DNA of 64,000 bases from the human T2T-CHM13v2.0 reference genome, Homo sapiens. The notes under the pieces are model-generated. The model was not told the origin of the DNA. It ran no database searches and was given only the letters and a program-made list of their open reading frames with translations. The translations under genes were made by a program, and so were the position numbers. Shown one piece after another: positions 1 to 64,000 of the stretch (positions are counted from its first letter, which is position 1; each line of letters starts with the position of its first letter). The DNA is taken from assembly GCF_009914755.1 (NCBI RefSeq), contig NC_060926.1; one strand, 5' to 3'.

Positions 1-74
1 CTTCTGCCATTTTTTCAAATGTCAGGATGCCAGAACACATATGGGGTAATGTGTTCTGAACCCCATAGATACCT

Positions 75-385
75 TTTTGCTGCTATGAATAATGCCTCTA
101 TGAACATTTGGGTACAGGTTTTTGCGTGGACATATGTTTTCATCTGTCTTGGCATATACTCAGGAGTTGAATTCCTGGGTCATGTGGTAACAGCTTAAGG
201 AACTACTAGACTATTTTCCAAAGTGGCTGTACTATTTTACATTCTTATTAGCAGTGTTCGAGGGTTTCAATTTCTCCACATCCTGGCCAGCACTGGCCAT
301 AATCCGACTTTCTAATTCTAACCATTCTAATGAGTGTGAAATGGTATATCATTGCGGTTTTGATTTGTGTTTCCCTGATAACTAA
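75..385 (-). mobile_element. Old L1 (L1M-type) fragment
   Basis: Antisense L1 motifs (ctatgaataatgcc...ttccaaagtggctgtactatttta...cattgcggttttgatttg). Confidence 0.75.
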
Positions 386-1264
386 TGCGTATTTACATAT
401 TTAGCCTTTTTTTTTTCCAGTCACAATTTGAATATATTTAGGGGGAAACAAAGAATAATGTTTTGAATTGCTGTAAAAAGAAATCTTTTTCTCTGAAAAT
501 AAGGTCACTTTCTCCACTATAACATTTTATACAAATAGAAAACCGCAATTTAGATGCTGAATACAAATATAAACATAAGAAGGAATAGGGGATAGAAAAG
601 GAACAGTTCTTAGTTTGAAACTTGTTTTAGTTTCTTATAAACAATATATTGCCTTCTATAAAAAAACATTATAAGGTACTTAATTATATATACATTCCAT
701 AAAGTCTCATGCAGAATTTTCTAGACCATTATGGATGTGGTATCCTTTGTTTGCCGCAATGTGGGAGATACCTTGTAATTAATTATGTAGTACTTTGTAT
801 TTTTGCGGTGTTTTATCATATATTATCTTTTGTTTCTTATAATAACCTTATGGAATAGATAGAGGTGATATTAAATATACACTGCTAACAAATCTAGTAT
901 CTGAGAACCCTTCTACTTAGTGAATATTTTAAGAACAGTGGTAAAAAATTAATGGAAAGCAGGGCATTGGGGAACCATTGAAACATTTTAAAAGGGGAGT
1001 GATGTAGTCAGAAGATAGCCAAAAGAATGTATCTAAAGGTCAAAGTGGGGTGAGGAACACTGTTATAGTGAATCTTTATGAAAGAAAAACTTTCCAGTGC
1101 TGGTCACTGGTTGATTTGTTTCAAATAGTATTGAATGTAACCCAACTCAAGTGAATTGAAAGAACTTTCAGTAGTCTCTTTTAGAGCTTTACTAATTCAG
1201 TGTGTTTTATGGGCTTAGCACGCTTTTGTTATGCCACTCTGCTAACTTACTCAGCTTATTTTAA

Positions 1265-1403
1265 AGGCAGGTAGTATCAGTTCCTCTGGGAAACTATTAC
1301 AAATGCAGAATCCTGAGTCCCACGCCAGAGTACTGGATAAGAATGTACATTTTAACAAGACTCCAAAATGATTTGTATGGCCGTTAAATTTTGAGAAGCA
1401 GTG
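1265..1403. mobile_element. MER5-family hAT MITE fragment
   Basis: aaatgcagaatcctgag...cattttaacaag...tttgagaagcagtg. Confidence 0.6.
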
Positions 1404-1847
1404 TTTGGTTTCTTTAGTATATTTTATTTGGATTTGATTAACAGATGGAATTTATCTTTAAAATTTAGAGGTTAACAATTGGGGGGAAAACTTTGAAAAT
1501 ATAAACATGTACAGTGCAAAAGGGCTAAATGAAGGCCACTGGTTTACATACTGGGTGAGAATTAGTTAAATGGTATAGATATTTTGTTTCAGAGGCCTAG
1601 AGAATGTCTAAAATTAATATAAGGATTTAAATAATAAAGATATTATAGCGAAAATTAATGGTGAAATGAAACCTTTTACTACAGATGGAGGTGTTCTGTG
1701 CTACAAATAGGACACTATTTATAGTGGAATGTGAAACCATTTGAATATCCTATATCTTCGTTTGACAGTTTAGCAGACTTGCTTATAGCTGACTTTATCC
1801 CTTAGATGCTATACAATGATTAATTTCTAGGTGTGTAGCATGGTTTC

Positions 1848-1942
1848 TTTATATATACAGAGAGAGATATGTATATATGTGTATATATAGTCTCTTTATA
1901 TATATCTATATATCTCTCTATATAATAGTCTATATATATGTA
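1848..1942. repeat. TA/TC-rich low-complexity tract
   Basis: Visible tatatata/tctct runs. Confidence 0.85.
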
Positions 1943-1959
1943 CATTTCCTTTGAATAGA

Positions 1960-3330
1960 TAGTGCATACACATGGTTAAAAAATCAAAATACTGTAAAAA
2001 GGTATACAATGAAAAGTCTGGTTCACATTCCTTCATCATTTTTGCTTTCTATTAGTAGCTCCTTTTCCTGTTTTGAATGCAAATAAGTAGTTATATTAGT
2101 TTTCATCGAATTTCTTTATTCAAATACAAATACAAAAGATAGCATAAATAACACTATATTCTGTACCTTGCTTTTTTTCTTTAAACAACGTATCTGTCAG
2201 ATCTTCCCATATGAGGAGGCTTTCTTTGTGATGATATTTTAATGGCTGTATAATATCCTATTGTAGGATTACTAAAATTCATTTAACCAATCCTCTACTG
2301 ATGGATATTTGTGATTTTTCAGTCTTTTGATTTGAACCACTATGTATATAAGACATTTTCATAATGTGTGCAGATATATCTATTAAATCCCCAGAAATGG
2401 GATTCTGGGTCAAAGGGCAAATGTACGTGGTTAGGTATTCCCAAAATGCTCTCTAAGAGCATTTTGCCATTGTGAAAGATGAAAAGTGATACCTTGTTGG
2501 AATTTTTAACTTTCCATATGTTAAAGGGCCTTTTGTATTTACATTTTGTGAACTGTTTGTTCATAATCTTTGTCTATTTAAAAAATTGGATTATTTGGTC
2601 TTATATTTAGTGATCTCTAAGAGCTCAATATTATTTTGGAGAAAATGAGCTTTTTGTTATACACAGAAGTACTTTTTACTCAGTTATTTTCATTGCTTTT
2701 TCTTTTCAATATGTAGATTTTGGATCTGTCAATCTTTAATTTTATGTCTTCTGCATTTTGAGCCATGAATAAAAAGTTCTTTCTTACCTCAGAGTTTTAA
2801 AGGGAAGCTCATGTTTTCTTCAAGTATTTCATATATATCTATATATCTATATCTATATCTATATCATCTATATCTATATCTATATCTATATACTCAAGTC
2901 TTGATTCATTTGGTGTTTGTCTTGGTGTATAATGTAACATATGGTTTCAACTTTTTATTTTTTTTTTCCAGGTGGCTACTCAATCTTCCTAACATTTTTT
3001 AAGAAATCTATTTCGTCCCTAATGTTAAGACATGATTTATCATCTGCTACTGCATTTCTAAATGTATTTGGGTCTACTTATTGATTTTCTGTTTTGTTCC
3101 ATTGGTTTGTCTGTCCATAGGCCTATGCTACTCTGATTTAATTATTAAGATTTTTAATATCTGGTAAGGTTAGTAATTCTTTACTAATTTTTTTGCAGAG
3201 TTTTCCTGGATATTCTTGTTCATTTTTCATATTAACTCCAGAATCAACTTGTCTGGTTCAATATAAAACCCTGTTGGTATTTTCATTGAGATCACATTAA
3301 ATTAATAAAATTTGTTATTTTAATGATGCT
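1960..3330 (-). mobile_element. Highly diverged L1ME-type remnant
   Basis: Scattered antisense L1 motifs (atttaaccaatcctctactgatgg, gggattctgggtcaaaggg, ctgttggtattttcattgaga). Confidence 0.6.
2830..2892. repeat. (CTATAT)n microsatellite
   Basis: About 10 imperfect hexamer units. Confidence 0.9.
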
Positions 3331-3970
3331 GGGGAGGAATAGATTGCAATTTTAGATGGAGTGTCTAGGGGGGCCTTATTGAGAATGTAATAGGGTAAAG
3401 ATCAGAAGGAAGTAAGGGAATGAACTGTGAGGATATTAGAGCGTAAGCATTTTGAACAGAAAGAACAAGAAATACAAAAGTCCTGAGGTAGGAGTATGCC
3501 TGTGTGTTCAGGGAACAGTGCAGAGGCCAGAGCAGTAAGTGAGGAAAAATGAAGGATTTTGTAGTCCATTGTAAGGACTTTAGTTTTTGGATGGGAAGTC
3601 ATTGGAGAGTTTCGACAAGAGAAATGACATCTGATTTATGTTTTTAGCAGACACTCTGGGTATCCTGTTTATAGTAGACTGAAGTGGGTGTTGTCAGGGA
3701 ACAAGGGTAAAAACAGGAACTAGTTATGAGGCTGTTGTATTGACCTGGGCAAGAGAAGATGATGGCTGAGATAAGAGTAACAGTAGTGGAAGTGGTAGAA
3801 GTTTTTGGAATATGAATATGTTTTGTAGGTAGAACTAACACTTACTGATGGATCTGGATATGGGATGTAAGTAGCAAGCATAAAGAATACCTCTAAGATT
3901 TTTGACTTGAGCTCTTAGAAGAATAAGTGGTCATTTCCCAGTGAGATGGGGAAGATTGTGAGGTTTGGGG
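3330..3970. mobile_element. L2 LINE fragment
   Basis: gatgggaagtcattggagagttt...gacatctgatttatgtttt...cttactgatggatctggatatggg. Confidence 0.65.
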
Positions 3971-4009
3971 AAGACAGTATAAGTGTCATAGTTGTAAACT
4001 CTGAGATGG

Positions 4010-4037
<28 letters not shown>
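4010..4037. repeat. (GT)n microsatellite
   Basis: About 14 perfect GT units. Confidence 0.95.
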
Positions 4038-4041
<4 letters not shown>

Positions 4042-5362
4042 CACAGTCTTTAATATTTTTTCTGGAGTTTTAAAAAATCTAATATGCAATAGTTTTATTA
4101 AATACTTTTTCAACACAATTAGAGGTGATTATATGATTTGTCAGTAACTGAAGTAATATGATTTTTATATTAATAAGTTCCTAACATTGAACTATTGTTG
4201 TATATCTAGAAAAAATATAGTCACTAGATAAAGGTACCACAATTAGTTGTTGCTTCTGTTGTTCTCCTAATGCTGCTTATATTTTATTACCTGTGCTGAG
4301 TTTGGGATGTTTGTTGTCACCGTTGTATTCCCGAGAGATTTTTAAGACACGTGCAAGTGACTGTGCAAGACAATTTGGGAATAAAACTCAGAAAAAATTT
4401 ATTAGGACTTTAAAACCCCCCCACAAAAATAGGGGTTTATCCTGTGTGTTTTCTTATGCTTCACAAAATGCATCTGAATACCAGTCACAGCCTTTGTTCT
4501 TGGATTTGACTATTTGTAGTCAACAACTAGGTTTAAATTTTACTCTTGATCTCAGATCATATATTCCTAGGGCTTTTAAATAGTCACTTGCAGTTTACTT
4601 AGAGGTAGCAATGATTTTATGGCTTGTTACCTCTTGAAGTATTAAAATTTCTTATTTTTTATTGTGTCTGTGTCTAGGCTGATTTATGGAATCTAGAAAA
4701 CAGCCAGCAGAGTCTTACAGATTATAAGCTGTATATTCTGACCTTGTTCAGTGCTTTATTGGGACTTTCTTCCTCATGATGAAGTATCACTTTTTCATTT
4801 CTGATAATATTGGCTACATCTTCCCTGTTTATTCCTTTGCAGACATACTGGACTCTGTGCTGTTCTTGAACAATCCAGGCATGCCCCTCTTTAGGACTGT
4901 TCACTTCTATTCCTTTTATCTGGAATGCTCCTGAGTCAATATCTGCCTTGCTTTACTCCTTACCTTCTTCAAGTTTTTGCTCAAGTGTCACCTCAAATGA
5001 CAGCTTAATATTCTACATAATTTACTTATGTATTAGGTTTCTGTCCTTCCCTATTAAAATGTAAACTCTTAAAAGGCAGGGATTTTTTTTTGGTTTTACA
5101 TATACAGGATGTGTGTTTTTATATATAATATATACAGTATAGAAATATATGTATCTTAAACTAATATATTTCCAGTGCCTAAAACAGTGTCTAACACATA
5201 GGAACTCAAATGTTTATGGAATAAACAAACTATCTTGAGGAGATTTTAGTTTTAAGGCACTCACATTTCGGGTGAGAATAATCCCATTTACTGTAGCAGA
5301 GAAATGCAGGTGATCCTTTAACTTGTAAAATTAATTAATGTAAACTACTTTTCTCCCTCCAG

Positions 5363-5470
5363 ATTCATCGAAGCAAGAACAAATGGAAATTCTATTTGAA
5401 AGATGGTGTTATGTGTTTTGGAGGGAGAGACTATGTATTTGCAAAAGCCATTGGTGATGCAGAGTGGTAA
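5363..5470 (+). CDS. GTF2A1L: GTF2A1L (ALF, TFIIA alpha/beta-like factor) final coding exon; shared with STON1-GTF2A1L
   Basis: Polypyrimidine tract + AG (ttttctccctccag), then phase-0 frame IHRSKNKWKFYLKDGVMCFGGRDYVFAKAIGDAEW* ending TAA at 5470; matches the conserved TFIIA-beta C-terminus. Confidence 0.96.
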   Translation: MHRSKNKWKFYLKDGVMCFGGRDYVFAKAIGDAEW

Positions 5471-5599
5471 ACCTTGTGAGCTCAGTACATCTATTTTGTG
5501 AACATCAGTTGGACTATATTGCATATTGTGAATTCATTTTTATTTTGAATATAGTCCAGCACAGAGCTGTTCAAATTTTTAGTTCACTGTATGGAATTT

Positions 5600-5605
5600 A
5601 ATAAA
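5600..5605 (+). terminator. GTF2A1L: GTF2A1L polyadenylation signal
   Basis: AATAAA 130 nt after the stop, followed by a U/GU-rich stretch (tatgtattttgttttatgtc, ~5643-5662). Confidence 0.85.
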
Positions 5606-8234
5606 ATTATAATTCAGATGCAGATACAATTACACAATTTTATATGTATTTTGTTTTATGTCTTAACAGGGTTTTTTAAAACTCTCATTCTATACCATTA
5701 CAAAGCATAGATGCATCAGGATAATGGAACATGAAGAAGTATCACATTTCTTTTTTCTTGAAGTAAAATTTAAATCACACTTCAGTTCCCCTTCATGGTA
5801 AAGTCAGTATCAGTTATTAGATTGGGATCAGCATTCCTCCCACCTCTCACCAAACCATGTTATAGAACGTCCTTGGGAGTCTTTTAAGTAGTGGGATATT
5901 CAAGAAGGCGTCTTTGGGTTTTAATTCTGTACTGATCACTGGAAGTATGTTGACTGTTTAAGCCCAGATAGTCCTCTGGAGGCAGGCGCCTATACTATTA
6001 TTTGAACATGAAAATCTTCGCTGAGGCTAGGATCCCTGTAGCTAAGGATCAGCCTCTCTGGACTTATCATTTGGCTAGGCCATTCTTCTTTATATTTCTG
6101 GGGAATTGTGAGGAAGTAGGTTAGGTTCCTGTTCTACTTCTTGAAATTTCATATGTCTGTATTTTTCCTAATCATGGTGCGTTTTTTTTCTCTCTCCCTA
6201 CTTTTTCTGTTTTTCGTGCGGTGGAAGACCCCTTTGCAAACCCTTTCCTCTTCAAAGGCAGTACCTCACTCTCTTTTTCTTAACAGGGATCTCCTTCATT
6301 GATTTTAGGCTTTCTGAAACAAAAGTCAAGAAGAGATGTTCTCTTCAGGAATTTCTGCTTTGGCAGTCTCATTTGAGATACGGAGGACTGGATAACTGTC
6401 TTGAAATCACAGAGAGAAAACAAAACATCAGATAAATAGCCCTCATTTTCCTGTGGCAATAAAAACCAAAGCAAATTAATATTCCGATAAGTTATTCTAT
6501 AATACTCTTTTCCTTAGTAGATTCACGTCTCTCAAAGAAATATTTTCCCCATCACTCTGCTGCTCTTAACAGGTGGGGCACATATGGTCTGTAAGTCTAG
6601 GAGCTCTGTTTTTATCCCTGAATGGTGTTTTTAAGGACAGTAACTGTCATAAAAAGAGCAGTGCAGGGATGAGTAGGTTATGGCCTATTAAAGCTCCTTA
6701 AGGATTCGATGCCTGGATCTGACTGGTTACAGGGCAAATTCCCTGTATCTTTTTGGAAAGCAACCCTATTGGGGAGTTTAATTTTTTTCCAACACTTTTC
6801 TGTCCTACCCAGGAGGCTCAGCTATTGGTATATCTTCTTGAAATCTGGATGGATCTCCTCTGGGTCCTGGGCAATGTGGATGGGGTATTGTCTCCAGCCT
6901 AAAGTAGGCAGCTGCATGAGGATTCAGTTAGTACTAGTGAGTGGGCTGGTCCCCTAACTGTATTCTCCCACTAGGCCCTCTTCATCCTTAGAGTGATTGA
7001 CCTTTTCCTTATTACCAGTGCTATTCTAGATCCTTCTCTGGATCTTGAGAACTCCCAGGAGCTGTGGGTTCTTTTCAAGGGTGTTGCCTTCCATGAAATG
7101 TCTGTATTCTCTACATGGAAAGCAAAAAGAGAGCCCTTTGCATCTGTCTCTGAAATGTACCCACTCCAGGGCTGAGGAGTGTACTTTCTTCTTCCTGTTT
7201 TCTTTCAGGCCCACCCAGTCATTCTGTATTTTCCCCAGGCAAATTTTATTGCAAATTAAGGGCTGAATTTATTGATAAGGTGTACACACCTGGGAACTGG
7301 GAATTAATGTGTTGGTTCAAGTGCCTGGGGGAGGCAATAATATTTGTTTCTAAAATTCTTTTCCTCTTTTTCACTGTGAACTTTAAAATCTCATTTTACT
7401 TTAGTGATTTTTTAAATGGTATATTACAAATACTGTTATGATATTGGGCCTCTTTATTTGTGTAGTATACTTTATCATTAAAGAATTAGTCATGGTTGTT
7501 CCATTTGTGTTTCTGCTTGCCCTCATGCCCCTCATCTTTTAAAAATGCAAAAAATCAATTTAAATGTACGCTTATCACAAAACAATAATAAGAATTTTCC
7601 TTGCATGCTAACATAAACCAATTACATAGTTTCACTGGTGACTACAGAGAGAATTAAGAGATCACCAAATTATTTTGGATCTGTTACCTTTTTATTGGTC
7701 TCAGATAATGCTAGGAAAAATCCTAGTTCTTGAGAAGTCATCTGAACAGTGACTTTAACATTTTTTGGCCAGAATCTACCCTAAGAAATACAGTTTAACA
7801 ACTCAGTATATATTTGCATGTCTACTGACACACATAACACAAATGAAACAAAAGTTTCAGAAAATCATGCTGCCTTTAGCATATGATAGCCTTCCCGACA
7901 TCATCTATTTGATTCTGTTTTGTTTCATTAAAAAAATTGATGGTGTTGACCCACTAAATTGATTTCACTACCTACATTTTTAACCTGTGTAGTAAAGATA
8001 GGGTGAGACACTAGTTAATTTTAAAAGAGAAAATTATTCTTTAAAAGCCCTGTAAGTCAAGAGAGTTTACCTGAGACTTGGCTTTGATATCATATTACTT
8101 TTACTTTCAGGAACCTCTTTATTATGTCCGAGGTAAACATTTCCTATTGCATTTTTATAACAAAATACTCTAAGTTTCTTAAGTTCTTATAAAGACAGTC
8201 TCTTGGCAAATGTCATTTCTAAGCTCTTTTATAG

Positions 8235-8738
<504 letters not shown>

Positions 8739-9939
8739 TATGCTATAGCTCTTTCCTACATACTTTCTTCTTTTCTCTGTAGACTAAGAAGATCTTGCTG
8801 AGTTCGTACAGTTAGTCTCTTAGGGACTGACCAACTGACCTTGTCTGGTACATTTACCTATTTTATTCGATGTGCAGAACACCTCAGTCATGGCTATAAT
8901 ATATGTAAATAATCACCTCTGTAGCTCAGTCTCCATAGAGCAGCAAGAAATCTATTGACACACTCAGTTTCAGTCACTTAGGTTGTGTAGGAAAAAGAAT
9001 AACTTTTAGAGTGAATAGCATTAGTTAATTGTCGTGGGTAAAAAGGGAGGGGATTTAGTGGGAGATTTTATTTTGACTCATATTAGTAGGTTAATATTAT
9101 CCTGGTTTTCATGTAAATACACACTAAGCCAGGTGAGAATGTTGTGATTTATAACTAGAAAGCTAAATTATAAGTAGAAAGCCCTAGGTAATAACTCTTA
9201 GGGGGAAAAAGATAAAAATATTGCTCATTTTGAGGAAAACATTATTTCTAATTATAAACACATTTATTGAAATATTTGTGACAGAGATTCTTAATTTACA
9301 TGTGGACCCACTACAATTTGAGGAAACCAAAATCATGCCTTTTACAGCAAATGTTATAAATGGAGGAAAAAATACCATTGCCCTTTAAAATCATTTTGTA
9401 AATTTAGATGAGTTATTCCAGATGAATTAACCCCTCTTAGCCATTTTGCAACCTACTAGTGATAATATCAAATGTTGGTTAAAAAATACAAAATAGAAAT
9501 ATAAATTTATCAAGTATTGCATTTTTATGATTTAGGTATGAGAGATTATACAGAATAAGGATACACGTTTTCTATGAGACCATCTCATATAGGAAATGCT
9601 TCTTAACTAGGACAATTTTATTTTCAGTTATAAAAGTGAATCAGCTAAAAAATTATTAATCATCTATGATGTGTAAGACTCTAGATATAGTTGGAAACAG
9701 AGATGAGTGTATCACTAAAAAAACTCCTATCATAGGTGAATAAGTGGTGTGCTTGTAAAGATAATTAATAATACCCAGCAGTGTAGGGTAAGAGACAAAT
9801 GAGTGATGCAGAGGACAAATGTTAAAGAAGTCCAAAGAGAGAGACCACTGTGGGTTATACATTATTTATGCCCTACTTTATTTTGGATAAAGGAAGAGTC
9901 TTGACTATAGTAGATTAAGGAGAAAGTAAAGAGAGTTTA

Positions 9940-10270
<331 letters not shown>

Positions 10271-10699
10271 GATAAAAAAGATGAACCTATGGTTGTTTTA
10301 GGGCCTTAAAGGATGCAGGGAAGGACAGGTAAGGGGTAAGATATTCAGACAGTGAGAATGGCATGGGCTCCAGCATGGATATTCATAGGGCATGGCTAGG
10401 GAAAAGTGATTAGAACAGTTTGTTTCATGTAGAAAATCAGCAGGAAATAAAGTTAGTAGATTTAAAGTAGATCAGTAGAATTAAAGTTAGAGCTCTCTGA
10501 ATGTTAGGCTAAGCTCTGAAATTTAAATTTATAGGTCTGATGAATTGCTCAGGATTTTTTTTGCAGGTATATAATAAGGTGAAATAGGATTTTATGACAA
10601 TTAATCAGTGGTAGTGGGTATGAGAGTATGGACATGGGAAAGATTGGATAGGAATAAAAATTAGGGAGATACTCCAGGAGTAAGGGGAAAATGATCTGA

Positions 10700-11113
<414 letters not shown>

Positions 11114-11679
11114 TAGCAACTGAAGAATATGGGAATATGGGAATGAGAATGAGGGAGACAATAAACTGTAACTCCATGTGTTAAAACTTATAATGTAGAA
11201 AATAAACATCAGTTTTTGTGCAAAGGTCATGAAAGTTATTGAGAGTATGCGTACAAGTAGCTTGGTCTCAAACTGCATTTGAGTGTGTAATTTAAAGTTT
11301 CTCCGCAAGAATAGATTTTATTTCCCTTTTTTCCTTTGTGCTTTTTTTGCTTACTTAGCTGTTTTGGTTCTGGGATTTATATATGAAACAGAAAGTTTGT
11401 GTTAGGTATACAGCAACATGACTAATTAGTATTCTGTTATATTGCTGAGACAAATTTTAGAACACTAGCTTATGAGAGAGGCCTGCATCTGAATAAAGAC
11501 AAGTAACTTGTTATGCAGCAGAAAAATCAGAAATGTGAAAAACACAGTACAGAGAACAGATTTTATAAAATTTATAATGTTATGATCTCTTTGAATCACT
11601 TTGCACAGTGGCATAAGGATTGAAAACAGATTGGATGTGTAGAGTGTCTAGTTATGTCTATACATTTATATAATAAAAT

Positions 11680-12360
11680 CTCAAAGCTAAAAATTGGAAA
11701 TAACACAGATATTCATTAATAGAAGAATAGAAACAATATTCTATTCATACAATGTAATATTAATCAGCAATATTCAAGCAGTAACATGGATAAGTAGCAA
11801 ACACATTGGGTTGAGTCAAAGAAGCCTTATACAAAAGAGTATATACTATATGATTCTGTTTATATGAAGTTCTAGAACAGACAAACTAATTTGTGGGAGA
11901 AAAATAAAAAACCATCCTTCCCTGTGGGGCTGGGGGTCAGGAATTAACTGGGAAGGGGCATGAGGGAACTTTCTGAGGGTGATGATATTATATTACTATG
12001 CCTTGATAGAAGTTTGGGTCAGAAGTTTGGGTCACATGGTGTATGCATTTCTCAAAACTCATTAAATGGTATGCTTAAGATTCGTCCATTTCATTATATA
12101 TAAATTTTATCTAGAAATGTAAATATCTTGGTTAGTAATAAAAGTGCCAAAATGTTTAGGGCTAAGTACTGATGTCTACAAATTACTCTGAAATGCATCA
12201 AAAATAAGATGAATTGATAAATAATGAATAATTATATACATATGTAATGAAGCTAATGTGGTAAAATATTGTTGAACCTAAGTGGTGCTCTATGGGTGTT
12301 CACTGCACAATTCTTTCAATTTTTCTGCACATTTGAAAAGATAATAAAACGTTGGGGAAA
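11680..12360 (+). mobile_element. Old L1 (L1ME/MC-type) 3' end
   Basis: atactatatgattctgtttatatgaagttctagaacagacaaact...gggtgttcactgcacaattctttcaattttt. Confidence 0.7.
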
Positions 12361-12429
12361 ATTTAAGGAACTTTGAATGCATATTAAACCTTTAGATGAC
12401 TGTTTTACCAATATGGGAGTCAGTAAAAT

Positions 12430-12640
12430 ACAGTGATTAAGAGGCTGGGGTCCTGAATCAGAGCTTTGAGTTTAAATTCTATTAGTTGGATCTTTTATTC
12501 GTTTTGAGAACTTTGACAAATTGTAGGTTTTGCTCTCCTATAAAATGTGAATAGTATCTACATCATAGAGTTTTATGAAGATTAAATGGGTTAAATTATA
12601 TAACGTTTTTCAAGATGTTTGGTATAGAATTAGCTTTCAA
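12430..12640. mobile_element. MIR fragment
   Basis: ctataaaatgtgaatagtatctacatcatagagttttatgaagattaaatg. Confidence 0.6.
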
Positions 12641-12827
12641 TAAGAGTTACTTTAAAAAAGTCAAAGGAGCATATAAAAAACACTGTAGTTAAAACCATAG
12701 TTTTGTTGTCCTATAAGAGACAATTCTAGTAAGTAAAAATATCTTCCAGCAAATATTGAATGTCTTTTCCTATACTCTCCAAAGGATAGAAATGATGAAA
12801 CTTAATTATTTTTAAATATTTAAACAT

Positions 12828-12833
12828 TTTATT
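12828..12833 (-). terminator. LHCGR: LHCGR distal polyadenylation signal
   Basis: tttatt on + (AATAAA on -), ~900 nt past the LHCGR stop. Confidence 0.7.
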
Positions 12834-13121
12834 TCATTCAAATAAAAATATAAGCTCTAGAAAAAATTGTTTTCATTATATGTTTCATAACTTCAGAGTA
12901 ATTCTAACTCAGCACATTTGTAGTGTACCATTGCCAAGATCTTGAGGTAGGAAGCAGGAAAACAAAATGCACTGAGACAGGGTTCCTACTCACGAGGAGT
13001 TTACAGTCTACAGCTTAATGTTTCACTAAGCAAATAGGCTGAAATGTGCTTTCAGATGTTTACCTTAAATTATAAATAAGTAGAATCCAGATAGGGCATA
13101 GATAAAAGTCTCTATAATAGA

Positions 13122-13308
13122 ACAGATAGAACTTTCTGTGGTGATGAAAATATTCTGTGTCTGTGCTGTCCAGTATGGTAAGCACTAGTCACACGTAGCC
13201 ATTGAGAACTTGAAACGTGGCTAGTGCAACTGAGAAACTACATTTCTCATTTTATTTAATTTTAATTTAGCCACATGTGGCTAGTGGCTACCGGATTGGA
13301 CAGTGCAT
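13122..13308 (+). mobile_element. MER3 hAT MITE in the LHCGR 3'UTR
   Basis: atagaactttctgtggtgatgaaaat...agccacatgtggctagtggctaccggattggacagtgca matches recalled MER3 consensus. Confidence 0.85.
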
Positions 13309-13728
13309 CTCTAGAGTGTGTTTTTCAAACTACCTGAGGAAAAAGGCCAGTTATTTTAAATTTCTGATCTGTTATGAACTAATATTTTTATAGAATGCAA
13401 TACAAATTACGAAAATGAAAAAAAAGATATGCAAAATACCTCCTCAGTTTTTTAAAAGATTCATCAAACAAAATTACTGTGTCAAAATTTCTATAAAAAT
13501 TTCTAAAGACTCTCAACTTCAGTATTTATGCCATGTAACAATGACAAATAGTTTTTAGTGTGGCAGTGGTCATAGACTACACTTTCTACTAGGTAGAGGT
13601 CTCTTGCCTAATGTACCTAAAAATAAATAATTTCCTAAATCCAACCCTTTATGTTAAAATTACTGGTACAGGTAATTTTTTTTTACAGGTTTAAGAACAA
13701 TTCAATAATGCAGTTACTGATGTAACAG

Positions 13729-14943
<1,215 letters not shown>

Positions 14944-15081
14944 TTATGTTTCTTTAAAGGCAAAGAAACAAAAGGAAACAAAGCCATAATAGCCTCAGCC
15001 TTACATTTATTTGTTAAATTATTTGAGAACTCTGATTTGATGTAGGAGTACCTTAAGAAGGGAATGAAAAGCCATTTAGAC

Positions 15082-15250
15082 TATATATACACACACATAT
15101 ATACACACATATATACACACATATATATACATATATACACATATATACATATATACACATATATACATATGTACACACATATACATATATACACACATAT
15201 ATACATATATACACATATATATATACTATACATACATACATATATATATA
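15082..15250. repeat. Complex (TA/CA)n microsatellite (catatata/cacatata units)
   Basis: ~170 bp of alternating purine-pyrimidine, 200 bp upstream of the exon 11 acceptor. Confidence 0.95.
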
Positions 15251-15735
15251 ACATTGATACAAAAACTTAATGAAGCTCTTTACAAAGGATGACTTTCTTT
15301 GGAAAACAAGTTTAGAAAGACAATCTATGCTTGGTAAATCTAAAATAATCCTTTCTTGGCATTTTCTTAACTATTTATCTCTCATTTAGTTGCCAACCAA
15401 ACTGCTACCAAGCTGTTCGTATGTAGTAGAACACAAATGGAATTGGAAGGCTCATGTTGTTGAAAGTCATTAGCTACTGGTGGACTTGTTTGCACTTAAG
15501 TCCCTAGCTAATCAAATAGTCCAATAGAGAAATAGAAACCAAGGATAGATTATTAGAAATTTAGGAGCAGAGGAAGAATATAGTTGTGGACAATAGGAAG
15601 AGATGGTGAAAACATTGCTCTTTAGGGGTATGAGTCAAAGACAGAGGGAGGCTTAAGAGGTACTTTGTCCCTAGTGAAAGAACAGTCCTTCCTTTGCCAC
15701 TCCTTTCCAACCCCACTGATACTTCCTGAGTTTAG

Positions 15736-16044
<309 letters not shown>

Positions 16045-16309
16045 CAGGTTTTTGTCCTCTCTTATGGAGCAATTAGTTTTCTTCCTGATATCCTTTCTCC
16101 AATTTTAGCTCTCTCCCTAGTCCATTCTGTATGTTCCTTCTAGAATGGCCTTTCCCAAATACAAAGTTACTAATTTCACTTATCGAATTCAAACCTGCCC
16201 CAGGCTCTTACTGGCTATGAGATAAAATCCAAACTCATTGTGATGACTTCCAAGGCCCTCCTTGGTCTGGGTTCTGCCTATCTCTCCAACCTCATCTCTA
16301 AGAAGCAGT

Positions 16310-16550
16310 AGTGCTGCAGAATTCAGAGAATGGGCTCTGGAGCAAGATTGCCAGGATCCATTCCTAGCATGGCTCGTACAGGCTGTGTAATCCCAGGAGA
16401 GTTAATTAATATCCGTGTGCCTCAAGTTCTTTATTTGCCAAGTAGGGATAATAATCATACCTTCTATGTTAGAGTTGTGCTAAGAGTTGAATGCATTCAT
16501 ACATGTAGAATGTTTAGAATAATTCTTGAAGCAATCAATATTAGGGATTC
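16310..16550. mobile_element. MIR
   Basis: gggctctggagcaagattgcc...gtgcctcaagtt...ataataatcatacct. Confidence 0.65.
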
Positions 16551-17595
16551 TTAAAATTAGCTCTTGCAGATCCCTTGGGCAACCTTCCCTTTGGTCACAT
16601 AAAATGACTCGTAGTTCTCTGAATAAGTTCTACTGTTTCACTCCTCTGTCTTTGTACGTACTTCTGCCTAGAATTTTCTTCTTTTCCTCATCTCTCTGGT
16701 GAATTCCTCCTCATCTGTAAAGATAAGCTCTTCTATGAAGGCTTTCTTGATTATAGTACCCAAGTATTATTTATCCTCCTGCCAGAGCTGCACTTAATAC
16801 AATTGCAATTATCAAAACCTATTGCAATTAAGTGATGATGCATGTCTATCTTCTTTAATTGTCTAATCACTTCTTGAAAACAGAGGACTAGGTTTTACTT
16901 ATTTCTGAAATCCCAGTGCCTAGCACAGTTTTGGCTCAGAGTGTTCATTCAATACATGTTTGTAGAGTGAATAATTCTAAACCAGGATGATTCTAGCTCT
17001 GAAAGGAACTGAGAGGATACAGGGACAATGAGCACACAGCATGATGCATGTAGGCTCAACAAACATTTTTGTTTTTACCCATCTTCTGCTAATACAATCT
17101 TAGGAACTGGAGAAATGGGCATAATTTTTGTGTCAAGGCCATTACATATATGTATTTATAATACATTTTTGTATAATACATGAGGAGCCTTATGGTTCCT
17201 ACATATTATTAAAAGCATATTTTTCTCTGCTTTCGAAAGCTAACTTCCCATGTTTTGTATTTTAAGTGCATACCTAGTTCAGTGAGTGGAGGAGATAATA
17301 AATTGGAAGAATACAATACTGAAGGGAAAGAACACAGATTTTTAAAAAGAAAATATGTTAGAGTATTGTGGAGCCCAGTTTGGAACTAGAGAAGGGCTGC
17401 TGCTATGTACAGAAGACCGCATAGGAACCTCTCGTGTTTTATTATTAAATATTGTTATAACCAGCACATTTGTTTGTCCTCTTCTCACAGACATCAATAT
17501 AATTATCATTTTTTAATCTTTAAAGGGAGGAGATGGTTATAAAGAACTATTAAAGAAAATAGATCATAAATTTCTTAGCATTAGAAAGGTTTTAA

Positions 17596-18029
<434 letters not shown>

Positions 18030-18064
18030 TCAGAGACCTTTCCCCTAACTTCACTCTCTCTCAT

Positions 18065-18222
18065 TGTTTTTCAAAGTGTGGTCCTTGGATCAGCTCCATC
18101 AGAATCACCATGGTGTTTGTTAAAATGCAGACCCCTGGCTTTACCCCAAACCCTGAATAAAAAATCTATAGAGACACCGCCCAAGAATTTGCATTTTAAG
18201 TAAGTTCTCTGGATGATTCATA
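18065..18222. mobile_element. MER5-family MITE
   Basis: tttcaaagtgtggtccttgga...gttaaaatgcaga...ttgcattttaagtaagttctctggatgattc. Confidence 0.65.
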
Positions 18223-20255
18223 CAAAATAATAGCCTTTGTTAAATTAGATGAAAACAGTCCAGCTATTCCTGATTTCCTTTACTCCTTTCCCCTTATCAA
18301 AACTACTTCAGCTGTTAGAAGCACTATTGTAAAACTTCTAAAAATTCTGCCATGATTTCTGGTTAAATTTATATCAACAAGAGGTCAAACATGTTTTCTC
18401 ACTTCCTCTCGCTGTCTGGTCCTTTGTCCTTTCTTTTTTTGCCCTTCTGGGCATATGTCTAGCAATTTTTCTCCCTGGTGATTTATCTTCGGACTAAATG
18501 CCCACCTGCTGTTACTGGTATTTGTGTCCTGGGATGGCTCCTGAGGGCAGCATCATGCTTATTGACAAAGCCCAGCACAGAGCTGTCTTTAGTATTAGAG
18601 GCTATGTGGGGAGTATGAATGGACTCACATGGGCTTAGTAATATTGAATCAGAGGAAGGAGAGCTGTAGCACCGCTGCTCCAGTCACAAGAAAGAAAGGA
18701 GAAAAGATGGGAATTTTAGGAGGACAATAGGGCCAACCATAGAGGTAAGGACACATTATCTTGGGGAGAATACGTAAGCCTTAGTGGCTGGCTCTAGAAT
18801 TTCTAAACTCTAGGGACTGAGGAATGGCTATCTGGTGGGAAGTAGGAGGTAGGAGATTTATCATAAAATGCTTTCACAAGAAGAATGCTCTTTTTACTTA
18901 GATTTTATGTTAATTTCAGTTAGTTTTGGAGATGCTAGAGATTAGGGACTTGTCTTAAAGCAGTGATAGCATAGCAAACTTAAGGTTGTATATGCTCATT
19001 TGAGAAGGTTTATGGTGAGGACTGGTGAGGATTATATTGAGGATGGTTTAAAGTCTTCCTTCCCCTCAAACCACTCCTTGGTGCTATTATTAACTATATC
19101 CATAAATGTTTTCTTGATGATAAGAATAAAGTCATGTGGTTGCAAAAGAGTTACATAGAAGGTTGCTGATAGAATACTGAGCAAGAAGAGAGGGAAGGGT
19201 GAAGAAAAGGCCACTGGAGGATATGGGTGCCAGACCTACTGCGAGAAAAGGAAAAGAAGAGACAGTAATACTTATTTACCCTTGGTGTTGTCGCATTGCT
19301 TAGCAACTTCCTTCATTCTCATGGTTCTGAAAGCCAAATGGTATTTCTGCTGTTCCTTACAGATGAGGAGAAAGGTCTCAAAAGGGATAAATTTTGCCAG
19401 CGATACTCTGTTACAGGAAGGTTACTTCCAAAGATTCATATACTTGGAATGGAACCCCAAAGTCCAGGGTCATTCCACCGTACCAACCTGAAGCATCTGT
19501 CTAACTTGGAGATTGATAGGAAAAGAAAAGAAGAGAAAATTTCAGAAAGAGATTGGCAAAGTATCTTAGAGGGACATCTAGTTTTGTAGTCTGGAGGACT
19601 CATGGGGGCATAATAAAACTTCTAAATCTTAGTAAATGTGCCATAGGGACACTGGGATTATCTTTTGAGGCATGCTCTTTTACAGTTGAAGATAAGTGAA
19701 ATGCCAAGGCAGCCAGCATTTATAGCAGAAAAGTGTTAAAAGTTAGTCAGTAAAACAGAGATGTAGCTTCCATCCAGTGTATGTGGTAGCGATAGCATTA
19801 AGACTCATTTTAAGCTCAGGAGCATAGTTGTCGAGGTAGCCTAAGTCTCCTTTAAGGGAAGTGGCTACTTTTAAGCTACGTTTGCAATTAGTTAATCTTT
19901 GTGGAATGTTGACCATGTGACTAGGGAAAATTCTTACAAATGAAGGTATCAGTTGTATCAGCCTTTGGTGACATCAACATACCTGCAAAATTTTAATTTT
20001 TGAGGAGGCTTTAATACAATTGTAGAATAAATATTAAGGAACATTTTAAAATAGTTTTTTTAAACAGTTGAAAGACATACCTGATCAACTTGATGCCAAT
20101 TGCAAAGAAAAAATTCCCATTTTAAAACTATTAAAAGTTGCTTTGCAACAGCTCCGTAACCAAGACTTGTATCAAAAGAAAATAATTGATGCTGATAATA
20201 AGGTGCACACAGAACAAGATACGACTTCTGAGTTTCCTTGCATGCAAATACTTAC

Positions 20256-20336
20256 AGTGTTTTGTTATTCACTTTCCTTACTGTGCTTTCACATTGTTTG
20301 GAAAAGTTTTCAGAAATGGAATGTGAAAAATTCTGT
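20256..20336 (-). CDS. LHCGR: LHCGR exon 10 (81 bp, hinge)
   Basis: ctctttcag|A CAG AAT ... ACA CT|gtaagt; [26 protein letters not shown](L); Asn at 291 and 312. Confidence 0.98.
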
Positions 20337-20980
20337 CTGAAAGAGAAGAGGTTAAAAAAAGCATTTGAGCTTTTGGACTTCAGGCTAAACCTGACTGTGC
20401 GTCTATTTATGCTTTGTTCATGCAAATTCTTTACCTATTACACCAGCATCTCGTTCTGCACCATTGTCCTAACTGAAATGCTTCCTGAGGAGAGAGTAAA
20501 GGCTTCTGAATTGTCATTAGAGTGCTTCCAGCTTAGATAAAATGCTTCTGAATACTAAGCATTTTGTGTGGGCACTAGAGATGAAAAAACTTAAATTTGT
20601 CATATTGAATCAAGGATTTTCCAATGATTACTAAAAGCTACTTTTATGATATATTAAGGTTTGCTCCTTACCACTCTCCTTTCCACATTGGCCTTAACAA
20701 ATAGTCATTCTGTGTTCATGGTTTTGAATTGTAACTGGGCATCTTTTTTGTAAGGATTTGAAGATGCTGGACCTGACATTATGATGTGAATTTCAGGTTA
20801 TTTTTTCTTATGTGCAGAAACATACGTGGGTGCTCCCTACTCCTCCATCTTTCCCTCTAAGAAGTTTAGCCTGTGGAAAGAAGAGAAATACCAATAAAAT
20901 AAAATGAGGCCTGTTCTCACCTGGGGGAGCACTTACCTAGAGATGAAATTTAAGGGAGATACAAATGAATAAAGAAATAG

Positions 20981-22057
20981 GGTATAAGCATTCCCTTTTC
21001 TTCCACAGCCTTGCCAGCATCTGTTGTTTTTCTCATTGTGGTTTTGATTTGCATTTCTCTGATGATTAGTGATGATGAGCATTTTTTCTTTAGAAGACAT
21101 ACAAGCAGCCAATAAGCATATGAAAAAATGCTGTTCTATTCATGCCCTTTGCCCATTTTTTAATGGGATTATTTATTTTTTTGCTTGTTGATGCATTTAA
21201 TTTCATTATAGATTCTGGATATTAGACCTTTGTCAAATGCATAGTTTGTGAATATTGTTTCCCATCCTGTAGGTTGTCTGTTTACTCTGTTGATAGTTTC
21301 TTTTGCCGTGTGGAAGCTCTGTAGTCTAATTAGGTCCCACTCATCAATTTATGTTTTTGTTGCAATTGCTTTTGAGGACTTAGCTAAAAATTCTTTGCCA
21401 AGGCTGATGTCAAGAAGGGTATTTCCTAGGTTTTCATTTAGGACTTTTACAGTTTGAGAAAAGGGAATTCTCATACACTGTTGGTGGGAGTGTAAATTAG
21501 TTCATCCACTGTGGAAATCAGTTTGGAGATTTCTAAAAGAACTTAAAACAGAGCTACTATTCAACTCAGCAATCTCATTACTCGGTATATACCCAATGAA
21601 ATAGATCATTACACCAAAAAGACATGTGCACTTATATGGTCATTGCTATGCTATTCACAAAAACAAAGACATAGAATCAACCTGGGTGCCTGGATTGGAT
21701 AAAGAAAATGTGGTACATATATACAATGTAATTCTATGCAGCCATAAAAAATCATGTCTTTTGCAGTAACATGGATGGAGCTGGAAGCCATAATCTTAAG
21801 TAAATTTATTCAAGATTAAAAAACCAAATACTGCATCTTCTCACTTAAAAGAGGGAGCTAAACACTGGGAACATATGAACATAACTGGGAACATATGAAC
21901 AGGCACTGCAGAATACTAGAGGGGTCAGGGAAGGAGGGAGGCATGGGTTGAAAACTACCTATCGAGTATTATGCTCACTTCCTGGATGCAATATACTCAT
22001 GTAACAAACTGGTACATGTACCCCCTGTATCTAAAATAAAAGTTGAATCAAAAAAAT
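20981..22057 (+). mobile_element. 5'-truncated, 5'-inverted L1 (L1PB/MA-like; twin-priming structure)
   Basis: 20981-21457 antisense L1, 21456-22057 sense L1 3' end with aataaaag; flanks aaagaaatag / aaaaaaatag resemble a TSD. Confidence 0.85.
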
Positions 22058-23777
22058 AGTGGTTGTCCACAGAGGAGGTCTACAGAAAAAAAAAAACAGT
22101 GGTTTCTTCATAATTACAAATGCCCCTGATTGTCTCTTATTTCTTCTCTCCTCATATTCAGTGCCCTGATGGCATTCTCATGACAGTCCATCTTTGTTTT
22201 CATAGAGAATGAAATTTGCATCTTCTCTGATGAGACAATGCATTGTTTCTACACAGTTCATGCATATTCTATGAAAGAAGTATCATGCTGTTGACACATT
22301 ATTACAAGGTTTATCAACTGCATTCATTAAGAATTTGGACATTATGGAAAAGGACAGGCTCAGAAGGGACTACTTCCAAAAGGTTGCTTGGTGAAGTCAG
22401 ATCAAGTTTCCCTGAGGGCAGTAGGGTGCAAGGCCGCAACCAGAAAAGATATGTGACATTTGCCTATTTTCCTTTTCATAAGTTTCAAATAGACTTATAT
22501 TGTAATAGCAATTTGTAAAACATCAGAAAATTGAATTGTAACACACAGAAAGCAGGTAAAACATGAATGTATAGCTCAATGATTTCTCACAGAATGATCA
22601 CCTACGTACCCATTAGTCAGGTCAATAAATGAAAATAAGCCACACCTCCTCCCTGCCCCCGCCAAGAAAAAAGAAAAATGGGAAAAGAGAGCAGGCTGTG
22701 AGGGCCTCAACTTTTACTGATGAGGAAGGATAAATGAGGCAATTCAAATTGGACATTTCTATGTATTATTCTTCTACAATACTTATGAGACAATTCCTTG
22801 CAGGAATACTTTGTCTCTTTCACCTACTGGAATAAAAATCCCTGAACTAAAATTTTCACATGCCAGTGATTTCAGAAGGGGTGTGATTTCTTTGCCAAAA
22901 AATGTGGGTATCCAGAATCAGCTCTATCATAAACCAGTATCTCTGTCATTTTCCTAATTGTTCTCTCACCAGCTTTGCTCACCTCCAAACCATCCTCTAC
23001 CTTGCTGCAAAGTGGTATTTTATAAAAGCAAATTTGAGTCATCTTGCTTAAAAGTCTTCATGGCTCCCCATCCTCTAAACAACCGGGCCTGGCACTCAGA
23101 CCATCATGGCCCACATCTCCTTGGCTTCCTCTTCTGACTCATCTTCTTCCATGTGTCCATGTTTCAATTTTTCTGAGTGAGTTTCATCTACTGTCTCTTG
23201 CCTTTGTGTCTTCACATGAGCTATTCTATCTTCTTTGCTTTTTCTCACTCTGTCTAGACAACTCCTGCCTGTTCTTCAAGACTCAGCATAAATCACTTCC
23301 CTCAGGAAGCCTTCCATAATCCCTGCTGCCATTAACAAACTCTTGTTCAGTGCTCCCAGAACACTCTGTTCTGTTCTCAGATCTGTCATAACATTTGCCG
23401 TGTTGGACTTAAATATTGGCTCTCTTGTGTGTTGCTCCCATACAGCTGTCTGTGACTTATCTTTGTAACCTCAGGCTTTCACACAGTATTTGAAACATAG
23501 TAAGTGCTCAGTTAATGTTTTGGAAGATCAGTTAATGGCACATGACTCTGTGAATACAGCAAGTGTTTTGTCTTCTCAGCTACCCAAAAAGCCTCAGGTG
23601 GAGCTGAACCTCCTATATGCAAGGTACAAATAATGCATACTGGTTGATTAATTATAAATAATTCATTTTGGTTGATTCCAAACAAAGACAGCAGCATCTG
23701 GTGTCACTCTCTCAGTGCCTTATCTAAGTAATTGAATGGATCCTATCTCCTTAGGCTGCAATAATAACCCTTTAGGG

Positions 23778-24030
23778 CAGTGTTGTTCCAACTGTGAGTT
23801 GTGTGACCCATTGGTGGGTCATGAAAGCAATAGAGTGCATCAAGACTGGCATTAAAAATAAAAAAAGCATAAAATAAAATAGAGTAAAATAAGAAAATAT
23901 CAGCATATTACATATTAAAAAGTTAAGTATCACTCAGCTTTATTTCTGTTACATATGTGACATGTACTGGGTTGCAATACCAAAGTATTTGTTACTGTGC
24001 ATCTCAGTCAAAAAAGTCTGGAAAACAGTG
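23778..24030. mobile_element. hAT-Charlie-type MITE (MER112-like)
   Basis: Imperfect terminal inverted repeats cagtgttgttccaact...agtctggaaaacagtg; internal gacccattggtgggtc palindrome. Confidence 0.55.
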
Positions 24031-24645
24031 CTCTGAGGAAAGAACGAAATTCTGCCACCGTGTCCCCCACCCTGGACTGAACGGAATCAGATACCCACTA
24101 CTGGATGCAAACCATGCAGGAGCTCCTTCCCTTCCTGTTCCCATGCTAAGCTTATCTTTAGCTGTAATTCTGTTCTGAAATAGAAGATGCTCGTCTACTA
24201 GGAGAGAAATAGTTTTGAAAACTTTCTGTAATATTTTGTGTCCATTTTTAAATCAAAGATTTAAACATTAGGTAAATTTTGCCCTCCTGAGGCTTCTTCC
24301 TTCACTTAAAAAAATGATGCTCTCTGATAAGGATTAGAACAAATCCTTTGAGATGCCAGTTTTGTACTCCATTCTGCAAATGCTAAAATGGCCTCTAATT
24401 CAGTTTACCCAGAATTGGCTACAAAGGTCTTCTAGCTGCAGGGTGAATCAACTATTTGGTAGCAGTTTCCACAAGGAAACAGAACAGTTTGTTTTCTTCT
24501 TGTCTATTTGAAAGTGACCCCATGTCTACGGAGCTGGCCAAGAAGGTAGGGAGTGAAGGGGAGTGGAGCTGTCTACTCATTGAGTATTTTGAAATCTGAA
24601 TTTCTGCCACAGCTTGGGTAGGCTTTACCTTTTGGTTTTTACTTA

Positions 24646-24867
<222 letters not shown>

Positions 24868-24879
24868 TTATTTTATACA

Positions 24880-25154
24880 TTTTTTTTTTTGAGACGGAGT
24901 CTTGCTCCGTCGCCCAGGCTGGAGTGCAGTGGCACGACCTCGGCTCACTGCAAGCTCCGCCTCCTGGGTTCACGCCATTCTCCTGCCTCAGCCTCCCGAG
25001 TCGCTGGGACTACAGGCGCCCGCTACCACGCCCGGCTAAGAGACCGGGGTTTCACCGTGTTAGCCAGGATGGTCTCGATCTTCTGACCTCGTGATCCGCC
25101 CACCTCGGCCCCTCAAAGTGCTGGGATTACAGGCATGAGCCACTGCGCCCGGCC
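24880..25154 (-). mobile_element. AluY lacking its central A-rich linker, ~48 bp upstream of the exon 9 acceptor
   Basis: Y-type positions (gcaagctccgcc, cacgccattctcc, ttagccaggatggtctcgatc), CpG-rich; TSD tattttatacattt at 24869 and 25156. Confidence 0.95.
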
Positions 25155-25680
25155 ATATTTTATACATTTTATTCAGAGAATGAAACCTCCCCTCAACAAT
25201 ATTATCATTATAGGCTCTGAGGAATCTTTTCTCCATCTTGCTTTCCCCTTAATTCTCCATTTCAATTACTCTCACTAAGATCTGAATTCAGAAAAGCGAG
25301 TCTGTATTTTTTCTCATGTGCGCCTCATTATTCTTTTCAAGGTTAAGTATAACTCCTTGCACCTACCATACATTTATTAGCATTTCTCTCTCTCTCCCCT
25401 CTTCCAACTCCTTTTCCCTACCCTCTCTCTTCCTCCCCACCCTCTCTCTTCCTCCACTTCTCTCTACTTAGCAGAAGTGAAATAACCACTTGCTTTATGC
25501 GACAGCCAGCACATGCAGTTACATCAGCTTTTGTGCTCTACCCCAGGGGAAATTATTCAGGGCTTCAGATGCCTCAGTCTTTGATTGATTAAGCCCTGCA
25601 GGAGAGGTTTTCATGAAGCACAGCCTGGTTACTTATTAAGAGCTTCTGTGTGGCATTAGCCATCATCTACCTAGGAAGCA

Positions 25681-25746
25681 GAATGCATGTTCTCTAATGC
25701 ATGTTCTCTAATGCATTCTCTAATGCAGAATGCATGTTCTCTAATG
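25681..25746. repeat. Short tandem repeat, 14-bp unit GCATGTTCTCTAAT
   Basis: About 4 copies visible, one shortened. Confidence 0.85.
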
Positions 25747-26799
25747 ATTCATCTGTTCAAAGCAAGCGAACACTCAGCCTTGCAAGCTGAACTGTGTGAA
25801 AAGCTCAGGCTTTGTCAACAAGGTCCTGAACTCTTTGGTTTTACTAGACTTGAGGCAATGCCCAAGAAAATTCCAAACACATTAAGTGTTAGGAGAAAAG
25901 AGTCAATGGGAATTAAACAATTCTGCTTATCTTCTAAGTGGCTGCTGCTGGTGCCTCACAAAACTTTTCCAAGCAGCACAGCTCCCCTCAGCAATCATTC
26001 CCAAGACTTGGTGTTCAGCACATGGGAGGGGACCAATAGGTGATAGATGGAAGATGAACTTGACAACATGGAATGATGATGGTGTAGGCCCTCAGTGGAA
26101 AAATTAAGGCAGCAAAATTTGTCTCAGGGGCTTCAGACTTTCCTGCTTTTGTGTCCCTGTTGATTTAGGTAACCAGGGTTCTCATTCTGCTTTATAGGGT
26201 TTTTATCTCAGACATGTTAGGGATTGAGCTCTTTGAAGATCTGGTGGCTTTTTTGTTTGTCTTTTGAGTGGGTACATTTAAAATTAGGTTCTTAGAAACA
26301 GTAAGGCCTCGTTACAAGGCAGTGAACCTCTGATAGTGGGTTTTCAGTCTTAGTAACAGACTAGTGGGAGAAATGCTTTTTGAGTAAGGGTGGAGTGGAT
26401 GCTTTTAGATACGATTCAAGTCCTAGGGGTATAATGAGAACAACCCCTTGGGAAGGAAGAGACCTAGGTCTGGTGCTAGTGTTTTGGACATGAGAGTGTA
26501 GGGGTCTGTAGTGCCCACAGTCACTTCTAAGGAGCTAACCAAGCAGCTCTTCAAGCAAATACTGTCATGCAGGAGTCTTGGGAACACAGTGGGTTGGTTG
26601 TGTTTTGCACCTGAGCCAGAGGCAGCTCTCTTTGTTTGCCTAGTGACCAAGTAGATGGCCAGCTTGCTGTAACAGCTCTGCCTACAGGATGTGCTAAACT
26701 GGAGAGTATTCAGCCAACTTACAAGATTCGGAGTCTGGTATGCTTTGCATATGAGACATGCAGAAAAAGACCCCTAGGATAAGGTTGCCAGAAGTTGAG

Positions 26800-27250
26800 A
26801 GCAGAGAAAGCAGTGGGCAGGAGCCACAAGGTAGTGGAAGTCATAAGTAAACAGAAGTTATGGGGTTGAGTGGATATTAGAGGGAGTTAGGATTGACAAC
26901 GACAGAAGTTAGGAAGCAGAAAGATCTAGGAATTTTAGTGGTGGGAGTTAGGAAGTAGAGTCAGAAGTCGATAGTGGCAGGACTTACGAAGTAGACAGAG
27001 TGAGAACTGGACAGTGGCAGGAGCTAGGAAATAGGTGAAGTCAGGAGTTGACAGTGGGAGCTAGGAACTAGCACAGTCAGGGCTCAACAGTGGCAGGAAT
27101 GGGAAGTAGAGAGTCAAAAGTGGATAGCAGGAAGGAGTTAGGAAATAGAGAGTGAGGGGCTGAGGGGCAGGAGCTAGGAAGTAGACAGACTTTGGGTTTT
27201 ATAATGGTGGAAACAGAAATTAGACAGAGCCATGAGTTGATCTTGGCGGG
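26800..27250. repeat. Degenerate purine-rich minisatellite, ~38-bp period
   Basis: aggaaRtag-like core recurs at ~26911, 26950, 26986, 27026, 27063, 27101, 27140, 27176, 27215. Confidence 0.8.
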
Positions 27251-27279
27251 ATCTACAGTACGAAGAATAACAAGGACAG

Positions 27280-27860
27280 CTCATTTCCTTCCCTTGCTCA
27301 AAACCCCAAAGCCTCCCCATCTCATTAAAAAAAGACAAAGTCTATATAAGTGACCACAGGCCCCGCCATGATCCAGCTCTCTGCCACGTCTCTGTCCTTA
27401 TATTCTGTGATTCCCTTCTTTGCTGCCTCTGCCATATTGGCCTCCTTGCTGTTCTTCAAATACACAAGGCAAGATTCTGTCTCAGGCCTTTGCTTTTGCT
27501 GTTCCCCCTCCTGGAACACTTTTCCTGCAGATAATCACGTAACTTGCTCTCTTAGTTCCTTTAGGTGTTCGTTCAAACGACACTTTTTCAGGATAGTCTT
27601 CCCTCACCATCCCCTTTAAAATAGTAATTCCCCCTCTCCAGAACTCCTTTCCCCCCAACCAAATGAGTTTTCTCCTCTACAACCAATAGCATTTGGACAA
27701 CTACATATTTTATTTACTTATTCAATCCTTGTCTGTCTTCCCCATCCTATGAAGGCAGAAGTGTTTGTCTCTTCTTATTCTCTGCCATTTCCCTGATGCC
27801 TAATCCAGTGACTACCACATAGTATGGGTTCATAAGAGTTAGTGAATAAACGGATGAATA
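27280..27860. mobile_element. L2 fragment
   Basis: ggcctccttgctgttcttcaaatacacaag...ctcaggcctttgc...tgaataaa. Confidence 0.7.
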
Positions 27861-28294
27861 AACAAACAAATGAACTGGGTTACCCTGCTCACCATTTTTC
27901 TAGAACTTTTCTCATTGTAAAATGACATGCCTGTTTATTGCTTTGCGTTTGTTGTTGTCTCCCTTATGTGACTGTCATCTCACTAAGGGCAAGGACCAGG
28001 GCTATTTTACTTACTACTGTCTGTTCACCACGGTGCCTGGTACACAGGATAGGTTCAATCAATGTTTGTTGAATAAATAACATCTGCTAGAGTAGGGTAT
28101 CGTGGACTGCCACCTCTATGATGGGATAACTGGTCGCCGTGTGTGAGAGCAGCACAGTATCTGGAACTCTGTTGCATTTCTCCCTGAAGCCTGACTGCAG
28201 CTTCAGCTCTCTGCAGGATGTTGGATGTTTCATGTTGGATGTTTCAGGCTTTGTCAGATTCAATGTTCTATTCCTCCTAACTTTCTCATGTATC

Positions 28295-34192
<5,898 letters not shown>

Positions 34193-34396
34193 AATTTCCC
34201 ATGTATCCTTTAAAACCCCTTTAACTGAGAGAGCCTGGCCCTAATCCTTGCACCCTCAGAGAGTCTGACAGCAGCTCAGCCCCGTCCAACCAAGTGCCAG
34301 GGGCATGCCAGATCTTTGGCCTTAGATTCCCATGAGTGGATTCCAGGTGGGTAGCCAGCCTCTTTGCCAGCACATGAGGCCACCCCTCATATTTGG

Positions 34397-34832
34397 TGTT
34401 AGGGGTTGAATTGTATCCTCCAGCTAAAATTCATATCTTGACGTTCCCAGTACCTCAGACCTTATTTAGAGATAGGGTCTTTACAGAGGTAATGAAGTTA
34501 AAATGAGTTTATTAGGGTGGGCTCTAATCCAATATGACTGCTATTCTTATTAAAAGGGGCAATTTGGAGATACCCACCCACACACACACACACACACATG
34601 CACACACATACACAATGTACCATGTGAAGACTGGAATTATGCTGCCACAACCAGAAAGAACTAGCACAAGCTAGGAGAGGCCTGGAATAGATGCTTTCTT
34701 CACAGCCCTCAGAGGGAGCCAACCCCTGCTGACACCTTGATTTTGGACATCTAGCTTCCAGAACCATAAGACAAAATTTCTGTTGTCTAAGCCTCTCGGT
34801 TTGGGGTACTTTATTATGGCAGCTGTGATACA
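34397..34832 (+). mobile_element. MLT1-type MaLR solo LTR with internal (CA)n
   Basis: tgttaggggttgaattgtatcc...gggctctaatccaatatgactg...gacaccttgattttggac...ttatggcagc. Confidence 0.85.
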
Positions 34833-34973
34833 CTTTGTCTTTCCAACAGCAGCCTTTTCAGGTGTAGAGGCTGATGTCTCACATATCAGCTTGGGGATGA
34901 TGTGGAGGGACACCCTAAGCAGTCCTGTTGGGGTACACTGGGCAGGGAGGGGAGGCAGCACCATTCTACTCAC

Positions 34974-35048
34974 AAGGTTTTCGGCCCTGTGGCCCCACGG
35001 AAGGCTCCATTGTGCATCTTCTCCAGATGTACGTTTTCCTTTAGCTCC
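34974..35048 (-). CDS. LHCGR: LHCGR exon 8 (75 bp, LRR)
   Basis: ccccacag|G GAG CTA ... ACC TT|gtgagt; [24 protein letters not shown](L). Confidence 0.98.
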
Positions 35049-36919
35049 CTGTGGGGAAGGATATTGCCCTTAGTGGAGTTTGTACCTCATGTGTAAGCAT
35101 TCGTAGCTCCATATACACATGTTTAGACCAAGCTATGTGCATGATGTATAGGGTTAAAAGGGGGAAAAAGGGTAAGTGGAGGGAAAGTGGGAAAAAGACA
35201 AGCTAGTTCTTAATGAAATTATGAAATTACTGGCATGTGTGTTGGCCACACCTTTTTTCTTCCATTCCCCCCTTCACTTGGTAGAACTCTGTCCTACAGC
35301 TTAAAGTACTCACCCCCTCCTGTCCTGGAGTTATGAAAGTTTACCGCCAGACAGCTGGATAAGGATGAGATTGCTGCTCCAAGAGGCCAAGACTGAACGG
35401 CTGAAGTGCAGCCTACTCTTTGTTAGCCTCTCAGTCATTGTGACCGTGGAGGTCTCAGAGTGTGCTAATAGTAATTTATTGAAGTTTGCAAATACTTGAA
35501 AAAGTAGGGTCCATTCAAAGTTATCCCTTTTGTAGTGTAATTTGCATTCTTTTTCTTTCAGATATGCATTTCTCTGTGGGTGAGAAAGAGGAGGACTTAC
35601 AGCCTCTGTAGAAAATTGCCCCATGGGGCTGTGCAGTGTAAATGATCATCGCCAGGTGTATGTGTGTGTCATGGAAAAAGTGTTGAGGGCCTCTACTCTC
35701 AAGGCTGTGGAAGAAGCCAAAAGCTGTTATGGAAGTAGCTCCCTGAGGGCTCTGCTGCCTTGAGCTCAAAGTCATTCAGGCTAAACTCCTTAGGAGCAGC
35801 ACAATCTGGTCCTCCTAGGCAGCCTCCTTTCTGGGCCCTGACACTGGTATCTCTAAGCACAGGCCCTTCTTTGAGTAGTCGAGGGAGCTAGAAGAGGAAT
35901 CCCTGGGCTCAAGTCTGCCAGCCTTCTTTTGAGCACTTCCTCTCTATAAGAGAATGGTTGTGATTCAGAGCATCTGGAAAACCGTGGATGGTGGGAACAG
36001 TGTGCATCTACCGTTGATGTGATGATTTCAAGCGTGGGAACATGATTCTCTTACCACATTACAGTGTACACAGCAAAACAAACATACTAACACCCATTCC
36101 CCGCCTTCATTGCTGTTTAAGAACTGCAAAAACCCCTGCATCTCACTCTGGGTGGCTGTTTTCCACATTTCTACTAAGCATTTTCTTTGGAAACCCTCAG
36201 CCCTTTCATCAGAATCCACCTGTCAATCTCACATCGTCCCATCCCCTGGGTATATTTCTACTTTCAAAGAGATGAGATTGTCAGAATCAACTGCTGTTTA
36301 AAATATAAATCAAAAGAAATTTTTCTTCCTAAACCTCCATGGCTCTTCTTCCTGATTCCGTTTGTTTTAATTATGTTCAGTTATAGTTATAAATCATTGA
36401 AACTGGGCTCTGTGAGCAAATTATTCTTGTGTCAGCCCAGTCAGATTAATTGTTCAAATTTCGTGACAGAGCATTTCACACGTTTTATTAAAACTCAGAT
36501 CTTTCTGTATACTGATAACTCTGTATTATGCAACTTGGTCAAAAAATAAATCAATTTCCCACATTTTCCTGGGGGTCACTTTTGAGAATTCTCCCAATGA
36601 TGTGACCTTGCGGTGTGAGAAGCACAGGCAGGATGACCTTTTGAAGCACAGGGGAAGAACCCACAAGCTCCGCCAAAGTTTTCCCAGCTTGGGTGCTCTG
36701 GGAACAGTAGGGACTGACTCCTAGACCCCTCAGGTGCCTCAGGGCCACCTTCTGCGGCTGCCCCTGTCTTTCCTGTGCTGCCTTAGTAAGTCAGGTGTTT
36801 GCGAACTTTGCAGGACTTCAGTATCGTTGTGTTCTGAACAACTTTGGACAGGTCTATTTATGAGGAAGGGTTGAATGTATCGTTTGAAAATTTTGCTTGA
36901 CAGTTTTGAAAACTGCTCC

Positions 36920-37470
36920 TCCCCTGCTACTTAAACTCTTTAATGGGTGACCTTGCCCTTAGAAGAGAATTCAGACTCCTTTCCCATGGCTGCTCAGTCC
37001 TGCTCCATCTCCTTCATCTCCAGTCTCCCCCTTGCTAAAGACCCTCCAGCCACACTGGCCTCCCCTCAATTCCTGGGACTTACCAACTTAGTTCCTTTTC
37101 CAGCTCAGGACCTTTGCATATCTGCTCCCTCTTTCTGTAACGTGCTTCCCTCACTGTTGACACAGTGGAATCCTTGTCATCCTTCAGGCTCAGCCTAAAT
37201 ATCACGTCCTCAGTGAGGCCATCCTGGGTACCTTGCCTAAATTGTTCACCCCTCATACTCTCTCAGATCTCAGTAACAGGTTATTTCCTTCATAGTATAT
37301 ATTACCCTTGTAATAATTTTATCTGTTATTTGCTTTTTTTTGTCTGTCTTTTCTGATAGAACAGAAACTACATAAGGGCAGGGACTGTGACCTCTCTACC
37401 ATTGCAGACTCAGTACCTAACACGGTGCTTAGTATATCAGTGGTGCTTAATAAATGTTTGTTGAATGAAA
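36920..37470. mobile_element. L2 3' fragment
   Basis: ctcaggacctttgca...tccttcaggctcagcctaaatatcac...aataaatgtttgttgaatgaa. Confidence 0.7.
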
Positions 37471-38729
37471 TTAAGTTTGTTCTTGGCAAACTGACTCATG
37501 TTCTTGATTTCCTCTTTCTTGCAACAGTGAGATACAGGGTATACAGGACGTTGACTAATTGAACTTTTCATAGTTCATGTCCATTTTGGCATCTCTGTAA
37601 CAGCTGATATGCTGCTGACCATCTGAAATCTTCCCTCCTAAATTTCTGTTTTTCCTGACCTCACACAGACATACTGTGTTGGTTTTTCTCCCGTCTGTTT
37701 TATTTTGCTCTTGCTTCTCTTGCTCATCTTGTTTCCCTTTAATTTAATATTCAGTTCTTTTATTTTTCCCCCTGTTCAGGTGACCTCAGCCACACAGGAC
37801 TTCAGCTATCCCCTCTATTCAGATGATCCTGGCATTTGTGTCTCTAGCCCTGCCCTACCCCTTCCAGCCTTCCGTCCTTCCTGCTAACAGATGAACCTTC
37901 TTTAAGCACTCATCTCATACTTCCATCTCAGAACTTTCAATGGCTTCTCATTTTCTGGAGAAGAGAGTCTAAACTCTTTACTATGGCATCTAAGGCCCTT
38001 CCTGTTTTGTCCCTAACTCGTATCTAGAAAGTACTATCTGCTGGTCTATGAACACATCTTATAGTTCCTCCTCTGGACCATTCTTCTGGCTGTCCTCTGC
38101 TTGGAAGGCATTTTTCCTCTCTTTTTGCCTAAGTTATGCCCAGCTCAAAGCCCACCTTTCTCAGAGGCTTTCTATACTTTCTTTTCCTGCTGCCTTTGAA
38201 ATCCCAGAGGACTTTACCTCTCTCTGGGGAGGCTTCATGCTTTGCCTTCTGTTTTAGTTAGTAGTCAATGTGCAGTTTATACACTATTTGGAGATGCTTC
38301 TTCCTATGCTGTAAGCTCCTGTAGGGCGACACTAGGACTTAATCATCTTCATTCCCCCTCAAAATACAGCATGTTTCTTCAAACACAGCTGATGCTTGGT
38401 AAACATTTGTAGAGTGAATAATGGAATGAGGCATCTGAGAGAACTGTGCCAGGAGATGATATAAATGCCTCTGATTTAAGTTTGTCAGAAATCGATTTAA
38501 TTGGCCAGAGTGAACACTTCATTAACTTAAGGGTTTTTGTTAATGAACCTTTCATTAAGTCATCAAGTCAAAAAGAACATGAGAGCAAATTCACCCCATG
38601 ATAGGAGAACAACTTAAAAAATTCTACAGTTTCTTGAACACTTAGTATGTGCAACTATGCTGTGCTAAGCACACAAAAGTATAATCTTGTTGAATTGTTT
38701 ACTTATAATTAATTATATTATATATTATA

Positions 38730-38935
38730 TAATAAATAAGCACCTACTCTATGCCAGGCACAGCGTTAAGTACTGAGGATATGACATTTTCAAAACAAGC
38801 CTATTATTGGATCCATTTTATGAATGAAGACACTGTGGCTTAGATCGGTTAAGTAACTTGCTTAAGGTCATACCAGCTGTTAAATAGTGGGACTGGAGTT
38901 TGAGTCCCACTCACTCTGAAGTCTATTCTTTTAGC
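38730..38935. mobile_element. MIR
   Basis: agcacctactctatgccaggcac...ggttaagtaacttgcttaaggtca. Confidence 0.7.
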
Positions 38936-39044
38936 CACCAAACGATATAGCACATATCAATATAATAGAGGCTTTGGTTACATATCTATAATTAAAAATA
39001 AATAGCATATTGTACAGAATTTTGCTACCCAATATTAGACTGTG

Positions 39045-39215
39045 CTACCCAACTTCAGACTGACAGCATCAGCATCTCCTGAAGCTTGTTAAAATTGCAA
39101 ATTCTCAGGCCCTACCTAGATCCACTGAATCCAAGTTTCTGGGGGTAGGGCCCAGGAATCTGTGTTTTAACAATCTGCAGATTCTTCGTAGGTGTGTAAA
39201 AATTTGAGAAGCATT
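39045..39215. mobile_element. MER5A-like MITE
   Basis: cagcatcagcatctcctg...gggcccaggaatctgtgttttaacaa...tttgagaagca. Confidence 0.75.
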
Positions 39216-40008
39216 AGTATAGATCATGGTTTATACAACTTATTGATTTTAAACCTTTTTTGTTTATTTTCCATAATTTTGGCTTTAATCGAACTTTTCA
39301 TGTGCTCTTAGTTTTTATTATGCACAAATTGCAGGGTGACTGTGACCTCACCCTGTACTTGCTATGGTTCAAATGTCCCCAGCCCCACAAACTTTGTGAA
39401 TATGCCACTCTTTTAGAAGAGGAGCCATAGAAGGAAAGAGAGGTTGAGAACAGTGAGGGAAACAGTAGCGATGCTCTTCTTGAGTTAAAGGCTGTTAACA
39501 TCAAGAACTGGGTAGGGAGTGGTGAAAACACAAAGCTCCCTACCTTGTGGAAAATGAGCTTCCTCCCACACTAGCAGTACAGAGATGGGACTCTCTGAGT
39601 GGGTCTGTTGTGGCTGACAAGACTGGTAAATGGTGGTGTTATCTGATTTCTCTGCAGTGGGGCCAGGAGAAGAATTTCTTTCTGAAATTCTGCTTCCTCT
39701 AACACACCATCAACCTGAGTGAGGGGGCTAGAGAGGGAGGCATTGAGTTGCAGGAGGCATAAAGTAGGGTGTTGAATATTGCAGTAAACTGTCAACTTCA
39801 ATGTATCCAGGCTGCATCTGTCTTTGAAATCAGGGTGCTCTGGGGTTTCTAGCCAGCCAGTTGCCTAGTAACATGCATGAAACACTGAGGGCTAGCCACT
39901 TGAAAGTTTATTTTTGCCCTGAGTTAGTTGCTGAAGATTGAATGTGATCTTGTAGCCAGAGTAATATTTCATTTTTATTCCTGAGCTGGGGAAATAAGCA
40001 AATACTTA

Positions 40009-40224
<216 letters not shown>

Positions 40225-41177
40225 TTATTAAGTGTCTATTAAGTGCTAGATACTTCATCAGCCACTCTATGTTTATTTTATGATTTAATCCTCATCATCA
40301 TTTCCATTATACCGACAAGAAGCCTAACCCTCAGTGTGGTTATGTAGCTTGCTTAATGTCAAAGGAAAACAGTGGCATAGCTGGGATCCAAGGCCAGAGA
40401 TGTTTAACACTTAAGCCTTTCCTCTGGTTTTGCAGGCCGGTGTGGGCATATGGGTTTTCTGGGTGTTGAAAGCTGAGGGCAGAGGAAGCCTCCAGCACTG
40501 AGCCCACTTTTTTTTTTTTTTTTCTTGGATGAGTATGTGGTTTTGCTGATGTCAGATTTGGCTCCACAACCAAGAAGATTTCAATGTCTGTAAACAGTCC
40601 TTTAAGACCATTAGTGCATAGTGAATCAATTTACTTGGGCATAACCAGCATTTAAAAAATCTACATAGAAAAAATAAAAAGTATTAGAGCATTTTGCAAG
40701 TGATTAGGGTATTAATGTTTATGAAACTTTATCCCACCATTTTTTATGGTATATACCTATAAATACACACACACACAAACACACACACATACATATATAC
40801 TTCTACCCAGAATAAGACATAAGAGGATCCTTAGAACACAGATATGGGGAAATGTTTGAGCCACAAAGGAGTCTAGAGGGAATCAAGCAGCACATTGTCA
40901 TTTTGCAAAGAAGGAAATAGGCTCAGTGAGGGAAAGTGACTTGTCTAAAGCCTACAACTGGCATAAATGGGACTAGGATATGCTTTGTCTGGGGCTACAT
41001 CCAGCACATCAATTTTGCTGATTCTTTTTACTTTTCCTCCACTGATATCCTCATGGGCTACCCATCCTCTTCCTGCAGGATTGTATTTCGTGTCGTGTTC
41101 TCAGTGGGGCCTTTACTGGCTGCCCTATTTAAAACACCAATTTCCTGTTTCCCCCTACTTTCCCTAAACTCCTTCCC

Positions 41178-41586
41178 TGATTTGCTTTGCCTCCGTTGCT
41201 TTATCATCATCTGACCCATGATTACATTTTATGTTTTTATTGTTTACCTCCTCCGTGAGAACATATCCTCCTGTATCTAGAACAGTGCGTGGCACCTGGG
41301 AGTATTACAGTAAATATATATTAAATAAATTGGATGACCAAATGGGAATTTCTTACCATAAATCATAGCCAAACAAGTTTGAAAGCTACTGCCTTAGATG
41401 GAAATATTTGTATAAATTCTTTGTGAATGATGATGTAAAACCCACGTGAGAAAGGGCTGTGGTGTGATGTAAAGTTAAACTCCTTATATCTGCCAACACC
41501 CTAACTTCCCTTTGCAGGATTGCTGGAAGCTGGCCAGGGACAGGCTGTGGGGTGTGACTTGAGAAATGGTTCAGAAACATGCTTCA
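41178..41586 (+). repeat. Left arm of a ~400-bp local inverted duplication
   Basis: Reverse complement of 42147-42537 along its length, with two internal indels. Confidence 0.95.
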
Positions 41587-42146
41587 CTTGTTCCTGCTCC
41601 AGGTAGCTGTTGTCTGCAAGGCCTCTCTAGTCTTTGTTAAACAAAAAGAGCATGGAGCTTCACTTTGTGGGGTGTGAGTATGTGTGTAACATCAACAGCA
41701 TGTATGTACTCTGTGTGTATGTATGTGTGGTCTCCTTCCACCAACCCACAACACAGCTGAGACAAACCAACATATAAATAAAGGTGTGACTCATGTTGAA
41801 GTATAATATTTAAGCTCTGAAATTCAGAAAATATAACTAGAGATTACAAAATAATTCTTAAGTCTCCTCGTTAGAGTCAGTTCAAAGAGGGCAGGGGAGA
41901 ATATTTAATTCATTTCTTAAACTCCTGGGGCCTCACAGAATGCCTGGTGCCTAGCTCAGTCAATAGCCTGAGTAAAGCAGCAGCTTTGCCCTTCCCCGGG
42001 AAGGGGAGGCTTCCATGGTTTCCCAGGCTCTCATATGCTTTCTTCTGAGATTCTTCAGAGTTTACAGCTTCACATACTAGCTCTCCCATATTGGATTACT
42101 GGATGCCACTTTCAATAGTTTTCATCCCTTTCTATATTGCAGAATC

Positions 42147-42537
42147 TGAAGCATGTTTCTGAACCATTTCTCAAGTTACACCCCACAGCTTGTCCCTGGC
42201 CAGCTTCCAGCAACCCTGCAAAGAGAAGCTAGGGTCTTGGCAGATACAAGGAGCTTAACTTTACATCACACCACAGGCCTTTCTCAAATAACTTATATTT
42301 CCATCTAAGTCAGTAGCCTTCAAAATTGTTTGGTTATGATTTATGGTAAGAAATTCATCTTACATATTCTCATTTGGTCATCCCATTCATTTAATGTATA
42401 TTTACTGTAATACTCCCAGGTGCCAGGCACTGTTCTAGATACAGGAGGATATGTTTCTCTGGAGGAGGCAAACAATAAAAACATAAAATATAATCATGGG
42501 TCAGATGATGATAAAGCAATGGAGGCAAAGCCAATCA
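42147..42537 (-). repeat. Right arm of the inverted duplication, flanked by 85-bp direct repeats (42065-42149, 42539-42623)
   Basis: tgaagcatgtttctgaaccatttctcaag is the reverse complement of cttgagaaatggttcagaaacatgcttca; direct repeats differ at 9 of 85 positions by my count. Confidence 0.95.
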
Positions 42538-43329
42538 TCAGTTTCACATACTAGCTCTACCATGTTGGATTACTGGATGCCACTCTCAGTAGTTTTCTTC
42601 CCCTTCTATATTGTGGAATCTGAGAACATAGGTACAGGGTTGATGCCTGTTGTCTTGCATAATTATACACAACCTTGTTGCTTCCTTAGAAGCTCAATTT
42701 CACCAGAATTTTTTAAAATTTTGCCCCTAGGATGTTAGTCTTTGGCAGTCTCCTGTCATTTTAGGGGTTGAATTCCTTTATAGCAGTCTCTTTTAGATAA
42801 AGGAATCACACTCTTTTTCTGAACTTCCTTAAGTTTGATTTCTTAGACTCTTGCCCGGTATTTGTCAAAACTTTCTCCTCCATCCACTGAATTAGAATCA
42901 CCTGGAGTTGCTTGTCAAAAATGCAGACTCAGACCTATTAAATCAGAAACTAATAGTGGTATCCAAAAATACGCGCTTTTATAACAAGCTCTCCTAGTGA
43001 GCCTTCAGTATGCCAGTTTGAGAACCTTTGCCCTAGGGTATGTCATAGGATGATACTGTTCTCATCATTCCCATGGGGCAAATCAGATGGTCATTGGCTT
43101 GGAATTGTGTCCAGAGTCTAGTCCCTGGATTGCTTTCTCTACCTTCTAAGTGATGATCGCACTACACATGGAGTAGATGAAGAAAAGATAGCCCTTGCTT
43201 TGTTTTCACCAAAGCTGCTAACAGTTGTCTAGATGCCCATTATTCATCACAGCTGCATGCTGCCCTGATCCTTGTTTGATACATGTTAGGATTTTATGCT
43301 TTTCTGTTAGACTCACAGTGTCACAGGTG

Positions 43330-43570
43330 TACCCTTGTGGTTAAGTCTGCAGGCACTGAACCCAATTGCTTGAATCCCAGCTCTGCTGCTTACAATCTGA
43401 ATTACTTTGGGCAAGTTACTTACCATCTCTCTACATTAGTTTCCTAATCTGAAAATATGATAATAGTATCAACCTCATAAAGCTATTGTAAGGACTGAAA
43501 ATGTAAATATATGTTAAACATTTATAAGTAGGTTCTGGAATACAATAAATGCTTAATGTGTTGATCTTAT
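43330..43570. mobile_element. MIR
   Basis: tgaatcccagctctgctgcttac...tttgggcaagttacttac...tttcctaatctgaaaat. Confidence 0.75.
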
Positions 43571-45067
43571 TATTATTATTATTATTATATTTTTCAGTAG
43601 CCTCTAGCCTTCTGACAAGAACAGAGGTAAAGGATCTCCCTTTCCATGCTCTGGACAGGATTTCTGTGAAATACAAGCATTTTGTTTAATTGCACTATCA
43701 TCCTTCTCCAATGAAGTAGGGGGTCTTTCTCTTCCTGGGCAGAGCAAGTCAGGTCAGTGGCCTGGGCTGCACTAAATGTACTCACGTGCTGAAGGCTCTC
43801 AAACACCTTTGGTCTGTACTAGCGTCATGGACTTTTTTGCCTTTAGACATTTTCCATGTCTTTTTTTTTTTTTTTTTTTTTTTCTGAATAGCCTCAGTCC
43901 TGCTTGTCTCAACTTTCTAAACAACGTGGCCCACTGTTTCAGTTGCTCTTGTCTCTTTTCTTACCGGTCACACACAATAGAATGTGCTGCCTTGTTGTGA
44001 TTAAAAGAGAAGCTTCCTTACTTTGGAGAAATTACAAATGTGAGTGGGAGACCTCATGCTGTCAGTCTTGCACAATGCTTTTAATGCCCTTAAAAAAACA
44101 TCTGGAGAGTCACTTCAGATAACTTTTTTCCAAAACATCATGGTGTCAGAATTAAATGAGGAAGGCTTCCTTTGCTTTACTTTGAGGATTTTGTCACAGG
44201 CACAAAAATGAAGATTTTTCGCCTCCCCCAACTTCTCTATTACAATAGCTGTACCTAACTTTAAAGCATTGTCTAGGTTCTCTACTCAAATGTCAGTAAT
44301 TGTGAATCACACAGAATGGCACCTTTTTGTTCAAAATAAGATTTGGGCTTTAGATATTAATCACAGATGATACTCTAATTCTGAATGCTGCTTTATAATG
44401 AACCCCAAATATTCCTGGGGCTCTAAAAGCACTTCTGGGATTCTAATATTAACAGTATTAGACATTCTTCTATAGTTTCCTTTTGGATCACCTGGTTTCT
44501 GGATGATTTTGAAGAAGAAAGCTTAATTTATGTTTACAGATACTCAGGGTCTCAAAAAAGTGGACCCATTGCTAAAAGGCAAAGCATACCGTTTTAGAAG
44601 ATATCTTTTAGAAAATATGGTGGTATATTTGTAAGCAATTTTTTTTTTCAAATGACTATACAAACAGAATTCTAAAGAAAAGAAAAGGAAGTCCTAAATT
44701 CACCACTTTCTTCCCTATGTGGAACTTTGCTGAAGTCCTTTTATAGCTGAATAATTCCTTACGTATGAAGACACTTCTCTAGTGGATGTGCCGGCAGTGG
44801 TTAGATGGGTAACTGTGACCTGGTTACTACTATGTGCTGCTGTAACTCTAGTTATGAATCAGGGTCCCCCCATTTCTGGGGGTTCATAGTCTCTATAGCA
44901 ATGGATCCCTCTCCCTGTATTGCTGTGCCTCCTGCCTCTCAGCAGCACTGAGTTTTCATGTTTCCTTCTACCTCAGCCATGTTCATGTCAACTTATATGT
45001 CTTTACTATATGTAATAATAAAAAGGGTGACAGGCATCAGAAAGAATGATAACAATAAAGGATTCTA

Positions 45068-45280
45068 GGCCGGGCATGGTGGCTCACGCCTGTAATCCCA
45101 GCACTTTGGGAGGCTGAGGCGGGCGGATCACGAGGTCAGGAGATGAAGACCATCCTGGCTAACACAGTGAAACTCCATCTCTATTAAAAATACAAAAAAT
45201 TAGCCGGGCATGGTGGTGGGCGCCTGTGGTCCCAGCTACTTGGGAGGCTGAGGCAGGAGAATCGCTTGAACCCAGTGAGC
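45068..45280 (+). mobile_element. 3'-truncated Alu (AluY/Sc-like)
   Basis: Left arm plus part of right arm, ending gaaccc-agtgagc; no A-tail. Confidence 0.9.
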
Positions 45281-47712
45281 TATGTCAAAGTGGGATGACC
45301 TGACTAAGGCTGCTTGGCTGGTTAGACACAGAGCCAGGACTGAAGCCCAGACTCCCTATTTCAACACAGTAGAGAGACCCAGCAGTCTCTCTACTGTGGC
45401 TTGTCATGGGTGCAGCCTGGAATCATCATGCCTTTCCAGACATCACTTCTCTGTAGGGTCTTAGAAAATTAATTGCTATGACCTTTCCATTTCTTTGTGG
45501 AGTTAAGATGTGAATCAAGATTGTCTCTTTTTTTGAGACTGGTGTGACCAATCACCTAGAATATTTTGAAGGTGGCACAGCTAAATTCTGCTTATTTGGG
45601 AAGGAGGGGCATTTCAAGGTGGCCTCTTGAGGAGATTTAATGAACAACCAAAGTGGCTATAAAGGGACATAAAAGCATAATGCATAGTTTTAGCATTAGC
45701 CCCACTGAGTTTCTCCAGCATCAAGTGAAGTGTTTTGTTTTCATTAAATGAGCTCACAGTTGGTAAAGATTTGGGTAGGGGGAGGGCAAGACAGGTTCTA
45801 CAAAAAGCAAAATCTCAAATACCACTAATAATGAAAAGAGAAGGCTTGCTTTCATTATTTTCTAATTAGAGAGTTGAACTTTATAGCTGAGAAAATAAGG
45901 CTTTCCTCTTTAAGCGTAATGCCCTTTTTCCAGCAGGCTGCTCCACACGATCCTTTGCTTACAGAGGGGCCCATTCAGCAGAGAACAAGTGCCAGGCAAA
46001 TAAATGACTAATCACTCCCCTTCCAGATGAAGGGCCAAGAATGAGAAGGGGGATGGAACTACAATGTCCCACAGGCTCTCTGGGAGAGACGGAGCCTCAA
46101 TCTTTATTAACTTCAGAGTGGGGAAATTACACCCTACTGGCATGCACTCTTTTTCTTAAAATCATGAGCAACATAAGTTAATGTCCCTGTCATTAGAAAA
46201 CCATGAAGCTCTCTGTGCACATACTGAAGTATGATGTGTGAGAAGGAATCTTTGGTTACTCTTTGAGTCTCGTGGGGTGGCCCAGTCTTGTGAGCTCATA
46301 GTTACCTATGGATTATCCCAACATTGGTTTTCTTCTTCACCCTCCTCCATGTCTTCTGCCTTTTCGTTCCTACTTCACTCCACTCCCATCATTGTACATT
46401 TACCTCGGAGGAATACCTATTGGTCTCTGATTATTTTTAGATTTAGATCAAAGTTGAAGGGAGTCATGGATATTTGTGATCTTTGAATAAAGCCTACTCT
46501 ATTGAATAGATTATTTTATTACTTTTTCCAGAGTTACCTCCAAGCCTGTCTCCTTGTCCTGGCACTTAAGGGTCTCTGCAATTCAGTGTCCTCTCCATCT
46601 CAGCCAGTTATCTAAACTCACTTTCCATTCCTTAAACAGCATGTTTACTCCCAAGTAGTAGCCTCATCCTGTTCTCCTCCTGCCATGCTTTTGCTCCTGC
46701 CATCTCTTCACTTGGATTCCTTACTCTGCCTTTCTCTGTATGTTGTGGTACCGCATAACGGTTAAGAACATGACTCTGGAGCCATACTGTCTGGGACCAA
46801 ATCTTGACCTGAGATAGAGATACTTAACCTCTTGATGCCTTGGTCTCCTCATCTAAAAGTAGGGTTGATAGTTCCTATCTCATAAGGTTGCTATGGGACT
46901 TAAAAAGTACTTAAAAACAGTGCAGGTATTTAATAAGGGCTACATACATATTAGCTGCTATTTTCACATTTACCCATATAAACGTTACTGATTCCATGAG
47001 GTCTAATTCAAATCTGTTAGCTCTACCATAAAGCCTCTCTGACTTCCCCAGCCCAAAAGGACTTCTCTAAGATCTTATTTCTAGGTACCACACACTCTCA
47101 TAGTGAATATCTACTAGCTTGTATTATTATTTTATTATTTTATGTTTTCCCCCTCATTGAGACTATGAACTTCTCGAGGACATGAATCTAATCCTGTGTC
47201 TTTTGTGTTCTTGATATAGACATGTGGGGAGACCCCAAATCCTAAGGCATGTGATATCACCTCATTCGGAATTTGTTTGTTGAATACCTTGTTTTTGGTG
47301 GGGGACATGATGAATGAGTAGTTCCAGATCCATTATGCAATGGTGAGTTGAAAACACTTTATAAGCAGCCGGTAGAGCTGTGGTGTGTGAGGGAAGTGGC
47401 AGGAGTGGAGAGACTGTTGAGAAATATTTCTAGGATCAACAGAATCTCTTTCCTGGTGTTTGAGAGTTGCAAGTAAAGAGTATGGGTTATTTTTGAAATT
47501 ATTTTTGGTTGCTGCTCTGTATTCTTTTGATTGCATTAATCTGAGATGAAGCTACATGGTCACAGCTTTGTAACATGACAATTATACATGTAAAATTACA
47601 TCTACACAAAGTAAAAGTACTATACAAAGGCAGTGCACCAAGGATACCAATTTTTAGAATCCAGTGATATAAAAGAGAGTCCTCTGAGACGATCTCTTCT
47701 TTTGCTTCACAT

Positions 47713-47806
47713 CTATCTCTTCATTTCAGAGTCATTCCAATCCGTGTTTTCTCTTTTTTCTTTAAGGGTGAGCTCCTTTATTGCCTCATCACAATTTTGC
47801 CATGGG
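47713..47806 (-). CDS. LHCGR: LHCGR cryptic exon 6A, coding part (stop-containing alternative/terminal exon)
   Basis: ctttctgctttggttacag|C CCA TGG; in frame with exon 6: (L)PWQNCDEAIKELTLKEKRENTDWNDSEMKR*, giving a 209-aa product; GT donors give 159-nt (to 47648) and 207-nt (to 47600) internal forms, matching the exon 6A sizes I recall. Confidence 0.92.
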
Positions 47807-47895
47807 CTGTAACCAAAGCAGAAAGAGTGAGAGGGATATGGATTTTAGGAGCAGAATTAAATCAGGGTCACTGGGCTTTAGGTATAAAGAAATGA

Positions 47896-48310
<415 letters not shown>

Positions 48311-48420
48311 TTATCTTAGTGGAGTGCTCCTCAAACTTTAATGTACATGTGAATCACTTGGGATCTTGTAAAAAGCATATTCTGAGTTAGTAGGTCTGCG
48401 GTGAGCTATTTCTAACTAGA

Positions 48421-48840
48421 GGATATGGTTTAGATCTGTGTTTCCACAAAATTGCATTACAAATTATAATCCCCAGTGTTGGAGGTGGGGCCTGGTGGGA
48501 GGTGACTGGATCATGGGGGTGGTTTCTCATGGATGGTTTAGCACCATCCCCCTAGTGCTGTTCTTGTGATAGAGTTCTCATGAGATCTGATTGTTTAAAA
48601 GTGCGTGACATCTCCCTGCTCTCTCTCTTCCTACTGCTCCTGGCCATGTGAGGTGCTGGCTCACCCTTCACCTTCCATCAGTATTGTAAGTTTCCTGAGA
48701 CCTCCCCAGAAGCTGAGCAGATGCCAGAATCATGCTTCCTGCAAAGCCTGCAGAATTGTGAGCCAATTAAAACCTCTTTTCTTTATAAATTACCCAGTCT
48801 CAGGTAGTTCTTTATAGCAATGTGAGAATGGACTTATACA
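48421..48840 (+). mobile_element. MST-type MaLR solo LTR nested in a MER5-family MITE (~48320-48890)
   Basis: gatatggtttagatctgtg...gtaagtttcctgag...caattaaaacctcttttctttataaattacccagtctcagg...ataca. Confidence 0.9.
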
Positions 48841-49481
48841 CCAGCTCTCAGAAGATGCTGAAGATCATGGCTCATAGTTTGAATAGTGAGGCCTTAGGAA
48901 ACACCATGAAAGGGATAGCCTGGTAACCCGACGAGTAACTGTCAAATAAAAACACATTATTTGTAAGCATTAAGGAATAGAGAGAATGAGTATAGATAGT
49001 GTTGCTTCAGAAGCAAAGTGAGAGGGACCCAAGAGGAAGGCGAAAATGAGAGAGACAGAGCAAGGTCCATTGATCAACTACTTTTCCTACTTGGAGAATA
49101 TCCTTCCAAACTCTTCTCTGTTGAAATCTTGAAATTTCTATGCTCTTTTTAAGCCAGGAAAGCCACTCCTCTCTAGACTGTGTCTTCCCAGCCTTAGAGC
49201 ATTCTCCATTAATGCAGTGAACAATTTCATAAGTTTGAGACTCAGTCACTAAAAATCCTCAGGGCCTGTTTGGTTAAACTGAATTGGTTGGTTGGTTGTC
49301 ATGTGAACATATGACCCAGCTGTGATCTTACACAACTCCCTTCACCCTTAGCATTTTAGGTTAAGAAGAATGTCACCAGTGAGTGAGGAATGTGGTAAAA
49401 CATGAGAAAAAGCTCACCCCAACCTAGTAGTGAGACTAGCAGGAGGCTGTATGGCAGAACACAAATCTGGGAGTTTACTCA

Positions 49482-49598
<117 letters not shown>

Positions 49599-49647
49599 TT
49601 AGCTGCAAATAGGAAACTGTTATGCATAGCAATCAGCCTGGTACTTA

Positions 49648-49776
<129 letters not shown>

Positions 49777-51701
49777 TCATTAAGACATAAAGATAAAAAG
49801 AGAGTACAAAGGCATTTTGCAAATACAACTTTCACATTAAATTTAAAAATATTGAGTTTGGTGTTATCAGGACTACTTTTAGCTGAGAAAGATTGTTGCA
49901 ATTTAGAAGTCCCTCATGCTGTGGGAGAAGATGCTTTAATGACTGCTATTTAGAGACCTGGGGACTGGGGCCAAATTTAAAGGTCTTTTTCATTTATATT
50001 TGTAGCCTGTCTTTTCTTATTAAATCAATCACATTTTCCCGTATTGCATTCCACTTTCTTTTGGTAATTAGTTTATTACAAGCTCTTGATAGTTCGAGAA
50101 AGCATCCTTAAATTTTGGAGCAGGTTTTGATTCAAATACTTCAAGAAAATTAATCTTTTATGATAAATCCATATTGCTCATTATTAAAAATCTTCCCTTA
50201 TTTAGCTATCTTGCAATTCAGGAAGTTCTTCTTTGCATCTCATTGAAATCACTAAACATTGTTTTGGTGTTTGGGACTATTCAAGGCTCTTCTTTTCTTC
50301 CCACCTTTTATTTAGCCTCTGAAGAGGAGAGAGGCTTAAGTGATAGGTGAAATTGAAGAGTATTTTATTACAAGAATGGGGCTCCCTCAGAGTCTAGGCA
50401 TCTGGATTTCCCCACTGGAGTTTTAGATTCACCAGTCATGGGATCTGGACAACTAATATGAACTGTCTGTCACCCTCGTGACAATGAAACAAAGCCAGGT
50501 TTCTCTTCTGGCTCTCTCTGGTTCTCCTTCTTATCCAAAAGCCCAGGTCACACTGGATCTCTGCTCTGTCTACAGCTGGGGATAGCAGTGTGGGATTAGA
50601 CTGCAACGTGTACTTGGGTTGGGTGAATATCACAGTTTTGGATGAAAATACTATTTAATAAAGACAATGATTCTTAGATAATAAGAGGCTGCAGTGGTCA
50701 AATTTGGTTCTGGGAGTTTCTTATGTTTTTTCAAAGTAGTTGATGCTACCGTATGCTTATGTGCCCTATAGACACCCTGGAGGTTTGGAAAAACAGAACA
50801 CCTGAGTTTGGAATTGTTCAGTGTTAGAGTTAACAAAGGAGCTATGCCAGTTCCAGTAGCAGCTCTTATAGAAGGCCCCAGAGCAAGACTGATGACGTGA
50901 AGTACCAGAGAGATGTCCCTTCTCTCTGTTTTCCTTTTTTTGGGCAGTGATGGGAGGTGGGCTTTACATTCTCTGAGGAGTTTATGAAATTTAAAGAAAA
51001 AAGAGGGATGTCTGTTTTAGGGAGACGCAAATTTTTCTTTGTGAATAGGGATGACTTGATATGTGAAAAGATCCATAGTGATAAATTCATAGTTTTCAGG
51101 AATTTTGGTATTGCTGACAAGGCAATGATTGTGGCAGGCTACAGTGGTACTCAATTTCTAATGCTAACTGACAGACTTAGTTAGAATTAATGGGAAGTGG
51201 AAAATAATGATTTAGTTTATATGGCACAGTGTCTACCTTAAGGCAATACTTAAAAAGTTTTCATTTAATGAACAAATGAAAAAAATGAGATAAAGGAGAT
51301 CAGAAACTCTTAACCCGTGATGAGAGTCAGACCAGAATTGCCACTCTCACTTTCACCTACTCTCTATTCACTTCAGAGATTCTGATTTACCCTTTTTAAA
51401 GTGTTATGACCTCCATCTCCCATACCCATTGTCAACCTTGAAAATCACTACAGAGGGGTGATGTTCTTCCCAGGTGTTTAGGACTGATAAAATGTTGGGA
51501 ACCACTTACATATATGTAAAAGCACCCAGCTCGGTGACTGACAAGAAATGACAATTAAATTTAAATCAGAAGGCTGAAGAGGAACATGGAAATAGTGCCA
51601 TGTATATGGTTAAACAAAATCTTTCCAACCTTTTCCTTGTTTTGATTTTCATCAGATGCCCATCTTCCCCTCCCCAATTGCTTAAAAAGGAAAATTTCTC
51701 A

Positions 51702-51878
<177 letters not shown>

Positions 51879-53172
51879 TCAGCAAAAGCAGGCGACCTTC
51901 ATATGCTTGGGAGGACCCCTAGCGACTCTGGGGATGGAAATGGCTTGGTGAGAGCCAGTTCCCTATTTCCAGGAAGCACTGCTCTCAAGCTTCTAAAGAG
52001 GTGGGTATAAGGATCAGAGCAGGGAGTCTGTCTCTGCACCCTCCCACCCCTCTCCCCCACCACAGACAGCACCGACATCCAGGGCTCCTGGCCAAGTAGA
52101 TTCTGCCCCACTGTGGACCCTGTACACTGAGGGTGATGAGAGATTCCTCTCAGGAGAGATGAGCAAATTACCTACTCTCCCTTGTAAGCAAACTCGTCCT
52201 CTTCATATTGGCCGGCAATCACATGAGCAGTTATACTGAGGGGCACCAGTCTGTGGAATGGCACAGGGCAAAAGCCAGAGGCTTGAATTTGGGGGATTTT
52301 ATACTCATGCTGAAGATAATTTGCTGTGTCATGATGTCCAGCCTCCTAACTTCCCTGAGCTAGTGTCTCTTCTGTAAAATTTGTATAATAATATTACATA
52401 GTCTTCCTGCCTCACAGGTTAGTAGGTTTTAAGTAATAGAACAGGTAGAGATAATATGAGGCAGGGTTTGGCAAAGTATAAAAGTACAGCCATACACCAC
52501 TGTGATGTTATTGCCCTCCCCGCCCAACTCCCTCATTCCCCTAATTACTGTGACTCTACAAAAAGTAGTCACCATTGCTAAGTCCTGTCTACTTTGTATT
52601 AAATAAAAGGCCAGTAAATGCCTTTGGGTTTCTTAATCCAGGTGACAGCCACCTGAGGAAATAATAATTACCTTGTTCTATAGAGAGAATGTAGTATATT
52701 GGTTAGGAGCATGGGCTCTGGAGTCAACTTGGTTTTTCATTCTGATTTTACTAATCGTATGACCTTAGATATATCACTTTAAGTTCTCTGTGTCTTGGTT
52801 TCCTTATAGTGTTGTTTTTGAGGAATAAATATATATGTCTGGTTCACAGTAAGGCCTCAACCAGTGTTAACAATAGTTATAATAGTTGCTGAAATTAGGA
52901 AGTTGAATGATTTGTCTTCGGTCACACAGCTGAGAAGTAGCAGAACTTGGATGTGACCCAGTTTTTCTGACCCTCAGTTTAGTGCTTGTTCCACCACACT
53001 ACAGTTACCCACCACTTGTGCCTGTTTCCATCTTCTCAGCCCTTTTGATTCTTCAGATGTGAGTGATATTTTGTTGTAATTATTTCTACAACAACTGAGT
53101 CAAACAATCATAGGCCATATAGAGCCTTATGTGGGTGGGATGGAAGGGACTTTTATCTCTAAAGGTCTTTTG

Positions 53173-53297
53173 GGCTGGGTGTGGTGGCGTGCATCTGTAG
53201 TCCCATCTACTTGGCAAGGAGGTGGGAGGATCACTTGAGCCCAGGAATTTGAGGTCGGTCTGGGCAACACAGTGAGACCCTGTATAAAAAAAAAAAG
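53173..53297 (+). mobile_element. Alu monomer (FLAM/FRAM-like)
   Basis: Single Alu arm with A-tail. Confidence 0.85.
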
Positions 53298-54015
53298 ATT
53301 AAAAGAAATTTAATAAAAGAATTTTGGGGCCTGACCTTAGCCCAGTCATTCATTCATTTAACAAACATTTATTGGGCACCTACATGTGGCAAGCATCGTT
53401 CTATGTGCTGGGAATACAGCTGTGAACAAAGCAAAAAAAGCCTTCATGGAGCTAGCATGCTAGTCTTAGGACCTTCTTTGGGAATCCATAAACTTTCCCT
53501 GAGAGTGCTTTATGTTTCTTTCTGTTGATGAATGTTGCTTTGCATCACGGGAAGCTTTATTTATCATTAGCTGCCCTGGTGGTTCTCAATATAAGCTGTG
53601 TTTTAGCATTACCTGGGAAGTCTGTTAAAACTGCAGCTTTCCAGGTCTGGGATAGGACTGTCGTCTGTAATTGTAATGAGCCCAATGTGTGATTCTGCTT
53701 CTCAGCTAAGTCCAGACTATGTCTTTTGCACTTACTCATTATTTTGGATTTCTCTGTAATTGGTGAGTAGTCTCACTTCCCTGGCTACACTGTCATCTCA
53801 TGGTGGACATTTATATTTTATCTCTTCTGTATTCCAACAGCATTTGGCCCTGTATTGGACACATGGTAGTTGCTCACGTACTTACCAATTAATTATTCTC
53901 TTCAGGTAATTATTCATTGGGTCATTTATAGGGGGACCCTGTGGTATAGTGGAAAATCTGGAGCTTTGAAGAAAGACAGTCTGGGATTGAACCCCAGTCC
54001 TGCCATGGTCTAAAG

Positions 54016-54230
54016 CAAGCTTGTCCAACCCACAGTCTGCATGCCACATGTGGCCCAGGATGGCTTTGAATGCGACCCAATAGAAGTTTGTAAACTTTCT
54101 TAAAACATTATGAGTTTTTTTTTTTTTTTAAACTCATCAGCTATTGTTAGTGTAAGTGTATTTTATGTGTGACCCAAGACAATTCTTTTTCCAGTGTGGC
54201 CTAGGGAAGCCAAAAGATTGGATACCCCTG
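54016..54230 (+). mobile_element. MER30 hAT MITE inserted into a MIR (~53940-54380)
   Basis: caagcttgtccaacc...ttggatacccctg termini; 8-bp TSD gtctaaag / gtctgaag. Confidence 0.9.
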
Positions 54231-55178
54231 GTCTGAAGTGTCACATCGGTCAAGTTTCTGTGCCTTTCCAAGCCTCCATTCCTTCCCCTGGACGAAAGGG
54301 ATAATTACCCCCACTCTGCATGGTAGCTGTGAGGATTAAATGACACAACATAGAAGAAATGCCAAGCACAGAGCTCAAAAAATGTTTGATGCTAATACTT
54401 TTCCCCTTCCCTAACTTTTGAAACTCCAAAGTAGGTAAAGTTTGAGTGCTCTTCTGGAAACTCAGGTTTGCGCCTGAGTAAAAGCAGCAGTAGGGGGCCT
54501 GGTGTAGAAGTCACATGCATTGATTTCTAATTTCAGCTCTGGCACTAACTTGCGGTGTGATGTCAGGCAAGTAGGTTAACCTCTTCAGGCCACAGATTCA
54601 TCACTTGAAAACTGAATTGAACCAGTCTTTTCCTATCCTTTTTGTGATTTTTTGGGGAAATGATACTTTGGCAAGGGTTGTTTCTAAGAGTTAATTCCAA
54701 AACATCACAATAACAACAACAAAACCCAACAAACCCAACACACACATGCCTATCACACAGCTTTTACACTGTAGGTATTCAAGAAACATTCACTGAATGA
54801 GTGAATGTGCCAAAACAGCCCCCAATGAACCAATTTATGATCTCTAAGCTCTTTTCCAAATTTTCCCACTATCCCAAGTACTCCATACCCTCCATAGGCA
54901 AGAGCTACTTGGCAGGAGTTCATAATGTCAATTTTAATTTCTATCTTTGTGTTGTGATGTTTCAGAGTTTATACAGCTCCCAGGGAGAAGCAGTTGTCAC
55001 CATAGCAACCTACAGGCCACTGCAGTGAGAAAAATTAGTGCCTGCCCAGACCTAGTAATTGCTGTAGTCTTTTCCTTTTGGATTCCTAGCAGTGGATGCT
55101 TGAATACAAATACCAAGTGGGCTCCAGCCAGTGAGGGTAATAGTGTACAGCAGTAAACTGTCTGTTAGCTGATGCTTA

Positions 55179-55424
<246 letters not shown>

Positions 55425-57252
55425 TTAGGAGCACTGATGGGCACCTACAACCCAAGTGCAGTTGAAATGCAAGTTTTAGTAGCCCCTGTTTATGTGACAA
55501 GTTTTTCTCTTATTTATCTCTGACTCAGAGCCACAGATTGTTAGAATTGCATAGGCCCTTTGAGAAAATCTAGTCAGATTCCCTTGTTTTACAGCTCTGG
55601 AAATTAAGGCCCTGAGAGGAGAGGCAAATAGTATTTGTATTAAGGTTCAAGACTAGGATATGGATCTCTGGGTCCCAATTCTGTCACTCTAGTGAGGCTT
55701 TAATATGGATTGAATTGTTTCATAACTCTTAACCCTTAGTTTCCCAAAATCTCGTGCTGAGGCCGTTGCAAGGTGGTCAACTCCTGCACATGGTATCCAT
55801 CCTGAATTACAATTACCTACTTCCTTGACTGTTTTTCTCACTTGTGAGCAAACTGAGGACAAAGAGTATATTCTATTCACTTCTGAATCCTTGGTGGCTT
55901 CATGTTGCTTGGCACAGCGTTAAGAGTACAAAATGAATGAATAAGTGAATGCAGTAGTGAATAATTGAATTTTTTGAAAACAATACAAAAATAAAGAAAC
56001 CAGTTTTGTCATATATGATTCGCAAGCATGTAAGTCATGCCAATGTTACCCTAAAATCCCAACATACGCTACCATTTCCTGCCAGTTGAAAAAAAAGTCT
56101 CAAATTCACAAACTGTACATTTGCTTATTTCTAAGGTTAAGGCTCACTGAAGGCTTCAGACTGATGAGAGCATTAGCCCACAGAAAGGCAGAGCCTAAGG
56201 TAGCTAATGTCTTTTCTTAACAACACAGGAATGGATTATTCTTGGCTGATTCATCTTATTCCTACCTATTGGTTTGCTTATTTAACTGTAGCTCCTTTTC
56301 TCAGTAGGAGGTCTTAATGCATTAAAGGTTATCAAAACTCAACATTCCAACTTGAGAGCAGAAGAGTGTGGGTTAAGCTCAAGTAAACCGACAAGTCCGT
56401 AACCTGCAGGGAATTTCCTATAATATGCAGTAATTCTTGAGGAATTATTTTAAATATTCTAATTGCTTACTAATACCCTAAAGGGCAATAGAGGTTCCCA
56501 AAGGAGCTAAGATCAATGCTGTAGCATCTTCTTTAGAGATGCAAATCTGCTTCCAAAGTCCAGTGGATTGTTAAGATTGGAGATGCACTGTGAGAACTCA
56601 ATGGCCATGAGGTCCTTTGACTCAGGCTAATATTAAGAAAGATGCTGGAATACTGGGCCCTTGAGAACATTCTCTCTCCAAGTATGGGAACTTTGGTCCT
56701 AGAAGCTGAAACCCAGAAACAAATGATCGAAGTTATGTCTGACAAACATGAGATCATACTGCATTATCCAGGTGCTTTACACTTTTGATAAATGCCTTTC
56801 ATCAATATAGTTATAAATACTGTGTTTTTGTCATATACTTATATTTTAGATATAAAGATTATCTTCTGATGCACAATAAATTTCCAACACATTTTTTTTC
56901 CTATGTGGGTGTTATCTAAAAATGTGACACAAGGGAATAGCTGCTCTAGCAGAAGGAGAATTTTTATGATTGGAATCTATCTTTTTTTCTCCTTAAAAGG
57001 TATATCATCACTTATAAAATGCATTCAGTCATTTGAAGCAAGGTTAATTATCTGTATTTTAATGACTCTTAAAAATCATACCTTTTCTTCAAAGGTCTCT
57101 AGTTATTATTTGTATTACAAAGATAAAAATATGTGAGTATCCTAAACACAATTTCTTTCCTAGAAAAATTATCCCCTTTCAAATGTGTTTTCTCTTAGAA
57201 AAAATTCATTATTCCAATTACGAATGTCTTTTGATATGCAGTAACTTACTTA

Positions 57253-57354
<102 letters not shown>

Positions 57355-57519
57355 TTAAGATTTATGATAGGGTGCCTTTTAAGTTCATGAATAAAATGGG
57401 TATGTGTATGTGTGTGAGAGACAGAGACTTCAGAGTTCCCAAGAACTGGATTCAGGCTGAGGATTCTAACTTAAATCAATGAGGAGATGTGCCATGACTT
57501 ATTCTTGGTCTTTATCAAA

Positions 57520-57760
57520 GAGTGTATAATTTTGCGGTTAAGACTGTGAACGTTGAGATTAGGCATACCTGGACGCAAATCTTCGCTGTCCCACTACTTG
57601 GCTATGTGATTCTAAGCATGTTATTTAAGCCCTCCAGCTCAGTTTCTTTGTCTGTAAAATTGCAATAATAATTCCTACTTCACAGGGTCATTGTGATAAT
57701 TAATCAGGATAATCCATGTAAAGAACAGGGCTTGGCACCAAGTATATAGTTAAATAGTTG
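57520..57760. mobile_element. MIR
   Basis: gctatgtgattctaagcatgttattta...ctcagtttctttgtctgtaaaat...cctacttcacaggg. Confidence 0.7.
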
Positions 57761-58919
57761 TAGAGTGATCCTATAGACTTGATTGGGAAGATGGACAAAA
57801 ACTATGTTGAGTAGAGTGGAGACATTAATGATGAAAATACAACTGGAAATCATGCAGGCAGGAAAACAGAAGATTCATTAAGAACATGCTCCCATCTTGA
57901 TCTCTACTGTCTTTCCCAGGTAGCCTATTTCAATATTATTCCAAAGAGACAACTTTGATCCTATGGTTAACTCACATGGGCATCTCATGTCATTTGCGGG
58001 GAATGTCTATGAGATCATTTCCTTCAGGCATTCACTTATACCCACAGGAAAAATCTAAATATTCTTGAAATTGAAATAAAATCTATGCTGTACTTAAGAT
58101 TTGAGAAAAGAGTGACACTCAGAAATGCAAAACCAGTATAGGATGATGTGTGAATGCTAAAGGAACTGGAGGTTAAGATAACTCAGGAGAAAGCAACTGC
58201 AAGGCAGGGACGAACATGCAGCCAACATTTATTGAGTATCTACAATGGTTTAATGTTTTGGCCCAAGGACTGGCAGAGAGGAAGGGAGTGGGCAAGGATA
58301 TTTCAGGTGGGAAGTGAGTATGTGAGTATCAGGAATATAAGAACAAAGGTGAAAGATGCTGTCTTGTTTTTAACATGTCTATGCAGCAGAGACTGCTTTA
58401 AGCTTCTAGGAAAGAACACCTCCATGATGGGCAGATGAAAGTAAGATTTCTTACAGTCCCAGAAGGGACTTGCTACAGTTGTAAGCTACTGTGTGAGTTA
58501 TACACACCCATTTGTGACCTTCTTTTACTCACTCAACAATGGTGTGAGGTGGGAATTTCTCTTACATAGCAGAAGAAATTGGGTCACAAAGAGACTAAGT
58601 AACCTGAACAAGGTTACAACGAGGCAGAATGACTCCAGACATCCTTTCCCTGTGCAATACTGGCCAAAGCATGTCACTCTTAATCCCATGTCTTGGTGAG
58701 CAAGGTGGAGGGACAGACATTGCAACCTTGCTTCTCCTGAGAGGAAGCATGTCACATTCGCTCTATTTCTTCTGCAAAGCGGTTTACCAGCCGTTCCTCC
58801 CTAGGTGCTAATAGGGAGGAAATTTCATTTCAGAAAAATATTTTCACTCAATAATCTCTTAGAAATGATATAACCTAGAGAAAGTAATCCAACTTTGGTC
58901 TCTGATTCTATTCCCGAAG

Positions 58920-58952
58920 GCATTCCCAAGAAGGACATCGTTTAACACCTAA
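58920..58952 (+). CDS. GTF2A1L: Putative alternative terminal exon of GTF2A1L (AFPRRTSFNT*), UTR to ~59180
   Basis: tctctgattctattcccgaag|GCA TTC CCA AGA AGG ACA TCG TTT AAC ACC TAA; phase 0 like the canonical last exon; AATAAA at 59106-59111 and 59157-59162; peptide matches an ALF alternative C-terminus I recall. Confidence 0.68.
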   Translation, partial: AFPRRTSFNT

Positions 58953-61838
58953 ACTCATTTAACAAAGGATCCGAGAAGAACAGGGACAGTGTGGGAAGAA
59001 ATCTTCTTGTGATGGCATATTTGCTTCCTATATTTCTTCTGGAATCATGTTCGCTTGGCTTCCTGATTAAAAACACAGTTTTATTGCTCTCTGCACTGCC
59101 AAACCAATAAATTTACAGAAGAGAAAGCTGTATTCCACTGTACCCCTTGCAGCATCAATAAAACTGACAGCCAAATTCTGATTCCAGAATCTTTATTGCT
59201 GGGGATAATGCAGTGCAGAACATATTTTGGAGAGTGTTTACATAAAAGCTTCAGCAGAACACTTCAGAGCTGTTTATTCATGCAAATGGAGCCCAGAAGC
59301 TGAAGTCTCTCAGCAGGCAGCCTCCTCCTCCAAATGGGAGCATGGTGTGACTCCCAGAGGAGCAGTTTGGTTCAGATTTGATCAGGGAGGTTGCCTGAGC
59401 TTTTGATTGATGTAGGGAGGAGGGATGAGGAGCAAAGGTCGGACAGAAGTGCAAGAAGCTGTAGATCATGCAATGGCAGTCTCCAGTGGCTACAGAAGCA
59501 GCCCTGGTGCAAGCTGAAATTTTGCAGCGTTGATGTTGATGCTGCAGAGCAGGAAAGGCAGCAGTGGGGAGAGTGAAACTAGAGCCTCCCCTATAAAAGA
59601 GACACCAAGTGAACAGCAGGTGACTTTGTGGATATGGCTGGGTCAAGAAAGAGTCCTGGGGGCCAGGGAATGGGGAGAGAGGTGGGGTTAGGCAGGTGCA
59701 CTGTGCTTTTCACAACAGATGTGTTCCCATGAGGCAACACAGAGAATGTGGTCCTGTGAATCGAAAACCATTTTCCCTACAGACTTATATGTTTTTTTTT
59801 TCAGAAATGTCACATCTTCATTTCTGATTCGTCTTTGATGGGTAGCAGTTCCTAAGCATTCAAGTATCTGTCTCCAGAATTTATTAATAAAGTTTATGAT
59901 TTGTTGATAACTGTTTGAATGTACTCCCTTTGAAGGTGTCCCACTCTCTATTGGATGCATCTATGATTCTTTCCATGATGCCAGAAACTTTTAGCAATGT
60001 GAACAATGATCTTAATAACCCTGCAATTCCACTCCTGTATACATTGAGAAAAATTCTCAAATTGATACTTAAAGGAATCTTGTACAAACGTTTTCTTCAC
60101 AGCATTGTGGCATCAGGGGCTTGGAGGCAACCTGGGTGTCCATTACTAGGTGAGGGAGTATGTAAAATTTGGACCGTACACACCTAACTGAATAGGAGAG
60201 CCTGTAGAAGTGAGAGTCTAAAGGCTCACAGAGTAGCATGGGTGGATCTTCAAATCATGGAACTGAGAGAAACAAGAAATTACGGAGATATAATATACTG
60301 TTTGCAGAATTAAAATATATGTAAACGAAACACTAGACATTAACCTCCTCCTGCACATGAACATACACTAGGATTGTTATCTAAGGTGAGTTGAGAGGAA
60401 CAGAAGTGGGAGAAGGAGATAAAATAAATAACTAAAAACAGAGAGGGACTTTGAATGGACTAGTGATAATGTTACTTGAATGAAGAAATATGACCAACTT
60501 AACCCTCTGTACTAGAGAGACAAATGGAAAATAAAAAAGGTTTATTTTGATGTATTGGCAGCCTGCTTGCTTACCTTTCTTCCTCCTCCTTCCTCTCTCC
60601 CTTCTTCCCTCCTTCCTTTCCTTTCCTTCATATTTTTTTGGAGTTAGGCATACTTGTATTCCAATAGTTTTGTGAACTATTGTGGAAAGGTCTAGTCGGT
60701 ATCATTTGATATAGAGCAGAAGCCAAGGAGAACTGAGGGCAAAAATGCCTAAGGCAAGGACAGTTCAGCAGCTCTGCTGTCCAGGGTCAAAAAAGGAATG
60801 AAAGCTATGCATAAAGCAAAGAAAATAAAGGAAGGACAGAGCCCTTTCTGTCTCAGCAAAAGAGGGTGATACACCACAACTATGCACCTCAGATGGGTGG
60901 TAAAGAATTAGGGTTACTGGGAAAATATGAGGTTGAACTTGCAGGGTGGAGATTCTCTCTTGAAAGGTGAGACGGCTGTGGAAAAATATGGCTGTAGAAC
61001 TATGCAGCTACTTAAATTTATTATATTTTCACAGTCTTTTTTGCAGTTTTGAACTTTTGTTTTTAAATAAATTGATGAGGCAACGCAGGTGGCACCTTGC
61101 CCAAGTGCCTTTGCCACAGATGTTGAAACAAATGCTTCAATTGGATTACAAAGTCTGCGTTAGCTTCATCAGCTTGGAACTTCCATCTACTCATTAATCT
61201 CATCTGCAGGTCCCCAACCCTTCTAGTTGTGTGTTAAAGTTGAAATCGAAACAGTCTGTCCTCCTTAGGGCTGGAATTAAGTCATTCATCCTAGTACTGG
61301 GATCTTGTGATTGGTCATGACTCTGGCGAGGCTTGTGCATCGTCTAAACTGGACCCAATAATATTAATATTTGGGGGCAGGAGTGCACCTGCAGTGCCTT
61401 CCCACATGCTATGCTGGTGTTTGTTTTTGTCTCGATTTCTTATTCTGTAGCTTGCTTGGTCTCCCCAGAATCCATCTAGGAGTAGGGCTTCTCTTAGTTC
61501 CTGCCTTCTCTTTTTCTCAATCACCAGATCCTGATCCCTGTATCTCTACCCCTTAGGGAACACTGCTGCCCTAGAACAGTTCCTGGTTGCTGTCTGGTTA
61601 GGGTCAAGCTAGTATCTCTTACTGCTTAGTTCTGACTTTCAAACTGGGCCCCTTGGCACAGACGGTGACCCTGTGTTAGGACTACCCAGTGGAGTTGGGT
61701 TACTTTCTGTAGTGGATACTGTGGTGGGCTACCCAAGTCACTCTTTAGTACTGACGCACCAATTTCGCCAACTGCTAGGAAAGAGTGGGTGGCTGAAGCT
61801 CTCAGCTGAGTTGCTCTCCTAGAATTATGCTTATAGAC

Positions 61839-62222
61839 TGATGTGGTTTGGGTCTGTGTCCACCCAAATCTCGTGTCAAATTGTAATTCCCAGTGTTGGA
61901 GGTGGGGCTTGGTTGGAGGTGATTGGATCAAGGGGGCAGATTTCCCCTTTGCTGCTGCTCTTATGAGAGTGAGTGAGTTATCATGAGATCTGGTTGTTTA
62001 AAAGTGTGTAGCACCTCTCCTCTCTCTCTTCCTCCTGCTCTGGCTACATGAAAATGTGCTTGCTTCCCTTTTGCCTTCTGCCATGATTGTAAGTTTCCTG
62101 AGGCCTCCCTAGCCATGCTTCCTGTACAGCCTGCAGAACTGTGAGCCAACTAAACCTCTTTTCTTTGTAAATTACCCAGTCTTGGGTATTTCTTTATAGC
62201 AGTGTGAGAATGGACCAATACA
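61839..62222 (+). mobile_element. MST-type MaLR solo LTR (MSTA/B-like), possibly nested in an older ERVL LTR
   Basis: tgatgtggtttgg...cccaaatctc...gagaatggaccaataca; 5-bp TSD tagac / cagac. Confidence 0.9.
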
Positions 62223-64000
62223 CAGACCAAGATTGCTACCTCACCCAGGATTATGTCTTCTCTTTTGGGCAGCCCTCATCCAGTGACTGGACAATGTATA
62301 GAATAAAGGCCCAGCCCCCTTGCCTCCGGGTGGGACTACTCAGAAGGACCATCCTATCTTTAGACCTTCTTCCTATCAATTCTTACCTGGGCCCTGACTT
62401 GATCCCCTTCCCAGCCAAATCCAATTGCCAAGCACTCAGTGCAGCTGTGTCAGAGTCCAGTGACAGGAAAATTTACAGCATCCAGATAAATCTAATTACC
62501 TTAAAGAAGATAACGCCACCTTATCATGTCCTCCCTGGTGGTTTCTAATGTCTCCTGGGTACCCAGGATTGGGGCTTGGGCCCCTCTTCTTTTTTCTTTT
62601 GAGTTTAATGACACAGATGGCCTTGGAAGGAGCCAATTTGTCCAGTTTAATTTTTGTTAACTAATCCTCAAAGTAATGTTACCTGGAGAGCTTCAGTCAG
62701 GTGGGCTCTAGTGTCCCCCTTTAAGAAAATAGAAGATTTGTTTTGTATGTTATATATATTAAAAATTTTAAAAAAATCTGGAAATCCTTGCTTATAAAAA
62801 CCTATCAATTGGGAGACATATGCACTATCAAATATTTCTTTGTTCTATAGATGGATTTACTGCAGGGTTGCTTTAAATAGCAAACTCCCTGGGTGAATGG
62901 AAAATAGAGTTCAATTGACACACTCTCTCTTTTTAAGGACAGGTATTGCATAAAGCAAATTATAACTGTAGGTTTCTCACCTCCCCTTGGTTTTTCAGAG
63001 CTTGAATACAAGATGTTTCCCAGGGCAGGGAAGCCTTCTGATGCCCTCAGGCTGAGGAGGTGCAGAGGGAGAGAAGAGCCAGGGAAGAAATGCAGCACCA
63101 ATCTGGAGTCTCCAAAGACTGTATAGGCTCTTTGGTCACTTGCCAGAGCTTTTACTTTTCCTTCTGCCCAACACATGGCAGAAGTGAAGTGTTTTTATTC
63201 ACTACCTTCTAATTGTTGTTAAAAATGCCAACTATATTATTGATTTAAGAAAGCTACAAACATCCATTCATTTTCCACAGATAATGAGTTTATTGCTAGA
63301 GCTACATCCTGAATTCTAAAACACTACAAAATCAGATGAAGGGAAAAAAGAGAGAAATCAGAGAGTTAAAGCTTTTTTGCCTAATGAACTTGTTGAAATG
63401 GGAAGAGGTTTATTTAATTATTTAAATTCAAAAGAATTTGGTGTTTTTGTATTTATTAAGATCTTGTTCTACACTTAACAGTGTCTTAAGAAGTTCTGTG
63501 TTCTTTTCAAAGCTGCTCACAATGATAATAAACTTGCTTTCATCTTAGAATAAAATAAAAATAGCTTTCCTCTTTTGAAATGATTTTAAATCTTTGAGCT
63601 GTCAAAGGCATCGGACTATTTGGTGGCTTCATTACAGGGAATGTCTTCACTTATTGGCCTATTGTCTTCAGCATTTACCTAGAGGGAGCTGAGGCTTCAG
63701 TGTTAACTGAAATATGAAGTCAGTATAGATGAACATCCAATATGTTACGCTTTACACCAGAAAACTTTGGAACAGTCTTTAAAAATACATCCAGGTGGTT
63801 TTGATTATTGTTGATTGCTCCCTGCAGTTACTGTACTAGGCTCAAGGAGTCAGAGTGAAAGGGTTGCTTACAAGTCATTTGGTCCAACCCCTCACTTTAC
63901 AGAGAAAGAATCTTAGGAAAAGAGAAATGACTTTTTTGAAACCACATGGCAATTCAGAGGCAGATCTGGACTAAAGCATTGGTTTCTTCCTTCCTGGCTT

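What the first reader, a model, noticed from the sequence alone, without database searches (positions are those of the whole stretch)
41178..42623. Template-switch inverted duplication (85-bp repeat / 390-bp inverted copy / 85-bp repeat) that could form a long non-Alu hairpin in LHCGR intron 6
Seen: 41178-41586 and 42147-42537 are reverse complements, separated by a ~560-bp loop. The right arm sits exactly between two copies of an 85-bp sequence (42065-42149, 42539-42623; 9 mismatches), with TGA microhomology at the first junction and tca/cag overlap at the second. The arms mix unique DNA with an L2 scrap, so these are not transposon termini. Inference: a replication fork template switch (FoSTeS/MMBIR-like) copied nearby opposite-strand DNA and then resumed 85 bp back; ~10% divergence suggests an old primate event. 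In pre-mRNA it would give a ~400-bp dsRNA stem between exon 6A and exon 7 (1.1 kb from the exon 7 acceptor), formed on either strand, so also in an antisense GTF2A1L transcript.
Basis: partly seen in the sequence, partly recalled or inferred. Interest (0 to 1): 0.8.

Follow-up and report, generated by a model that had tools for sequence, protein, structure and literature searches.

The report
Old inverted duplication in LHCGR intron
A 400-base piece of LHCGR intron 6 was long ago copied backwards into a spot 560 bases away, leaving a clean scar of a DNA copying slip that can fold into a long RNA hairpin but has no shown function.

Summary
41178-41586 and 42147-42537 are reverse complements: 22 mismatches in 365 solidly aligned positions (94.0%), with three indel zones. 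The right arm sits between two 85-bp direct copies with 9 of 85 mismatches. The human assembly holds only these two copies of the arm and of the 85-mer. The arms share only a 40-60-nt scrap with a high-copy old repeat.

Junction 1 has the TGA microhomology. Junction 2 has no overlap, only one orphan T at 42538. There is no poly(A).

Best reading: one templated inverted insertion made by a microhomology-primed template switch, with a return 85 bp back. A fork-based and a break-repair fold-back version cannot be separated. Divergence (pooled JC 0.072) suggests about 24-52 My at an assumed rate. No primate outgroups could be consulted.

Either strand folds into a stem of about 355 bp, about -610 kcal/mol against -184 for shuffles. 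It is the only long inverted repeat in intron 6. Editing, small RNAs and splicing effects are untested. It is a new, unusually long member of a known mutation class.

The parts
41178..41586 (.). Left arm (L), 409 nt: the retained template of the inverted copy
   Evidence: No direct repeat flanks it.
41587..42064 (.). Unique part of the spacer between the arms. The full spacer, 41587-42146, is 560 nt and includes the first 85-mer.
   Evidence: Single copy in the genome apart from the 85-mer.
42065..42149 (+). D: first copy of the 85-bp direct repeat. Its last 3 nt (TGA, 42147-42149) are shared with the start of the right arm (junction 1 microhomology).
42147..42537 (.). Right arm (R), 391 nt: the inserted reverse-complement copy of L
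   Evidence: Second of only 2 genome matches to L.
42538..42538 (.). Orphan T at junction 2, templated neither by L nor by the base that precedes D
   Evidence: junction printout.
42539..42623 (+). D': second copy of the 85-bp direct repeat, 9 of 85 mismatches to D
42399..42452 (.). Scrap of a high-copy ancient interspersed repeat inside R. Its mirror in L is 41263-41320.
   Evidence: The 14-mer at 42420-42433 occurs 3379 times in the genome against 1 for the reversed control. 1 of 20 sampled sites gave a 54-58-nt HSP at 72-74%. Ungapped similarity to the 20 sites exceeds background only at about 42400-42440.
40010..40078 (-). LHCGR exon 7 (context). Its acceptor is 1100 nt from the left arm.
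   Evidence: Hub annotation table.
47585..47611 (-). Exon 6A long-donor region (context). The hairpin lies between this and exon 7.
   Evidence: The mutagenesis primer printed in PMC5377329 maps here with its 1 intended mismatch.

Best explanation
The structure is a fossil of one templated inverted insertion.

Inferred sequence of events:
1. A 3' DNA end that had been copied through the 85-bp segment D, ending ...TGA at 42149, left its template.
2. It paired through the 3-nt TGA/TCA microhomology with same-sense DNA 560 nt behind it, at 41584-41586. That DNA was either the nascent strand folded back on itself or the opposite template at a fork.
3. It copied about 409 nt backwards, down to 41178.
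4. It then returned to, or was joined to, the original duplex 85 bp upstream of where it had left, so D was copied twice.

In the four-point template-switch notation the order on the ancestral sequence is 3-2-4-1: point 4 before point 1, and point 2 before point 1. [quoted passage not shown]

Shown: the anatomy. Inferred: that it was a single event and how it happened.

The copy then decayed, apparently neutrally, for tens of millions of years. As a by-product, any transcript through it is predicted to fold into a stem of about 355 bp with a 560-nt loop. This applies to LHCGR pre-mRNA on the minus strand and to the STON1-GTF2A1L readthrough on the plus strand. Such a stem would be a good ADAR substrate but is removed with the intron. 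I expect no phenotypic role.
For: - R is exactly bracketed by D and D'. The ends of the inverted homology (42147, 42537) lie within 0-3 nt of the inner ends of the 85-mers (42149, 42539).
- L is retained and has no flanking direct repeat.
- Junction 1 carries TGA microhomology.
- Neither end of R has an A or T run.
- The whole assembly holds 2 of 2 matches to L (L itself and R) and 2 of 2 to D.
- Arm divergence (22 of 365) and D divergence (9 of 85) are compatible with one age (Fisher p=0.15).
- The substitutions look like ordinary decay: 14 transitions to 8 transversions, 2 CpG-associated, and no strand bias in G-U wobbles (9 against 5, p=0.42).
[quoted passage not shown] PMC8421209 (passages) reports about 100 events of 25 bp or more per person. 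PMC7954356 (passages) describes the four-point model and records '4 before 1' events.
- Folding: -768.6 kcal/mol for the minus strand and -760.5 for the plus strand. There are 354-356 inter-arm pairs, with longest helices of 59 and 67 bp.
Against: - No outgroup sequence was available, so the pre-insertion state (one D, no R) is inferred and not seen.
- Junction 2 has no microhomology and carries an orphan base.
- The copied tract (409 nt) and the jump (560 nt) are much longer than in the catalogues read. In great-ape events the 2->3 tract has median 12 and maximum 128 (PMC7954356). MMBSearch looks for templates only within 100 bp (PMC8421209). Both methods have limited search spaces.
- D is nominally more diverged than the arms (10.6% against 6.0%). 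If real, this could mean two events, or arm homogenisation.
- The genome search scores only the best candidates and would miss strongly diverged copies (notes).
Confidence: 0.75

Rival explanations
1. Non-replicative break-repair version. A staggered or resected double-strand break occurs at D. The 3' tail folds back on itself, primes at TGA and copies L (synthesis-dependent MMEJ). The extended end is then ligated by end-joining to the other break end, whose 85-nt overhang was filled in. This shares the templated-copy step with the best explanation. It differs in how the event is triggered and in how junction 2 and the 85-bp duplication arise.
For: Junction 2 is blunt with one extra base, which is typical of end-joining and not of a primed return. 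Point 2 lies behind point 1, so self-templated fold-back is geometrically possible (logic from PMC7954356 passages). Fold-back priming with a spacer is the accepted model for large human inverted duplications (PMC3907307, title and abstract start only). SD-MMEJ: PMC2943611, listing only.
Against: It needs resection of about 970 nt or more to expose L, plus an 85-nt staggered break or an equivalent. The sequence does not separate it from a fork-based switch. The orphan base could also be a later mutation.
Confidence: 0.3
2. Two independent events: first an 85-bp tandem duplication (D-D'), later an insertion of an inverted copy of L exactly at the D|D' boundary.
For: D/D' divergence (10.6%) is nominally higher than arm divergence (6.0%).
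Against: The difference is not significant (Fisher p=0.15). The second event would have to hit the tandem junction to the base. The TGA shared by the end of D and the start of R fits departure from the end of D.
Confidence: 0.05
3. R is a retrocopy. L1 machinery reverse-transcribed a fragment of an intronic transcript into a nicked target, and the 85-bp repeat is an over-long target-site duplication.
For: R is flanked by a direct duplication. Both strands of the locus are annotated as transcribed (hub table).
Against: Neither end of R has a poly(A) or poly(T) tract. From my own knowledge, 85 bp is far above usual L1 target-site duplications. The source lying 560 nt away in the same intron would be a coincidence.
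Confidence: 0.03
4. The arms are termini of a mobile element (foldback or TIR transposon), or two independent insertions of one repeat family.
For: The arms contain a 14-mer present 3379 times in the genome.
Against: Only 2 of 2 genome matches to the 409-nt arm are the arms themselves. Similarity to 20 sampled sites of that repeat is confined to about 40-60 nt. 94% identity over about 390 nt is far above the 72-74% seen between an arm and a sampled copy. The direct repeat flanks only one arm, not the whole unit.
Confidence: 0.02
5. Whatever its origin, the hairpin is kept by selection. It would act as a functional dsRNA: an ADAR or Dicer substrate, or a structure that modulates exon 6A and exon 7 use in gonadal LHCGR, or the antisense readthrough transcript.
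For: - It is the only inverted repeat of 40 nt or more in intron 6; the two Alu-like copies there are in direct orientation.
- Its stability (-604 to -614 kcal/mol, about 355 bp, 89% paired) exceeds the medians reported for edited human dsRNAs (297 bp, -410 kcal/mol; PMC11838218 preprint, Table 1 passage).
- The arms are nominally less diverged than D.
Against: - There is no excess of G-U-preserving changes on either strand (9 against 5 of 22, p=0.42).
- Three indel zones break the stem.
- It lies 1.1 kb from exon 7 and about 5 kb from exon 6A and flanks no exon.
- No Rfam family matches it.
- No paper held LHCGR with A-to-I and intron (0 papers). None of the 4 papers holding LHCGR and 'inverted repeat' was found to concern this intron. 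The one I opened lists a 6.1-kb deletion elsewhere in the gene; the other three I judged from title and abstract start only.
- About 1 million predicted human dsRNAs exceed 300 bp (PMC11838218), so such stems are common and mostly inert.
Confidence: 0.05

Closest known systems
Microhomology-mediated templated inverted insertions (MMB-TI; FoSTeS/MMBIR family) and the four-point short-range template-switch model
   Same: The inserted segment is the reverse complement of a nearby retained template. There is microhomology at the departure junction. The return falls upstream of the departure point ('4 before 1'), which creates a flanking duplication. The event creates an inverted repeat or hairpin de novo (PMC8421209 and PMC7954356, passages; PMC2621351, listing only).
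   Different: The copied tract is about 409 nt, against a median of 12 and a maximum of 128 in the great-ape set. The template is 560 nt away, against within 100 bp in MMBSearch. The second junction has an orphan base instead of microhomology. This is an old fixed event, not a polymorphism or a somatic change.
Fold-back inverted duplications with a spacer (human germline CNVs)
   Same: Inverted copy separated from its template by a single-copy spacer. A 3' end primes on same-strand DNA at short homology (PMC3907307, title and abstract start).
   Different: Those are events of kilobases to megabases that end in dicentrics or terminal deletions. Here synthesis stopped after about 0.4 kb and the end rejoined locally with an 85-bp duplication.
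Inverted-repeat Alu (IR-Alu) intronic dsRNAs, the main ADAR substrates
   Same: Intramolecular stem of about 300-400 bp in an intron with a loop of a few hundred nt. Predicted stability is at or above the medians for edited dsRNAs (PMC11838218, Table 1 passage).
   Different: The arms are a local duplication of mostly unique intron sequence, not two transposon insertions. Pairing (94% identity, 89% of nucleotides paired) is higher than in the four other pairs of 100 nt or more in this window (77-85%). Editing was not tested.
Small inverted triplications / ODIRA / DUP-TRP/INV-DUP
   Same: Products of replication-error template switches that contain an inverted middle copy between direct copies (PMC13334657, PMC10766186, PMC11293582; listing and abstract starts only).
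   Different: There the inverted middle segment is the same sequence as its direct flanks. Here the inverted segment (a copy of L) differs from the flanking duplicated segment (D).

Membership tests
Templated inverted insertion by template switch (four-point model / MMB-TI / FoSTeS-MMBIR) | The insert is the reverse complement of a nearby sequence that is itself retained | tested here: met
   L 41178-41586 against R 42147-42537, 94.0% over 365 positions; both present.
Templated inverted insertion by template switch (four-point model / MMB-TI / FoSTeS-MMBIR) | Microhomology at the switch junctions | tested here: inconclusive
   Junction 1 has 3-nt TGA. Junction 2 has none and carries one orphan T. 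About 7% decay since the event may have altered junction 2.
Templated inverted insertion by template switch (four-point model / MMB-TI / FoSTeS-MMBIR) | Derived state absent from the ancestor or outgroup (one D, no R) | not testable with these tools
   The held genome has no relatives here (note). No primate assemblies are in any collection offered.
Templated inverted insertion by template switch (four-point model / MMB-TI / FoSTeS-MMBIR) | Short range as operationally defined (template within about 100 bp; tract of tens of nt) | tested here: not met
   The jump is 560 nt and the tract 409 nt, against limits and maxima read in PMC8421209 and PMC7954356. These are limits of the detection methods, not of the mechanism.
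Transposable element with inverted termini, or two insertions of one repeat family | Further copies elsewhere in the genome, and a target-site duplication around the whole unit | tested here: not met
   2 of 2 genome matches are the arms themselves. The direct repeat brackets only R. The shared repeat scrap is limited to about 40-60 nt.
L1-mediated retrocopy | 3' poly(A) next to a short target-site duplication | tested here: not met
   No A or T run at 42147 or 42537. The flanking repeat is 85 bp.
ADAR-edited intronic dsRNA | Long intramolecular duplex within an annotated transcription unit | tested here: met
   Predicted only: MFE -768.6 (minus strand) and -760.5 (plus strand), 354-356 inter-arm pairs. 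It lies inside LHCGR intron 6 and inside the STON1-GTF2A1L span (hub table).
ADAR-edited intronic dsRNA | Clusters of A-to-I sites on both arms in RNA-seq | not testable with these tools
   No RNA-seq or editing database is available. 0 papers held LHCGR with A-to-I and intron.

The most novel reading that the evidence does not exclude
The hairpin would be a primate-lineage regulatory dsRNA of the gonadal LHCGR / STON1-GTF2A1L locus. It would be heavily edited or diced in testis and ovary, and it would influence the balance between the primate-specific cryptic exon 6A and exon 7, or the stability of the antisense readthrough transcript. Separately, it would show that single germline template-switch events can copy 400 nt or more and create long dsRNA genes de novo from unique sequence.
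Probability: 0.05. Interest if true: 0.6.

Novelty: new member of a known kind. Interest (0 to 1): 0.3.

Why it matters
This is a clean example of how one copying slip can create a long, almost perfect RNA hairpin from ordinary unique intron DNA, with no transposon involved. The copied tract is about three times longer than the longest event in the great-ape template-switch catalogue I read.

It lies in a clinically important gene, between the disease-linked cryptic exon 6A and exon 7. Anyone designing LHCGR minigenes, reading long-read or short-read alignments here, or interpreting editing or small-RNA signals from the locus should know that it exists.

The two 85-bp direct copies could also mediate a precise deletion of the right arm. 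Beyond that, it is most likely a neutral scar.

Tried and rejected
- Transposon or independent-insertion origin: rejected. The genome-wide search found 2 of 2 matches that were the arms themselves, and 20 of the 3379 sites carrying the arm's high-copy 14-mer were sampled. My first attempt at the register analysis used coordinates 10 nt off and gave empty output. It was repeated correctly.
- Retrocopy origin: rejected for lack of poly(A).
- Known RNA family: the Rfam E-value scan of 40000-44000 gave 3 weak sub-threshold hits, none inside the hairpin.
- Tandem repeats as a trigger: TRF found only four tiny 2-copy arrays, nothing notable.
- Selection for pairing: the strand asymmetry of G-U wobbles is not significant.
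- Prior description: 13 papers hold LHCGR and 'exon 6A', 0 hold LHCGR with A-to-I and intron, and 4 hold LHCGR and 'inverted repeat'. I found none that describes this structure. The one I opened lists a 6.1-kb LHCGR deletion elsewhere in the gene; the other three and the listing were judged from titles and abstract starts. bioRxiv supplements are closed, so I could not see whether the dsRNAscan tables of PMC11838218 list this hairpin.
- Earlier findings of this scan were not open.
- Outgroup dating could not be attempted, because no primate genomes are held.

Full report
**1. Observation**

The repeat finder, run on 40500-43300, returns one direct family. It is 42065-42149 against 42539-42623: 85 nt, 89% identity, 474 nt start to start. 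It also returns three collinear inverted blocks:
- 41178-41349 / 42366-42537 (172 nt, 92%)
- 41346-41407 / 42295-42356 (62 nt, 94%)
- 41447-41586 / 42147-42286 (140 nt, 94%)

A gapped local alignment of the left region against the reverse complement of the right region begins and ends exactly at 41178/42537 and 41586/42147. It has 353 matches in 377 aligned columns. I dropped two dubious short blocks (1 nt and 11 nt) that lie between the indels. The five solid blocks then hold 22 mismatches in 365 positions (94.0%): 14 transitions, 8 transversions, 2 CpG-associated.

Three indel zones interrupt the arms. There are 1-nt offsets near 41255-41259, about 13 extra nt in the right arm, and about 31 extra nt in the left arm. 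The arms are 409 and 391 nt long, and 560 nt lie between them. The 85-mers differ at 9 positions, 7 of them transitions.

**2. Junctions**

At junction 1 the first 85-mer ends ...TCTGA. The reverse complement of the left arm begins TGAAGC..., so three bases (42147-42149) belong to both. The homology does not extend further on either side.

At junction 2 the right arm ends ...AATCA at 42537, templated by the left arm down to 41178. Then comes a T (42538) that matches neither the next base of the template nor the base that precedes the first 85-mer. The second 85-mer starts at 42539. This junction is blunt with one orphan base, or it has mutated since. Neither end of the right arm has an A or T run.

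**3. Which arm is the copy**

The ends of the inverted homology coincide, within 0-3 nt, with the inner ends of the two 85-mers. The left arm has no flanking direct repeat. The right arm is therefore the insert, the 85-mer is the duplicated target, and the left arm is the retained template.

**4. Not a repeat family**

The window's own assembly (3.1 Gb, 24 contigs) holds 2 matches to the 409-nt arm: the arm itself and the inverted copy. For the 563-nt spacer plus 85-mer it holds the spacer itself and the second 85-mer. That search scores only the best candidates and would miss strongly diverged copies.

One 14-mer inside the arm (42420-42433) occurs 3379 times in the genome (1691 forward, 1688 reverse). 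The reversed control occurs once. The arm therefore carries a piece of a high-copy ancient repeat.

I fetched 20 of those 3379 sites. They were the second to the twenty-first in the listing, all in the first 13.5 Mb of contig C1, so they are not a random sample.
- Only 1 of the 20 gave a BLAST alignment at E of 1e-3 or better. It covers 54-58 nt at 72-74%, at 42399-42452 and its mirror 41263-41320.
- In ungapped register, similarity of the 20 sites to the arm exceeds background only at about 42400-42440.

So roughly 330 or more of the 391 nt are not that repeat. From recall the motif looks like the MIR / L2 3'-end region; no tool named the family.

**5. Mechanism**

The simplest history has four steps:
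1. A 3' end synthesised through D left its template at ...TGA.
2. It annealed by those 3 nt to same-sense DNA 560 nt behind.
3. It copied 409 nt in the reverse direction.
4. It was returned to the original duplex 85 nt upstream of its departure point.

In the four-point notation described in PMC7954356 (passages read) the ancestral order is 3-2-4-1. Point 2 lies behind point 1, so both intra-strand (fold-back) and inter-strand switching are possible. Point 4 lies before point 1, a class those authors report finding.

PMC8421209 (passages read) defines the MMBIR-type signature as an insertion in inverted orientation near its template, flanked by microhomology. It reports about 100 germline events of 25 bp or more per person (103 and 99 in two individuals).

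This event differs in scale. The great-ape set has a median 2->3 length of 12 and a maximum of 128. MMBSearch looks only within 100 bp. Both are limits of the methods.

The blunt junction 2 fits a break-repair variant (fold-back priming, then end-joining) as well as a fork-based one. I cannot separate the two and treat them as versions of one class.

I rate the following as unlikely:
- Two-step origin. Its only support is the non-significant excess of divergence in D: 10.6% against 6.0%, Fisher p=0.15.
- L1 retrocopy. There is no poly(A).
- Mobile element. There are only two copies, and the direct repeat surrounds only one arm.
- Assembly artefact. About 6% divergence between the arms is not what a chimeric fold-back read would give (inference).

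**6. Age**

Pooled, there are 31 differences in 450 sites (6.9%, 95% CI 4.7-9.6%). The Jukes-Cantor distance is 0.072 (0.049-0.103). At an assumed 1.0e-9 substitutions per site per year this is 36 My (24-52). At 0.5e-9 or 1.5e-9 the point estimate is 72 or 24 My.

The rate is my assumption from general knowledge, and gene conversion between the arms would bias the estimate young. 'Old primate event' is a reasonable inference, but it is not shown. No primate assembly is reachable here.

**7. RNA structure**

The 1411-nt minus-strand RNA (LHCGR sense) has an MFE of -768.6 kcal/mol, and both the MFE and the centroid structures are dominated by the arm-arm stem. The plus strand gives -760.5.

The arms alone cofold as follows:

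| | Minus strand | Plus strand |
|---|---|---|
| Cofold energy (kcal/mol) | -613.5 | -603.8 |
| Inter-arm pairs | 356 | 354 |
| Longest uninterrupted helix (bp) | 59 | 67 |

Twenty shuffles of the right arm gave a mean of -183.6 (sd 6.9). About 89% of arm nucleotides are paired.

Within intron 6 (40079-49482) this is the only inverted repeat of 40 nt or more. The two Alu-like elements there are in direct orientation. In the whole 64-kb window the only other inverted pairs of 100 nt or more within 5 kb are four pairs at 77-85%.

For scale, the dsRNAscan preprint (PMC11838218, passages and Table 1) predicts 5,134,754 human dsRNAs. About 1 million of them exceed 300 bp, and only 2,018 are both over 300 bp and more than 96% paired. 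Edited dsRNAs have a median of 297 bp and -410 kcal/mol. This stem is stronger than a typical edited one, but it is not in the rare near-perfect class.

**8. Gene context**

By the hub table, intron 6 runs from exon 6 (49483-49560) to exon 7 (40010-40078) on the minus strand. The left arm is 1100 nt from the exon 7 acceptor.

The exon 6A +5 donor mutagenesis primer printed in PMC5377329 maps to 47585-47611 on the minus strand, with its one intended mismatch. Transcripts that end at the exon 6A polyadenylation site (PMC5377329 passage) would not contain it. The STON1-GTF2A1L span covers the window on the plus strand (hub table).

**9. Function**

There is no evidence for any function:
- Rfam finds nothing in the hairpin.
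- The mismatches show no preference for G-U on either strand: 9 against 5 of 22, p=0.42.
- The stem flanks no exon.
- The literature searches found no description of it.

That an expressed stem of this kind would be edited by ADAR follows from general knowledge of ADAR substrates. It was not tested.

**10. Verdict**

The structural interpretation is well supported as a class (a single templated inverted insertion by template switch), with one junction detail wrong. The dating and every functional claim are untested. It is a new, unusually long member of a known mutation class and most likely a neutral scar.

Noticed in passing
window 39821-39842 (+) and 40313-40333 (-): The primers named LHCGR-in6A-For and LHCGR-in6A-Rev in PMC5377329 match the window only with 2 mismatches each. 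They flank exon 7 (40010-40078), not exon 6A, whose donor primer maps to 47585-47611. Either the printed primers have typos or they amplify a different region than their name suggests.
   Followed up: no
window 42892-43001 (-): Weak sub-threshold Rfam match to mir-544: 30.4 bits against a gathering score of 66.5, E=0.005. It lies about 270 nt beyond the second 85-mer. Two other weak hits lie at 40694-40907 (SCARNA7, mir-297). All are probably chance or repeat-derived.
   Followed up: no
window 45055-45279 and 47884-48103: Two Alu-like elements of intron 6 lie in the same orientation (79-86% alike). The intron therefore has no inverted Alu pair, and the duplication hairpin is its only long inverted repeat. 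The second element lies next to exon 6A.
   Followed up: partly
window 8465-11061 and 15790-17852: Four inverted pairs of 126-146 nt at 77-85% complementarity coincide with stretches that the hub lists as masked repeats. They are presumably inverted SINE pairs near the LHCGR 3' end and in the space between GTF2A1L and LHCGR.
   Followed up: no
window about 41665-41735: A TG/TA-rich alternating purine-pyrimidine tract lies in the spacer between the arms. I saw it by eye; TRF did not report it at minimum score 30. Such tracts can stall replication, so it is a possible but untested trigger for the switch.
   Followed up: partly
window 42065-42149 / 42539-42623 against the arms: The 85-mers are nominally more diverged (10.6%) than the arms (6.0%), Fisher p=0.15. 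If real, this could reflect arm-to-arm homogenisation or a two-step origin. The two 85-mers could also mediate a precise 474-bp deletion of the right arm.
   Followed up: partly
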